Origin: Escherichia phage 121Q
DNA: 64,000 nt
Strand: one strand, 5' to 3'
Sequence record: NC_025447.1
How positions within the stretch are numbered: the stretch's first letter is position 1; every line of letters starts with the position of its first letter. The notes under the pieces were generated by a model. It saw only the letters and a program-made list of their open reading frames with translations. It made no database searches and was not told the DNA's origin. Positions 1 through 64,000 of this stretch are shown here, in pieces. A program made the position numbers and the translations under genes.

Positions 1-1
1 A

Positions 2-1006
2 AGTAAAGTTAGTAATACTAACGTTGACATTCTTATTGTTGATGAGTGTAGTATGATTTCAGATGAACTATTCCAGCACATACAAGACCAATTGTGGCGT
101 GTCCGTCGAGCAGTTTTATTCATTGGTGATCGTTGTCAATTGCCTCCAGTTGAGTCTGAAGGAACAATGGGCGAGACTAAATTGTCTCCTACGTTTGATG
201 TACCTGTTCAATATGAGTTAACTGAGGTTTTACGACAAGCATTAGATAATCCGATTCTGGCAGTTGCAACTGCTATTCGTGAGTGTATTGGAACTAGTAA
301 AAATCCATTTGATATTATGCACCAAACATATGGTTTAAGCACTATTACACCTATTGATGATGAAGATTTGTTTTTGAATGTTTATCGTGAATTCATTATG
401 GAAAACAAGGGGTCATCTAAAAAAATATTTGATTTCGTAAATGAAAATAAAATCTTAGCATATACTAACTATAGAGTTAATTTGGCTAATATCTACATTA
501 GAAGTCAACTATTTGAAGTACCAGATGAATTTACTAAAGGTGAGCCAATTGTTTTTGAAAGCATAACTGAGAATAGTCCATATGTAGTACAACAAATTAT
601 ACAATGTCCTGAAGTAAAACGTGAAAGTTTCATGGGAATAGATTGTTGGCAATTCCGTTTACCTAATGGTAGTTATATTTTAGGTGTAGGGCCAGAAACA
701 AGAATTGCAATGGACGAAAAACTTGATAAACTTGTTAAGGATATTGAGAAAAAAGAAATAAATCCATTGACAAAGAAACCATATATGTGGCAGGATTACT
801 ATGTAATTAAGAACAAATTACATATCATCAATTATCCTTATGCAACCACTGTTCATAAATCACAAGGAAGTACTTTTGATAACATTTGGTTTGATACTGA
901 TTTTATTGAACGTATTGGTACAAATGATACTAAGTGTAGAATTTTATACACTGCCATGACACGCCCACGCTATAGTGTTATGTTGAGGCAAAATGCACGA
1001 TTCTAA
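2..1006 (+). CDS. dda: Dda-like SF1 DNA helicase, 5'-truncated by window edge
   Basis: Frame stays open upstream of the first ATG to the window edge and encodes ILIVDECSM (Walker B-like motif II); C-terminal TVHKSQGSTFD matches SF1 helicase motifs V/VI. Confidence 0.8.
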   Translation, partial: SKVSNTNVDILIVDECSMISDELFQHIQDQLWRVRRAVLFIGDRCQLPPVESEGTMGETKLSPTFDVPVQYELTEVLRQALDNPILAVATAIRECIGTSKNPFDIMHQTYGLSTITPIDDEDLFLNVYREFIMENKGSSKKIFDFVNENKILAYTNYRVNLANIYIRSQLFEVPDEFTKGEPIVFESITENSPYVVQQIIQCPEVKRESFMGIDCWQFRLPNGSYILGVGPETRIAMDEKLDKLVKDIEKKEINPLTKKPYMWQDYYVIKNKLHIINYPYATTVHKSQGSTFDNIWFDTDFIERIGTNDTKCRILYTAMTRPRYSVMLRQNARF

Positions 1007-1089
1007 AAGACTAAATGTTATACGTAAATATTTTTGATTTTTAATAATAAATAATCAAAAGTGTTTTGTATTATGGAGAAGAATATACA

Positions 1090-1656
1090 ATGAACAATTT
1101 ACTACAAGTATTTAAAATTGAAGTTGCAGGGACGAACCTAGATAATATCCCATATTATATGTATGGTGATTATGATTCATCTTCCCCAACAACCGCACCG
1201 ACTGACCAGCAAACTATTGATAAGTCAATTGCACTTTTGCGTTACCTACAACTTTCTCGTTTGCTTTCAACTTATTCAGTACCAGTTTATAGCAATGTTG
1301 AATTTGCTACACCTGGAACTGCAAAAACTATCCCAACTGGTGCAACAATTACAGTTGGTTATATTAGTTATCAACCGTTTATTAACACACTAAGTGTTGC
1401 TGACCAAGCTGCACTAACTACTGAAGATATGAAAACTGCAAAAGCTGCTGAAATAATTCAAAAACTAATCAATGATTCATTGAAAGGTGACGGTACTAAT
1501 GCTATCGTAAATGAAGAAATAACTGTACAAAAAACCATTCAGAGAATCAAGAACGCACTTACTACAAGTACTGTTGATTTTATTGAATATGAGAACGTGT
1601 ATCTTAATGTTCCTTCAGTTACTGATGCATCAGTAGTATCTTACGTTAAATTATAA
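1090..1656 (+). CDS. hypothetical protein
   Basis: ORF with GGAG upstream of ATG at 1090 (track ORF starts 1066); no recognisable motif. Confidence 0.55.
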   Translation: MNNLLQVFKIEVAGTNLDNIPYYMYGDYDSSSPTTAPTDQQTIDKSIALLRYLQLSRLLSTYSVPVYSNVEFATPGTAKTIPTGATITVGYISYQPFINTLSVADQAALTTEDMKTAKAAEIIQKLINDSLKGDGTNAIVNEEITVQKTIQRIKNALTTSTVDFIEYENVYLNVPSVTDASVVSYVKL

Positions 1657-1679
1657 TTTTATAACATGGAGTTCTTGAC

Positions 1680-1874
1680 ATGACTGACAAAACATTTTAT
1701 GATCGTATTATTGAAGACAAGGGAGTTTTTGATAAGGTAGTTTATGACCTAGAACTTATGATCAAAGACGCACCAAACCCACGTGTGCGAACCCAAGCAG
1801 AATTTGCAAAAACTTATCTTGTTCAAGTTCAAGCAATCTGTGAAGCAATTAAAAAACACAATGATAGTGCTTGA
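1680..1874 (+). CDS. hypothetical small protein
   Basis: 64-aa ORF in same-strand array. Confidence 0.45.
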   Translation: MTDKTFYDRIIEDKGVFDKVVYDLELMIKDAPNPRVRTQAEFAKTYLVQVQAICEAIKKHNDSA

Positions 1875-1899
1875 CAGAACTAATGTTCTATCCTATAAT
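1871..1899 (+). promoter_or_regulatory. sigma70-type early promoter upstream of IF3-like gene
   Basis: TTGACA, 17-nt spacer, TATAAT. Confidence 0.6.
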
Positions 1900-1943
1900 T
1901 ACTATCGAACAAAACATTAAAATCATATTGGAGCTTTTATTAC

Positions 1944-3006
<1,063 letters not shown>

Positions 3007-3022
3007 AATATAGACTTAAAAA

Positions 3023-5183
<2,161 letters not shown>

Positions 5184-5184
<1 letters not shown>

Positions 5185-5975
5185 TGCCAAGTAAAAGTAA
5201 AAGTCAAGCCAAATTCTTTGCCGCAGCAGCACATAATCCAGAATTTGCAAAAAAAGCTGGAATTTCCCAAAGTGCAGCGAAAGAGTGGAATGCCGCTGAT
5301 GAAAAGGAAGGTAATCTTAAAAAAAGTTCTAAACTTCCTAATAAAGTAAAAGAAGCAAGTATGCGTAGTTTAGTTGATATTGTTCAAGATGCAGAATTAG
5401 CTGATACTGAAGACCGAACTTGTGATATAATGGATTCTTGTGAAGACGATAAAGATAAATTGAATGAAATGCCACAACGTTTCGATAGTTTTCAAGGTCA
5501 AAATAGAGATGAGTTTGTTGATAAAACTGCTGAAATGACTGGTAAACACAATATGGTTAAGTTCGCTGAACACAAAGATTATGATGTGTATATGAATAAA
5601 AATGGTACTGGTTTTATTGCTTACGATAAGGCTGGTAAACAGCTTGCTATCGTCAGTGGGCATTTATCTAATGATGCAGTACTTGGAGTTCAAAACGTCT
5701 TCGAGATTGCTGCTACTGCCTCTAAAACAGGCACTAAAGGTATAATTTATAATATCTTTATGGATATGGTATCACATGGTATTAAAGTGCTTAGTGATAG
5801 TCTTCATACTGATGATGCAATTAAATTCTGGACCCGTTTAATTGGTTCACACCAAGTTTATATTGTTGGTGGTGGTGAAGTTCTTGCTAAGGCGAGTCCA
5901 GATAAAGTTCATAAGTACTGGAGTGATGATGAATCAAGTCCGAGTGCTGAACTTCAACTTATGTTAGTAAAATAA
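5184..5975 (+). CDS. hypothetical protein
   Basis: 263-aa ORF, ATGA overlap with upstream gene. Confidence 0.6.
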
Positions 5976-6074
5976 TAATATATCGGGACAAATCGTTCCG
6001 ATATTTTTTTTTGAGACAAACAAAACATTGGTGATACAATGTTTTATGACAAAGAGACATGATAAGGAATTCAA

Positions 6075-8039
6075 ATGGCTAAGAAAGAAAGTGCTGTTCT
6101 ACAGGAACATGATGTTCAACGACTTAATGATTATCAACATGCTCGTTTGCGTACAGAGATGTACCTTGGTTCTCGTTCAGTACATGAAAGTCAAGTACTG
6201 ATTTTTGGCGAATCAGGATATGAGGTTAAGAACGTAGAATGGGTTCCTGCAATTCTTACTGCTACACGTGAAATTATTGATAACAGCTTAGATGAATTTA
6301 AAAAAGCTGGAACTAAAGAACCTGTATTGAAAGTTGATTTCAATGAAGAAGAACTATCATTTGAGATTAGTGATAATGGTCGTGGTATTCCAATTGATTA
6401 TGTACCAGAGTATCAAAAAAACCTATGTACTATGGTAATGACCGAAACAAAAACTGGTCGAAACTTTGATGATTCAAAACGTGATGAAACTATTGGTCAG
6501 AATGGATTGGGTGGTTCAGTTGCGATGATTGTTAGTTCTAAGGCAGAATTGGAAATTCATCGCCAAGGTCGTCCATATAAAACACAAAGCAGTAATGATG
6601 GTTATGATGGGTTTTATAAGTTCAATCAGAAGTTTGAGGAAGGAACTATTATGTTCCCTGAACTTCATGTACATGAGCCTACCATTCGAAAGGTACAAAC
6701 AGATAAGACTGGAACAACAATTCGTTTTACATTGAGTAAAGAAGTTTTTCCAAATAGAAAATTACCTACTGAATTACTTTACAGTATTCTTAAAGAAATG
6801 GCAGCCGCCAACCTAACTTATAAAATATTTTTGAATGGTAAACGTATTGTTATTAAAGGTAACACCGAGAAAGCATTGTTCAATGCATCTAAATTGATGC
6901 AGTTGAATGTTAAAGATGATTCTTTCAATTTTAACAGTACTTTTTATATTGTTCCAAATGCAGTATCTGGAATGAATACAAACTTCCATATGCATGGATT
7001 GGTTAATAATGCTCCTGCATTTGATGGTGGTACACATCTTGACACCTTCAAGAAATTCTTTTCATTGGGTGTAGGAACTGCATTGGAGAAAGAATCGAAG
7101 AAACGTAGGATGAAACCTAATCGTTCTGATATTGAAGAAGGTTTGTTGATTTACAATGTCACAACTATGAAAGCACCTTCATTCAACTCACAGATTAAAT
7201 CTAAACTAACTAATGAAAACGTAATTCGACCAATTCAACAAGCAATGAATACAGAATGGTTTGATGAATTAGTTAAGAAAAACAAAGAATGGGTTGATGA
7301 AATATTTGAACGTTGTGCTGCACGTACCAATAAGAAAGATGCAGAAGAAGACCGTCGCCTCGCTAAGAAACTACTGAAAGGTAAAGTTGCAAAGCTACTT
7401 GATAGTACTGGTACAGACCGTTCACAGTGTATTTTATTGATTGCAGAAGGTGACTCTGCAATTTCCAACATGGCTAGTGCTCGTATACCAAGTATTCATG
7501 GTATTCTACCATTGCGTGGGAAAATTATGAACGTCAGTGGTACTGAGAAAACCAAAGAATTAATGGATTCAATGGCGTTGCATGATATAATGGCTAGTAT
7601 CAACTTAGTTCCAGGTGTTAAAGCAGAACGTTCTGAACTAAACTATGGTAAGCTTTACATCTGTGCTGATGAAGATGAAGATGGGAAGAACATTGGTGCT
7701 CTAGTGTGTAACTTCTTATTTAAATTCTGGCCTGAATTGTTTCAAGACCCAGAAAATCCATTTGTGTATGTATTCAAAACACCATTTATCATTCTTGAGA
7801 AAGGTAAAGAATCAAAATACTACTATGGTCATAATGTGCATGAATATAACCCAGATGATTGGAAAGGCTGGAAAGCAACCCGTGCTAAAGGATTGGGTAC
7901 GTTAGAAAAAGCAAACTTCCGTGATGCATTCACTAACAGTGTTGCAGTAGCGATCACCGATGATGGACGTCTTGGTGAAACTCTTGATTTGATTTTCAAC
8001 AAGAAACGTGCAGATGATCGTAAGAACTGGATGGAATAA
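6075..8039 (+). CDS. 39: DNA topoisomerase II large subunit, ATPase + Toprim (fused gp39/gp60-type)
   Basis: GHKL ATPase motif EIIDNSLDE, GLGG loop, Toprim motif LLIAEGDSA; single 654-aa ORF covers both ATPase and Toprim regions. Confidence 0.85.
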   Translation: MAKKESAVLQEHDVQRLNDYQHARLRTEMYLGSRSVHESQVLIFGESGYEVKNVEWVPAILTATREIIDNSLDEFKKAGTKEPVLKVDFNEEELSFEISDNGRGIPIDYVPEYQKNLCTMVMTETKTGRNFDDSKRDETIGQNGLGGSVAMIVSSKAELEIHRQGRPYKTQSSNDGYDGFYKFNQKFEEGTIMFPELHVHEPTIRKVQTDKTGTTIRFTLSKEVFPNRKLPTELLYSILKEMAAANLTYKIFLNGKRIVIKGNTEKALFNASKLMQLNVKDDSFNFNSTFYIVPNAVSGMNTNFHMHGLVNNAPAFDGGTHLDTFKKFFSLGVGTALEKESKKRRMKPNRSDIEEGLLIYNVTTMKAPSFNSQIKSKLTNENVIRPIQQAMNTEWFDELVKKNKEWVDEIFERCAARTNKKDAEEDRRLAKKLLKGKVAKLLDSTGTDRSQCILLIAEGDSAISNMASARIPSIHGILPLRGKIMNVSGTEKTKELMDSMALHDIMASINLVPGVKAERSELNYGKLYICADEDEDGKNIGALVCNFLFKFWPELFQDPENPFVYVFKTPFIILEKGKESKYYYGHNVHEYNPDDWKGWKATRAKGLGTLEKANFRDAFTNSVAVAITDDGRLGETLDLIFNKKRADDRKNWME

Positions 8040-8050
8040 TATAGACTAAT

Positions 8051-8073
8051 GGGGAACATGGTGTTCCCCTTTT
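8051..8073 (+). terminator. intrinsic terminator
   Basis: GGGGAACATGGTGTTCCCC hairpin followed by TTTT. Confidence 0.6.
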
Positions 8074-8089
8074 ACCAAGAGACAATGGA

Positions 8090-9502
8090 ATGGCTAAAAG
8101 TAAAAAAACAGAAAATCATAATATCGATAACCAAACACTAACTCTACTAGATTATAACAGTTCTGATTATGTGAATACAACATCACTAGAATATTCGATG
8201 TATACACTAGACCGTGCTATTCCTGGAATTGATGGTCTAAAGAGTTCACAACGTAAAGCAATCTTCACATTATCTAAAATTAGTGGGGAAATTAAAACAG
8301 TATCATGTGCTGGAAAAATGATTAGTGATGGAATCTATCTTCATGGGGACACGTCAGCATCTGGAACACTTCAGAATCTAGCATCTCCAGTAGCCAACAA
8401 CTATCCTCTTATTGGAAAACGTGGTGGTTTTGGTACACAAGTAAACAGCACCCCAGCATCTGCTCGTTACACTTATGTTAAAAAGAATAAGAGTACTGAA
8501 ATGCTCGTTTTACGTGATGCTGACATTATCCCAATGAAAGAGAACTATGACGGGACCACATTTGAACCTGTTCACTTTTTACCTATTATCCCACTGTCAT
8601 TATTTGGTAATGATAGTATGTCAGTAGGGTATAAGAGTACAATTCTACCACATAAAATTGAAGATATTATTGATAATTGTATTCGTGCTATTGATAAAAA
8701 ACCACTAAAAGAAATGACACCATATTATGTATCATGTGGGGCAAGTGATGTAGTAACAAAACTAGATGAAAATAAGTATGAGTTTTATGGTAAAGCTGAA
8801 GTAATCGATGCAAGTACGGTTAAGGTGACAGGTTTACCACCTAATTATAGTATTGAGAAATTCATCGAAAAACTCATTAAAATGAGTGATGATGGTGAGA
8901 TTCGTGACTATGACAATGACAGTACTGATGTAATTGATATCACCATTAAACTTCCTCGTGGTACATCAGCTAAATGGTCAGAAATGGATGTTATTGAGTA
9001 TTTTGGTATTAACAAAAAAATGACTCAACATTTAACGGTTCTTGGAGAAAATGGTAAAGTAAAAGTTTACGATACAACAATGGATTTGATTAAAGACTTC
9101 GTTGATTTTCGTTTCAAGTATTACATCAAGCGTTATGAAAAGAAACTTGATGATTGTGCGGCTGAGGTTCGATACAAAATTCTAATCAAGGAATGCTTTG
9201 ATAATGATATGATTGCTAAGGTGAAAGGGTTTGCAAACCGTGCAGAAATGGTGGAATTTGTTAAATCATTAAATGCAGAAATTGAAGCAACTGACGAGAA
9301 TATTCAAAGCATTGTAAACTTCCCATCATATCGCTGGACACAAGATAATTATCAATCAGTACTACAAGATATTCAATATAATCTTGATTTGATGGATAAG
9401 TATAATGAACTATTATCTAATCATGACCTAATTTGGGACATTTATAAATCTGAACTTAAAGAACTAAGAAAGATTGATTTTACTCCTAAATCAGACAATT
9501 GA
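8090..9502 (+). CDS. 52: DNA topoisomerase II medium subunit (GyrA-like, gp52-type)
   Basis: DRAIPGIDGLKSSQRK resembles GyrA/ParC N-terminal breakage-reunion motif; sits directly downstream of the large subunit. Confidence 0.8.
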   Translation: MAKSKKTENHNIDNQTLTLLDYNSSDYVNTTSLEYSMYTLDRAIPGIDGLKSSQRKAIFTLSKISGEIKTVSCAGKMISDGIYLHGDTSASGTLQNLASPVANNYPLIGKRGGFGTQVNSTPASARYTYVKKNKSTEMLVLRDADIIPMKENYDGTTFEPVHFLPIIPLSLFGNDSMSVGYKSTILPHKIEDIIDNCIRAIDKKPLKEMTPYYVSCGASDVVTKLDENKYEFYGKAEVIDASTVKVTGLPPNYSIEKFIEKLIKMSDDGEIRDYDNDSTDVIDITIKLPRGTSAKWSEMDVIEYFGINKKMTQHLTVLGENGKVKVYDTTMDLIKDFVDFRFKYYIKRYEKKLDDCAAEVRYKILIKECFDNDMIAKVKGFANRAEMVEFVKSLNAEIEATDENIQSIVNFPSYRWTQDNYQSVLQDIQYNLDLMDKYNELLSNHDLIWDIYKSELKELRKIDFTPKSDN

Positions 9503-9512
9503 TATATTTTAT

Positions 9513-9544
9513 GGAAGACCTTACTGGGTCTTCCTTGTCCTTTA
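9513..9544 (+). terminator. putative terminator
   Basis: GGAAGACC..GGTCTTCC inverted repeat, weak U tract. Confidence 0.45.
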
Positions 9545-9590
9545 TATAAATAATCTATAGATAATGGCAGCTTGGCTATGGAGAATTATA

Positions 9591-11984
9591 ATGACAACTT
9601 TTACCCCACGTTGGGATATAAAAGCCGATGCTCGATATATACAAGAAGGACAAGACATTCTTGTGCGTTTGAGTATCAATAAAGAAAGCACAACGGATGA
9701 TAGCTATGTATTAAACGAAGATGAATACTTAGAGATGATTCTTAATATACAATGCTTGGATAGTTCAGGTGCTGTATTTGATCCAGAACCACATTATACT
9801 TTTTATGTTGGTAATGACGAAAATAGTTTTATTCCTATTTCAGATGGAACAACTGGTAATAAATTAGTAAATGGTAAGCATAAGTGTAAGATTAGCAAAA
9901 CAGAATTTAACTTATCATCAAGTACTAATACTGAAGATGTTTATTTTATAAAAATTCATTGTAAAAATGACGGAACATATAATAATACTGAAAATATAAA
10001 TTTTTATTTACAAGCAGTAAATGTTATGTATTTTGGGAATATTTCACCAAGTGGAGTTTTAGGATTAACAGATACTTCAATAACATATGATAGTCAGGAA
10101 GTTTGGGTTACACCTGGAGTTGAGATTGGTGATGACAAAAAACTTTATTGTATTGGTGATGTTGAGTATGGTTCAAACAGTACATTGTTTGTTCAAGGGT
10201 TTGGGAGAAGAAGACCTTTTATACTCGGTACTGACATGACTACCGATATTACCCCTCGTGTATTCTTTCCTGCATATCGTTTGATTGACATGGATATATC
10301 TGAAGTTCCAGATAAACATATTACTAATGATTATGCCGTATTTAAACCAGCACAACCAACATGGCCTATTTCTGGCATAAACAAAGAAGTAAAAGTTAAT
10401 ATTCAAAATAGAAATGGTAATTTAATTGATTCAGGTATGGTTTTTAACCCTAATGGACAATTACTACAAACATTTTTATATGATTCAGATGCGTGTGATG
10501 CATATTTCAAAGTTGAAATTGTTGATATATTAAGTACATACACAGAAGAAAGCGAAAGGTTTGCTATCAATCAAAGATATAAGGCATATCAAATGTGGGT
10601 TTGTCCTGAAGATATTGACACTATATATTCTATAGCTGACAAACCACTACCGAATCATTTATATCAATTAAAAGATAACGTTGTATATCCCTATGTGATT
10701 AGTGGTGAGTACGACAATGGGTCAATTAAACCAGTTTATGATAGTAGTGATTGGATTGATTTGGGATATTATGACTCTACTCTTGGTGATAATATCATTG
10801 GTATGCAGAAAATGTTCAGGGTTTTGATTAACGCTGAAGAAGGTAATAATATAAACTTTGTTACTGATAGTGATTTGGGAACTATACATGTTGGTGAATA
10901 TTTTGGAGACAGTACCTATCCTAGAATAGAAACTGATAGTTCAAATCAGGTTTCGTATGTTTTGGATGGTGGTGATGATATTAGGAAGTATGGAATAGAT
11001 TTGACACCTGACGGATATCTTGTTGGAACTGCATATGCCAAAAGTATTGACTTTAGTGAAAACGATGACATTAAACTATCGTTTTATGTTAAAGCATTTA
11101 GTACTGAAGGTGGCGAAGCAAGGAAAATATTTAACCTTAAGATTGTAAGAGGGTTCGGTCAGAATTATTTGAGTGCACATGTACTACCGTCTGTTGCATT
11201 TGAGCGAGAGTGGTTTAAATGTATCAGTACTTCATCATTTACTAATCAACTTTTTTTCCGTCAATCTGATAATAGGTATGGTCTTCAGAAAGTTCCTAGG
11301 ATGTTATTGAAAGAAAACTTTCTAAGTCAAACGTACCCATATACTAATCTTTCGGATATCAAAAAAGTATTACGAAATAGTATCATTAATCCAAATGGCT
11401 CTACTATACCAAATGGAAAATTTAAAATGGTAATGGGTAATTATAAATTGATATCAGCACTTGACAATCAAGGCAATTTGCAATATGATTTATTATATAG
11501 AGAAGTTTTACCTGAAGGTTCTTTAGTATCTGTATCCAAAAATCCTCGTATGTATACTCAAATAGATAATGGTCAGCTTGGTGAACTGTTTGGTCTACGT
11601 CAAAATATCTTTCAAGCTATTGGTGAAGACACAACAAACTTGGTAAAAGATCCAACTGATTTACAAAATCGTGGTCTATACGTTGATGCTATACCAAGTA
11701 TCAGCGATGAAATGCTTGATACCGTTCCAAGATTTATGAATCACCCATACATTGAAGATGGTATACAGAAAAAATTCATGCCTATTATCCCAGTCGCATT
11801 TTGTCAGCCAGGTAAAGGTGAAGCATTTTTCAACACTTTACTTCAGAATAATGAACATGGTACAATGGTAGGTCTAGAGTTTGAAATCACATCTGTCGAA
11901 TTTGGGTACTTTTCACATGAATCAGTAAATTATGTACCAGATACATTTGTGATTACATTGCAAAACAATAACATAGGAGGTTAA
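9591..11984 (+). CDS. large hypothetical protein
   Basis: About 800-aa ORF; start placed at second ATG 9591 with GGAG-like RBS (track ORF 9564); no recognised motif. Confidence 0.6.
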   Translation: MTTFTPRWDIKADARYIQEGQDILVRLSINKESTTDDSYVLNEDEYLEMILNIQCLDSSGAVFDPEPHYTFYVGNDENSFIPISDGTTGNKLVNGKHKCKISKTEFNLSSSTNTEDVYFIKIHCKNDGTYNNTENINFYLQAVNVMYFGNISPSGVLGLTDTSITYDSQEVWVTPGVEIGDDKKLYCIGDVEYGSNSTLFVQGFGRRRPFILGTDMTTDITPRVFFPAYRLIDMDISEVPDKHITNDYAVFKPAQPTWPISGINKEVKVNIQNRNGNLIDSGMVFNPNGQLLQTFLYDSDACDAYFKVEIVDILSTYTEESERFAINQRYKAYQMWVCPEDIDTIYSIADKPLPNHLYQLKDNVVYPYVISGEYDNGSIKPVYDSSDWIDLGYYDSTLGDNIIGMQKMFRVLINAEEGNNINFVTDSDLGTIHVGEYFGDSTYPRIETDSSNQVSYVLDGGDDIRKYGIDLTPDGYLVGTAYAKSIDFSENDDIKLSFYVKAFSTEGGEARKIFNLKIVRGFGQNYLSAHVLPSVAFEREWFKCISTSSFTNQLFFRQSDNRYGLQKVPRMLLKENFLSQTYPYTNLSDIKKVLRNSIINPNGSTIPNGKFKMVMGNYKLISALDNQGNLQYDLLYREVLPEGSLVSVSKNPRMYTQIDNGQLGELFGLRQNIFQAIGEDTTNLVKDPTDLQNRGLYVDAIPSISDEMLDTVPRFMNHPYIEDGIQKKFMPIIPVAFCQPGKGEAFFNTLLQNNEHGTMVGLEFEITSVEFGYFSHESVNYVPDTFVITLQNNNIGG

Positions 11985-11985
11985 T

Positions 11986-12297
11986 ATGTTTAATCCGTTT
12001 TTTGACCCGTCTGGGATGACGGAGAAAGAACTACAGTTGAAAATTAATGAACAGTCAATGCGTATAACTTCAGCCCGTGCCGCTGGTATGAGTGATATGA
12101 TTATTGGTAATATGCAAACTGTGTTAAATCAATGTTATGCTGAACTAGAACTTCGTCAAGGACAAAAAGAAAAATCTGTTTATGATGAAGAAGACTCATG
12201 TATCTTCGACATGGATTCTTATCTAACTGACAATGAAGAGGCCCAGAAAAAGAAAAATGAAAGTACAAGGAAACAGATTTATAAGTCCCAATGGTGA
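11986..12297 (+). CDS. hypothetical protein
   Basis: 103-aa ORF starting 2 nt after upstream stop. Confidence 0.5.
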   Translation: MFNPFFDPSGMTEKELQLKINEQSMRITSARAAGMSDMIIGNMQTVLNQCYAELELRQGQKEKSVYDEEDSCIFDMDSYLTDNEEAQKKKNESTRKQIYKSQW

Positions 12298-12775
12298 TGT
12301 AAAATGTAATCTTAACGCAGTAGTTTATGCAATCAATTGCGGTGCGGATATCCAGTACTTACAATTGCAGGAAATTGATGAACCTGAAAGGTTGAAATTC
12401 AATGATAACTGTAAAAAATTTGGCTTAGAACAACGTATGCTGGATTATACTATCGAGCATGATAAAAATCATGAACTTTGGCGTTATGATCCAGTATACG
12501 ACAATATAAATCTACGTGACTTTTTCTTACAAAAATGTACATCAGATGAAGCACGAAAGCGTGTTGAGTATGAACTAGATTTATATGAATATTATAATAT
12601 GACAAAGCTATTAAGATGTATGATATGGCTTGTTGATTATATGGAAGAAAATGAGATCTTTTGGGGTCTAGGGCGTGGAAGCTCGGTTGCATCATACTGT
12701 TTGTTTTTGATTGGTCTACACATGGTAGATTCATTGAAATACGAACTCGATGTTAATGAATTTTTGAAATGGTAG
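12233..12775 (+). CDS. hypothetical protein
   Basis: ORF overlapping upstream gene; start ambiguous between 12233 and 12257. Confidence 0.5.
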   Translation: MKRPRKRKMKVQGNRFISPNGDVKCNLNAVVYAINCGADIQYLQLQEIDEPERLKFNDNCKKFGLEQRMLDYTIEHDKNHELWRYDPVYDNINLRDFFLQKCTSDEARKRVEYELDLYEYYNMTKLLRCMIWLVDYMEENEIFWGLGRGSSVASYCLFLIGLHMVDSLKYELDVNEFLKW

Positions 12776-12838
12776 CAAAACATGTGATATAATGTTTATT
12801 GTAGGCTTATATCACACATACAATAAAAGGATTTTGAT

Positions 12839-13183
12839 ATGTCTAAACATACAACTTATCGTGGTACAACAATTGACATGGATATGCTCAAGTACCAAAA
12901 TCAACATCAGGTAGCATTGGGTAATGCTAATCTAAACGCACGTGGTGATAAAATTGGTTCAGGTGGAACAATTATCAAAACTCGTGAAGAGTTGATACAA
13001 GAAAAAGAAAGAGAAATGCAAATTCCTGATTATATCCCTGAACACCAACTTCATAGTACTGAACATAGTTCTGAGGAAGTATGGGATGATGAAAGTTTTG
13101 AAGTTAAGCCCGAAGCACAAGAAGCTGAGGTTTCTGAAGAGAAGAAAGCCCCACGTCGAGCAAAAACTAAAGATCAGGAGTAA
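12839..13183 (+). CDS. hypothetical protein
   Basis: 114-aa ORF preceded by a TATAAT-containing promoter-like sequence. Confidence 0.5.
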   Translation: MSKHTTYRGTTIDMDMLKYQNQHQVALGNANLNARGDKIGSGGTIIKTREELIQEKEREMQIPDYIPEHQLHSTEHSSEEVWDDESFEVKPEAQEAEVSEEKKAPRRAKTKDQE

Positions 13184-13191
13184 TGTATTAA

Positions 13192-13518
13192 ATGTCTAAT
13201 AAAGTAATGACTGCATGTAAAGGTAAAGTACTAGTCACTGAACTGGAACATGGTGAACGCAAAACAGCAGGTGGAATCGTTTTAACAAACGATGACGGTA
13301 AAATTAGAGGTATTCGTTCTCGCTGGGCTAAAGTATATTCAGTAGGCGAAGACATTACTGATATTAAAGAAGGTCAATGGATTTTAATTGATCATGGTCG
13401 TTGGTCAAGAACGATTGAGGTTGATGGTATTGAACTAAACCTAGTTGATTACCCTGCCGCTGTTAGTTTAGTATCTGATGAAGACCCACGCACTAAAATG
13501 CTAACCTTTGGACGTTGA
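13192..13518 (+). CDS. 31: GroES-family co-chaperonin (gp31-like)
   Basis: 108 aa; ERKTAGGIVLT and downstream GxxVxxVG / GD pattern typical of Cpn10/GroES. Confidence 0.85.
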   Translation: MSNKVMTACKGKVLVTELEHGERKTAGGIVLTNDDGKIRGIRSRWAKVYSVGEDITDIKEGQWILIDHGRWSRTIEVDGIELNLVDYPAAVSLVSDEDPRTKMLTFGR

Positions 13519-13531
13519 TAAAATATAATTA

Positions 13532-13558
13532 AAGCTCGGATTAATATCTGGGCTTTTT
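13532..13558 (+). terminator. putative terminator
   Basis: AGCTCGG..CTGGGCT stem with G-U pairs followed by TTTTTAT. Confidence 0.4.
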
Positions 13559-13574
13559 ATTTGGACACATTTTG

Positions 13575-13844
13575 ATGATAACGGATGATGGAAAATTTAG
13601 TTTCAAAGATGTAACATTAGTATCAAAAAACGGAAGATTCATGTTTGAAGATAGAAAAAATACAAAATATGTATATGAAGTTTCACATGATATGTTTAAA
13701 GTTTTATTAGTTGCATCGGCCCAAGCTGAAAGTACTGGGATTAAAAATAAGGCAAATTCTTTTAATTTTTTATTAAATCAATTGGAAATGACAGAAGAAC
13801 TTTTCACGGCTTTATTATATAATTCAGCCGATTGGATTCTATAA
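13575..13844 (+). CDS. hypothetical protein
   Basis: ORF; track start 13572 is TTG, first ATG at 13575. Confidence 0.45.
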   Translation: MITDDGKFSFKDVTLVSKNGRFMFEDRKNTKYVYEVSHDMFKVLLVASAQAESTGIKNKANSFNFLLNQLEMTEELFTALLYNSADWIL

Positions 13845-13867
13845 CACGTACACATAAGGAAATAAAA

Positions 13868-14821
13868 ATGACCACACTATGGACTGAAAAATATCGCCCA
13901 CAATCAATGGAAGATTATGTATCAAAAAATGATGCACTACGCCAGAAAATGGAAGAATGGATTAAAACTGGTGACATTCCACATATTGGGTTTTTTGGCC
14001 CAGCAGGAACTGGTAAAACATCTGCGATCAAAGTACTCATTAATGGATTGGTACAGAATGGACACCTTGACCCAAGTGATGTGACTACGCTTAACATGTC
14101 GGATGAGGGTATTGATGCAGTTCGTGATAAAATCGATGCCGCAGCAAAGCTATCATGTTTTGGTAGGTATCGTATCTTTGTTCTTGAAGAAATGGAGCAG
14201 ATGAACCATAAAGCACAAGGTAGTTTGAAACGTGTAATGGAAGACTATCATGAAAATGCTCGCTTTATTTTAACAAGTAACGAACCACATAAAATTCAAA
14301 AACCTATCATTTCTCGTGTTCAAGTTATTACAATCGAAAAGCATGATATGGAACAATTCATGACTCGAATTTATAATATTCTTCTAGCAGAAGGTGTTGA
14401 TTTGAGTAGTGATGATAGTGTTGAACAAGTTCAAAAGTATATCAATGCTTCCTATCCTGATTTCCGTAAAACACTAAACGTATTGCAAAGTTCAGTTGTT
14501 GATGGTAAGCTAGTAAAACTTGAAGATAGTATTGAAAATTCAGCAGGGTATCGTACTGCAATTGTTGAAGCATTAAAGGCAGGAAACATTCGCCAAATGC
14601 GTGAACAAATTGTACAAAATATCCCTGATGATGAGATGGATGCATTCTTTTCTTATCTGTATCGTAATGCTGAAATGTTCAGTACTGATGAAATTACTCT
14701 TATGAAAATCAAGGTTAAGATTCGTGATGCTGTTGTAAAACAAGCAACTGTATCTGACCGTGAAATGAATCTCAGTGCACTTCTGTGCGAGATTGACCTA
14801 ATTTGTTCGGGGAACATGTAA
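13868..14821 (+). CDS. RFC/gp44-like AAA+ clamp-loader ATPase
   Basis: WTEKYRP box, Walker A GPAGTGKTS, sensor-1-like ILTSN, ISRVQ (SRC-like); start placed at ATG 13868 after AAGGAAA RBS, giving 318 aa. Confidence 0.75.
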   Translation: MTTLWTEKYRPQSMEDYVSKNDALRQKMEEWIKTGDIPHIGFFGPAGTGKTSAIKVLINGLVQNGHLDPSDVTTLNMSDEGIDAVRDKIDAAAKLSCFGRYRIFVLEEMEQMNHKAQGSLKRVMEDYHENARFILTSNEPHKIQKPIISRVQVITIEKHDMEQFMTRIYNILLAEGVDLSSDDSVEQVQKYINASYPDFRKTLNVLQSSVVDGKLVKLEDSIENSAGYRTAIVEALKAGNIRQMREQIVQNIPDDEMDAFFSYLYRNAEMFSTDEITLMKIKVKIRDAVVKQATVSDREMNLSALLCEIDLICSGNM

Positions 14822-15447
14822 TGAAACCACGTTGTATAGTTTTTGATTGTGATGAAGTTCTATTGGACCATATGGGTATGCTTTCTGAGTTCGTAAAACA
14901 AACTTATAATATCACACCATCAACACCATACCCATTAGAATATGATTTATCCGATTGGTTGGGTGTCCCCCAACAAGAAGTTAAAAAAATTCTTGAACAA
15001 TTCAACCAACAATCATATTTGTTTGGGTTGTTAAAACCAGTCGAACCTAATACAGTTGATATTGTACAAGAGCTACGTGATCGTTTTCATAAAGAAAAAT
15101 TTGTAGTACTAACAAAATGTGGCAAAAAAGGTTATGGAGAAGTTTTACGTAATGTAAACCTAATGCGTGAATTTGGTGAAAACTGTTTTGATGAGATTAT
15201 TATTATTGAAATGAACGAATCAAAGAAACAAGCACTAGAGGATTTACAGTCTAGATATGATGTAAAACTTATGATTGATGATTATATCAATAATATTGAA
15301 ACTGCAATGGGACTTGGTATTCCGTCAGTTATGATGGGATGTTCTCATAATTCAATGTATAAGAACACTGGTAATTTTGAATACATTGAGAATTGGACAG
15401 ATCTTAGATTGAAAATTTATTCAGTACTAGGTAAATATTACAAATAA
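14821..15447 (+). CDS. HAD-superfamily hydrolase (possible nucleotidase)
   Basis: N-terminal IVFDCDEVL = HAD motif I (DxDx[TV]); TAATG overlap with upstream gene. Confidence 0.6.
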   Translation: MKPRCIVFDCDEVLLDHMGMLSEFVKQTYNITPSTPYPLEYDLSDWLGVPQQEVKKILEQFNQQSYLFGLLKPVEPNTVDIVQELRDRFHKEKFVVLTKCGKKGYGEVLRNVNLMREFGENCFDEIIIIEMNESKKQALEDLQSRYDVKLMIDDYINNIETAMGLGIPSVMMGCSHNSMYKNTGNFEYIENWTDLRLKIYSVLGKYYK

Positions 15448-15459
15448 AACTTTTAAATT

Positions 15460-15496
15460 GGGGGGTTTGAATCAAACCCCTTTTGTTGTTTTTTAA
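15460..15496 (+). terminator. intrinsic terminator
   Basis: GGGGGGTTTGAATCAAACCCC hairpin followed by T-rich tract. Confidence 0.6.
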
Positions 15497-15545
15497 AAGT
15501 AGTAAATAGTATTATATGTGCTAGTTTTTAAGGATAATATAAAAT

Positions 15546-16109
15546 ATGGACGATTTAGATTATACAGATAATGCTATTCAGCAGTTGTATGATAACAGTG
15601 GTATGTTAGATATACTTCTTGCTGTAGAAAAATATTTCGATGATAATGATTTGTATGCGTATAAAGGAATTATTGAGGGTGAGTTGGTAGAGGGACCAAT
15701 TGTAAGTAAGTATTGGTGTACTGTAACATTTAAATACTATCGTGAAAATTTCCCTGATCCTACAGCATTCTCTATTTTGGAGAAGCATGGTACTAAAGTG
15801 TATGTTAAAGCTGATTATGAAATAACTCCTATCAAAGAACCTAATCGACAAGCTGATATGAAAAGTGTTGCGACACAATCAGGATCGGTACGTATACCAA
15901 AAAATGAAAGAATCCCAGTACTATTGGTTAGAGTGCAGATTCCACGAAACTTAATTAATCCAGAAAGTTTTGATGAATATAAACTAATGGCAGCAGAATT
16001 CAATAGTAATCCAATGAATTCACCAGAAAATTTTGAAGAACCTGTAACTGGTGATGATGTAGATTTGGATGTGGAAGTAACGGATGAGACACAAGAAGGT
16101 GGAATGTAA
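15546..16109 (+). CDS. hypothetical acidic protein
   Basis: 187-aa ORF. Confidence 0.55.
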   Translation: MDDLDYTDNAIQQLYDNSGMLDILLAVEKYFDDNDLYAYKGIIEGELVEGPIVSKYWCTVTFKYYRENFPDPTAFSILEKHGTKVYVKADYEITPIKEPNRQADMKSVATQSGSVRIPKNERIPVLLVRVQIPRNLINPESFDEYKLMAAEFNSNPMNSPENFEEPVTGDDVDLDVEVTDETQEGGM

Positions 16110-16789
16110 TGAAAAAGAAATTAAATGAACAAGGCTTACGTCCGCAAGTTCTCAAAGATTTGATTCATCCTATAATTAGTGTTGATGAATATACTCCTAA
16201 AATTGAAGATAGTAATATTGTTATTATGTTTCAGGTTCTTAACAATTTTGATGCAGCATATGATTTATCTTCTTTTATTGAAAAATCACCTATTGATGTA
16301 GTTGATACAGAAGCAGCAGAAACACCAAATTTAGATGGTCGATATCAAGTTTATGTGGAAATGGAACGAAATGCTGAATTCCCTGAAAAACTTTTACGTT
16401 TAATTAAAACTATTGAAAATATTTGTCCAGACCCAGGTTGGAAAATACAACTATATGGTGTTAATGACCCAATCGATGTTGATTTTGAAGAAATACAGCA
16501 GAGAATTGATTTGGGCATTCCTAGTTCAATTAGTGAGTTCCTTGATTATGCTGGTGTTTCAGTAATCAAAGAAGGAAACATGTTGACATTAAAAACAGCA
16601 TATGGTAAATTACACTACAGTACTGGAAGCGGTTTTGTTTCAGAAACATATGTGAAAAAGTTATTAAAGAATGATACACAATTAGACACTTCGCGTCTTA
16701 GTTCCATACTAGGGGAAAGCTATACAGTACTACGAAGTGGTGATCAATATGTAATTGGAAGAAACGGGAAATATTTGGTGTTGCGATGA
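16109..16789 (+). CDS. hypothetical protein
   Basis: 226-aa ORF, start overlaps upstream stop. Confidence 0.55.
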   Translation: MKKKLNEQGLRPQVLKDLIHPIISVDEYTPKIEDSNIVIMFQVLNNFDAAYDLSSFIEKSPIDVVDTEAAETPNLDGRYQVYVEMERNAEFPEKLLRLIKTIENICPDPGWKIQLYGVNDPIDVDFEEIQQRIDLGIPSSISEFLDYAGVSVIKEGNMLTLKTAYGKLHYSTGSGFVSETYVKKLLKNDTQLDTSRLSSILGESYTVLRSGDQYVIGRNGKYLVLR

Positions 16790-17604
16790 GAATTTTAAAT
16801 ATGCTTAAATCTCTTCACGAAACAACCAAATTACATCAGGATGAAAAGTATCGTCGCAGCCTTACTAAAGATTTAGCATGTCGTATGTATATGCGTAGAT
16901 TTGAAATTTCAAGAATTGGTAAAGGCTGGGATGATGTAAATCGTGAAGACATTGATCCAGATGCAATTTTTAAAGCATACATGGCTAGAAAAGTTTTCAT
17001 AAATGAAAAAACTTTTTATATTGATAGTGATAGAGAATTAGAAAATAAATTTACAAAAGGTTTATGGAAGATATGGTGTGTTGAAGTATTCGGTGAAGTA
17101 TTACCTGAGCCACCTGTTCCAGAAACTTATAAAGATTTAAAAAGTATTTTTGATAATGAACATATACATTCAAATTTCTCATTATATGATACTGTGTCAG
17201 AAGCTGTATTTTATGGTGAGTTACATGGTCATAACAAATACTTTGATAGTATGGTTAGTTTTGATTTGTTTTGTCACTTGCCTGGTGTATCAAGTTGGAC
17301 ATGTGACCAACACAGAGCAAGTAAGATTGATAAGCGAAAATTCTCGGCCCAAAGATTTATGCAAGTTGCTATGAGTATGTATAAACTTGATTATCTTGGT
17401 TGTCCAGAACCATATAAACATTTTTGGAAAGAAAGAGCACAAAAATGTTTAAACTATTGTATAATCCGTTTAATGGACACATACATTCTTAAGTTTAGAA
17501 ATGCAACTGTATACGACATGCCTGAACCACCAAAGAATGAAAAATATCCACCTGTCAAGACATTTGTATGGTACAAGGATAAAAGTAACAAAAGGATGCA
17601 CTAA
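16786..17604 (+). CDS. hypothetical protein
   Basis: 272-aa ORF, ATGA overlap. Confidence 0.55.
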   Translation: MRILNMLKSLHETTKLHQDEKYRRSLTKDLACRMYMRRFEISRIGKGWDDVNREDIDPDAIFKAYMARKVFINEKTFYIDSDRELENKFTKGLWKIWCVEVFGEVLPEPPVPETYKDLKSIFDNEHIHSNFSLYDTVSEAVFYGELHGHNKYFDSMVSFDLFCHLPGVSSWTCDQHRASKIDKRKFSAQRFMQVAMSMYKLDYLGCPEPYKHFWKERAQKCLNYCIIRLMDTYILKFRNATVYDMPEPPKNEKYPPVKTFVWYKDKSNKRMH

Positions 17605-17620
17605 GGTGCGTCCTTTTTTT
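17593..17620 (+). terminator. intrinsic terminator
   Basis: GGATGCAC..GTGCGTCC hairpin followed by T7 run. Confidence 0.55.
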
Positions 17621-17631
17621 CTTTTCAGGTG

Positions 17632-17660
17632 TTGACATGTGTAGTCGAAGTATGTACAAT
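17632..17660 (+). promoter_or_regulatory. sigma70-type early promoter
   Basis: TTGACA, 17-nt spacer, TACAAT. Confidence 0.55.
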
Positions 17661-17701
17661 ATCACCATCGCGTAAATTTTAATTGATTATGAGGTTTTAT
17701 A

Positions 17702-18829
17702 ATGAAAGGTAAATATTTTTTCATTGAAAATGGCAAAGAAGTTGAGATTCAAGAATTTAACTATAATTATGTACTGAACTCTTTATTGAAACAATATGAC
17801 CGTTCATCAAACAAAAAATACATTTATAATGTAATTGTTCGCCGCACCTATGACTCATTGGGTAATCCGTTATTTGATGTAAAAACTCTGTCATTAGATG
17901 AAATCTATTTTGATAATAAACGTCTGAAAGTTCTTGATTTAATGAAGGATAAAATTCATTTTAGTAATATTAGAATTGATCCTAACATGCCAGTACCGCC
18001 ATTAGAGCGTGAATATCGTGAATGGAAAGAAGGTCGTGCCAAACCACGTTTAGACTTGGTACAAACATCACCAGATGTACCTGCACCTATTGTTCTTAAG
18101 AAAAAACCTATCAACCCAGACGATAGCAGAATTGATGACATTGAAAGATGGGTTGAATTCCCTAGTACTATTGAAAAGAATTCAGTAAAAGTACTAGACT
18201 GGTTTGTAAACTTACCAGTTTGTGCACAAGAAATTGGAACTAAGATTCAACAAATTTCAGAACGTCAATTGGATCTTAACTCAGCATTACAACAGCATAG
18301 TGATTATATTAGAATGCTTATGAATAACCTTACTGTTGCGTTGGAAACGTTGTTCCCATTGAAGCCGACCTTTACACAGAAATTGTTTGGTAAAACTGAT
18401 ATCAAAGTGCAACCATCAGATTTGCCAAAAGTGATGAAAGCACTAAATGAAGCAGTTAAATATGACACTAATAAGTTTAGTGGTCTTAGTACGATGTTTT
18501 CAGAACTTAGAAACGAAGTTAATGAAATCAAAAATGAACTTGAATATGGTAAGTTGGGTTGTGAATACGCACTACGTTGTGTGGATGATGCGTTTGAATA
18601 TGAATTAACATTAGAACGTATTATGAAAATGGGAATCACCACCTCCATGACTGAAACGAGCATTATTGCAACAAGTAAGCAATATCAAGTTGATATGAAT
18701 CGTATGGTAGATATTCAAACTATTACTATTCCTTTGATTATCAATCGTTTACAATCACAGACAGGTAAAGCCGTAGATGAGAGTACTGTAGAGATTATTC
18801 GTAATCTGGCATATGGTAACAAAGAGTAA
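17702..18829 (+). CDS. hypothetical protein
   Basis: 375-aa ORF. Confidence 0.6.
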   Translation: MKGKYFFIENGKEVEIQEFNYNYVLNSLLKQYDRSSNKKYIYNVIVRRTYDSLGNPLFDVKTLSLDEIYFDNKRLKVLDLMKDKIHFSNIRIDPNMPVPPLEREYREWKEGRAKPRLDLVQTSPDVPAPIVLKKKPINPDDSRIDDIERWVEFPSTIEKNSVKVLDWFVNLPVCAQEIGTKIQQISERQLDLNSALQQHSDYIRMLMNNLTVALETLFPLKPTFTQKLFGKTDIKVQPSDLPKVMKALNEAVKYDTNKFSGLSTMFSELRNEVNEIKNELEYGKLGCEYALRCVDDAFEYELTLERIMKMGITTSMTETSIIATSKQYQVDMNRMVDIQTITIPLIINRLQSQTGKAVDESTVEIIRNLAYGNKE

Positions 18830-18837
18830 AAAAATAC

Positions 18838-18866
18838 TTGACTATCATACGTGCTGCCCGTATAAT
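18838..18866 (+). promoter_or_regulatory. sigma70-type early promoter
   Basis: TTGACT, 17-nt spacer, TATAAT. Confidence 0.6.
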
Positions 18867-18914
18867 GTTTATCACAGAGCAGCACATCATATTAAATTAA
18901 ACGAGGAATACTAA

Positions 18915-20051
18915 ATGTCCGAGAAAGAAATCAATCCTAAAAAAGCATCCACCGCAGCTAAATCAGCAAAACGTACTACTAAAACTGCGACTAAAGGTCA
19001 TACAATTGATGCAAGTGATATTTTTAACCAAACTACAAAATCACTACCAGTACTGAAAGATGTTAAGGGAAATACTATGTCTCTAACAGTTCAAAACATC
19101 AATACTGTTGGTACAACTGCTGGTGCTGCTGTTGGGCGTTTGGCTGATGAAATTATGTCTAAAGTTAATGTAACGGATGACAATACCGAGTTTGGTAAAT
19201 CAATCACCACAATTCTTACGTTGACTCGTGCAGTTGATATTGATAGTCTTCAAGAAGATAAATCAATTGTTGGTCGTATTAAGAAATTCTTTGTTAATGC
19301 TCAACAGAAAGTAGGTGATCAGTACAAAAACAGTAAAGAGCAAATTGACGAAATTATGAAAACTCTTCAAACTGGTATTAATCGCCAGCACGGAGAATGT
19401 GAATGGCTTGATAAAGCATATAATGAAAACAAAGAATATTTGTTTGAATTGCGTGATACATTAGTTGGTTTAGAAGAAGTGACTAAAACACAAGATGCAT
19501 TATTAGTAGAAATGCAAGCAGACAAAAATGTAGACTCTTTTGCTATTCAAGAGCAAAAGATGATTTGTGAAGCACTTTCTAAACAAGAAGATAAGATTCG
19601 TCGTCTTATCATGATGTGCGAGCTAAGTGGTCCACGTTTGATGAGTATGAAAAAAGTAAACTTAAACACTGTTTCTAAGTTTGAAGATTTAAAATCTGTT
19701 GTTATTCCAGCATGGAAGTCTCAATTGGCTGAACAGTTAATTTCCGAGCGTCAACGTAAGGATAATGAACTAGGCAATCTGATTGATAATGAGACAAACC
19801 GTCTTTTGGAAACTAACTCTAAAATGGTTGCAGCAAATATGTTGGACGCAGCAAAGGCAAACAACCGTGGTATTGTGGATATTAAAACCTTGCGTAATGT
19901 ACATAAAACGATGATTGACAGTATTGAAGCAGTTATTGAAGAAGAGAAAAAAGGTAAATTGGAACGTGAACGTGCTAAACAGGAAATTGCACAACTTTCC
20001 TATGAACTGGAAGACACTCTTCGTGAAATTGCCGAAAAAGCTAACAAGTAA
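18915..20051 (+). CDS. hypothetical coiled-coil-rich protein
   Basis: 378-aa ORF after strong promoter and RBS. Confidence 0.6.
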   Translation: MSEKEINPKKASTAAKSAKRTTKTATKGHTIDASDIFNQTTKSLPVLKDVKGNTMSLTVQNINTVGTTAGAAVGRLADEIMSKVNVTDDNTEFGKSITTILTLTRAVDIDSLQEDKSIVGRIKKFFVNAQQKVGDQYKNSKEQIDEIMKTLQTGINRQHGECEWLDKAYNENKEYLFELRDTLVGLEEVTKTQDALLVEMQADKNVDSFAIQEQKMICEALSKQEDKIRRLIMMCELSGPRLMSMKKVNLNTVSKFEDLKSVVIPAWKSQLAEQLISERQRKDNELGNLIDNETNRLLETNSKMVAANMLDAAKANNRGIVDIKTLRNVHKTMIDSIEAVIEEEKKGKLERERAKQEIAQLSYELEDTLREIAEKANK

Positions 20052-20054
20052 TAG

Positions 20055-20083
20055 TTGACATATGAGTGCGTTTTTAATATAAT
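20055..20083 (+). promoter_or_regulatory. sigma70-type early promoter, embedded in terminator hairpin
   Basis: TTGACA, 17-nt spacer, TATAAT. Confidence 0.5.
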
Positions 20084-20106
20084 CTTATTGAAAACGCACT
20101 CTTTTT
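20064..20106 (+). terminator. intrinsic terminator
   Basis: GAGTGCGTTTT...AAAACGCACTC long hairpin followed by TTTTT. Confidence 0.5.
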
Positions 20107-20130
20107 AATGTACAGATAAGGAACTAACTT

Positions 20131-20820
20131 ATGAAACGTCGTCATATTAGTGTTGATATTGAAGCTCTTGGAACACCTGAACTTTCCGGTTATGATATTA
20201 TTATCCCAAATTACGCAGCAGTAGTAGTTCCAAGTAAACCTGAAAATGACATTCGTCAGTTCTTATATATTAAATTACCATACCAGGATCAAGTTGCTAC
20301 TGGTTTAAAATCAGACGCAGGTGCAATGGATTTTTGGATGAATACATGTCAGAAAGAATACCCTAATGCATATTCTGAAGTTGCCAGTACTATGAAACTC
20401 AAAGCACCTGAACTGTATGGACCGAATGGTCAATCACGACGATTTTTTGCATACAGTAGTATTGTTGATTTCTGGAAAGAATTACGTTACAATGATTATG
20501 GTGAAGAAGTTCCTCATTCAGTCTGGGGTAATGGATGTAACTTCGATTGTAGTATTTTACAAGCAAACCATTTAAAACTAATGAACGCTGGTGAGTTGTG
20601 GAAGTATGATGCACCTGAAAATGCACGCACATTGAAACGTTTATTGAATGAAGAAGCTCGTATTGAAATGGATGAAATCGTTTCGGTACAGTTGGATAAA
20701 TTTATCACATATGCAAATACGTGTGGGATTAATGGGTTGGAGTTACATCATCCACTATTTGATGCAGCACGTGAAGCAATCCAGATTTCATTCTGTCTAA
20801 ACAAGCTTAAAATGGATTAA
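20131..20820 (+). CDS. dexA: DexA-like 3'-5' exonuclease (DnaQ-like fold)
   Basis: 229 aa; Exo I-like SVDIEALG near N-terminus and HHPLFDA Exo III-like motif near C-terminus. Confidence 0.75.
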   Translation: MKRRHISVDIEALGTPELSGYDIIIPNYAAVVVPSKPENDIRQFLYIKLPYQDQVATGLKSDAGAMDFWMNTCQKEYPNAYSEVASTMKLKAPELYGPNGQSRRFFAYSSIVDFWKELRYNDYGEEVPHSVWGNGCNFDCSILQANHLKLMNAGELWKYDAPENARTLKRLLNEEARIEMDEIVSVQLDKFITYANTCGINGLELHHPLFDAAREAIQISFCLNKLKMD

Positions 20821-20823
20821 TAC

Positions 20824-21918
20824 ATGAATTTCATTATTCTGTTAATACCTGCTCTTATCGTTGTATTCGTTATGAAATACATGTACGATAAGCATATCAG
20901 TACTAAAGAACTATTGATTCATATTGGTTGTTGTCTGGTTGGTGCGGCTCTTGTTCTTGGTATTTCATACGCAATCAACTATAGCCAGCTTTATGATGTT
21001 GAGATTCTGAATGGTCAAGTAACTTCAAAATACAGCCACAAAGAATATTGCACACAATCTAGTTCATGTAAGCACTATACATGGCATGAGAAGTGCCATA
21101 CGCGATATGATAGTAAAGGTAAATCACATCGTGAGTGTGAATCATATAAGGTTTTTGATTACTCATATGAAGTTGATTGGTATGTGAAAAGTACAGTAGG
21201 TGAGTTTGAGATTGAACGTGTGAACCGTCAAGGTACAATGACACCACCACGATGGCAGCAAGTTATGATTGGTGACTATGCCGCAGCAGAGAGTTCATAT
21301 ATCAACTATCTATTTGCTGATAAGAACTCATTGTTTAGTCCTGAAGAACTACACAACATGTATGATGAAAAGTATCTTAGTACTATTCCAGAATACCCAA
21401 GTGTAGTTGATTATTACAAAACACATCACGTAATTAACACTACAAATTACAACGTTGATGGTTACGATGAATACCTTCGTAATGAGCTAAAAACGATGGG
21501 TGCACGTAAGCAGGTAAACATCCAAGTACTAGTATATGATTACAAAGATGTGGATTTTGTTGATGCTACCCTTGCATCGTGGCGTGGTGGTAAGAAGAAT
21601 GATGTTATTATGTTCTTTGGTATTGACAATGATGGTAACGTTGTTAAATTCAACAGTACATCATTTGCACAAGGAATGAAGAATGAAGATTTACATGCAA
21701 AGATGCGTATTGATGCATTAAATGAAAAATTAACTCTTGACTTACTAGTTAAAGAAGTACATAATATTGACGCACAGTTTGAGAGACTCTCTAATAAAGA
21801 GTTTGAGTACTTGTCAGTAAAAATGGAACCTAGAAAAGATGTTCTTATCGGTGCTTCCATTGTTTTGTTGATTCTGTCTATTTTCATTGGCCTTTATATG
21901 AGGGATAACGATTTATGA
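20824..21918 (+). CDS. membrane protein with N- and C-terminal TM segments
   Basis: Hydrophobic N-terminus MNFIILLIPALIVVFV and C-terminal VLIGASIVLLILSIFIGLYM. Confidence 0.6.
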   Translation: MNFIILLIPALIVVFVMKYMYDKHISTKELLIHIGCCLVGAALVLGISYAINYSQLYDVEILNGQVTSKYSHKEYCTQSSSCKHYTWHEKCHTRYDSKGKSHRECESYKVFDYSYEVDWYVKSTVGEFEIERVNRQGTMTPPRWQQVMIGDYAAAESSYINYLFADKNSLFSPEELHNMYDEKYLSTIPEYPSVVDYYKTHHVINTTNYNVDGYDEYLRNELKTMGARKQVNIQVLVYDYKDVDFVDATLASWRGGKKNDVIMFFGIDNDGNVVKFNSTSFAQGMKNEDLHAKMRIDALNEKLTLDLLVKEVHNIDAQFERLSNKEFEYLSVKMEPRKDVLIGASIVLLILSIFIGLYMRDNDL

Positions 21919-22469
21919 ATGGTAAACTCCTTGCGTTAATTGGTATTTTGGTAGTTATCGTACTAATGGTGTTTGGTTCTATTAGTATGTATGTTGGTAC
22001 ACATGATCGTGCAGTTGAGTTTGAAGGAAACATTAAAAAGTACTATGATGCATCTGAAAGTCAACTTAGCAATTATAATCTTACTATTCAAGATAAGGTT
22101 CAAGTAGCAGATAAGTACAAAGATGCGTTGAAAGAAACGATTGAATCATACTTTAAAGGGCGTGAAGGTGTTGACCAGAAGTTTGTAATGTCACAGATTC
22201 AACAACAGGTTCCAAATCTTGATCCTAAAATTTATCAGGAATTGATGGTGACAATTGAAGCAGGACGTACAAAGTTCAACAATCTTCAGAAAATGAAAAT
22301 TGACCAGTGTACTGATTATGCTAAGTTCCGCAAAGGCTTCTGGAATTCCAAAATTCTTGATTCGAATACGTTTCCAAGTGAAAATATTGAACACCTTTGT
22401 ACAGTAGTATCTGATACGCGTACCAAGAAAGCAATGGATACTGGTATTCAAGAATCAATTAAACTATAA
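21915..22469 (+). CDS. LemA-like membrane-anchored protein
   Basis: N-terminal TM helix; C-terminal R..FNN.....N.....YAKFRKGF resembles LemA-family C-terminal pattern. Confidence 0.45.
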   Translation: MNGKLLALIGILVVIVLMVFGSISMYVGTHDRAVEFEGNIKKYYDASESQLSNYNLTIQDKVQVADKYKDALKETIESYFKGREGVDQKFVMSQIQQQVPNLDPKIYQELMVTIEAGRTKFNNLQKMKIDQCTDYAKFRKGFWNSKILDSNTFPSENIEHLCTVVSDTRTKKAMDTGIQESIKL

Positions 22470-22478
22470 TTAAATGTT

Positions 22479-22502
22479 GGGAGTACTTTGTACTCCCCTT
22501 TT
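22479..22502 (+). terminator. intrinsic terminator
   Basis: GGGAGTAC..GTACTCCC hairpin followed by CTTTT. Confidence 0.55.
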
Positions 22503-22504
22503 CT

Positions 22505-23092
22505 ATGGGGTGTACTATGTTTTTAAAAAATACTTATGAATTAATTAAAATGCTTCAAAATATGAATTCAGGTGGATTGTTTCCCTATTACTCTGAGGAT
22601 GAAACTCATCGTTTAGTCCTTAAATTGGATGAAACTGGACGTATTATATCACTAAGAACAACAGTTCCCAGTGTAGAACCAGTAATTACCAAATCGACTC
22701 AAAATTCAGGAACTGCTGTTCAAACACCACAAATGTACACGATTAGCACTCCACCTATTAAACGAGTTGCTTGTATTGTGAATATAAAAGTATCTAAGGA
22801 CTATCGTGACTTAATATCAGTAGAATGGTCAGAACTAACATCATCATTAGCAGGAAATGGATTTGTAGTATCTAATGGATTTGTTACTACAAATCCAAGT
22901 CCAGCACAAAATGTGAAAGAAGGACAACAGATCATGAGTGCATTGTATCTTAGTAATGGTTGTGTTATCATCAATGGTAAGTTGTATAGCGATTCCGACC
23001 CCACAGCATTCACTGAAGATTTGATTGGTGATAAAGAATACAGCATTCTTGAAATTATGAATTTTAAAAAGGTATATGAAAACCATGACTAG
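22505..23092 (+). CDS. hypothetical protein
   Basis: 195-aa ORF. Confidence 0.55.
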   Translation: MGCTMFLKNTYELIKMLQNMNSGGLFPYYSEDETHRLVLKLDETGRIISLRTTVPSVEPVITKSTQNSGTAVQTPQMYTISTPPIKRVACIVNIKVSKDYRDLISVEWSELTSSLAGNGFVVSNGFVTTNPSPAQNVKEGQQIMSALYLSNGCVIINGKLYSDSDPTAFTEDLIGDKEYSILEIMNFKKVYENHD

Positions 23093-23657
23093 ATTTCATC
23101 AAGATGATTTGCCATTTATACAAGAACTAGAAGAACTGGTGATAAGTATTATGGATGAAATTAGTACTTGGGATATAACAGTTTTTCGAAATGTATATGA
23201 TAAAGTGGTGAATTTTAAAAATGTTAATATTGAAGTAAAACATAATAATTTTTACTTAACAAAACAATTCATTCTAACTCGTCCTGGAACAAAGCCAGTT
23301 AAACGTAATTTGTCATTCGGACACCTGGTTGGTGCAGAAAATGTACATGATGAATGGGTTGATTCAATCTATTCGTATACAAAAGCACTTATTCCTGATA
23401 TTGAGAAAAAATATTATCTTAGTATAACATTAGATGAAAACGGAAATCTTAATGCATATTCAATAAATTCTTCTTCAAATGTTCCATTACATTCAGTGAC
23501 GATTGGTGATAAAAAAATGCTAATAAATTCTGAAACATGGTATAATAGAGAAAATTTCGCAGCAGAATCATTTCAGTACTCAGTATCTGAACCAAAGTCA
23601 CCTTTTGATTTAGTGTTTGTTAATAATATTATTTTACGTTTTGGTGTAGGAGTGTAA
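23076..23657 (+). CDS. hypothetical protein
   Basis: 193-aa ORF. Confidence 0.55.
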   Translation: MKTMTRFHQDDLPFIQELEELVISIMDEISTWDITVFRNVYDKVVNFKNVNIEVKHNNFYLTKQFILTRPGTKPVKRNLSFGHLVGAENVHDEWVDSIYSYTKALIPDIEKKYYLSITLDENGNLNAYSINSSSNVPLHSVTIGDKKMLINSETWYNRENFAAESFQYSVSEPKSPFDLVFVNNIILRFGVGV

Positions 23658-23660
23658 TTT

Positions 23661-24014
23661 ATGCTAATTTATTTAAGTGTTATTGTAATTTCGTTACTGG
23701 TATCATTCGCTGTTCTTAAAATTGTTGCTATTTGTAGAAGTAAGATTGATAGTTCTGAAACTAGATCAGTACTTGACTTGATTATGGATCATCCTAAAAT
23801 CTGTGGTATTATTGTATTATTCGTTGTACTGATTAATACATATATTGTCAGGGAACATTTATATAATATGTATGATTGTAGTGTACGTTCTATTTCACAA
23901 GGTGTTGAAACAGACTATAGTTGGTACTATGAGAAATGTCGATTTAAAAACCAGCATGGTATTTGGGTTGATTTTGATAAACTACGTGGAACTCCTTCAG
24001 GAGAAGAAGAATAA
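23661..24014 (+). CDS. hypothetical membrane protein
   Basis: Two predicted hydrophobic helices in N-terminal half. Confidence 0.55.
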   Translation: MLIYLSVIVISLLVSFAVLKIVAICRSKIDSSETRSVLDLIMDHPKICGIIVLFVVLINTYIVREHLYNMYDCSVRSISQGVETDYSWYYEKCRFKNQHGIWVDFDKLRGTPSGEEE

Positions 24015-24016
24015 TT

Positions 24017-24508
24017 ATGTTTGAATTCCCAGAAGAGTCATTTAACTTCATTGACCCTACTGATGATGGATACCGACATATTAACATTTATAGTAAAGCC
24101 AGAACGAAGTTAGGTAGAGATCTATCTAACTTTTCTTCGCACAGCTTCAAACTTGAACCATATGGATGGTTCCCATCAGTTGAAACATTTTACTTTTGGT
24201 TTTTAACTGGTCAAAAACATGATGACCTTAGAAAAGTATCTGGGGCAGCAGCAAAGGCCGCCGCTAACAAATATATGCATGATCGAATTGAAATGACAGA
24301 TGATTGTATCTCAATAATCCAAGATGCTATTTGTGCTAAGATAATTCAAAATCCAGAGTTAGCCGAAAGATTAAGAAAAAGTAAATTGCCTTTTTACCAT
24401 TACTATGTATATGGTGGTAAAGTTGTAGATGTATCCGACGAACATGATTGGTTTGTTAAAACATTCGAATATATAAGAACGGTGTTAAAGGAAAACTATA
24501 ATGGGTAA
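24017..24508 (+). CDS. hypothetical protein
   Basis: 163-aa ORF. Confidence 0.55.
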   Translation: MFEFPEESFNFIDPTDDGYRHINIYSKARTKLGRDLSNFSSHSFKLEPYGWFPSVETFYFWFLTGQKHDDLRKVSGAAAKAAANKYMHDRIEMTDDCISIIQDAICAKIIQNPELAERLRKSKLPFYHYYVYGGKVVDVSDEHDWFVKTFEYIRTVLKENYNG

Positions 24509-24779
24509 ATGTTGGGTATGTGTCAAGGTGTTTGATGAAGAATATGAAATAATATTAGATGTATTACCACAGCAGTACATGGTGTGTAATGAAAAATACA
24601 AATTGGACACCTACCCGACCCCCATGTACATGGGAATATGTCCTTTGTGTGATTCAAATGGTGTGTCCAATAGTGAGATTTCATTCACTAACCAAGCCAC
24701 AACTAACTGTGTATCTGGGTATATAAGAGAGAATCGAGAATATTTTATTAGGAGATTATATGAACGACAAAATCTTTGA
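24501..24779 (+). CDS. hypothetical Cys-rich small protein
   Basis: CWVC ... CPLC pairs suggest a zinc ribbon. Confidence 0.5.
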   Translation: MGKCWVCVKVFDEEYEIILDVLPQQYMVCNEKYKLDTYPTPMYMGICPLCDSNGVSNSEISFTNQATTNCVSGYIRENREYFIRRLYERQNL

Positions 24780-24990
24780 TACATATGACATCGATACTTT
24801 ACTAACACCATCTGATAACAGTACTGTTAAAATGGACATGTACTGGATTGTCGTTGATAAAAAAGTATTTAGACATAAAATTACTAAAGTTTGGCAATGT
24901 AATAAAAACAAATCTATTGTTGAGGGATTGGCACAATGCATTCCTAATGCAGAGGTTTTATTTTTACCATACGCATATACAAAGGAATAA
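24760..24990 (+). CDS. hypothetical protein
   Basis: 76-aa ORF. Confidence 0.45.
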   Translation: MNDKIFDTYDIDTLLTPSDNSTVKMDMYWIVVDKKVFRHKITKVWQCNKNKSIVEGLAQCIPNAEVLFLPYAYTKE

Positions 24991-24991
24991 A

Positions 24992-25153
24992 ATGAAAAAA
25001 ACTTGGAAAATATTCACAATACCTGCTATAATGTTGTTATTGGCACTTTTCACACCGCAGAGTCATGTATTGTCTCTTAATATTGTGGAAATAATTCTTC
25101 TTGTAATTCACTGTGTCGTGTGTTATAATTATGTAAAAGGTGATAAAGAATGA
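24992..25153 (+). CDS. hypothetical small membrane protein
   Basis: MKKTWKIFTIPAIMLLLALF hydrophobic; starts 1 nt after upstream stop (inner part of track ORF 24848..25153). Confidence 0.45.
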   Translation: MKKTWKIFTIPAIMLLLALFTPQSHVLSLNIVEIILLVIHCVVCYNYVKGDKE

Positions 25154-25572
25154 AGTTCTTTAAAATTCGAATTGGTGTAAGTTCTGGTTTATCTCATTGG
25201 GTATTTTATGATTTACCTGATAGTTATACTATTGATGATGTAATTGATTTATATACCGAAGATCAACAATGGGTGTTAGATACCGAAACACATAGAATTG
25301 ATTGTCAAGAGATTAGTGAAGAAGATTACAAGCACGGAAAGCAAGCCATGAAGTATTTTGAAACAAATATCAAAATGCTGTCTGAAAACGTATTTCCTGT
25401 AAAAGAATGGGCAATTTTACTTGCTAATCCTAAAAAACCTGTTAGAATTGGTTATCCAAATTTTCATATGGTGTATCGTATGAATGATAAGCGAGAGCTT
25501 AACTATCAATACGATTACGATTCATCTAAGTTTGGAGTTCTTAAACAATTTTTAAAGGCTTATCCAGTATGA
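25150..25572 (+). CDS. hypothetical protein
   Basis: 140-aa ORF. Confidence 0.55.
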   Translation: MKFFKIRIGVSSGLSHWVFYDLPDSYTIDDVIDLYTEDQQWVLDTETHRIDCQEISEEDYKHGKQAMKYFETNIKMLSENVFPVKEWAILLANPKKPVRIGYPNFHMVYRMNDKRELNYQYDYDSSKFGVLKQFLKAYPV

Positions 25573-25904
25573 GTGAAGATAGTAAAGAGTATATTTTACG
25601 TTGTTCTTGTGGCGATAAAATGGAGCATTGCGTTCACATTGCACAATTTGACTTGACAGAGGAATATGGAGATGATAAACTTGGTCAATGTCTGATAAGT
25701 ATGCGTTTAAATCCTTTTTTAAAATGGTATAACCGTGTATGGGTTGCAGTAAAGTATGTTTTTGGTGTAAACGACTATCAATATGTAGAAGCAACAATTG
25801 ATGTTGACATTCTAAAAGAAGTTGTGTTACAATTAGAAGATACTAGAACTGATGAGGTTAAAAAAGAACAAAGAGAAAAACGTACTGATGTGAAGGTTTT
25901 ATGA
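25569..25904 (+). CDS. hypothetical Cys-containing protein
   Basis: 111-aa ORF with CSCGDKMEHC. Confidence 0.5.
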   Translation: MSEDSKEYILRCSCGDKMEHCVHIAQFDLTEEYGDDKLGQCLISMRLNPFLKWYNRVWVAVKYVFGVNDYQYVEATIDVDILKEVVLQLEDTRTDEVKKEQREKRTDVKVL

Positions 25905-26095
25905 GTACTGAACTTTATGAAAAAAAGTACTGTACAAATTGCTCAACTGAGTATACAATACAAGGTATGTTGATTTGTACAATATGTCAGTCAAAGAAAT
26001 CAGCAACTTTCATCGTTGATGATAGATTTGGTGATTTGAAACAGTTTAAAGCAAACCGCAATCTTCGTATTTTTAGCAATCTAAATAAGGAATAA
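25901..26095 (+). CDS. hypothetical zinc-ribbon-like small protein
   Basis: CTNC...CTIC four-Cys pattern. Confidence 0.5.
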   Translation: MSTELYEKKYCTNCSTEYTIQGMLICTICQSKKSATFIVDDRFGDLKQFKANRNLRIFSNLNKE

Positions 26096-26098
26096 TAT

Positions 26099-26527
26099 AT
26101 GAATATCGAACAAACTATCCGTGAACATTCTTTCTTCGCTCCAGAAACTGGTCGTGTTATTGAGAGCGTCAAAATCGAAGAACTAATGGTCAATGTTAAA
26201 TACAAAGAACCAAATGATGAGATTAGCAGTACTTTTTGTGCTCTACGTGCACCATTCCGTAATGAAAAAGCTAAGAAACCAGCATATGTTCTTGCCATTG
26301 CACTGGGTTGTGTTGTAAAACTTGCAGTTGATGAAAATCTTCTGAATATTAAAGTTGCACCAAGCAATGACGATGAAAACATTGATTTGAACTTTGATGG
26401 TTCTCTTGATGAAGATGTATTTTTCCAACAGTCACTTGTTTACGACTTCCGTACAGTGACACATTCTCACATCAAGTTCATTAATGAAATGGTTGAGATT
26501 GTTGCTGAATACGAAGAATCTCTCTAA
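26099..26527 (+). CDS. EE-x-FFQ-x-S motif family protein (member 1)
   Basis: C-proximal DEDVFFQQSLVYD. Confidence 0.6.
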   Translation: MNIEQTIREHSFFAPETGRVIESVKIEELMVNVKYKEPNDEISSTFCALRAPFRNEKAKKPAYVLAIALGCVVKLAVDENLLNIKVAPSNDDENIDLNFDGSLDEDVFFQQSLVYDFRTVTHSHIKFINEMVEIVAEYEESL

Positions 26528-26539
26528 GTAAATACAAAA

Positions 26540-26560
26540 GCCTCCATTATGGAGGCTTTT
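26540..26560 (+). terminator. intrinsic terminator
   Basis: GCCTCCATTATGGAGGC hairpin followed by TTTT. Confidence 0.6.
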
Positions 26561-26580
26561 ATCACATAAGGAAATGAAAT

Positions 26581-27132
26581 ATGATAGACCAAATTAAAAT
26601 CCTTACAAAGCAAATCACTGATTTTCTTTCTGATAAAGATGGATTTAATACAGAAGTAAAAATGCACGGTGTTAGTGTTGATGTAATTGCACCAAATGGT
26701 AATGTAACAAGTTACGACATGTATGAATTACTTCTTTATACTCTAGCAGTACGTAAACTAGGTAGTGATATTGAACTCAATATCAATACTGATGAAAGTG
26801 GGAATAAAATTTTTGCAATCAACACCAGTGCTAAATTCGATATCAGTACTGAAATTAAAAAAATAAATGAAAGTTTTATTGGCTTTAAGCATGAATCAAT
26901 TCAAAGTGTTTTTATTGGAAAGCAAACTTCTAATAGTGAATGCCCATATTGTGTAATGACTTTATATAAAGATGGAAACTGGATGCGTCAAGATTTAGTA
27001 TTTGCTGAACTTCTGTATGCATTTACACATGAACTTAAAATCGAATTGGACGATAGTGTTTATTGCTTTAAGAAAATTCGAAATATAACTAAAGATATAC
27101 AAACCCAACTTAAAGAATTAAATGATAAATAA
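26581..27132 (+). CDS. hypothetical protein
   Basis: 183-aa ORF. Confidence 0.55.
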   Translation: MIDQIKILTKQITDFLSDKDGFNTEVKMHGVSVDVIAPNGNVTSYDMYELLLYTLAVRKLGSDIELNINTDESGNKIFAINTSAKFDISTEIKKINESFIGFKHESIQSVFIGKQTSNSECPYCVMTLYKDGNWMRQDLVFAELLYAFTHELKIELDDSVYCFKKIRNITKDIQTQLKELNDK

Positions 27133-27248
27133 ATATACCAGAAATGGTTAACATATCATGTTACTTTCCTCCCTTACATAATAATGATGCGTTATTATAT
27201 TTTCATTTTGTTCTTATTCCCCTTTTGGTACAAAATCATTTTAGTACT

Positions 27249-27271
27249 GCCCCGATCTTCGGGGCATTTTT
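27249..27271 (+). terminator. intrinsic terminator
   Basis: GCCCCGATCTTCGGGGC hairpin followed by ATTTTT. Confidence 0.6.
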
Positions 27272-27292
27272 CTTATCTAAAATTGAGGATAT

Positions 27293-27688
27293 ATGAAGAA
27301 CAATATTGGAACTTCAATAATTAAACCACTTTCTTATTACCTTGAAAAATTTAGAAGCACAAATGGTAATAAATTTAATAATATATTTCAGTTCTCTCAT
27401 AAAGAATATATTACAATTGATCATTTTTCAAAGAAACTAATGTATGTAAATGATAATAGTCATATTATTAAATTATCATTCGATATTGAGTTAGATAAAT
27501 TAACATTTACGGAATACATTAATCAAAAAACTTCTTTTTTATGTCAATACAATAGGAAAGTATATAGTAATATTTCTATGTATCTAAATGATGAATATCA
27601 CTTTCAACAATCTACAATAGAAGAAGTATTGTTCAGTACTGAAGAATTAAAAGAACTATATTACTGGTATAATTATTTCACATCTTGA
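27293..27688 (+). CDS. EE-x-FFQ-x-S motif family protein (member 2)
   Basis: DEYHFQQSTIEE. Confidence 0.55.
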   Translation: MKNNIGTSIIKPLSYYLEKFRSTNGNKFNNIFQFSHKEYITIDHFSKKLMYVNDNSHIIKLSFDIELDKLTFTEYINQKTSFLCQYNRKVYSNISMYLNDEYHFQQSTIEEVLFSTEELKELYYWYNYFTS

Positions 27689-27743
27689 CATTATTGTGGG
27701 TTTATCCTACAATATATGATGATGCTGCATTGAGGATAAATTT

Positions 27744-28154
27744 ATGAGTTTAGATTTACACAATGAACTAAAATATTTTTTAGATTTGGACATATCAGAA
27801 TTGAACCACCACGTCAATCATATGACTAGTACTGTATGGTGGTCTAATGATCAAGACGACCCAATTATCCAACTAAGTGATGAATCGTCAATTATGCGAT
27901 TTTATAAGATTAATTATAAAAAGAACATCAAGATCACATATGTACCATACAAAAACATACTACTAGTCGAAACACTTAATCCAAGTTCTTTATTAAAAAT
28001 CACCGATTTAGATACATTACAAACAAGTGAATCTTTATTCCAACGTTCATTAGTTGATGATCTTGGTGGTATTACTTTTGAAGATATATTACAATTGAAG
28101 AATATGTATAGTGAATTGTTGGAGATTAAAAACACTTTAGTAATGGGGAATTGA
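27744..28154 (+). CDS. EE-x-FFQ-x-S motif family protein (member 3)
   Basis: SESLFQRSLVDDLGGITFEDILQL. Confidence 0.6.
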   Translation: MSLDLHNELKYFLDLDISELNHHVNHMTSTVWWSNDQDDPIIQLSDESSIMRFYKINYKKNIKITYVPYKNILLVETLNPSSLLKITDLDTLQTSESLFQRSLVDDLGGITFEDILQLKNMYSELLEIKNTLVMGN

Positions 28155-28155
28155 T

Positions 28156-28560
28156 ATGGTAAGTTTACTAGATATTGATAATACCAGTTTAGTGCTGGTG
28201 AAAAAAGGTTTAATTCCAAATTCTAAAAAAATTGATTATGCTGTTATTGAAACAAATATTGGAAATATCTGGTACGACTCTGAAAGGGATATTGTGTTTA
28301 GCTGTGTAGACAGTGATCGTTCTGAATGTTGTAGAGTCGGTCATGACGGACAATTTGTTTTTGAATTTCGTTATTGGAAGGACGCAAAATTTCACCAAGA
28401 ACTGGTTGCTTTGTCAAATGAACTATATACAGAAGAATCGTTCTTCATGGCTAGTACTATTAATGATTTTGGTTCAGTTACATTTGAGTACTATAAAAAA
28501 ATATACGCACTATCCAGAGAAGTTATGAAAATTATCAGAACTGCTGAAGGTAAAGAATAA
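28156..28560 (+). CDS. EE-x-FFQ-x-S motif family protein (member 4)
   Basis: EESFFMASTINDFGSVTFEYY. Confidence 0.55.
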   Translation: MVSLLDIDNTSLVLVKKGLIPNSKKIDYAVIETNIGNIWYDSERDIVFSCVDSDRSECCRVGHDGQFVFEFRYWKDAKFHQELVALSNELYTEESFFMASTINDFGSVTFEYYKKIYALSREVMKIIRTAEGKE

Positions 28561-28561
28561 C

Positions 28562-28939
28562 ATGACTACTATATATGATATTTTGGGTGTTCTGAGTAGA
28601 AATATAGATGATGATTTTGTTATTGTTCAAGATACTAGAAATACATTTCAACTACCAATAGGTTCACCAGATAGGTTAATTTTTAATAGATACTCAAATG
28701 AACTAACTTACATCCATGATGGGATTGCAATTGTATCAGTTTCTATAAACGACTATACAATACGATATGTATATGACTTCAACGATTATTGTACAAGAAT
28801 CCACAGTATTGATATTTCCGAAGAGGAACTATTCCAATTGTCATTGATTGAGAAAAATGTAATAGGAATTACAGAAATTGGTATTATTAAAAAAGCATTA
28901 AACTATACAAATATAAGAATTAATGGTGGGTGCAGATGA
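28562..28939 (+). CDS. EE-x-FFQ-x-S motif family protein (member 5)
   Basis: EEELFQLSLIEKNVIGITEIGII. Confidence 0.55.
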   Translation: MTTIYDILGVLSRNIDDDFVIVQDTRNTFQLPIGSPDRLIFNRYSNELTYIHDGIAIVSVSINDYTIRYVYDFNDYCTRIHSIDISEEELFQLSLIEKNVIGITEIGIIKKALNYTNIRINGGCR

Positions 28940-29391
28940 ATGTTGACGAAATAAAAAATCATTTTGAAATTGCAATGTCATGTGAATTTGACACACAACG
29001 TGTTCATGACCCGAAAGAACATATACGCATTTGTTGTGAATTGTCAGATGATTGTAATATTTTTATTGGAAAAACCTATGACATGATCGATCTTTCATGT
29101 ATAGATCCATTGGAAAGAAAAACAAAATATTTATATCTGTACAACACAACATCAGATACGATTGCAATACAACTAATATCAACCACAACATCCCACAGTT
29201 ATTATAACATAACTGAGGTTAGTAGTTTAACGTTAACCGAAGAAGGATTCTTTCAACAATCGCTTATTCGTGAAATTGGTGTTAGTTATGATGAGTTAAA
29301 TGTATTAGTAGATTGTTTCGAAAAATTGAGTACTTTTGTATTATCCCTTTTTAATATACAGTCGCAAAATCCAATGGTGGTGAAATGCTAA
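28936..29391 (+). CDS. EE-x-FFQ-x-S motif family protein (member 6)
   Basis: EEGFFQQSLIREIGVSYDELNVL; ATGA overlap start (track start 28930 is GTG). Confidence 0.6.
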   Translation: MNVDEIKNHFEIAMSCEFDTQRVHDPKEHIRICCELSDDCNIFIGKTYDMIDLSCIDPLERKTKYLYLYNTTSDTIAIQLISTTTSHSYYNITEVSSLTLTEEGFFQQSLIREIGVSYDELNVLVDCFEKLSTFVLSLFNIQSQNPMVVKC

Positions 29392-29825
29392 ATCCAAGTA
29401 AATTTCTCCACTTACTTTCGATAACATCAATACCGGATCTTACCAGTGAAACTAATGAATATCGTGAAGCTGGGGTGGTGTCTATGGAACTCGATACATT
29501 TGACCACAAATGCTATGTGACATATGACCCACCGCGTTATGGTAAAGAACATTCTTCTTTTATTTTTGTATTCGTATACACGGTATATGATAATACAACA
29601 CTTGATGATGTTTGTATTGACACATACGAAATTTGTGATAATATCATAACTGATGACAACAATAACTCATTTGATATGTCACTATATAACACAGAAGAAT
29701 CGTTGTTTCAACTTAGTACTGTTATTGATGCACCATCATTAGAAGATATAAAACAATTTCAAGAACATCTTGACGCAGTTCGTGAGATGTTCTATAATCA
29801 TTATCCAGAAGTAGAGTTCAATTAA
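29385..29825 (+). CDS. EE-x-FFQ-x-S motif family protein (member 7)
   Basis: EESLFQLSTVIDAPSLEDIKQF. Confidence 0.6.
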   Translation: MLNPSKFLHLLSITSIPDLTSETNEYREAGVVSMELDTFDHKCYVTYDPPRYGKEHSSFIFVFVYTVYDNTTLDDVCIDTYEICDNIITDDNNNSFDMSLYNTEESLFQLSTVIDAPSLEDIKQFQEHLDAVREMFYNHYPEVEFN

Positions 29826-29839
29826 CTAAAGGTAATAAG

Positions 29840-30100
29840 ATGACTAAAGTAGTTCGTAAACGCCACATGATGAACATGGATGAATTTCGCACATTTGACA
29901 AATATCGTACTATGTTTCGTATGCTTTCACAGGGCCGTCCAATCGTCATTGTAACAGAGAATTACATGTCACCTGAGATTATGTTTGGTAATTATGAAAA
30001 GGTCTTCATGTTGTACGTGAAGCGTGGATTACTTGCAATCAAGACATTAACTGAAGCAACTGATGAAGATATGGATGGTGATAATACCTTTACCATGTGA
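29840..30100 (+). CDS. hypothetical protein
   Basis: 86-aa ORF. Confidence 0.5.
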   Translation: MTKVVRKRHMMNMDEFRTFDKYRTMFRMLSQGRPIVIVTENYMSPEIMFGNYEKVFMLYVKRGLLAIKTLTEATDEDMDGDNTFTM

Positions 30101-30178
30101 GGAAATATATGTCTGAAAAGCCAAAAGAACCATTAGATCGTGATGATGATTTTTATGACGAACGATATGGAGATGATG

Positions 30179-30430
30179 ATGAGTGAACATAGTGCTGTGC
30201 TTAAAAAGATTTTAAAGGAACTTGATGGTGAGTTTAATGTCACAGAAGAAGAATATCAGCATTGGAAGAAAGGTTTTGAACAACTAACCGAGTATGATAA
30301 AGTGTTCAATATGATTGGCGTAATTAGCCAGTACTTACTCGGTGGAGGACGTGCAAGTGCTTCAATTCTGGCATCTGCAATCATCTGTACATCACGATGG
30401 TGTGATGAAAAAAGTTTGGAAGATTTCTAA
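30179..30430 (+). CDS. hypothetical protein
   Basis: ORF; start among several ATGs after GGAG (track 30140); start uncertain. Confidence 0.45.
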   Translation: MSEHSAVLKKILKELDGEFNVTEEEYQHWKKGFEQLTEYDKVFNMIGVISQYLLGGGRASASILASAIICTSRWCDEKSLEDF

Positions 30431-30482
30431 ATAAGATGCTATAATATATTATAGTACCTTAACAATATAAAAAGGATTTTAT

Positions 30483-31343
30483 ATGAAACCTATCCGAGTA
30501 CTTTCTCTTTTTAATGGAATGAGTGTGGGATATATGGCATTGCAAGATGCTGGTATCCCAGTTGAAAAATATTATTCATCCGAAATTGATAAGTACGCAA
30601 TAGCTGAATCTCAATCTAACTTTCCTGATATTATCCAATTGGGTGATGTAACTAAGTGGAGAGAATGGGATATTGAGTGGGACAAAATAGATTTATTAAT
30701 GGGTGGTTTCCCATGCCAAGCCTGGTCAGTTGCAGGTAAACAGGGTGGTTTAAATGATATACGTGGGCAGTTATTTTTAGTAATGGTTGAAATTTTTGAT
30801 CATATCAAAAGTCTCAATCCTAACTTGAAATTTCTGTTTGAAAATGTTAAAATGAAGGAAGATTTCAAAGAATACATTAATAGTATTTTAGGAATCACGC
30901 CAGTACTGATAAACTCCCAGCATTATACGCCTCACTTCAGGCAGAGATATTACTGGTACAGTACTGATAAGCTTTTTATACCACCTGCATTATCCAATGC
31001 ACCTAAACTTCAAGATATTATTGAAGATGGTTGGTACACTGACAGAACCGCTTCGTACTGTATAGATGCTAACTATTTTAAAGGTGGTGATTGTAACCAG
31101 TACTTTAATAAATCCAGACGACAATTGGTGTTTCGTGATCCAGTGATTAATCGTCAATATCTATTAGAGAATGGCAAAAGAAATATTGACTATAGACACT
31201 TAAGTGTAGTAGAATGTTGTAAATTACAGGGTGTTCCTGAAGATTTCTTTAAAGTGTCTAGTAAGACACAAGCATACAAAATGCTTGGGAATGGATGGAC
31301 TATGCCAGTTATATCACATTTACTAAGAGAGATATTCTTTTGA
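30483..31343 (+). CDS. DNA (cytosine-5)-methyltransferase
   Basis: Motif I LFNGMSVG (FxGxG), motif IV GGFPCQAWSVAGK (PCQ), motif VI ENVK, C-terminal LGNGWTMPV (motif X-like). Confidence 0.8.
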   Translation: MKPIRVLSLFNGMSVGYMALQDAGIPVEKYYSSEIDKYAIAESQSNFPDIIQLGDVTKWREWDIEWDKIDLLMGGFPCQAWSVAGKQGGLNDIRGQLFLVMVEIFDHIKSLNPNLKFLFENVKMKEDFKEYINSILGITPVLINSQHYTPHFRQRYYWYSTDKLFIPPALSNAPKLQDIIEDGWYTDRTASYCIDANYFKGGDCNQYFNKSRRQLVFRDPVINRQYLLENGKRNIDYRHLSVVECCKLQGVPEDFFKVSSKTQAYKMLGNGWTMPVISHLLREIFF

Positions 31344-31825
31344 ACATAAACAAATACCAAACTTATATAAAACGTACAGAAAGTTTCAAACGGCTGGCTG
31401 TAAAATCTGAATTAGAATTTAATTTGTATTATCCTAATATTGGTGATGAGGTATTTTATTGCTCTCATTCAAAGAATGGAACTTTACTTAAATCGGGTAA
31501 AGGAACTATTGTTGATATGACCGCAAATTTCAGAGGTAAACTTAATGTAATGTACAAAGTACAAGATTCAAGTACTGAGTGTATTCATGAAGTGATGCAT
31601 AACATACCTGCATATCCAAAAGATTTTGTTCAGCTAATATCTCGAAGGGAGAAACCTATGTTTTATTGTGGTTATGACAAATTAACCAAACAAATTATTC
31701 CTAATACTATGGGAAAATTTAAAAGTGATGTGAAATCTGAACTTGAAAAGAAATTTGGCACGTCATGGGAAACTGAAAACGAGTTTATCGAAATTCGTTT
31801 AATTGAAATTACTATACTTGAATAA
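31295..31825 (+). CDS. hypothetical protein
   Basis: ORF overlapping the 3' end of the methyltransferase gene; no in-frame ATG downstream of the overlap until far into the ORF. Confidence 0.45.
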   Translation: MDYASYITFTKRDILLNINKYQTYIKRTESFKRLAVKSELEFNLYYPNIGDEVFYCSHSKNGTLLKSGKGTIVDMTANFRGKLNVMYKVQDSSTECIHEVMHNIPAYPKDFVQLISRREKPMFYCGYDKLTKQIIPNTMGKFKSDVKSELEKKFGTSWETENEFIEIRLIEITILE

Positions 31826-31830
31826 TTACA

Positions 31831-31855
31831 AATCCACGCATTGCGTGGATTTTTC
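31831..31855 (+). terminator. intrinsic terminator
   Basis: AATCCACGCATTGCGTGGATT hairpin followed by TTTT. Confidence 0.55.
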
Positions 31856-31867
31856 ATAGGTGCATAT

Positions 31868-32383
31868 ATGCCAATTCCTTATGTTAAAATTATTAATAAT
31901 ATTCTCGATTCATGGGAAGATGTTATTACTGGTAAAAAGCAACCATCACCAGTACATGCTTTATCTGGGAAACTTCAATTCAGAATGTCAAACCAAACTG
32001 AAACATTTAATAATCATGATATTTGCATTACATTAAAAACACCTATTAGTATTGTAATTAAAAAAAATAAAGATGATGAATTGACATTATCTATTGGTCG
32101 TGATAAAATCATTTTAAGTAATTTGTCTGAAGAAGAATTCTTTCAAAGAAGTACTATTATCGATATGAAAGATTTCACATATGAATCATTGGTTGAACTC
32201 AATACACGTTTTAACGATATTCAGGAACGATTGCGACCAATTCTTCGTATCGAAGAAGAAGCCTGGATTGAAAGTATTAGGAAGATGCAAGAAATGTTGA
32301 AAGAAAATATTAACAATCTGGGTAAAGCTACAATGGAATTTGGTAAAACTTTTAAACTGAACTTTTCAAAGGATCGTAAATGA
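31868..32383 (+). CDS. EE-x-FFQ-x-S motif family protein (member 8)
   Basis: EEEFFQRSTIIDMKDFTYESLVEL; track start 31841 is TTG inside the terminator hairpin, first ATG at 31868 with AGGTG RBS. Confidence 0.55.
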   Translation: MPIPYVKIINNILDSWEDVITGKKQPSPVHALSGKLQFRMSNQTETFNNHDICITLKTPISIVIKKNKDDELTLSIGRDKIILSNLSEEEFFQRSTIIDMKDFTYESLVELNTRFNDIQERLRPILRIEEEAWIESIRKMQEMLKENINNLGKATMEFGKTFKLNFSKDRK

Positions 32384-32835
32384 AAATTGATAATTTGATT
32401 CATGTTTTAGGATCTTTACATAAAATATTATCACATCTACATGAGATAAAGAAACTGGGATTTAACATCTCAAATTCAATTGAAACTACATTTAAATATC
32501 AATCAATTACTGGTGATGGTTATTACATAATCGAATATACCTATGAAACCGATCCAGACTTCTATCCTCTTACGTTGAGAATTTATCCAACAAATCCGAG
32601 AGGAATTCACGACATATCATCAATTTCACTTGATCCAGATGGTGAAACGAGTATTGAATACAATAATGATTCAAAACCAGAATTTTACATTGATGATATT
32701 AAAATGATGTTCAACGATGAATATGTGTTCCAGCAAAGTACTGTGCATGATGTTGGAAGTACTAATGGACAATTTTGGAATACATGTTATTATCATATGA
32801 TTGAAATTTGTAAATTACTAAAAGGCGATGATTAA
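32380..32835 (+). CDS. EE-x-FFQ-x-S motif family protein (member 9)
   Basis: DEYVFQQSTVHDVG. Confidence 0.55.
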   Translation: MKIDNLIHVLGSLHKILSHLHEIKKLGFNISNSIETTFKYQSITGDGYYIIEYTYETDPDFYPLTLRIYPTNPRGIHDISSISLDPDGETSIEYNNDSKPEFYIDDIKMMFNDEYVFQQSTVHDVGSTNGQFWNTCYYHMIEICKLLKGDD

Positions 32836-33218
32836 TGAAATACAGCATTGAAGTACATTACACTACAGGGGACACTGAAAATTGTTATGACGTTCTTAAT
32901 ACAATTGATATTCAATGGTCTTCTAAAGAGGAAGCAGTTGCTGCTTTACAGTGCCTAAAAGAGCATTGGGTGTTTTATATGAAGCAAGATAATTGCTATA
33001 CTAAAGAACACGAAACTATCGTTGAAAATGCTAAACAAAAAGAGTGGTTTGACCCAATATCACCAGAATATTCATTCTTGGTTAAAGTTGGCGATGTGAC
33101 AGTTCCATTACGAACACCGTGGAACGGCTACTTTGAAACTCTTCATAATGCACGAGTTGTCGCTGTTGATAATCCTGAGCAAATCGATTTCGATTCATTG
33201 GACTGGAAAAAACTATGA
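32835..33218 (+). CDS. hypothetical protein
   Basis: 127-aa ORF. Confidence 0.55.
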   Translation: MKYSIEVHYTTGDTENCYDVLNTIDIQWSSKEEAVAALQCLKEHWVFYMKQDNCYTKEHETIVENAKQKEWFDPISPEYSFLVKVGDVTVPLRTPWNGYFETLHNARVVAVDNPEQIDFDSLDWKKL

Positions 33219-33658
33219 CAGTACTGCACCAATTGAAGAAGGTTAAGCATCCAGTTGTATACGAGGATTGGAAACGACAGAAATTGATGGGTGATTTTTA
33301 TTTCCCAAAATCTAAAGTTCTTGCGAATTCAAGATGTACATATGTCACACATAATTATAAAGATACAGTATTTGTTGAAATGGGTTTCAATCCATCAAAT
33401 ACAATGTTCAGTACTAACCAGACATTTTACAAATTTCATATCAATAAAGATTCATTTTCTATTATGATTATAAAATTTTTAGTTGAAGATCTGGTATACA
33501 GTGAAGAAAGAGTTCCTTTATCATTAGTGGATATTCCTTATGATAATTTAGAGGAAATGTACTTCCAACAGTTGACAGTGCAAGAAAACTTCGGTATGAT
33601 AGGACTTCAAGAGTTAGAGATGATTAAGCAAATTCGTGATATCTACTTTAAGGAGTAA
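33215..33658 (+). CDS. EE-x-FFQ-x-S motif family protein (member 10)
   Basis: EEMYFQQLTVQENFGMIGLQELEMI. Confidence 0.55.
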   Translation: MTVLHQLKKVKHPVVYEDWKRQKLMGDFYFPKSKVLANSRCTYVTHNYKDTVFVEMGFNPSNTMFSTNQTFYKFHINKDSFSIMIIKFLVEDLVYSEERVPLSLVDIPYDNLEEMYFQQLTVQENFGMIGLQELEMIKQIRDIYFKE

Positions 33659-33660
33659 CT

Positions 33661-33804
33661 ATGCCAGTACGTAACAGTACTTCACGCTTTACGCTTCAAC
33701 AGAAAGCAGATCTTTTGAATATGGCTAACAAAGATTCTAATTTTTACTATCTAGTACTCGGTGGGTCAGTAGAAAAGATTGACCTACGTGAGTGTATGAA
33801 ATAA
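33661..33804 (+). CDS. hypothetical small protein
   Basis: 47-aa ORF with AGGAG RBS, not in the track (below 60 aa). Confidence 0.35.
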   Translation: MPVRNSTSRFTLQQKADLLNMANKDSNFYYLVLGGSVEKIDLRECMK

Positions 33805-33820
33805 CAAAAGGGGACTAAAA

Positions 33821-33991
33821 ATGAGTCTACGTGAATCATGGGAACAATTTAAAGAAGAGATTGGTTATCGTGGTGTTAAGATTGAAAAAATCAATCGAAC
33901 CGAAAGCATCAAAGCCAGTACTAATGGCACTACCTATGATCGTTATGATGAAAAGTATGGTTTGCATTCTAAACCGAAGGATACTGAATAA
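33821..33991 (+). CDS. hypothetical small protein
   Basis: 56-aa ORF with RBS. Confidence 0.35.
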   Translation: MSLRESWEQFKEEIGYRGVKIEKINRTESIKASTNGTTYDRYDEKYGLHSKPKDTE

Positions 33992-34134
33992 TGGTATACA
34001 CTAACATTTTTACTGGTATTATGCGTAAATTTATTAATGGTACTGGATACGTATCTAATGACAACGGTAGTACATGGGTAAAAAATAATACGTCTGAATC
34101 TTTAGTAAAAAGTCTTCCGTATTATAAAGCTTGA
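33991..34134 (+). CDS. hypothetical small protein
   Basis: 47-aa ORF, TAATG overlap. Confidence 0.3.
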   Translation: MVYTNIFTGIMRKFINGTGYVSNDNGSTWVKNNTSESLVKSLPYYKA

Positions 34135-34191
34135 CACATGAAAATGGAGTATATATAATACTCCTATATTAATTAAACGAGGATATACGAA

Positions 34192-34764
34192 ATGGCTGGT
34201 GTTGATAAAATTTGTGAATTCAGTTCAGATTATGAAGGTTACGAGATGTACAAGTCCAAGCGTAATCACATTCAAGTACTGTCAAAGTACCGTAAAGAAT
34301 TCCGAGGCCACAAAGCAACATTGTATGTTTTTGAGAATGGATATTCTGAAGTTTTCACAAGTGGTGGGTACAGTACAGCTAACATGGCACATATCAACCC
34401 AAACCCAACTGAAGATGATTGGAATAGTGGTAACGCTTTTCGTATTTCAATTTTGAATAAAATGAATCGTTACGACCGTTATTGTACATTCTTTGAAAAT
34501 ATTTCAGAATACAAACAAGCATTAAAGAAATATAATCAACGCTTACTAATGAATTATGATTACATTCTTCATGTGCCAACTGTTCCAGGTCAGGTTAATG
34601 GTCTGTATACGAATAGTACACATGATTTAACTGCGGTGAAGCGTCGCCTCAAACGTATGTTGGGTTGTCGTAATTTAACAATCAAGGTTATGCGTAATGA
34701 ATCAATGTATAACTTTTTAGATGTACTACACTACACACTGAAGGATAATAATGGAAACGATTAA
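34192..34764 (+). CDS. hypothetical protein
   Basis: 190-aa ORF with AGGA RBS. Confidence 0.55.
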   Translation: MAGVDKICEFSSDYEGYEMYKSKRNHIQVLSKYRKEFRGHKATLYVFENGYSEVFTSGGYSTANMAHINPNPTEDDWNSGNAFRISILNKMNRYDRYCTFFENISEYKQALKKYNQRLLMNYDYILHVPTVPGQVNGLYTNSTHDLTAVKRRLKRMLGCRNLTIKVMRNESMYNFLDVLHYTLKDNNGND

Positions 34765-34948
34765 GTTTATGTTTGAGGTGTTTGTTGCATTCATCTTATG
34801 TGCTGTGTCTCTTACTATTGCTTTAATCCCAGTAATCGTTTACCAAGTTAATGGTGGGACAGATCCAACAATTGATATTTTACTTCGTTGTTTCGGCTTT
34901 TTTATATGGTTGGCGATGTTTATGTACTACATGCATCTTGAGGATTGA
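34751..34948 (+). CDS. hypothetical small membrane protein
   Basis: Two hydrophobic helices (FVAFILCAVSLTIALIPVIV; FGFFIWLAMFMYY). Confidence 0.5.
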   Translation: METIKFMFEVFVAFILCAVSLTIALIPVIVYQVNGGTDPTIDILLRCFGFFIWLAMFMYYMHLED

Positions 34949-35781
34949 TTATGTCATTAGAAAAAATAATCATTTCTGAATTCCGAAAGTATATCATGGA
35001 TTGTGATAGAGATGTGCAGCGTAAGTTCAATGAGTACCTTGACAAATATCCGTATTTGATGTTTAATCCGTTTGAAACTGATGATGATTTATATCTTGGT
35101 TTTTACATAGGATTTACTCAACGAATTCTTCATAAAGATGAAATGAAACAATCTGAGATTTGGGTAGAAACTGACTCATCAGAGTCTAATGTTTTTTATC
35201 TTTATACATATTATGCCGAAATTGTTAGAGATACGACACCTGATGGTTGTCTATTTATACAATCGTCTGATATTGAAAGAATATATATCGAACCTGTATC
35301 TTTAGATATGGTTGCCCAGCTTCCAACTATCCAACAGTTAGGTGCAGACGAATTAACTTATTCTGTATTTGAATATCTAGGTAGAGATGATTTGACTCAA
35401 GAAATTGATAAAATGGTTTCTAAATATACTTCATCACTTATTTCAAATGGTAAACTTAAATTAGAATTAATTTTTGAAGATACTAGTATTAATCCAGTAA
35501 GAGGGGTAACAATTGGAAAAGTTACCATACGTGTTGTTTACGATAATGAAGTATTAGGATATATTTCAAAACGTGGACATGATTTATGTATAATTAGTAC
35601 ATTCGTTGTTTCTCGTAAAAAATGGAATGATTTAATGCAAAAAATCGTGGACGGTAGTAAAATTCGTGATATAATATGTAATGACATGGTAATTATTAAT
35701 CCTGATGTTGACTGTGATGTATATTTTCCAGTTCCTGGATTTACACGAGAAAACTTTAGTAAATTGAAGGATAAGAAATGA
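34945..35781 (+). CDS. hypothetical protein
   Basis: 278-aa ORF. Confidence 0.55.
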   Translation: MIMSLEKIIISEFRKYIMDCDRDVQRKFNEYLDKYPYLMFNPFETDDDLYLGFYIGFTQRILHKDEMKQSEIWVETDSSESNVFYLYTYYAEIVRDTTPDGCLFIQSSDIERIYIEPVSLDMVAQLPTIQQLGADELTYSVFEYLGRDDLTQEIDKMVSKYTSSLISNGKLKLELIFEDTSINPVRGVTIGKVTIRVVYDNEVLGYISKRGHDLCIISTFVVSRKKWNDLMQKIVDGSKIRDIICNDMVIINPDVDCDVYFPVPGFTRENFSKLKDKK

Positions 35782-36068
35782 AAATTTTAGAAGTCTTGCT
35801 AGAAAAAGATGCATCTGGTACTCTTTATGTTGGTAATGAGTTCAGTCCAGATCCAATTGATATGTTACAGAGAATCCAAACACTGACTCAAAACATCTCG
35901 GTTAAAAAACCGTTTCAGAAAGAATTGGAAATCTTTTGTGATAAAGATATTGAACAGCATGATAATGTGATTTCAGATATTAAAAGTCTATTGACAAAAA
36001 ATGGTTATGTAGAGTATAATCCTCCTATCGTAATCGTTATTCCAGACTTCATGAAAGGAACAATTTAA
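35778..36068 (+). CDS. hypothetical protein
   Basis: 96-aa ORF. Confidence 0.5.
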   Translation: MKILEVLLEKDASGTLYVGNEFSPDPIDMLQRIQTLTQNISVKKPFQKELEIFCDKDIEQHDNVISDIKSLLTKNGYVEYNPPIVIVIPDFMKGTI

Positions 36069-36337
36069 TGACTAAAGAAGAAATGAAATCTCGCTTAAGC
36101 GAACTGAAGAAAGAACGTAAACTAGTACGTTTAGACTGGGATATCCTTAACAGGAAAGATGAGCAATCATATGCTAACTGGAGTTCTGATAAAGTACGAA
36201 ATGACCGTTCTAAAGAAGATGCAAAGCAATTCATGGCATTATCGAAGCGACTATCATCTTTGAACAGTGAAATTACTGGCCTTCAGAAAGAGATTATTTC
36301 CATTCTTAAAGCGGAGATTGAATCACTCTATGAATAA
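36068..36337 (+). CDS. hypothetical coiled-coil protein
   Basis: 89-aa ORF. Confidence 0.5.
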   Translation: MTKEEMKSRLSELKKERKLVRLDWDILNRKDEQSYANWSSDKVRNDRSKEDAKQFMALSKRLSSLNSEITGLQKEIISILKAEIESLYE

Positions 36338-36626
36338 ACATGAAGTAATTCATTTTGATGATAAGATCTATATTCCAAATATTGATAGTACTGAAACATA
36401 TTACCTAATCAATAAGATTATGGCTGAAACAAATACGTGTTGTCGTCAACAGCCAGGAAAATATGAGTTCAGTCAGACTATTGGTTATTACCGATATGAT
36501 ATGTTAGAATCATTTACAATTGATAAGTCTAAAGTTATTGACATTCTTGTACAGAATGGATATAATGAACAACGTGTAAATAATACAGATTTACCAGTTT
36601 CAAAAATTGTTCTTTCTAATAATTAA
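36330..36626 (+). CDS. hypothetical protein
   Basis: ORF; start placed at ATG 36330 overlapping upstream stop (track 36267). Confidence 0.45.
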   Translation: MNKHEVIHFDDKIYIPNIDSTETYYLINKIMAETNTCCRQQPGKYEFSQTIGYYRYDMLESFTIDKSKVIDILVQNGYNEQRVNNTDLPVSKIVLSNN

Positions 36627-36629
36627 AAA

Positions 36630-36658
36630 TTGGACAAGAACAGATATTGTGATATAAT
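36630..36658 (+). promoter_or_regulatory. sigma70-type promoter
   Basis: TTGGAC, 17-nt spacer, TATAAT with TG-like extended -10. Confidence 0.45.
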
Positions 36659-36741
36659 GTTTGTTATCGGCAGATATTAAAATGCAAACCATTCCTCAAT
36701 GATGAGGGTTTTTCATAAAAAAGAAATAAAAGGGTATTAAA

Positions 36742-36951
36742 ATGGCTAAAGAAACTAACGCACAAGTACTAGATATCACCGACTTCGACCGCACTGTGAA
36801 CTACATTCAATTCCAGATTCATCAAGCAGAAGAAGCTCTAGCAGTATTCCACGGTACTGGTGCAAGGCCAATCCGTTTTGCTCACTTGATTGCATGGAAG
36901 AAAAGTCTTCAAGAAGAACTATCTGAACTGCGTAAAGCAAATCGTAAGTAA
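36742..36951 (+). CDS. hypothetical small protein
   Basis: 69-aa ORF. Confidence 0.5.
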   Translation: MAKETNAQVLDITDFDRTVNYIQFQIHQAEEALAVFHGTGARPIRFAHLIAWKKSLQEELSELRKANRK

Positions 36952-37016
36952 TTTATCTTACCGCCTCATCATTTTTGATGGGGCATTTTAATCATATAAA
37001 GTAAGAGGATTTATAA

Positions 37017-37523
37017 ATGAGTGTTGAATATTGGTTTTTGTTTGTGTGTATTGGTACACTTGCATTAATCACCATTGGATTGATTTTCAATACCATGATT
37101 AGTGGAAGTAAGTACTTTAAGACATTCCAACTTTTAATGTCTGCTATGCCATATAGTGCTGATGCCGAAAAAACAATTTCTCTAATTTTAGATAAGTTCG
37201 ATGCAAATCTTTTGGTGGCTAAAATTTCAGCATGTGATACAAATATTTCATTTTACACTGTAGAGACAGAACAGAATGGGATTGATACACAATACTCAAA
37301 TCCAGTAGTTGCTGAAATTTTCATTGGTTCAAAATATTATGCCTATGGATATGTAAGAAAATATTATTCAGAAGCAAAAGCTGAGTTGACGAAGAAGCGA
37401 CCATCAATAAAAACTTTAAAACGCATCATTGCGTTGGAAAAATCACTTCGTGGTCAAACAAGCGTTAATGAGCCACCATCAGTGATTAAATCCAAAAAAA
37501 GTAATGTTGTGGAGTTGGAGTAA
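37017..37523 (+). CDS. hypothetical membrane-anchored protein
   Basis: N-terminal TM WFLFVCIGTLALITIGLIF. Confidence 0.55.
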   Translation: MSVEYWFLFVCIGTLALITIGLIFNTMISGSKYFKTFQLLMSAMPYSADAEKTISLILDKFDANLLVAKISACDTNISFYTVETEQNGIDTQYSNPVVAEIFIGSKYYAYGYVRKYYSEAKAELTKKRPSIKTLKRIIALEKSLRGQTSVNEPPSVIKSKKSNVVELE

Positions 37524-37813
37524 TGGAACCAGAAAAATCAAGAAAAATTCTTATTGATGTCCAAACTAAATTATTAGATATTATGGAAATCATCAATGAG
37601 TTACCACAGGGTTATCAGTACAAAGTTCGTGAAATGTTATCTTGTGCCGAAACCGTTGTTTCTATGTACGATGATATTCAACATGGTATTATCCCTGATA
37701 TTCTCAAAGATGACGTAAATATTAACACTGAGGTAAAAGAAACTAAATTAGAATCAGAAACAGTATCTAATAAAAAAGTTCTAGACCTTAGTGGTATAAA
37801 AATTAATATCTAA
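37523..37813 (+). CDS. hypothetical protein
   Basis: 96-aa ORF. Confidence 0.5.
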   Translation: MEPEKSRKILIDVQTKLLDIMEIINELPQGYQYKVREMLSCAETVVSMYDDIQHGIIPDILKDDVNINTEVKETKLESETVSNKKVLDLSGIKINI

Positions 37814-37835
37814 AAAACATCCAATAGGAGAAGTA

Positions 37836-37985
37836 ATGAGTAATCAAAAAATCGACTTAGTAGTAAAACTTCAAGAGATTCAAGCACTAGCTAAAGACCT
37901 TGATAACACACGTGCATCAGTAGTTGATTCACTATGTGCAACAATCCTGACTGTTTTTACAGATTACGAAAAGAAATCTGATTAA
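37836..37985 (+). CDS. hypothetical small protein
   Basis: 49-aa ORF with AGGAG RBS. Confidence 0.35.
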   Translation: MSNQKIDLVVKLQEIQALAKDLDNTRASVVDSLCATILTVFTDYEKKSD

Positions 37986-38039
37986 ACGTTACTTTGTAAA
38001 TACCCAGTCAAGTACTGGGTATTTTTTTAAGGAAATAAA

Positions 38040-38432
38040 ATGACTGAATCAGAACTACACGAAATGATAGATTTCATTTATGAAATGGTGCAAGATAAAA
38101 ATAACATCAATACAATTACTACTGGACCAAGACAAATTGGTAACCAAATGACCTATTCGTTGTCTTTATGGTTACACCCGAACTTCAAGGTTGATTGTTT
38201 GTATTTCCGTCCTGATATTGATGCTTATTATTTTGTAAATCATGATGCATTAATGAAACCAAATAAGCGTACAGTTGATGATACCTTTGTGACACACCCA
38301 TTTTACCTGGCTGATTCCGAAGAAGATGAGTTTCAAAAGAACACAACGTTAAACCTAGGTGAAATTTGCATCCCTCACGAACTTAAAGATAAAATGAATC
38401 ACATCACAGAAGTTATGAAAACATGCTTGTAA
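38040..38432 (+). CDS. EE-x-FFQ-x-S motif family protein (member 11, divergent)
   Basis: EEDEFQKNTTLNLGEI. Confidence 0.5.
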   Translation: MTESELHEMIDFIYEMVQDKNNINTITTGPRQIGNQMTYSLSLWLHPNFKVDCLYFRPDIDAYYFVNHDALMKPNKRTVDDTFVTHPFYLADSEEDEFQKNTTLNLGEICIPHELKDKMNHITEVMKTCL

Positions 38433-38480
38433 GTGCAATGAATCTCTAGTATAATACTATGACTTTTTTAAGGAGAACAT

Positions 38481-39050
38481 ATGAACTTTATTAAATTCAA
38501 CACATCTGAGTTAGAAGCATACTTTAATACAAATAATAAATTCAATATTATTCTTAAAGACGGAACAACTGTTATCGGAGTATCATTGCTTTCATTTGAT
38601 GGCGAAAAACTCAAAACTGTTTATAAATTCACCAATCTTGATGGTGATTACTGGGATACATCAGATGTATCTAAAATTTGTACACATTATGTATTTGAAT
38701 CAATTGAAGTTGGTGATGGATGGGCATTGACCTGTAATGGTAATAAAGTATTTTCTGGTAACATATTTGGGGTAATTTCAAGTAAAGAAATCGTAGACCA
38801 TCATCTTCATGTTCTCAATAATAACGCCAACACTTATACACCTGATAATATCAAAATTCACGATATTGTAACATATACTGATTATAATGGTTTCAGTCAT
38901 AAAGCAATCGTAACTGAAGTTAAAAAACCAAAAAATTATTTCGACCACGGTTTAATTGAAGTATATATGGTAGGTGGCGACACACAATACTTTGAACATT
39001 TCACTTATACTGGTTGGGATAGATTTCTAACCGTTATTGAGGAATACTAA
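38481..39050 (+). CDS. hypothetical protein
   Basis: 189-aa ORF with AAGGAG RBS. Confidence 0.55.
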   Translation: MNFIKFNTSELEAYFNTNNKFNIILKDGTTVIGVSLLSFDGEKLKTVYKFTNLDGDYWDTSDVSKICTHYVFESIEVGDGWALTCNGNKVFSGNIFGVISSKEIVDHHLHVLNNNANTYTPDNIKIHDIVTYTDYNGFSHKAIVTEVKKPKNYFDHGLIEVYMVGGDTQYFEHFTYTGWDRFLTVIEEY

Positions 39051-39051
39051 C

Positions 39052-39540
39052 ATGCCTATTCGTGGTGTACCAGAGCCATTAAATGAAGTATTAAAATATG
39101 TTAATATTGAACTGCGAGATGTAAATCTTCGAAGAAATAATATATATTACTTTAAATCAACTGAAATGTGTTCAGTGCAAGTAATTATAGGTACATCTGT
39201 TAAGATAACTCGTGTACTTGATGGTAGTACAGATTTCGTCGAATACAACGTACTTACTAACAAAGTAACACACACATATAAATGGAGTGGGTATAAAACT
39301 ATTAAGTATGAGTTTGATGTTGCTAGAACTGAAGAAGAACGATTTATGTTAAGTACTATCAATCCAGCAAACTACCCTGAACTTGATACATTTTTGCTAA
39401 TTTTAAAACTGTATAATGAAGCAAATGGGAAAGCTAAGGAGTATGATAGAATTATGTATGAACGCAAAAAAGAACGTGCTCAGAAAAGTTATGATCTTTA
39501 TGATAACCCATATGTAAAATATAATAAGGGGAGAAAATGA
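39052..39540 (+). CDS. EE-x-FFQ-x-S motif family protein (member 12, divergent)
   Basis: EEERFMLSTINPANYPELDTF; start at ATG 39052 (track 39037). Confidence 0.5.
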   Translation: MPIRGVPEPLNEVLKYVNIELRDVNLRRNNIYYFKSTEMCSVQVIIGTSVKITRVLDGSTDFVEYNVLTNKVTHTYKWSGYKTIKYEFDVARTEEERFMLSTINPANYPELDTFLLILKLYNEANGKAKEYDRIMYERKKERAQKSYDLYDNPYVKYNKGRK

Positions 39541-39941
39541 ATAACGAAGTTGAAATTATCATAACTCCACCTATACAAAGTCTTGATGTATCTATTAGTG
39601 ATTTTTTAGAAAAATATTATGAATGGTTTAATAATGATAATATCATTTATAATCATACATTACCAGATGGTTTCGTGGAGCTTATAGAATTAAATTCAAA
39701 ATCACTATACTTCTGTGTTGAATACAATGATTATATGACAGATGAAGCTTATCGTTTTCGTTGTACATTGTATCCGAATTATTTTTCAATAGGTTATAAA
39801 GACTACCAGTACTGCACCACTAACTACAGTGTAGAGGAAGAATTTCAGTACAATTTACTTTATCCAGATTTAGATTATACTATTGCAGTACTGTTATCTA
39901 AAATTATGGATTTTTATAAAGGTAAATACAGTGCAGCCTAA
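39537..39941 (+). CDS. EE-x-FFQ-x-S motif family protein (member 13, divergent)
   Basis: VEEEFQYNLLYPDLDYT. Confidence 0.45.
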   Translation: MNNEVEIIITPPIQSLDVSISDFLEKYYEWFNNDNIIYNHTLPDGFVELIELNSKSLYFCVEYNDYMTDEAYRFRCTLYPNYFSIGYKDYQYCTTNYSVEEEFQYNLLYPDLDYTIAVLLSKIMDFYKGKYSAA

Positions 39942-40116
39942 AACATTTGACGAGTGGTATCAAATGCATTACAATATAAATGCAGGTGATGTATACTTCT
40001 TTAAGTTGGAGTTGTTTTTATTGTTAAATGATCCCGAATCGTACTATAACAATATCATTTATTGTGATGATTTTAGTACATATTTTAGTATTGCAGTTAT
40101 GGATATAAAAAGATGA
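39883..40116 (+). CDS. small protein, possible divergent MTHEEW-family member
   Basis: Contains QPKTFDEWYQMHY; likely starts at in-frame GTG near 39931; start uncertain. Confidence 0.35.
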   Translation: MQYCYLKLWIFIKVNTVQPKTFDEWYQMHYNINAGDVYFFKLELFLLLNDPESYYNNIIYCDDFSTYFSIAVMDIKR

Positions 40117-40175
40117 CACATGAAGAATGGTTGGTACAAACTGAACACTTGGTTATAGCAAGTATGAAATTTTGA
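40113..40175 (+). pseudogene. truncated MTHEEW-family copy
   Basis: ATGACACATGAAGAATGG start identical to full-length paralogs but stop after 20 codons. Confidence 0.35.
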
Positions 40176-40476
40176 AATGAACAGTTGATGCACTTGGTAA
40201 GTAATAAAGCGTATTACGATGCATTCTTTGGGAAAAATGCTACAATTGAGGTTCATGTGTATTATGCTATTACATTTGGTGATTAATTTATGAAATATGA
40301 ACATTTAAAATACTATGCTGATAGAATAAATTATTATCCCTTTTATATAAGATTAGATGCATTAATATCAAAAAAAGTTGTATATAAACGTTCTCAAGCT
40401 GATCTAACCAATATAGCATTCATTCTTGCAGTACTGTCTAAAATGGGATAATATTAAATTAAGATGGATATTAAGA

Positions 40477-40653
40477 GATGACACATGAAGAATGGTTAGA
40501 TGAACTAAAATTCAAACATAATCCTTTTGGTTTTGGTATACGCCAAGGTCATTATGATGTGTTAAAAGATAAACAACTTTTCAAATCATTTGTACTTGAT
40601 GCGGATAGCAACCACTGGTTCATCTATGAGCTTGCAATTAGAGACAAAAAATA
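40477..40653 (+). CDS. MTHEEW-family small protein
   Basis: 58 aa MTHEEWLDEL...HWFIYELAIRDKK; below track cutoff. Confidence 0.5.
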
Positions 40654-40659
40654 GTAAGA

Positions 40660-40995
<336 letters not shown>

Positions 40996-40996
40996 A

Positions 40997-41179
40997 ATGA
41001 CACACGAAGAATGGATGTACAAACAGCATAAAGAACATGACTGCTTTGGGAATGGTATTCGTCAGGTACATTATGATATTCTCAAAGATATAAATTTATT
41101 CATAAAATATGTTTTGGATGAAAATAAACATTGGTTTATATATGAGATTGCATATAGAAACTCAAATAAACAAAAATAA
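40997..41179 (+). CDS. MTHEEW-family small protein
   Basis: MTHEEWMYKQ...HWFIYEIAYRN; paralog of 40477..40653. Confidence 0.5.
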   Translation: MTHEEWMYKQHKEHDCFGNGIRQVHYDILKDINLFIKYVLDENKHWFIYEIAYRNSNKQK

Positions 41180-41193
41180 ATAAGGAATATATT

Positions 41194-41412
41194 ATGGAAA
41201 CAACGTTATTTGAAGTTATTCAAGCATTAAAAACTGGTGATGACATTCAAGTATTGCTACATGGTTATCGTTTAAAAGGCACTGTGGTTTTAGTTAATGA
41301 CACAACGTTAGTTATTGCCGAAACAAATCCATATGATAGTAATCAAGTTGCTAATATCCATATTGATATTAAAAGCATTATTGGTGTAGGCGTAAATAAA
41401 AATCAAGAATAA
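41194..41412 (+). CDS. hypothetical small protein
   Basis: 72-aa ORF. Confidence 0.45.
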   Translation: METTLFEVIQALKTGDDIQVLLHGYRLKGTVVLVNDTTLVIAETNPYDSNQVANIHIDIKSIIGVGVNKNQE

Positions 41413-41490
41413 CAAATGTTTTTGAAAAAAACCAGAAAATGAATGATTTTTTTGGACAACTCAAAAATATATGATATAATAATTAGTACA

Positions 41491-41580
<90 letters not shown>

Positions 41581-41584
41581 ATAT

Positions 41585-41680
<96 letters not shown>

Positions 41681-41689
41681 CTAAAAACC

Positions 41690-41854
41690 ATGACGCATGA
41701 AGAATGGATGAATGATATTAATTTTAGATATTCGGGTATCGGTAGTTGGCGAAAATATCATTGGGAAATTATTTCAGACCCAGCAGAATACGATAAACTT
41801 ATAAACCATGAAGTATATCCGTGGTTCTTTATTGAAATAATGGTACGAATATGA
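41690..41854 (+). CDS. MTHEEW-family small protein
   Basis: MTHEEWMNDINFRYSGIGSW...; 54 aa. Confidence 0.5.
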   Translation: MTHEEWMNDINFRYSGIGSWRKYHWEIISDPAEYDKLINHEVYPWFFIEIMVRI

Positions 41855-42011
41855 CGCATGAAGAATGGATGAATGACATTAATTTTAGATATTCGGGTAT
41901 CGGTAAATGGCTAAAGTATCATTGGGAATTCATTTCAGAGCCACATATGTATGATAAACTTATCAACGATCCAGCATATGAAATGTACTTAATTGAACTA
42001 CTGGTACGAAT

Positions 42012-42015
<4 letters not shown>
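41851..42015 (+). CDS. MTHEEW-family small protein
   Basis: MTHEEWMNDINFRYSGIGKW...; near-duplicate of 41690 copy; ATGA overlap. Confidence 0.5.
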
Positions 42016-42177
<162 letters not shown>

Positions 42178-42185
42178 AAAAAAAG

Positions 42186-42595
<410 letters not shown>

Positions 42596-42599
<4 letters not shown>

Positions 42600-42630
42600 C
42601 TAAATAATTCAGTACTGAGGATATTAATAT
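42596..42630 (+). promoter_or_regulatory. degenerate copy of promoter cassette (copy 2)
   Basis: TTGACTAAATAATTCAGTACTGAGGATATTAATAT; -35 and spacer conserved, -10 degraded. Confidence 0.35.
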
Positions 42631-42656
42631 GTTTAAAGATGAACGTCCAGATTTGT

Positions 42657-42694
<38 letters not shown>

Positions 42695-42699
42695 GAATT

Positions 42700-43050
42700 C
42701 CACAATCAGACGTATATGGTGTAAGCTACGTCGATGCAATCCAGAACAAGATCTCTGGTACTCTAGGAAGTGGTGAATGTTAACCTAGACGGGTTTGATA
42801 ATTGGACGATAGGCAATTATTACTTGACTAGCAGGTTGAAACTAGAGGTGACAGTCCTTCACCAAACTGGAAAACCGGATGGACTTTTATTTAAAAGGGT
42901 AAGGCGTGGAAATATGTTTACAGAAGTTGCTTTTAGTAGCCTGTACGCCCCACGACAAGGTAGCCGAAAGGTAAGTTAAAACGGGTGGTTATAAAGCTGA
43001 ATTAACAGCGGCGTTTAAAAGCGTCACCATCCATTTTTTTAATTAAAGTT
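42700..43050 (+). ncRNA. candidate structured non-coding RNA downstream of early promoter
   Basis: About 350 nt between a consensus promoter and the next RBS with no convincing ORF, locally GC-richer, several hairpins including GGTGACAGTCCTTCACC and a GAAA-loop stem. Confidence 0.3.
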
Positions 43051-43056
43051 GGCGAT

Positions 43057-43809
<753 letters not shown>

Positions 43810-43826
43810 TTCACATGATATAGGGA

Positions 43827-44088
<262 letters not shown>

Positions 44089-44096
44089 GAATCTTC

Positions 44097-44498
44097 ATGA
44101 AAAAGAATGACTTGATCAAAATGCTCCAAGAGATTGACGGCAATCCAGAGATTGTTATTTGGAATGGCTATGTCGATGATTATATGAACATCGAAAAAGG
44201 CTTGACTAAAATCACACTAGTCAAAGAAACTGAACAGTTCCTTCTGAACGCATTAGAGCATGAATGGTGCGAACGTAACAAGACATTCGACATTCCAGAA
44301 GACCAACGAACTAAGATTGCAGAACGTGCTAAAGAACTTCATAAGAAGCGTGAATACGATTTCCAGAACCCATATGTTACTGAAGAAGAATTCAATCGCT
44401 GGTACGGAAAAAGAAAGTTGACAAAGTATGTTCTTTCACCTAAACTACGTGGTAAGACTTCTCTTGGTGTATTCAATGCATCTGACTTAGATTACTAA
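44097..44498 (+). CDS. hypothetical protein (paralog pair with 45138..45353)
   Basis: N-terminus MKKNDLIKMLQEIDGNPEIVIW resembles MKAKDLISILQKNPEADILIH. Confidence 0.55.
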   Translation: MKKNDLIKMLQEIDGNPEIVIWNGYVDDYMNIEKGLTKITLVKETEQFLLNALEHEWCERNKTFDIPEDQRTKIAERAKELHKKREYDFQNPYVTEEEFNRWYGKRKLTKYVLSPKLRGKTSLGVFNASDLDY

Positions 44499-44508
44499 GG
44501 AAAACAAA

Positions 44509-44829
44509 ATGATGTGGTATTCAAATGTACCGTGTGAACCTAAATATATTCAGATTTCACATAATGCACTGAAAGCGTTCTGTGATAATTGCAGTACTAA
44601 AGATTATCACTTCGAAGACTTCAGAACGTTGATTTATGACCATCACTGTCAGCCAGCAACCAAAGATGGTATGTTTGTAATTGAACAATTCTTTCATGGT
44701 AAGGTATTGCAAATTGTTGCTGATTATCTGAAAGCAATGGGATATATTATCAAAGATGATTATCTTGATTTAGAAGGTGAATGCATTGTTGATGGTTATG
44801 ATGGTGTACTGATGAATTGGACATGGTGA
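44509..44829 (+). CDS. hypothetical protein
   Basis: 106-aa ORF. Confidence 0.5.
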   Translation: MMWYSNVPCEPKYIQISHNALKAFCDNCSTKDYHFEDFRTLIYDHHCQPATKDGMFVIEQFFHGKVLQIVADYLKAMGYIIKDDYLDLEGECIVDGYDGVLMNWTW

Positions 44830-44833
44830 TGAA

Positions 44834-45136
44834 ATGATTGCAACAATGATGATTGTACTTATCCCAATAGTACTAGTAATTCTAGTGACTTCATATGGTG
44901 CAACCACAACTATTGAAGATCTAAAAACACATTACGCTATCGTCTTTAGTGAAGCACATGAAGACTTTGGTACAGTACTGACCGATAAGACTTATATTGC
45001 AACTAAATGTAAGTACTACCGATTCTGGGAACGTTCTGACAAATACCACTACAGAGATGAGAAAGGCGTGAATCAGTACTTAGACGTACTGGATGCATTC
45101 TTGAAACCTTACTATACAGTAACCGAGGTAAAATAA
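44834..45136 (+). CDS. hypothetical membrane-anchored protein
   Basis: N-terminal TM MIATMMIVLIPIVLVILV. Confidence 0.5.
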   Translation: MIATMMIVLIPIVLVILVTSYGATTTIEDLKTHYAIVFSEAHEDFGTVLTDKTYIATKCKYYRFWERSDKYHYRDEKGVNQYLDVLDAFLKPYYTVTEVK

Positions 45137-45137
45137 C

Positions 45138-45353
45138 GTGAAAGCTAAAGATTTGATTTCAATTTTACAGAAAAACCCAGAAGCAGATATTCTTATTCAT
45201 GCTTCGCCTTATGATGACTATGCGATTGGTAGTTGCGAAACTGCTCATTCATATCAAGCAGGGGACACCGCTGTTGAAGAGTCTGGTGAAGATTTTTCGG
45301 AATCATTTGATGAAGATGGAAAACTCTTAGTACCAGTCATCATTCTCTCATAA
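45138..45353 (+). CDS. hypothetical protein (paralog pair with 44097..44498)
   Basis: GTG start in track; N-terminal similarity to 44097 ORF. Confidence 0.45.
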   Translation: MKAKDLISILQKNPEADILIHASPYDDYAIGSCETAHSYQAGDTAVEESGEDFSESFDEDGKLLVPVIILS

Positions 45354-45360
45354 AAGAACG

Positions 45361-45543
<183 letters not shown>

Positions 45544-45562
45544 AGAGGTACTTCGAGTATGC

Positions 45563-45629
<67 letters not shown>

Positions 45630-45632
45630 TAA

Positions 45633-45661
45633 TTGACATAACTTTGAATGGAGTGTATTAT
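45633..45661 (+). promoter_or_regulatory. sigma70-type promoter
   Basis: TTGACA, 17-nt spacer, TATTAT. Confidence 0.5.
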
Positions 45662-45704
45662 GTTCCAAGAAGAAAACTGGGGTTTTTAACATAACGGGGA
45701 ATGT

Positions 45705-45837
<133 letters not shown>

Positions 45838-45838
45838 G

Positions 45839-45889
<51 letters not shown>

Positions 45890-45895
45890 TAATTA

Positions 45896-45968
45896 GCCGA
45901 CTTAGCTCAGTAGGTAGAGCGTTCCTCTTGTAAGGGAAATGTCACCAGTTCAATTCCGGTAGTCGGCA
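45896..45968 (+). tRNA. tRNA-Thr (anticodon UGU)
   Basis: Perfect acceptor GCCGACT/AGTCGGC, D-arm GCTCAGTAGGTAGAGC, anticodon loop CTTGTAA, T-loop TTCAATT; CCA not encoded. Confidence 0.65.
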
Positions 45969-45980
45969 CAAAATAAAGGT

Positions 45981-46421
<441 letters not shown>

Positions 46422-46429
<8 letters not shown>

Positions 46430-46787
46430 TCTAATAGTACGTATAATGCAAGATGTTTGTAATAACCTTTATACAGGCAATTTTGACGATCCGAACATAA
46501 AAATATTATGTTATGATGGTTTTACAATGGTACATCCAGCCTATTCAAATAATATCTACGTAGCATATACAGGTGAAAATCTATTGTATCAATTTGATAT
46601 ATATAGTACAATGACAAAGATAATTTTGGATGCATCTAAACCAGCAATCTTTATTGCTTCTCATGATTACCATTACACGGAAGAATCACTATTTCAGTAC
46701 TCAATGATTAATGACATTGGTGGGTTGACATTGGATGAGGTTAATGCTATACTAGCTGTCTCACGTTTGGTTAAAACCCACAATTAG
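46422..46787 (+). CDS. EE-x-FFQ-x-S motif family protein (member 17)
   Basis: EESLFQYSMINDIGGLTLDEVNAI. Confidence 0.6.
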
Positions 46788-46796
46788 GAGATTCAT

Positions 46797-46988
46797 ATGT
46801 TCTGGAATTTATTATGCTTGTTTGGTCGCACATTAGTACTTGCAATTATTCATACACCTGGCATTCGTAATTATGTTTCTTATGAATTTAAGAAAGATTA
46901 TCACAACGGTACTGAAGTACGTGCCACTAAAATGTGCAAAGACTTCAATGTATCCGTTCCTCCATTTAAGAAGTACGAGGATGAATAA
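46797..46988 (+). CDS. hypothetical small protein
   Basis: 63-aa ORF with GGAG RBS, hydrophobic N-terminus. Confidence 0.45.
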   Translation: MFWNLLCLFGRTLVLAIIHTPGIRNYVSYEFKKDYHNGTEVRATKMCKDFNVSVPPFKKYEDE

Positions 46989-47272
46989 TGGAATTCATTG
47001 TTGCACCTGATGAACTTAAAACATTCACGTTCAGAGATAATAATAATTATCCTTATACAAATCATTCATTGAATTCATTACATGTTATTTCAATCATTGC
47101 ATCTGAATATAGAGATAATCCATGTATTGATTTTAAAACCACTGATGGTGAATATACATGGGTGATCCCAAAAGATAAATATAGTTATCAAGGGGCAGTA
47201 GATATTCGTGACTCGATTCTAAAACAAATCGAAGATGGAAATACTCATCCTAAACTAAAAACTCAGTACTGA
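46988..47272 (+). CDS. hypothetical protein
   Basis: 94-aa ORF. Confidence 0.5.
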   Translation: MEFIVAPDELKTFTFRDNNNYPYTNHSLNSLHVISIIASEYRDNPCIDFKTTDGEYTWVIPKDKYSYQGAVDIRDSILKQIEDGNTHPKLKTQY

Positions 47273-47285
47273 AATCGTTTAACCC

Positions 47286-47340
47286 GATAGCTTCTAGTCA
47301 GTACTGATTCCTCCTTATGTATAGAAGCTATCACTTTTTA
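47286..47340 (+). terminator. intrinsic terminator
   Basis: 11-bp stem GATAGCTTCTA...TAGAAGCTATC followed by ACTTTTTTA. Confidence 0.55.
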
Positions 47341-47505
47341 CGTATAATGATATTACCCTCAAATTCATTATATTCGTTACCCTCTAACAGTATCTTTTTA
47401 TTCCTCTTGGATGCTGTAATTTAGAAGTTGACATTTTAACTTCTTATATGTTATACTTAAGGCTGATTCAATGAATCGGCCTTTTTTCTTATATAGGTGA
47501 ATGCA

Positions 47506-47925
47506 ATGAGTTATTTGTTTACTTTAATTGATAAGTATGTTGACATTGTATACCGTCAAGTTTGTAGTGATACGTTTGAAACAAAAAACCCAATTAGAGA
47601 TGGAATTTTTGATGTTGCCGTTGGATCATTTTTGAATGGGTACACCGAGTCATTATACAACAGTAATAATATTTTTATTTCAGTTCAATCAAGGCATACA
47701 TCAGACTATGCTGTTAGCATTGATATTTGGGAAAATAATATAGAAATAGACATAACGGAACATACTAACATTTGTGTTGATGATACATTTAATCAATTAA
47801 CTGAAGAAATGTACTTGCAGTTGAATTTTGTACATGATCTTACAAATATCAGTTATGATACATTAAGGAAAATATGTTTTCTTAGTGGGGTGATTCGTAG
47901 TAATATGAGTAAGTATGGGAAGTGA
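47506..47925 (+). CDS. EE-x-FFQ-x-S motif family protein (member 18, divergent)
   Basis: TEEMYLQLNFVHDLTNISYDTLRKI; first ATG at 47506 (track start 47497 is GTG). Confidence 0.5.
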   Translation: MSYLFTLIDKYVDIVYRQVCSDTFETKNPIRDGIFDVAVGSFLNGYTESLYNSNNIFISVQSRHTSDYAVSIDIWENNIEIDITEHTNICVDDTFNQLTEEMYLQLNFVHDLTNISYDTLRKICFLSGVIRSNMSKYGK

Positions 47926-48343
47926 AATGTTAAAAATTCCACCTAAGTCGTTAACACATCTTATTGAATGTGGTGTAATATTTTCCGAAGGTGATACCTC
48001 ATCATACACATCGGTCGATGAACCTTATAATTTTTCATACCAATCTTATAAAAATAATTCTAAAATTTCTTGTAGAGAGGCTGAAAACATATTAATAGAT
48101 GTTTCGTTACATAATGTTCCGAAATTTTACATTGATATCTTTGGTGATTCTTTGACAATTCGAACATATGATTATTTTATTAACAAAGACCTCTTGAATC
48201 TTCCAATTGAACATGATAGTATAGATTCAGAACTTTTCTTTCAACTATCAACTGTTTATGATTTACAGGGTTTAACTGTTGAACAGTTGAATGGTATTTT
48301 TGAGATTTCACGAAACATACGAAGCAGGAACACAAATGTCTAA
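47915..48343 (+). CDS. EE-x-FFQ-x-S motif family protein (member 19)
   Basis: DSELFFQLSTVYDLQGLTVEQLNGI. Confidence 0.6.
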   Translation: MGSEMLKIPPKSLTHLIECGVIFSEGDTSSYTSVDEPYNFSYQSYKNNSKISCREAENILIDVSLHNVPKFYIDIFGDSLTIRTYDYFINKDLLNLPIEHDSIDSELFFQLSTVYDLQGLTVEQLNGIFEISRNIRSRNTNV

Positions 48344-48746
48344 TATTTTAAATGAAAAAACAGTTGATGTTGCTATTGGCGTTCTTAACACCGCAACTTC
48401 ATTTCAGAAGAAACACAGTGTTGTATACTTTGGTGAAGATTGTTGGCTGAACTATACTAATAATTCGTTTATAATTCGTGTAGAGGCTGATGATATTGGA
48501 TTAACCGTTCAGGTAGGATATACCAAAACTGGTAAACAAATCACTGTCATTGTCGATAAACTTACGTCTTCTTTTTATGATAGTATAAATGATTGTGAAC
48601 ACTATAGTTCAACATTTTATGATACCGAAGAAGAACATTTTATGGATAGTACTGTTAAAGAGTTAGCTATTCCATATAATCTAATGAAAGCCGTGAGTGA
48701 TTTAATTTTAAAATATAAAAAAATAGGAGTTACTAATGCAATTTAA
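48335..48746 (+). CDS. EE-x-FFQ-x-S motif family protein (member 20, divergent)
   Basis: EEEHFMDSTVKEL; start placed at ATG 48335 (MSNILNEK) overlapping upstream stop; track ORF 48291. Confidence 0.5.
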
Positions 48747-49182
48747 TGGTAAAGTTTCCAAAGTAGGTTTGGTTTTTGAAAACTGTGAATTTGTTGATAT
48801 TGATGTAAAGAATGTTTTATGGATGCATATTGCTGATGAGAAGACTCTTTGTAGCCGTTTTTCAAACGGACTGACAATTAGTACTGTTATCGGTGAGTTT
48901 GGTATTGCTTTACGCAGCAATACACCATCTGATTTCATGGATAACTCTACATTGTTGGAACGTTTGAAAATGCGTGACGTGACACACGTTTATCTTTATG
49001 ATACTAACGGTGTTATTCAACGTTATGTAGTCGAATGGGCTGATTACAACCTTAATGGGCAATATTCAGTTAACCAGCGTGTTCAACTAACGCCCGGTGG
49101 AAATATTGTGTTTGTTAGTTCAACTGGCAAATTAATCAGTGTAGATGATAAAAACATTGACCTATTCACAGCATATAACTAA
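48736..49182 (+). CDS. hypothetical protein
   Basis: 148-aa ORF. Confidence 0.55.
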   Translation: MQFNGKVSKVGLVFENCEFVDIDVKNVLWMHIADEKTLCSRFSNGLTISTVIGEFGIALRSNTPSDFMDNSTLLERLKMRDVTHVYLYDTNGVIQRYVVEWADYNLNGQYSVNQRVQLTPGGNIVFVSSTGKLISVDDKNIDLFTAYN

Positions 49183-49193
49183 TACGAGCTTCT

Positions 49194-49613
49194 ATGAAAA
49201 CAATCAAAATTCATTTCAAAGACACTTGGACAGAAGTAAGTACTGGTAATATTCAGGATATTTTATATAGTACTGAAACTATTCATGTTTATGATGAAGA
49301 AACTGGTGCCGAGCAGTTAAAAGTTTTGCATCGTAGTGTTGGTGAGCACACTGAATATGGAATTAAACATACTCGTGAATTACTTAATACTAATCACATT
49401 GAAACCCGTAAAGCAAACTTATCAAAAGAAGAAATGTTTGATTTCATCCTGAACCATAAAGTTCATATTGAACCTGATGGGTCGATATGGGAGAACACTG
49501 CTGGACAAAAAGTGCTGAAAAAATATCATGTTTCTATTGATAATGTAAAAATGTCAGGGTATGATTTGGAAGATGCAATTAATGAATATGTATCTAGGCA
49601 GAGGGCAAATTGA
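49194..49613 (+). CDS. hypothetical protein
   Basis: 139-aa ORF. Confidence 0.55.
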   Translation: MKTIKIHFKDTWTEVSTGNIQDILYSTETIHVYDEETGAEQLKVLHRSVGEHTEYGIKHTRELLNTNHIETRKANLSKEEMFDFILNHKVHIEPDGSIWENTAGQKVLKKYHVSIDNVKMSGYDLEDAINEYVSRQRAN

Positions 49614-49984
49614 TGAGCTTGATCACATTTACAATTATTTGTTGCATTACTATTGTACTTTGTCGCCTGATTCATGTATACTCATATCATAAAGCGTTGC
49701 GAATCGAACAAGAGATTTACAACGAAAACCGAGAACCAGAACCAGTCAAGAAGCCACCTTCCCCTTATGGGTTGAAACGTGAGATGCATTCTCAAAGTAA
49801 AAAGTGGGGTTATGCAATTACTAAAAATGGCTACATCTACACTGCAAGTAATGGTTATTTTCAAATTCACCACGAATTAGAAGTGGCAGTTCAAATTTTG
49901 TGGGAGATGGAGGACATTGGTGGTTATGAGCGTACTAAGTTTGAATTCATATCAAATGATCCAGGAACTTCACGAGAAACATGA
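49610..49984 (+). CDS. hypothetical membrane-anchored protein
   Basis: N-terminal TM LITFTIICCITIVLC. Confidence 0.5.
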   Translation: MMSLITFTIICCITIVLCRLIHVYSYHKALRIEQEIYNENREPEPVKKPPSPYGLKREMHSQSKKWGYAITKNGYIYTASNGYFQIHHELEVAVQILWEMEDIGGYERTKFEFISNDPGTSRET

Positions 49985-50129
49985 TATAATTGTTGATGTG
50001 GAGAAGAAGGAAGTCGTTATGAAAACGCAAGCATATAGAATTTTAGAAGACTTCCATCTAAAAGCATTTATAATGAAGTTCTGTACAGATGAACATCTTA
50101 CCGGACGAGTAATACGTAAGGAGTTGTAA
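49956..50129 (+). CDS. hypothetical small protein
   Basis: In-frame ATG inside track ORF 49917..50129; start uncertain. Confidence 0.35.
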   Translation: MIQELHEKHDIIVDVEKKEVVMKTQAYRILEDFHLKAFIMKFCTDEHLTGRVIRKEL

Positions 50130-50471
50130 ATGAACTTAAGTTCAACAATTCAGTACTTGAGCAGTAACTTCGAGAAAATTATTTCTCGCGGTGGGATGAT
50201 TGTACACCCAGAAACAGAGGAAATGTACATCATTGGATTTGATAAAAATTCTTATGATCAAGTACTTGTAATTTCCAAGTTAGAAAGTTATAATGAAGTT
50301 GTTCAGTTTTGCTGTACCGAATTTGGTATCTATATTAAAGACGCTGAAACTAATACAATTTCGCATTATTTTTACCACACACTGATGGGTACTAAAGATT
50401 TCGGATTGAAGTTCAATGATTTAGTACAATGTCACTATATGTTTAAAACCTTCCCAGCTAGTGGGCACTAA
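50130..50471 (+). CDS. hypothetical protein
   Basis: 113-aa ORF. Confidence 0.5.
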   Translation: MNLSSTIQYLSSNFEKIISRGGMIVHPETEEMYIIGFDKNSYDQVLVISKLESYNEVVQFCCTEFGIYIKDAETNTISHYFYHTLMGTKDFGLKFNDLVQCHYMFKTFPASGH

Positions 50472-50484
50472 GGAGTATATCAAT

Positions 50485-51273
50485 ATGAGCAACATTTTCT
50501 TCAAAACTATTTCTTTCAAAAAAGCATCTTACTCCTACGCCTACGTTGATGGTAAAGTGCTTAATATTGTACTGGATGGTGTTGATGTACCAGTTGAATT
50601 TAAAACACATGAAGAAGCAGTTGAAGGTGCTAAAGAATTGAATTCAATTCTTAATGGTGAAGTAAGTCAAAAACAAAATGTAAAATCTGATTTAGATGTA
50701 CTTTTGGAAAAAATCAAAACTGGTGAAGTATTAGAAATTTTAGACAACTGTAATGAAAAACTTCGTAATGTAGTTAATAATGTTCGTGACCAGATTCAAG
50801 AAAAAGCACTAGAGCAAGCATTCAAACATGTATCCAAGAATGCTGAATCTCGTATTGATGGTATGGTTAAAAATCTTGATGATGTACTATCCCATCTCTT
50901 TACTAAAGAATACGAACAAGAAGTTGAAGAAGAACCAGTAAAAGAAACCAAAAAAGAAAAACGTAGCTTTGGTTCAGGTGATGATGTGTTTGGCTTTACG
51001 AATGTCCGAACAAGTGCAGATGAACCAAAAGAAATTAGTGAGATGCTCATTGGTGACATGACAACTAAGCAGCTTCGTAATGAAATTGACAAGTTTGTAA
51101 CTAGTTGTATCAAATCAGAACGTGCACAAAGTATGTTTAAAAGCATTAGTGAGAACTTTGGTCCAGAAGCAACTGAGCAGGCACTAACTGCATTTAAAGA
51201 ATTGATTTATAATGTAGCCATTAGCAATCCAGATAAAACACTTGAAGAAGTTCTACGTGACAATTTCAAATAA
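50485..51273 (+). CDS. hypothetical protein
   Basis: ORF; start placed at ATG 50485 after AAGGAG RBS (track 50461). Confidence 0.55.
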   Translation: MSNIFFKTISFKKASYSYAYVDGKVLNIVLDGVDVPVEFKTHEEAVEGAKELNSILNGEVSQKQNVKSDLDVLLEKIKTGEVLEILDNCNEKLRNVVNNVRDQIQEKALEQAFKHVSKNAESRIDGMVKNLDDVLSHLFTKEYEQEVEEEPVKETKKEKRSFGSGDDVFGFTNVRTSADEPKEISEMLIGDMTTKQLRNEIDKFVTSCIKSERAQSMFKSISENFGPEATEQALTAFKELIYNVAISNPDKTLEEVLRDNFK

Positions 51274-51278
51274 TTAGA

Positions 51279-51304
51279 TAAAATTAAAGCCACTACAATG
51301 TAGT
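51279..51304. terminator. bidirectional intrinsic terminator between convergent genes
   Basis: GCCACTACAATGTAGTGGC hairpin flanked by A-run upstream and T7 run downstream. Confidence 0.6.
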
Positions 51305-51315
51305 GGCTTTTTTTA

Positions 51316-52470
51316 TTATGCGTTGTAACCAACTATTACGACTGAGCAGTCAAGCGGTTCTACTACTTTTAAAATCACATTATCATCTTCATCCACTTGT
51401 ATTTCGCTATGAACTACATGATTGTCTGAAGAATATAATTGAACTTGTGGTAGTGCTTTACCATGTTCAGTTACTGGAACTGAGATAGAGTACATAGAGT
51501 CTTCACCGAGAACCCACTCACTTAAAGTATATTCTTTATGGAAAGGAGTAGTATGCAGTGTTTTTCCGATTATACTCAAAGAAACAGGTAAATTATCAGT
51601 TTGATACACAGTAATATTACCTTCTGCGTCTACAGAAAGATCTACACCAACTTGATATAAGTCACCACTGTATGCTTGAAGTGCTAAGTACTGTCCACGA
51701 TCATGAACATCAAATGGAACAACCGCAGAAAATACACCTTCCGAAACAGGTTCAAATTGGGATAGAAGAACTGATGTAACAAAATCAATATCCTCACCAC
51801 TTTCAAGAACATCAAATTCCACCACTTTAGTGTTATAATATGGAGAAGTGAGCGTAGCAGTACCTTTCCCTGATTGTGTGATAACATCAACTGGAATTGT
51901 AAATGCATCATTAACAAATTGGGTAGTAAAGTATTCTGTCCCGTCTGGTAATACGATTGTTATTACCATACCGTTAGTATCAATTTCTGAACCAGTGTTG
52001 AATAATTTACCACTAATTGAGTCATTACCAACAAATACTGGTGAAATGAGAATATTATCTATATCACGATCTATAATACCACATTCAGGTGTATACATAT
52101 GATACAAGGTTTGTGAACTACCTAAAATTGTTTTATGTAGCATGAATTTATATACAAATCCAGTATCAGTTTCTTGTGGCTCTTCGGAATATCCACGAAC
52201 AAAGAAACAATTTTTATTAATTTCACTTAATAGTTGGTCATTAGTTTTATTGTAATTTAATAGATAACCTTTATTATCTTTAGTTGTTATTTGTACTTTA
52301 CGATATATTATATTAGTTCTGGGATCAACTAAATCATATAATCTATGGCTTCTTTGGCGATAGATTCTAATATTTTTTAGTCTAGTTCCATCGTTGAGGA
52401 TTGCACCATCAACAACATAACCACATTCACCAAACTTATAGCGTCCAGCCGCAGCAATTGACCTTGACAT
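51316..52470 (-). CDS. hypothetical protein (only long minus-strand gene; beta-rich composition, possibly structural or surface protein)
   Basis: 384-aa ORF on minus strand with GGAGGG RBS 5-6 nt upstream of ATG; convergent with upstream + gene across a bidirectional terminator. Confidence 0.65.
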   Translation of the reverse strand: MSRSIAAAGRYKFGECGYVVDGAILNDGTRLKNIRIYRQRSHRLYDLVDPRTNIIYRKVQITTKDNKGYLLNYNKTNDQLLSEINKNCFFVRGYSEEPQETDTGFVYKFMLHKTILGSSQTLYHMYTPECGIIDRDIDNILISPVFVGNDSISGKLFNTGSEIDTNGMVITIVLPDGTEYFTTQFVNDAFTIPVDVITQSGKGTATLTSPYYNTKVVEFDVLESGEDIDFVTSVLLSQFEPVSEGVFSAVVPFDVHDRGQYLALQAYSGDLYQVGVDLSVDAEGNITVYQTDNLPVSLSIIGKTLHTTPFHKEYTLSEWVLGEDSMYSISVPVTEHGKALPQVQLYSSDNHVVHSEIQVDEDDNVILKVVEPLDCSVVIVGYNA

Positions 52471-52586
52471 TTATCCCTCCATTGGTATAATTATTATAAC
52501 GTATTTATTATGCATATCCAAAAAATGAGCTTGACTGGTGTATGATTTGGTGTTATCATGTAGTGAATGAATAATGAGGTGTTTTT

Positions 52587-53171
52587 ATGAATGTTATTGA
52601 TAATAGATTAGTACTGAAAAATGGAAAAATGACTGTTAAGTTATATAAAGATGAAGCAGATTCTTTCATGGCAAAAGCGATTGAAAAATCAGAACGATAT
52701 AAACTTTTGGCTCCAGCCAGTAAATCGCCATATGGTTTTAATCATGCACATAGTCATTTTGTTGGTATGGTATGTGAGCACGCATCTTTAGTACTTTTTA
52801 ATGAAATTGAAAACAATACTGGTATTAAACTTAATATCGATCCAGCATTCCAAAATGAAGCACGTGACGGTGAATGTGATATTAAGGTAAACAACCTTCG
52901 TATTGAAGTAAAAGGTATCAAGTATAAATCATGGACTGACTTTGGACCATGTGTTAGTACTCGACAGTTAAAAAATATCCAGAAAAAAGCTGACGTAATA
53001 CTATGGGTATTGTATAATGAGAAAAAACAAGAGTTCACGTTTGAGGGATTCAACTATGTAAAAGATATTAGTTCTATCCCAGTTATCCTCACTGGTGTAC
53101 CAGGGCGACCAATGATTGAAAATCACCCAGTACTCGGTATTATGAAACCACTACAGGAGTTACCATTGTGA
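52587..53171 (+). CDS. hypothetical protein, possible PD-(D/E)xK nuclease fold
   Basis: GECDIKV ... RIEVKG resembles D...(D/E)xK catalytic arrangement; tentative. Confidence 0.5.
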   Translation: MNVIDNRLVLKNGKMTVKLYKDEADSFMAKAIEKSERYKLLAPASKSPYGFNHAHSHFVGMVCEHASLVLFNEIENNTGIKLNIDPAFQNEARDGECDIKVNNLRIEVKGIKYKSWTDFGPCVSTRQLKNIQKKADVILWVLYNEKKQEFTFEGFNYVKDISSIPVILTGVPGRPMIENHPVLGIMKPLQELPL

Positions 53172-53395
53172 TTACTGCAACTGTATATCAAGATATCAAT
53201 GAAGAATTTCATTCTAAAATTGCGTTCTTATCATTTCCTGTACTCCCAGCAGTTGGGTCAACGTTGAATCTTACCATTTGTGGTTTTGAGAAATATTATA
53301 AAGTACTAGATATTGAGTACTGTGCTGATGTATATTCATGTAATAGTGAAATTGCAATTCCAGTATCAATCGATATTATTGTAAAAGAGGTTTGA
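53168..53395 (+). CDS. hypothetical small protein
   Basis: GTG start in track, 75 aa. Confidence 0.4.
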   Translation: MITATVYQDINEEFHSKIAFLSFPVLPAVGSTLNLTICGFEKYYKVLDIEYCADVYSCNSEIAIPVSIDIIVKEV

Positions 53396-53397
53396 TT

Positions 53398-53853
53398 ATG
53401 TTTAAGAATTTTATGGTTATCGTAGCAGTACTGTTTGGTACATCATGTTTCATTTCCCCAGTACACGCAGAAGAACAACGTCAAACTATTAAAACTATTG
53501 GGACTGGTAAAACTCCCCCTAAACGTACTGCTGAAGAATACATGCCTGAAATGCGTGAACGTTATCGTCAGACATACAGGGAAAAACATGCTAATGATAA
53601 ACCCATCAAGAAGCATAAATGGGAAGTTGTTAAATCTCCTTCATTTTGTGCTGGATATGCTAAAGTAAAGATTGAGCAGCACAAAAACCAGTACTATAAA
53701 GATATGTATTCCTTCTATGACTCCAGAATTTCTGACACAGATATGATGGCAGGGAAGGTTGATAAAGAAGAATTTCTACAAGGCTATGATATGATGGACG
53801 ATGACAAAATCATGGAATGCGTTGAAGTGTATGAAAAATACAGAGGCTTCTGA
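53398..53853 (+). CDS. secreted/periplasmic protein with signal peptide
   Basis: MFKNFMVIVAVLFGTSCFISPVHA-EEQ signal peptide-like N-terminus; ATG at 53398 after AGAGG RBS (track start 53392 is TTG). Confidence 0.55.
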   Translation: MFKNFMVIVAVLFGTSCFISPVHAEEQRQTIKTIGTGKTPPKRTAEEYMPEMRERYRQTYREKHANDKPIKKHKWEVVKSPSFCAGYAKVKIEQHKNQYYKDMYSFYDSRISDTDMMAGKVDKEEFLQGYDMMDDDKIMECVEVYEKYRGF

Positions 53854-54329
53854 TGTTAACAATAGTGTTGTTGGTTAGTCCATTTGTGTATTTTGTGCTG
53901 TATAATATTTTTAGTAATGCTAATCATTTTAAATATGCACAAACAATTGCAAAGCATGAAGGTTTTTGGAATTTTTTCCCAGCATTACTATGCTCATATC
54001 TATACCATGAACGCTATTTCATTTTTCCTGAATATAAAAATTATGGTTATGATTCTAAAGTAAATGGTATAATTGAGTACTGTATAAGAAATTATATTAA
54101 TAATAATGATAACGTCCAAGTAAGAATAGGAAATGGTAATATATCAAGAATAGTTTTCATACCTGATATACAAGACCCAATATACTTATATCCATATGAT
54201 TATAGTATTAGTGTAGGTTGTTCGATACATGGTAGTAAATCTATGTACGATTATTTTATCTTACCACCAACACAAATTAGATTAATAGAAAAATATTTGA
54301 GGGAAAAGTTTGACAACAAAGATTCTTAG
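53853..54329 (+). CDS. hypothetical membrane protein
   Basis: N-terminal TM MLTIVLLVSPFVYFVLYNIF. Confidence 0.5.
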   Translation: MLTIVLLVSPFVYFVLYNIFSNANHFKYAQTIAKHEGFWNFFPALLCSYLYHERYFIFPEYKNYGYDSKVNGIIEYCIRNYINNNDNVQVRIGNGNISRIVFIPDIQDPIYLYPYDYSISVGCSIHGSKSMYDYFILPPTQIRLIEKYLREKFDNKDS

Positions 54330-54370
54330 TATTATAATTAACACACCAAGTAACCCAAGGGGGATGGAAA

Positions 54371-54829
54371 ATGGATGTATTAGCTACAAATTTCAAACGT
54401 AACACAGAAGAGCGTGAAGGTTATTTGAGTATTAGTGAAGTTGTCGATGACAATTTTAAACAATACATTTTTAATAGTGCAATTAAATTAAAATGCACAA
54501 AAGATTCACCTGATCGTAGCTTTACTAAATGGATTGCGTATTGGGAAGATTCACCAGTTGCAATTGAAATGACTGTGATTACAACAGTACTTGAAACAGG
54601 TTACATCAAAGCCATTATAGTTGATAAGAAAGTCCGTACTCTTGATGAAATTAATCCATATACAGCCCGAAATTCTAAAGTTTTTGGTGTGTTGGTTGAT
54701 GGTAAATTTATGATAGAAAAAGATGCAAAGGAATATGTAATTAATAAACTTCAAACTACATCAGAAAAAAAGGAAGTAGTGGACCAAAACTCTGTTGATG
54801 CAATCAAAAAAGCATGGGGACTAAAGTAA
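54371..54829 (+). CDS. hypothetical protein
   Basis: 152-aa ORF with GGGGGA RBS. Confidence 0.55.
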   Translation: MDVLATNFKRNTEEREGYLSISEVVDDNFKQYIFNSAIKLKCTKDSPDRSFTKWIAYWEDSPVAIEMTVITTVLETGYIKAIIVDKKVRTLDEINPYTARNSKVFGVLVDGKFMIEKDAKEYVINKLQTTSEKKEVVDQNSVDAIKKAWGLK

Positions 54830-54830
54830 T

Positions 54831-55253
54831 ATGTTCACACTAAGTAATGCAAAATATCTTTTTCTTATTAGTATTATTGGTTGGGTTATGGCTCCAGTGC
54901 TAAATGCACTGGGGTTTTCCGATGAACATAAACTTTTAAATGTTTCAGGTTTAATTCAGGGTATTTCATGGTATACATTAATTATATTTTCAGTGTGCAT
55001 CAATACATTTGCCCGTGATTATCGACGTTTGTTATATCTGAAAGTATTTGGAACTACACGATATAGTTTTGTTTACACTTTCATTTTAGTACCGTGTATG
55101 TTATATGCATTTGTATTTGATTACTATACATATCTATGGGTATGTGGAACTATGTTTGTTATGTTGGAATACATCAGAACTGTTCAAAACTCATATGCCG
55201 ATGAGTTTCATGATCTAGAAGTTAAACGAAAATTAACGGAGCTAAACAAATGA
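54831..55253 (+). CDS. multi-pass membrane protein
   Basis: Several hydrophobic segments. Confidence 0.5.
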   Translation: MFTLSNAKYLFLISIIGWVMAPVLNALGFSDEHKLLNVSGLIQGISWYTLIIFSVCINTFARDYRRLLYLKVFGTTRYSFVYTFILVPCMLYAFVFDYYTYLWVCGTMFVMLEYIRTVQNSYADEFHDLEVKRKLTELNK

Positions 55254-55675
55254 GAGGCTATAATAAGATTTGTATTTTTGTATTTTTAGTTTGTGCATTC
55301 AATTCGTTTGGTTACTACTGTACAGAAAATAATATTTCATATGGTTTAAATCCTTTGTGGTTTACAATTTCCAATGTAGCACAAATTGGTATTGCTCTTA
55401 TGTCTGCACTTATGTTCTGTCCAATTGTCACTATGGATACTGATCATGAAAGGCTTGGATTTCTCCGTGATACTGGAGACGAACCTTACAGTAGATTGAT
55501 TGTGTTGTATCCATTTATTGTTATTTTAGGTACTAACATCCAACTTGGGTCATTATCTAATAGTGTTACATCAGCAGCTATTGCTATATTTGCATTCACA
55601 TTTTTTATGGTACACAAATCAGTACTTAATTGGTATATCACAAAAATGGCAGAAGAAGGTACTAAAAATACTTGA
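55250..55675 (+). CDS. multi-pass membrane protein
   Basis: Several hydrophobic segments; ATGA overlap. Confidence 0.5.
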   Translation: MRGYNKICIFVFLVCAFNSFGYYCTENNISYGLNPLWFTISNVAQIGIALMSALMFCPIVTMDTDHERLGFLRDTGDEPYSRLIVLYPFIVILGTNIQLGSLSNSVTSAAIAIFAFTFFMVHKSVLNWYITKMAEEGTKNT

Positions 55676-55700
55676 CATAATTTAGTATGTTATATATAAT
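55672..55700 (+). promoter_or_regulatory. sigma70-type promoter
   Basis: TTGACA, 17-nt spacer, TATAAT. Confidence 0.5.
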
Positions 55701-55734
55701 TATTTTGTTAAAAACAAATTAGAGTAAGGAACTT

Positions 55735-55986
55735 ATGAACATCGATAAGGTCAAAGAACTTAGTGCTGCACTAATTAAGAATGAAGAAGTTTGTGAAGAA
55801 CTTCGCAGTACTATCAAAGTTGAGTACGCACGACTCCAAGGTATGCTTCAAGAATCAGAATGGGTAGTAACTAAATCTATCGAAGCAATCTATAAGGATA
55901 TCGAATCCCTTTTCAACAAGAAAAGTAAGATTGAATCTGATTCATATAACAAACGTAAAGAGTTATCTACTGCACTTGGTATCTAA
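55735..55986 (+). CDS. hypothetical protein
   Basis: 83-aa ORF. Confidence 0.5.
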   Translation: MNIDKVKELSAALIKNEEVCEELRSTIKVEYARLQGMLQESEWVVTKSIEAIYKDIESLFNKKSKIESDSYNKRKELSTALGI

Positions 55987-55992
55987 AAGTAT

Positions 55993-56021
55993 TTGACATA
56001 ACAAATAATATGGAGTACAAT
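55993..56021 (+). promoter_or_regulatory. sigma70-type promoter
   Basis: TTGACA, 17-nt spacer, TACAAT. Confidence 0.5.
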
Positions 56022-56060
56022 GTGCTCCTAATTTAATTATCAGCTAAAAAGGAAAACATT

Positions 56061-56321
56061 ATGAAATCTATTCTCGTTGCAGTTAACCTGGTTGCTTCCC
56101 CATCTTTCAACTTCAAACAAGTTGTTGCTGATAATCTGAAGAAGATCTGTCCAAACGCTGAATTGACTTTCTGTGTATTTGATTCAGAAAAAGTAACTAA
56201 AGTTGATCTAAACTATCTTTTGAACGAAGTACAAAGCGTTTCTGGTGAAAGTAACTTAAAAGTTCTTCATGAGATTGCAGAAGATTATGATGACACTCTA
56301 GTAATTTCGGAGAAATTCTAA
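56061..56321 (+). CDS. hypothetical protein
   Basis: 86-aa ORF. Confidence 0.5.
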   Translation: MKSILVAVNLVASPSFNFKQVVADNLKKICPNAELTFCVFDSEKVTKVDLNYLLNEVQSVSGESNLKVLHEIAEDYDDTLVISEKF

Positions 56322-56326
56322 ATCAA

Positions 56327-56746
56327 ATGATTACATTCATTCAGTACTTAATCATTAAATTTTTTGGCTATTATACGATTGAGGGCAAAGCTACGCTTGC
56401 ACATAAAATCTTTGTAGCATTATGTACGGGTGATTATGACGTATTGAATAAGTACTGTAAATCTAAAGAATGTATTGATATAATGGCACTTCGTATCTAT
56501 GAGTGCCGATCCAATAGATACAATTTTTACCAGTACAGATTTGATAAAGAAGAATTTGATAGCATCAAAATGCTAAAGAATTTATGTAACAATAAAAAGA
56601 ATATGCATATATCAGAATTTGTTGCTTTGTATTTTTATTTAAAAAGTTCATTGTATATGAACACGATGCAAAGATTCGATACTAGAATTAATGTATTCAC
56701 CGATAAAGAATTTTATATATACGATAAATTCTTAGATAAGGTTTAA
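56327..56746 (+). CDS. hypothetical protein
   Basis: 139-aa ORF. Confidence 0.5.
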   Translation: MITFIQYLIIKFFGYYTIEGKATLAHKIFVALCTGDYDVLNKYCKSKECIDIMALRIYECRSNRYNFYQYRFDKEEFDSIKMLKNLCNNKKNMHISEFVALYFYLKSSLYMNTMQRFDTRINVFTDKEFYIYDKFLDKV

Positions 56747-56747
56747 T

Positions 56748-57245
56748 ATGACAACTGTTTATATTGATAAACGATTAAATTTATTGATTACCGATTCTAG
56801 AGTTACGTCAACTATACCACGAAACTTATTTGGTTTTTTCCCACTAAGACCAAAATATCAATATGGAGTTGTTAATCAAAAAACTTTATATGTACATGAC
56901 CGTTTATTCAGTGCTAGTGGGTCAGTAAGTGAAATTGATAAAGTACTGGATTGGTTAATTAATAAAGTACCAGTTATACCTGACAGAAAGTTAAGTTGCC
57001 ATTGTGTGCTTCTTTCTAAAGATTATGTTATTCATATGATTTTAACTAAAGGAAAGTTTATTAAAAAACTTGAATATCTACATGAAGACTACACTTTCTT
57101 TATGGGAAGTGGTGGAGAATACATGGTAGATGCTGCTATTCATGAAGAACATACAACTTTATATGATAAAGTGTTTAGTACTTTCATGGATGTGCATAAC
57201 CATGATTGCTTCACAGATGATAATATTAATGTATATCGATTTTGA
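56748..57245 (+). CDS. HslV/proteasome beta-like Ntn-hydrolase peptidase (putative)
   Basis: Starts MTTVYIDKR (Thr directly after Met, cf. HslV MTTIVSVRR); FFMGSGGEYMVDAA matches HslV IAIGSGGPYAQAA; Gly/Ser-rich FSASGSVSE at the position of HslV GFAGGTADAF; 165 aa. Confidence 0.5.
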   Translation: MTTVYIDKRLNLLITDSRVTSTIPRNLFGFFPLRPKYQYGVVNQKTLYVHDRLFSASGSVSEIDKVLDWLINKVPVIPDRKLSCHCVLLSKDYVIHMILTKGKFIKKLEYLHEDYTFFMGSGGEYMVDAAIHEEHTTLYDKVFSTFMDVHNHDCFTDDNINVYRF

Positions 57246-57266
57246 TTTCGTCATTAGGAGATGTAA

Positions 57267-58232
57267 GTGAAAAAGCTTGATTTAAATACAATTGCCGAAG
57301 AAGTTCTGGATGAATGTTTTTCTAATGAAGAAGTCAACACACTAGAAGCCTTAGATTTCGTTGAAGATAAAGATGAAAATGAAGGTAAAGTACAAAGCAG
57401 TTTCAAATATAATATTACACTTAAGCGACCACCAAATGTTTCCAATGAAGATCTAATTCGTGATATTCAAGCTGGTATCAATGTAAAGAAAAACACTGAA
57501 CTGTTAGTTCGTTACAATTATGGACTTATTATTGATGTAGCAAGTAAATGTACTTGTTATATCCCATTTGAAGATAAGATTTCATATGGTGTTGAGGGGT
57601 TCATGAGAGCACTAAAAACCTTTGATCTTAATAAGAATGTGAAGTTCATTACCTATGCTTCTTCTAGTATTTACATGACAGTTTATAACGAAAGTTCTGA
57701 CGCTAACTATATGGTACACTTCCCACGTTATATGAGTGTTCATAAGATCAAAGTAAAAAGATTCTGTCAGGAATATATGCGTAAACATGGTGTTCGCCCA
57801 ACTCCTGAAATAATCTCAGAGGGTACTGGGATTGAGATTCAGCATGTTAATAACTGTTTGTTATTTCAAAGCGAATACACTTCTCTGGATGCACCATTAG
57901 ACGGTGTTACCGATGGTACACTAGGTGACATTATTCATTCACCTGCTTCTGATTTTAACCTCAATGTTGATAGTATTCGTGCACCTTTACGTTATGCTAT
58001 CAATGAACTGACTAACGAATTGAGTACTAAAGAACGTGAGATTATCCAGCGTGTTCATGGTCTAGGTGAATATGAACCTGAAACGCTTCGTGAGATTGCT
58101 GATAATGGTTTTGTTGATGATAATGGAAAATATGTTAAATCCCGTTCATCAATACATCGAAAGTACAGTGAAGCTATGCAAAAGCTTAAGAAGCTAGTAC
58201 TTGCAAAAGGGTACGAATACGAAGATTTCTAA
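57267..58232 (+). CDS. sigma-70 family RNA polymerase sigma factor (regions 2 and 4)
   Basis: Region 2-like LVRYNYGLIIDVASK...GVEGFMRALKTFD...KFITYASSSIYMTV; region 4 HTH-like EREIIQRVHGL...ETLREIADNGF...SRSSIHRKYSEAMQKLKK; GTG start after AGGAG. Confidence 0.7.
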   Translation: MKKLDLNTIAEEVLDECFSNEEVNTLEALDFVEDKDENEGKVQSSFKYNITLKRPPNVSNEDLIRDIQAGINVKKNTELLVRYNYGLIIDVASKCTCYIPFEDKISYGVEGFMRALKTFDLNKNVKFITYASSSIYMTVYNESSDANYMVHFPRYMSVHKIKVKRFCQEYMRKHGVRPTPEIISEGTGIEIQHVNNCLLFQSEYTSLDAPLDGVTDGTLGDIIHSPASDFNLNVDSIRAPLRYAINELTNELSTKEREIIQRVHGLGEYEPETLREIADNGFVDDNGKYVKSRSSIHRKYSEAMQKLKKLVLAKGYEYEDF

Positions 58233-58240
58233 AGAAAAAA

Positions 58241-58265
58241 GGTTGGCTTATGCCAACCTTTTTTT
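58241..58265 (+). terminator. intrinsic terminator
   Basis: GGTTGGCTTATGCCAACC hairpin followed by T7 run. Confidence 0.65.
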
Positions 58266-58269
58266 ATGG

Positions 58270-58790
58270 GATGAAGTAAAAGTTTGTGATATAATTATCT
58301 TGTACAATTCTGTTGGCATGATATTCATGTACCTGATCCACTCGAAAACGTAGAGGGCAGTTGAGCAGTCCGACAGTGCGAACAGCAAAAGAAACCCGTT
58401 AGATGTGGGCATAGTTTGAACCCCTCACGGCAATGCGGCTGTATAAAGAACCACGTTAGGATAGCTGGTGGTTCCTTGATAGACATATAAGGATAACACC
58501 TTACGAATTATCTAAGGGAGAGTTATCAAATTTTGTACAGGAAAGTTGCGTCCAGAATTTGAGTACTCACATTAAGTATTTGATTGCATAGATACTTAAT
58601 GAAGATACACTATGTTTAAAAGTGTAGACCGTCATATGAAACTGAAGTAGAGAGAAACAGGATGACCCGCTTTCGCACTCGTTATGAGTAATCTTCAATG
58701 CAATAGCTCTGATACCATCAGCGTCAAATTTCCCTCCTTGTGGGGGGAAGAAAAATCCCTTCCTCAAATCCCGTCAATATTAAAAGTCCT
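58270..58790 (+). other. GC-richer non-coding region (candidate structured RNA or gene remnant)
   Basis: About 520 nt without a convincing ORF between terminator and next promoter; visibly higher GC than flanks. Confidence 0.3.
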
Positions 58791-58818
58791 TGACAGTTAT
58801 TAATCATTCGCGTAGAAT
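58790..58818 (+). promoter_or_regulatory. sigma70-type promoter
   Basis: TTGACA, 17-nt spacer, TAGAAT. Confidence 0.5.
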
Positions 58819-58882
58819 ACGTAGTATTAGAAGCGAACAGACATCTCGAAGAGATGGATGATTAACCATTAAGGAATATCCA

Positions 58883-59092
58883 ATGAATTCAGTAATCTTT
58901 TTAGTAGTCGCTTTCTCTGTTAATTCCGGTATACAAATAACCCCAATGAATTCCATGAATCAATGCATAGCAGTACGTGATAGTACATACGAACAAGTAA
59001 ACAAAGATATTTGGATTACAGTTAATAAAGAACAAATGTGGTGTTACAATAGTAATACTAACACAAAGCTTATTGTAGGACAAACTCAATGA
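58883..59092 (+). CDS. hypothetical small protein with N-terminal hydrophobic segment
   Basis: 69-aa ORF with AAGGAA RBS. Confidence 0.5.
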   Translation: MNSVIFLVVAFSVNSGIQITPMNSMNQCIAVRDSTYEQVNKDIWITVNKEQMWCYNSNTNTKLIVGQTQ

Positions 59093-59319
59093 GTTATGGT
59101 GTTCGTTTTGAGATTCGTTCTATTGTCATCGATGCAGAGAAACAAGTATCGTTAGATGGTGATATACGTGAAATTTATCTATCATGTATCCGTGCGAAAT
59201 CTGAAGCAGATGCCTTAGTACAAATGTATAGTTTTAACTTTTCAAATGGATTCTATTTGGTACGAGTTGTTGAAGTTAAAAAAGTAATTCTTGGTTGTTG
59301 CATAGAAGGAATAATGTAA
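59089..59319 (+). CDS. hypothetical protein
   Basis: 76-aa ORF, ATGA overlap. Confidence 0.5.
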   Translation: MSYGVRFEIRSIVIDAEKQVSLDGDIREIYLSCIRAKSEADALVQMYSFNFSNGFYLVRVVEVKKVILGCCIEGIM

Positions 59320-60108
59320 ATGAGCACTATCGATGAACTGATTCAACGGAATTCAAAATATTACCAACCATCAGAAATTGTGGATAACATTACTAAATCT
59401 GAGTTTGGACCGAACACACGCAAACTCATTCATGTAATGTCACGTGATGGCTTTAAATGTGATTGTTGTGGTGAATCAAATGTAGTATTCACTTTACACA
59501 AGCACAGTACTAAAGAACGTTATAAATTCAGACCTTATGTACTTAAAGGGAAACGCCTTGTACGCATGACGTTAGACCATAATGTACTGGACTGTCTTCA
59601 GGGCGGTAATGATAAAGAGAACATGACTGCATTGTGTGAAGATTGTAACGCATTACGCCAGCATAAGTTTGCTGAGTACAGTGAGTTTAAACACTGGTAT
59701 CATAACGCGGATCGTTCAATCGAGCCTGACGTTAACTACTGCTTCATTGAGTACATTAAGAATGCCAAAGATACATACATTCTTAAATCAATGTCACCTA
59801 TTACCGTGTTTCCTGAGAACCTATTCACTACATTAAAGAATAGTTTTATTGTCGGTGATATTGATGCATTCAAGTATTTTGACAAAGGTGCAAAACATTT
59901 TGAAATTCAATGTCTTAGTACTGCACTATGTAAACTCATTAAAATTTACATAAAAGAGTATTTGGGTATTGACAATGTACGTGTACCAGAGTATACTTTT
60001 TCTATTGAATTCGATTGTGAATCAATTAAAGAGTTTGGAATTCTTTTCAATAAACAAATAGAACTTGCAATTCAAAACGAAATCAAGTACTATACTACTA
60101 ACATTTAA
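59320..60108 (+). CDS. HNH endonuclease (free-standing, homing-endonuclease-like)
   Basis: CDCCGESN ... MTLDHNVLDCLQGGNDKENMTALCEDCNALRQH: Cys pairs plus H-N-H catalytic pattern. Confidence 0.75.
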   Translation: MSTIDELIQRNSKYYQPSEIVDNITKSEFGPNTRKLIHVMSRDGFKCDCCGESNVVFTLHKHSTKERYKFRPYVLKGKRLVRMTLDHNVLDCLQGGNDKENMTALCEDCNALRQHKFAEYSEFKHWYHNADRSIEPDVNYCFIEYIKNAKDTYILKSMSPITVFPENLFTTLKNSFIVGDIDAFKYFDKGAKHFEIQCLSTALCKLIKIYIKEYLGIDNVRVPEYTFSIEFDCESIKEFGILFNKQIELAIQNEIKYYTTNI

Positions 60109-60123
60109 TCAGAGGAAATTATC

Positions 60124-60306
60124 ATGCAAATTATCATTCTTATCGTTGGCATCATGCTGGGTGTTTACGGTCACTCCTGGATGAACGAGAAGTTTCCTAA
60201 TACGCGTCCTGAGTATTGCAGTACTAATGTATTCCAGAATGGTGAGAAACCAAAGGAAAGTATTGGTAAAAAGCTGGACAAAGTACTTGATGTGATCAAT
60301 GAATAA
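60124..60306 (+). CDS. hypothetical small membrane protein
   Basis: MQIIILIVGIMLGVYG hydrophobic N-terminus. Confidence 0.45.
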   Translation: MQIIILIVGIMLGVYGHSWMNEKFPNTRPEYCSTNVFQNGEKPKESIGKKLDKVLDVINE

Positions 60307-60517
60307 GGGCCATAAAATGTTTAAACCGAATTCCAATGTTGGAAAGAAAGTTCAATTACTTGAGGATGTATCCACTCTGAGTGGAATTTTCCCAAGAGGT
60401 CACATCATGACTATTATTGCCGAAACATCCCGTGGTTGGGACTTGGAAGATGCTGATGGTAATCGCATCCTTGAAGCTGGCTTCTATGGTCATCGTGAAT
60501 ATAAAATTATCGATTAA
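60299..60517 (+). CDS. hypothetical protein
   Basis: 72-aa ORF; start may be at 60317. Confidence 0.45.
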   Translation: MNKGHKMFKPNSNVGKKVQLLEDVSTLSGIFPRGHIMTIIAETSRGWDLEDADGNRILEAGFYGHREYKIID

Positions 60518-60614
60518 GGATATAAAATGATGTTAGAGGCTATCGTTGGTATTGTTAGTTTTAGTCATCTGTGTTGCTTGCTTTGGGTATATGATGATTT
60601 TTGGTGATTAATAC

Positions 60615-60642
60615 TTGACAGAAGATATCAGTACTGTATAAT
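60615..60642 (+). promoter_or_regulatory. sigma70-type early promoter
   Basis: TTGACA, 16-nt spacer containing CAGTACTG, TATAAT. Confidence 0.6.
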
Positions 60643-60687
60643 GTTTATATCAAACGAAATCCACTTTAACAAATGATAGGAAATATT

Positions 60688-60966
60688 ATGTCTTTTTCTA
60701 AAGAAGAACGTGACCTTATTAAAAAAGCAATTTGGTTTTATGCTAATGAAGGGAAGTGCGATGAAGAAAAAGCACGTGAACTGTGTAATATCCTTGAGAA
60801 GAAACAAGAACTGAAAGTGTATCGTATCCGTGATTTGGATGAAGGGGATCGTATTGTCCTAGCTGAAACAAAAGAAGAAGCAGAACAAATCTTCACTGAT
60901 AAAAACGAAAATCCACATTGGATGGAAGAAGTCTGTGATGTTAAAAAAGGTACTTATATCGATTGA
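60688..60966 (+). CDS. hypothetical protein
   Basis: ORF; ATG at 60688 after AGGAAA (track 60673). Confidence 0.5.
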   Translation: MSFSKEERDLIKKAIWFYANEGKCDEEKARELCNILEKKQELKVYRIRDLDEGDRIVLAETKEEAEQIFTDKNENPHWMEEVCDVKKGTYID

Positions 60967-60991
60967 CAGTACTGAATAATAGCAGTATAAT
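60963..60991 (+). promoter_or_regulatory. sigma70-type early promoter
   Basis: TTGACA GTACTGAATAATAGCAG TATAAT. Confidence 0.6.
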
Positions 60992-61084
60992 GTTTATATC
61001 AAAGGGAATGCAGTGAAAGGAAAGACAGCATAATCGTACTCGTCACTGCGTTCCCGCCCTTTTAAATTAAATGAGGAATTAACT

Positions 61085-61393
61085 ATGTTTCAAACTAACA
61101 CTCAAGGTTTTGTAATCATCGATTTGAATCAAAACAGCGGTTATTGGATGAAACCTACTGACGCATGTATGCAGTTTGATTTCTTAGGTTACAGAATTAG
61201 TGTAAGTACTGGTGCTTCTGTACTGAGAGGTGGTTGTATCGTTGAACATCTGGTAACTGATCCAGAAGGTCGTGAGTATGAAATCGCAGGTTCAGTACAA
61301 GATGCCATTATGTTTGTATGTCAGCGTGAAATGAATGGTTCGAACTCAAATGCACTGACTCATGCTCTTTCTCAAGAAGTGGAGGTTCGTTAA
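61085..61393 (+). CDS. hypothetical protein
   Basis: 102-aa ORF with GAGGAA RBS. Confidence 0.55.
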   Translation: MFQTNTQGFVIIDLNQNSGYWMKPTDACMQFDFLGYRISVSTGASVLRGGCIVEHLVTDPEGREYEIAGSVQDAIMFVCQREMNGSNSNALTHALSQEVEVR

Positions 61394-61644
61394 TGAAATA
61401 CATTGTAGCAGTACTCGTCGCATTTTTACTCACTGCATGTGATGCTTCAACCAAAGAACGCACAAGTGATTTTGAACTCCCTACTGAATTAAAAGAAGCA
61501 GGATGTAAGATTTATCGTATGCAACAGGAAGGTGCTGGTGCAACGTTGTATACAGTTTATTGTCCTAATGCAAACACCAGTACTGGATACACTAGCGGAA
61601 AAACACGAATCAACACTTCAGTGATTAATGGAGTACAACAATGA
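61393..61644 (+). CDS. putative lipoprotein
   Basis: MKYIVAVLVAFLLTAC: signal peptide with lipobox L-T-A-C. Confidence 0.6.
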   Translation: MKYIVAVLVAFLLTACDASTKERTSDFELPTELKEAGCKIYRMQQEGAGATLYTVYCPNANTSTGYTSGKTRINTSVINGVQQ

Positions 61645-62009
61645 GCCTTGATACAACCCGTGCAACAGATTTATTCACTCGTCTGAATGATGAAGAATAT
61701 CTTGCTGAAATAAAGTACAAGCTTGAAAAACTGGCTCGAAGTGCTGAAGTAATTGAAGTTAAAGGTCATTTACCAATGGATCAATTCCATACGTTCAAAG
61801 AAGATATGGTTTATTATCCAAATGAAATTTGGATTGAGTGGGAACATTGGACTAACAAAACTCTACGCATTGAAGGTTATTGTGTGAATTATGAATCTGA
61901 ACCTGGTGATGTTACAAAAACTCTCTCCATTTGGTGTACAAAAACACATGAACTAGTTGAGGTGAATTTGAATTATATGAAAGGTTTCCGTTGGGGTGAT
62001 ATTCAATGA
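61641..62009 (+). CDS. hypothetical protein
   Basis: 122-aa ORF. Confidence 0.5.
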   Translation: MSLDTTRATDLFTRLNDEEYLAEIKYKLEKLARSAEVIEVKGHLPMDQFHTFKEDMVYYPNEIWIEWEHWTNKTLRIEGYCVNYESEPGDVTKTLSIWCTKTHELVEVNLNYMKGFRWGDIQ

Positions 62010-62281
62010 TTAAAAAACTATTGACAGTTGTCTTTGTATTCTGTACAATGTTTCTTACAGCATGTAATGATGACGGCAGGTTTAGTGCAAAAGACTTAGT
62101 TCGTCAGGATTGTACATTCACAGGCAAGTCTTTTATTAACGAGTATGAAATATGTACACAATCAGGTCGTATCTGTGGTGGTTGGGAAAAACGTCAGGAG
62201 CGATTGTATGTATATGAATGCCCTGGACATCACAACAAAGTACTAAGCACACACAAACTTGTTTATGATAAGGTTGAATAA
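62006..62281 (+). CDS. putative lipoprotein
   Basis: MIKKLLTVVFVFCTMFLTAC: signal peptide with lipobox L-T-A-C; Cys-rich mature part. Confidence 0.6.
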   Translation: MIKKLLTVVFVFCTMFLTACNDDGRFSAKDLVRQDCTFTGKSFINEYEICTQSGRICGGWEKRQERLYVYECPGHHNKVLSTHKLVYDKVE

Positions 62282-62496
62282 TGACTACCAATGAAATGAT
62301 GCAGGTTATTTGGGATAAAGGTTGTGATATTAAAATCACCAGTACTGAAGTTCGTGTATTCAAAACAGAATATATGGAGTACTTGGACCTTGATACTTAT
62401 AATAATATTGTATCAATTGAACACAAAGGTGCAGTACTGGAAACGATTGATGTAGTTCTCAAGAAAGCTACCGACCTATTAGGAGTGGTAGTGTGA
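62281..62496 (+). CDS. hypothetical protein
   Basis: 71-aa ORF. Confidence 0.5.
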   Translation: MTTNEMMQVIWDKGCDIKITSTEVRVFKTEYMEYLDLDTYNNIVSIEHKGAVLETIDVVLKKATDLLGVVV

Positions 62497-62647
62497 ATAA
62501 CAAAGAGTGGGAAGATTACCGCAAGAAGTGCCGAGAGTTTGATAAAGAACTCACAGGTGCAGTGAACGCGGTAATGTGGGTATCTGCAATTATTGCAGTA
62601 CTTGGTTTGGGTGCTATTATTATTAATAAATTATTCTAAGGACTAAT

Positions 62648-62848
62648 ATGTTTACTTTATATCTTGCAGTAGTACTAACTAATGGTGAAATCACTCGCAC
62701 CGTTGGTGAAGGTGTATATAAAACACCTGATCAGTGTTACTCTGCAACTCATTGGCCTCGTGATGCTGGTGATGAAACTCGCACTGAATACAAATGTATG
62801 AAGGTTAAAGGTGACTTTGTAAATCTAAAGGTTATTGAGACTAAGTAA
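62648..62848 (+). CDS. hypothetical small protein with N-terminal hydrophobic segment
   Basis: 66-aa ORF. Confidence 0.45.
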   Translation: MFTLYLAVVLTNGEITRTVGEGVYKTPDQCYSATHWPRDAGDETRTEYKCMKVKGDFVNLKVIETK

Positions 62849-63366
62849 TGGATATTAATGAGTTGTTGAAATTAGTGTTTAATCGTGAACGCCGCGATAC
62901 AAGACCAATTGAATATCAAGATGTGATACGCATTGAAACTGATTTCTGTTATGGTAAAACAACTCATGATCTTTTGAATCTCTCTGGAAAACGCTATGCT
63001 GATGTTTGTTTTTCAGAGAGAAGTGATGGTTCAGAAATAACAAGTACTGATATTGTTTGTTACGCACGCAGTGCTGATAAATCTTATGAAATAGAACTTA
63101 TATATTCCCCTAGTTCTAAAACAAATCATCACCGCCATATTTTATATGATGTTTACACACCACCTGGTATTGCTGAATATTTTGTTATTGATTATAGTAC
63201 TGAAGAAAATGTGTTTCAACAAAGTTTGATTCATAACTTTGAGGTGAATGATCCATTAGTACCAAAGTTGTTCAAACTACTTGACACCATCGATGTTGAC
63301 TTTGAATTTGTTATGTGCATTAGAACTTCTTTATTCAATGAATTCATGGAACTTTTTAATATATGA
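62848..63366 (+). CDS. EE-x-FFQ-x-S motif family protein (member 21, distal copy)
   Basis: EENVFQQSLIHNFEV. Confidence 0.55.
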   Translation: MDINELLKLVFNRERRDTRPIEYQDVIRIETDFCYGKTTHDLLNLSGKRYADVCFSERSDGSEITSTDIVCYARSADKSYEIELIYSPSSKTNHHRHILYDVYTPPGIAEYFVIDYSTEENVFQQSLIHNFEVNDPLVPKLFKLLDTIDVDFEFVMCIRTSLFNEFMELFNI

Positions 63367-63584
63367 ATAGATACTATGTTGTGTATGAACACGTCTCTGA
63401 ATTTAATAACATACGCGGGTTTTCCAGAGTAGTCACCAAGATGGATGTATTCATTCGTGCTCTTAGTGAAGTAGATGCACTGTTTAAATTGTTTGATGAA
63501 ATTACAAAGTATAACACACCCAAAACACACCGCTATGTGGAAACTGTACATAGCATTATGCTAACTGAAAGTGATGAGGAATGA
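63363..63584 (+). CDS. hypothetical protein
   Basis: 73-aa ORF. Confidence 0.5.
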   Translation: MNRYYVVYEHVSEFNNIRGFSRVVTKMDVFIRALSEVDALFKLFDEITKYNTPKTHRYVETVHSIMLTESDEE

Positions 63585-63587
63585 TAA

Positions 63588-63806
63588 ATGAATTTATATC
63601 TAGTTGAAGGTTTAGTACAAGTCTATAAACCAGAAGGTGAAGGTCAACGTTTTTCACACGTAGAAGAATTTAAGTACGTTGTACAGGCTGATGGTCAGTA
63701 CGATGCGGAAATTCAAGTAGATGAATCATTCCGTAAGAAAAATGAAATTGGTAAATTTCAATACCAGAACTTACAATACAAAGTATGGCCTAGCATAAAT
63801 GACTAA
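63588..63806 (+). CDS. hypothetical protein
   Basis: 72-aa ORF. Confidence 0.5.
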   Translation: MNLYLVEGLVQVYKPEGEGQRFSHVEEFKYVVQADGQYDAEIQVDESFRKKNEIGKFQYQNLQYKVWPSIND

Positions 63807-63807
63807 G

Positions 63808-64000
63808 ATGTGGTGGTGTCATGGTGTATATAACGTGTATGTAAATGGTAGATATAAAATGTCTAGTACCTATGCAAGACGTGTTAATGCGAACAACCAA
63901 GTTGATGCTGCCTGTGAGATCATTGAGTGGTATGCTGAGTTCAATGCACCTGACTATATGTACGAAATAGTTACAATAAATGTTGTACAAATAGATACAT
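63808..64000 (+). CDS. hypothetical protein, 3'-truncated by window edge
   Basis: ORF from ATG 63808 runs open to the window end. Confidence 0.35.
   Translation, partial: MWWCHGVYNVYVNGRYKMSSTYARRVNANNQVDAACEIIEWYAEFNAPDYMYEIVTINVVQIDT

What the first reader, a model, noticed from the sequence alone, without database searches (positions are those of the whole stretch)
61393..62281. Two lipoproteins with LTAC lipoboxes (candidate superinfection-exclusion or receptor-masking factors)
Both ORFs start with a signal peptide ending in L-T-A-C, the classic lipobox. Phage lipoproteins commonly block receptors or DNA entry of superinfecting phages. Together with the secreted protein at 53398 and the multi-pass membrane proteins at 54831-55675, the distal part of the window looks enriched for envelope-targeted factors.
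Basis: partly seen in the sequence, partly recalled or inferred. Interest (0 to 1): 0.4.

Follow-up and report, generated by a model that had tools for sequence, protein, structure and literature searches.

The report
Two early jumbo-phage lipoproteins, function unknown
Two small genes in an early-expressed block of the E. coli jumbo phage G17 really do encode membrane-anchored lipoproteins; one belongs to a very widespread but unstudied phage family, and the "T5 Llp / Cor receptor-blocker" labels they carry in some database records are not supported.

Summary
ORFs 61393-61644 (83 aa, "Lipo1") and 62006-62281 (91 aa, "Lipo2") both carry a canonical lipoprotein signal ending L-T-A-C. Only these two of 644 ORF candidates in the window pass a strict lipobox test, and the lipid cysteine is conserved in their homologues.

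The window is Escherichia phage vB_EcoM_G17 (Asteriusvirus). The genes are G17_00138 and G17_00136, annotated "hypothetical". They lie in a translationally coupled chain about 95 nt downstream of a perfect sigma-70 promoter, so they are probably early genes.

Lipo1 belongs to phrog_902 ("DUF4884"), with 930 clusters in a 1.8-billion-protein library. Members occur in Felixounavirus, Certrevirus, T4-like, jumbo and Vibrio phages. The gene stands alone and its function is unknown. Lipo2 is confined to Asteriusvirus and Munch-like jumbo phages.

Superinfection exclusion remains a reasonable guess but is untested. Lipo1's Asp at +2 and its strong conservation across phages of different hosts argue for a conserved periplasmic target, not outer-membrane receptor masking. 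Interest is modest.

The parts
60963..60991 (+). Perfect sigma-70 consensus promoter (TTGACA-17-TATAAT), about 95 nt upstream of the first gene of the chain
   Evidence: It is one of 10 perfect sites in the window, all on the + strand, against 0.26 expected.
61085..61393 (+). 102-aa soluble ORF (G17_00139, phrog_26720). It is the first gene of the coupled chain, and its stop overlaps the Lipo1 start (TAATG).
61393..61644 (+). Lipo1 (G17_00138 = 121Q gp175), an 83-aa prolipoprotein. The signal peptide is aa 1-15, the lipobox is LTAC, and the lipid Cys16 codon is 61438-61440. The mature 68-aa domain has Cys38 and Cys57. It is a member of phrog_902 ('DUF4884').
61641..62009 (+). 122-aa ORF between the two lipoproteins (G17_00137, phrog_22236). 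It has no signal peptide or transmembrane segment, and ATGA overlaps on both sides. It is found only in Asteriusvirus, with distant copies in Klebsiella and Erwinia jumbo phages.
62006..62281 (+). Lipo2 (G17_00136 = 121Q gp177), a 91-aa prolipoprotein. The signal peptide is aa 1-19, the lipobox is LTAC, and the lipid Cys20 codon is 62063-62065. The mature 72-aa domain has conserved Cys36/Cys72 plus a lineage-specific pair, Cys50/Cys57. It belongs to phrog_31263.
62281..62639 (+). Two further coupled small ORFs: a 71-aa soluble one (62281-62496) and a 48-aa one with a hydrophobic C-terminal stretch (62493-62639, read by eye; it fell below the threshold). They are co-transcribed neighbours with no shown functional link.

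Best explanation
These are two real, unrelated or at most very distantly related, stand-alone phage lipoprotein genes. Host RNA polymerase probably transcribes them early from a consensus sigma-70 promoter. The products would be exported by Sec, lipid-modified at Cys16 and Cys20 by the host Lgt/LspA/Lnt pathway, and tethered by a short linker to a membrane face in the periplasm. There each would fold into a small, disulfide-stapled, beta-rich domain. Lipo1 belongs to a very large uncharacterised family of virulent-phage lipoproteins (phrog_902 / 'DUF4884'). Lipo2 belongs to a small family specific to one clade of jumbo phages. Neither is a member of the Llp/Cor family, and neither is a spanin. 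My committed guess at function is an inference and has not been shown. Each protein acts alone on a conserved component of the host periplasm or envelope and changes the infected cell's envelope soon after infection. The most likely benefit is protection against secondary attack at a step after adsorption, as with T4 Spackle or Imm, meaning a block in cell-wall penetration or genome entry. Allosteric masking of an outer-membrane receptor in the manner of T5 Llp seems less likely. Confidence by step: real exported early lipoproteins about 0.85; not Llp/Cor homologues about 0.8; protective or exclusion function about 0.35.
For: The lipoprotein signals are canonical and conserved, and both genes are under purifying selection. 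On expression timing, a perfect TTGACA-17-TATAAT promoter lies at 60963-60991, and all 10 perfect sites in the window are on the coding strand against 0.26 expected. Start/stop overlaps link 61085 -> Lipo1 -> 61641 -> Lipo2 -> 62281 -> 62493. On family membership, Lipo1 hits phrog_902 at 2.6e-14. A profile search of 1.84 billion representatives gave 930 clusters at E<=1e-3 and 354 at E<=1e-10, and all 120 members tested hit phrog_902. Homologues occur in Felixounavirus, Certrevirus, Acinetobacter T4-like Acj61, Aeromonas, Erwinia jumbo and Vibrio phages and in no plasmid. The gene stands alone: it is the only gene shared between the neighbourhoods of different lineages, and phage EJP2 carries its Lipo1 and Lipo2 homologues about 29 genes apart. 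A conserved target is suggested by 30-50% identity and a fixed motif ([YF]xLPxEL..CK[IV]Y..VVRCPNSxTTT..GK) across phages of different host genera. By contrast, Llp and Cor proteins share only 18-25% identity even on the same receptor (bioRxiv 10.64898/2026.03.26.714494). Lipo1 begins C-D-A-S in all Asteriusvirus copies, and Asp+2 is the enterobacterial Lol-avoidance signal (PMC6469965). In Acj61 the Lipo1 homologue sits 28 nt upstream of a confirmed spackle gene (phrog_1586, 8.9e-17). The AF2 models show a short helix followed by a Cys-hairpin-Cys-Pro core in both proteins.
Confidence: 0.4

Rival explanations
1. The two proteins are Llp/Cor-type receptor maskers. They would be outer-membrane lipoproteins that bind the periplasmic face of the phage's outer-membrane receptor and switch it off allosterically. 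This is what the GenBank labels imply: 'lytic conversion lipoprotein' in fEgEco12 and 'Cor superinfection exclusion protein' in vB_Ec-M-J.
For: The size and make-up are the same: a mature domain of about 60-70 aa, a lipobox, one disulfide, and a short helix plus beta strands. Early expression matches llp. Full-length hhalign against T5 Llp gives Prob 92% for Lipo1 and 84% for Lipo2. There is a weak phrog_1119 (Cor) hit at E = 0.0046. A local 'C-x-x-Y-x-M-Q' resemblance exists. The Llp authors note that the fold is common among small phage proteins.
Confidence: 0.12
2. The proteins are lysis components. They would be o-spanins or u-spanins, or lipoproteins that regulate lysis timing, for example in lysis inhibition.
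For: Phage lipoproteins are most often o-spanins. There are weak PHROG hits to 'Rz-like spanin' families (E 0.07-0.2 for Lipo1; 5 of 120 family members at E<=1e-3).
Against: The curated spanin pair of the near-identical phage 121Q is gp511/gp512 at 245.3-246.0 kb, which are different genes with different sequences (PMC6139136 supplement). No neighbouring gene has the N-terminal transmembrane domain of an i-spanin, and neither protein has the C-terminal transmembrane domain of a u-spanin. The genes lie behind a consensus host promoter in an early block, away from lysis genes. The spanin hits fall on the signal peptide.
Confidence: 0.08
3. The proteins take over or counter-defend the host envelope, with no connection to exclusion. 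They would inhibit or redirect a conserved host periplasmic enzyme or machine, such as cell-wall hydrolases, proteases, Tol-Pal/Lpp, Lol/Bam/Lpt, or an envelope-located defence. The effect would be to stabilise the infected cell or block an abortive response.
For: The evidence is the same as for the best explanation: early expression, a stand-alone gene, and strong conservation across phages of different hosts and receptors. None of it distinguishes 'protect against other phages' from 'manipulate the host'.
Against: No PADLOC or anti-defence family hit, no known precedent in this family, and no fold match to inhibitor families such as MliC or PliG.
Confidence: 0.3
4. The two lipoproteins, together with the 122-aa protein between them, form one three-part system.
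For: The genes are tightly coupled by ATGA overlaps. The trio is conserved across Asteriusvirus.
Against: EJP2 carries the Lipo1 and Lipo2 homologues about 29 genes apart. Munch, Kae01 and EJP2 have Lipo2 in a syntenic block without Lipo1 or the 122-aa gene next to it. Elsewhere Lipo1-family genes have no conserved neighbour. The 122-aa protein has no export signal.
Confidence: 0.08

Closest known systems
phrog_902 / 'DUF4884 domain-containing' phage lipoproteins (for example Acj61p058, PBES02 ADU18_0224, Felixounavirus heid orf at 64.7 kb, Aeh1 'lipoprotein')
   Same: Lipo1 is a member. It matches the HMM at 2.6e-14 and shares the lipobox, two invariant cysteines, the LPxEL..CKIY..VVxCPN..GK motif, the length, and an early-region location.
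   Different: There is no real difference. Asteriusvirus copies carry a 2-residue insert before Cys38 and Asp at +2. The family has no known function. Lipo2 is not a demonstrable member (E = 0.047; mature-profile Prob 2.3%).
T5 Llp / Cor (T1, phi80, N15, HK022) superinfection-exclusion lipoproteins (phrog_1119; PDB 8A60, 7QJF)
   Same: They are small, early phage lipoproteins of similar size with one disulfide and a helix-plus-beta-strands make-up. They are a plausible functional analogy.
   Different: There is no similarity in the mature sequence and no fold hit. The disulfide topology differs. The genes are not next to a receptor-binding gene. Lipo1 has Asp+2, whereas Llp has Ser+2 and N15 Cor has Ser+2. 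Conservation across hosts is far higher than among Llp/Cor proteins.
T4 Spackle (Sp) and Imm
   Same: They are early, envelope-located, stand-alone exclusion factors of a virulent myovirus that act after adsorption. In Acj61 a Lipo1-family gene lies directly upstream of sp.
   Different: Sp is a soluble periplasmic protein and Imm an integral membrane protein; neither is a lipoprotein. No sequence relation was found: no phrog_1586 hit for Lipo1 or Lipo2.
o-spanins (Rz1 type; 121Q gp512)
   Same: They are small phage lipoproteins with periplasmic cysteines.
   Different: The Asteriusvirus spanin pair lies elsewhere in the genome. There is no partner i-spanin, no proline-rich periplasmic domain, and the genes sit in an early context, not a lysis one.
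Plasmid entry-exclusion lipoproteins (RP4 TrbK; F TraT)
   Same: They are small lipoproteins that stop a second DNA entry event. The TrbK model gives a weak hit to Lipo1 (E = 0.0056, 16.6 bits).
   Different: The hit is below the curated cut-off of 23 bits and covers residues 4-43, which are mainly signal peptide. No homologue was found on any of 72,556 plasmids.

Membership tests
Bacterial (SPase II) lipoproteins | N-terminal signal with a K/R n-region, an uncharged hydrophobic h-region, and the lipobox [LVI][ASTVI][GAS]C with Cys at position 15-35 | tested here: met
   Both proteins pass a strict heuristic and a PROSITE-type rule. They are the only 2 of 644 candidates under the strict heuristic and 2 of 3 under the looser rule.
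Bacterial (SPase II) lipoproteins | The lipid-acceptor Cys is conserved in homologues | tested here: met
   It is invariant in 18/18 Lipo2 homologues and at least 90% conserved in the 120-sequence Lipo1 alignment. 114/120 and 18/18 pass the rule.
Bacterial (SPase II) lipoproteins | Globomycin-sensitive processing and acylation of the Cys | not testable with these tools
   This needs an experiment. SignalP and LipoP were also unavailable.
phrog_902 / DUF4884-labelled phage lipoproteins | Significant match to the family HMM over the mature domain | tested here: met
   Lipo1 scores E = 2.6e-14 over residues 1-73. All 120 relatives hit phrog_902. Lipo2 scores only E = 0.047, so this is not met for Lipo2.
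phrog_902 / DUF4884-labelled phage lipoproteins | Two conserved cysteines flanking the first hairpin, plus the LPxEL and CPN..GK motifs | tested here: met
   C38 and C57 are invariant. P30, P58, G69 and K70 are at least 90% conserved.
Llp/Cor superinfection-exclusion lipoproteins | Sequence or profile similarity in the mature domain | tested here: not met
   hhalign on mature parts gives Prob 1.5-2.5% for Lipo1 and 0.05% for Lipo2 against Llp, and 0.1-0.5% against N15 Cor. The 92% and 84% seen with signal peptides included are artefacts. BLASTP gives no hit.
Llp/Cor superinfection-exclusion lipoproteins | The Llp fold | tested here: not met
Llp/Cor superinfection-exclusion lipoproteins | A disulfide linking the N-terminal region to the C-terminus (Llp C11-C58; N15 Cor C12-C60) | tested here: not met
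   In mature numbering, Lipo1 has Cys23 and Cys42 of 68, and Lipo2 has Cys17 and Cys53 (plus 31 and 38) of 72. Both have long tails after the last Cys. The disulfide pairing itself is inferred.
Llp/Cor superinfection-exclusion lipoproteins | Outer-membrane sorting (no Asp at +2) | tested here: inconclusive
   Lipo1 begins C-D-A-S, with Asp+2 invariant in Asteriusvirus. That predicts inner-membrane retention, but +3 is Ala and not one of the usual following residues. Lipo2 begins C-N-D-D, which is ambiguous. Across the family, +2 varies.
Llp/Cor superinfection-exclusion lipoproteins | Gene adjacent to the receptor-binding or tail-fibre gene | tested here: not met
   T5 llp abuts oad and N15 cor lies within the tail-fibre cluster. 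Here all neighbours within about 10 kb are small hypothetical genes downstream of a sigma-factor gene.
Llp/Cor superinfection-exclusion lipoproteins | Binds and inactivates the phage's outer-membrane receptor, with loss of adsorption | not testable with these tools
   The Asteriusvirus receptor is not established; flagella have been suggested for SHEFM2K (PMC11895373).
Two-component or unimolecular spanins | o-spanin gene embedded in, overlapping or adjacent to an i-spanin gene with an N-terminal transmembrane domain; or a C-terminal transmembrane domain for a u-spanin | tested here: not met
   [quoted passage not shown] The curated spanins of 121Q are gp511/gp512.
T4 Spackle | Match to the spackle family (phrog_1586) | tested here: not met
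   Neither Lipo1 nor Lipo2 hits it at E<=1. The Acj61 neighbour does, at 8.9e-17.

The most novel reading that the evidence does not exclude
The phrog_902 / 'DUF4884' lipoproteins, to which Lipo1 belongs, would be a previously unrecognised and very widespread class of early effectors of virulent phages. They would hit one conserved periplasmic target in Gammaproteobacteria, for example by neutralising the cell-wall-penetration step of incoming phages or by disabling a host envelope machine. That would be a mechanism of exclusion or takeover distinct from both Llp/Cor receptor masking and T4 Sp/Imm. Lipo2 would be a second, independent solution built on a similar disulfide-stapled hairpin design.
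Probability: 0.25. Interest if true: 0.6.

Novelty: new variant of a known kind. Interest (0 to 1): 0.33.

Why it matters
Small early phage lipoproteins are a known route to superinfection exclusion, but only the Llp/Cor family has been worked out. Lipo1 shows that a different family is far more widespread among virulent phages: 930 clusters at 50% identity, apparently present throughout Felixounavirus, and also found in Certrevirus, T4-like, jumbo and Vibrio phages. The family is strongly conserved and completely unstudied. Identifying its target could reveal a new weak point of the Gram-negative envelope. It could also explain cross-exclusion between therapeutic phages used in cocktails. On the practical side, the analysis shows that 'Llp' and 'Cor' labels in deposited jumbo-phage genomes are most likely artefacts of signal-peptide similarity in profile searches, and they should not be propagated.

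Tried and rejected
1. Pfam, NCBIfam and PADLOC scans of both proteins and of 120 Lipo1 relatives gave nothing above threshold. The precomputed 'PF16225 DUF4884' tag was not reproduced with the current Pfam library.

2. PDB sequence and profile searches gave only signal-peptide-level hits.

3. Full-length hhalign against T5 Llp looked convincing at 92% and 84%. I rejected it after trimming the signal peptides and running shuffled and reversed controls.

4. Paralogy between Lipo1 and Lipo2 is not demonstrated. The only shared element is a 12-13 residue 'YVY-x-CP' motif, with score 15.1 against a shuffle maximum of 13.4.

6. The spanin hypothesis was rejected using the curated spanin tables.

7. 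Guilt-by-association found no conserved neighbour across lineages.

8. A plasmid search gave no hit.

9. Literature searches for Asteriusvirus lipoproteins, DUF4884, fEgEco12, Sharanji and SHEFM2K found no functional data.

10. Virion proteomics of phAPEC6 could not be used, because that record does not annotate either gene.

Full report
**Identity of the window.** Positions 60600-63400 are 100% identical to Escherichia phage vB_EcoM_G17 (MK327931, a 371-kb jumbo myovirus of the genus Asteriusvirus) and to phage Sharanji. They are 90-97% identical to about 30 other Asteriusvirus genomes, including PBECO4, phAPEC6, slurp01 and fEgEco12. The window's + strand is the record's minus strand. The two ORFs are G17_00138 (identical to 121Q gp175) and G17_00136 (identical to 121Q gp177), both deposited as "hypothetical protein".

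**The observation.** ORF 61393-61644 (83 aa, "Lipo1") begins MKYIVAVLVAFLLTAC-DAS. ORF 62006-62281 (91 aa, "Lipo2") begins MIKKLLTVVFVFCTMFLTAC-NDD. Each has a basic n-region, an uncharged hydrophobic core and the lipobox L-T-A-C.
- A strict heuristic applied to all 644 Met-start ORF candidates of at least 40 aa in six frames returns only these two.
- A PROSITE-style rule returns these two plus ORF 53398.
- The lipid cysteine is invariant in 18 Lipo2 homologues and nearly invariant in 120 Lipo1 relatives.
- dN/dS between Asteriusvirus genomes is about 0.2 for both genes.

**Expression context.** The genes lie in a long one-directional run of small genes downstream of a phage sigma-factor gene.
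- The window contains 10 perfect TTGACA-N16-18-TATAAT sites, all on the coding strand, where 0.26 are expected.
- One of them, at 60963-60991, lies about 95 nt upstream of ORF 61085.
- From there the genes are chained by overlapping stop and start codons: 61085 -> Lipo1 -> 61641 (122 aa) -> Lipo2 -> 62281 -> 62493.

I infer early transcription by host RNA polymerase and coupled translation. This inference has not been shown directly.

**Lipo1's family.** Lipo1 matches phrog_902 (unknown function) at 2.6e-14, and the Cor family phrog_1119 only at 0.0046.
- tblastn finds homologues in 593 phage records. These include the Felixounavirus genomes sampled, Certrevirus and Vequintavirinae, the T4-like Acinetobacter phage Acj61, Erwinia jumbo phages and a large set of 114-kb Vibrio phages.
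- No homologue was found on plasmids.
- A profile search of 1.84 billion representative proteins gives 930 clusters at E<=1e-3 and 354 at E<=1e-10. All 120 members tested hit phrog_902.
- None hits a current Pfam or NCBIfam model above noise. Public records call the family "DUF4884".
- The family signature is the lipid Cys, a linker of about 10 residues, then [YF]xLPxEL, C-K-[IV]-Y, VV-x-C-P-N and G-K. C38 and C57 are invariant.
- Identity stays at 30-50% between phages of E. coli, Vibrio, Acinetobacter and Erwinia.
- The gene is always in an early or replication region, but it has no conserved neighbour.
- The one suggestive case is Acj61, where it sits 28 nt upstream of a confirmed spackle gene.

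**Lipo2's family.** Lipo2 is restricted to Asteriusvirus and to related jumbo phages (Munch, 7t3, PHA46, fENko-Kae01, EJP2) and a few metagenomic relatives. The lipobox, AK-x-L, C-x-[FY]-TG-x-S, R-x-Y-[VLI]-Y-x-C and one cysteine pair are conserved; G17 has a second pair. It lies in a loosely syntenic block in those phages, without Lipo1 or the 122-aa gene beside it. EJP2 carries its Lipo1 homologue about 29 genes away. The two lipoproteins are therefore not an obligate pair.

**Are they Llp or Cor?** GenBank record fEgEco12 calls both "lytic conversion lipoprotein", and vB_Ec-M-J calls Lipo1 "Cor superinfection exclusion protein". The fEgEco12 annotation used BLASTP and HHpred (PMC13070987).
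- I reproduced the likely source of those labels. Full-length hhalign against T5 Llp gives Prob 92% for Lipo1 and 84% for Lipo2.
- With signal peptides removed, these fall to 1.5-2.5% and 0.05% against Llp, and to 0.1-0.5% against N15 Cor. The scores lie within the range of column-shuffled controls. BLASTP finds nothing.
- Foldseek of Lipo1 against BFVD returned only its own family among the rows shown.
- The defining N-to-C disulfide of Llp (C11-C58; bioRxiv 10.64898/2026.03.26.714494) is replaced here by cysteines that flank the first beta-hairpin.
- llp and cor genes sit beside receptor-binding or tail-fibre genes (PMC13164509). These genes do not.
- Lipo1 starts C-D-A-S in every Asteriusvirus copy. 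Asp+2 is the enterobacterial inner-membrane retention signal (PMC6469965), whereas Llp and Cor have Ser+2 and act at the outer membrane.

Membership in the Llp/Cor family is therefore not supported. An Llp-like way of working is not excluded, but it has no positive evidence.

**Are they spanins?** No. The curated spanin pair of 121Q is gp511/gp512, about 245 kb into that genome, with different sequences (PMC6139136 supplement). No flanking gene has the transmembrane domain of an i-spanin, and neither lipoprotein has a C-terminal one.

**Relation between the two.** Both models show a short helix, a Cys, a beta-hairpin, then Cys-Pro, and both share a "YVY-x-CP" motif. Profile comparison of the mature parts gives Prob 2.3% and a score only just above shuffles. 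Common ancestry is possible but not demonstrated.

**Most likely mechanism.**
- Shown: canonical, conserved lipoprotein signals; purifying selection; family distribution; the stand-alone nature of the genes; absence of a relation to Llp, Cor or spanins.
- Inferred: early expression, export and lipidation, disulfide formation, and inner-membrane retention of Lipo1. The last is uncertain because +3 is Ala and the +2 residue varies across the family (D 31, S 21, E 20, T 18, N 11 of 138).
- Guess: each protein binds a conserved periplasmic or envelope component and alters the infected cell's envelope early. The most probable benefit is exclusion of, or protection from, secondary phage attack after adsorption, in the style of T4 Sp or Imm. 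The argument is that strong conservation across phages with different hosts and receptors fits a conserved target better than a variable outer-membrane receptor. Llp and Cor proteins are only 18-25% identical even on the same receptor.

A host-takeover or anti-defence role is nearly as likely and cannot be separated from exclusion here.

The distal window is modestly enriched in ORFs with hydrophobic segments: 8/26 against 10/97, Fisher p = 0.024, with a post-hoc boundary.

**Verdict.** These are real lipoproteins in an early jumbo-phage gene block. Lipo1 belongs to a very large uncharacterised phage family and Lipo2 to a small clade-specific one. Existing Llp/Cor labels are most likely signal-peptide artefacts. 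Function remains unknown, and exclusion is a reasonable but untested hypothesis. Interest is modest (0.33). The most interesting aspect is the breadth and conservation of the phrog_902 family.

Noticed in passing
window 1871, 20055, 34131, 35991, 36538, 52464, 54310, 55672, 60615, 60963 (+ strand): There are ten perfect TTGACA-N16-18-TATAAT promoters, all on the coding strand, against 0.26 expected by chance. The whole 64-kb window looks like a host-RNA-polymerase-driven early region of the jumbo phage, even though the phage encodes its own sigma factor just upstream.
   Followed up: partly
It begins MFKNFMVIVAVLFGTSC-FISPVHA-EE. It passes a loose lipoprotein rule (Cys17, atypical G-T-S-C box) and also has an AxA-like VHA|EE signal peptidase I site. 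Secreted protein or lipoprotein is unresolved.
   Followed up: no
L008 2496-2783, L009 2503-2793, L010 2496-2783; proteins P0035, P0038: The C-terminal tail '...KLTPEERKALGLE' occurs on 2 of 150 Lipo1-family representatives. It also occurs on an unrelated 95-aa protein two genes upstream of the Lipo2 homologue in Munch, fENko-Kae01 and EJP2. It may be a portable C-terminal peptide motif.
   Followed up: no
L018 (phAPEC6 MK817115) 588-836 and 1204-1476: Neither lipoprotein gene is annotated in the phAPEC6 record; there are gaps where the ORFs lie. Published virion proteomics of that phage therefore could not have detected them.
   Followed up: partly
window 61393-62009: Lipo1 and the 122-aa gene form a local divergence hot spot. 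They are about 92% nucleotide-identical between G17 and fEgEco12, vB_Ec-M-J or phAPEC6. The 102-aa gene upstream is 98-99% identical, and Lipo2 is 95.6-98.9% identical.
   Followed up: partly
window 62021-62049: An 11/12 sigma-70-like site (TTGACA-17-TACAAT) lies inside the codons for the Lipo2 signal peptide. It could be an internal promoter for downstream genes, or a chance consequence of Leu-Thr codons.
   Followed up: no
L011 (T5 NC_005859) 38430-38663: The RefSeq T5 record names the llp gene 'lpp' and its product 'Cor superinfection exclusion protein'. This shows how loosely these labels are applied in databases.
   Followed up: no
window 62648-62848: This 66-aa ORF gives a weak match to DUF1482 (E = 0.0016, below cut-off) and to phrog_1092. 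It has a short hydrophobic N-terminus and two cysteines, and may be another small exported protein in the same operon.
   Followed up: no
window 59320-60108: This 262-aa ORF has weak HNH-endonuclease matches (E about 0.02) and is annotated HNH endonuclease in sister phages. It has a 27%-identical counterpart at the syntenic position in Munch and Kae01.
   Followed up: partly
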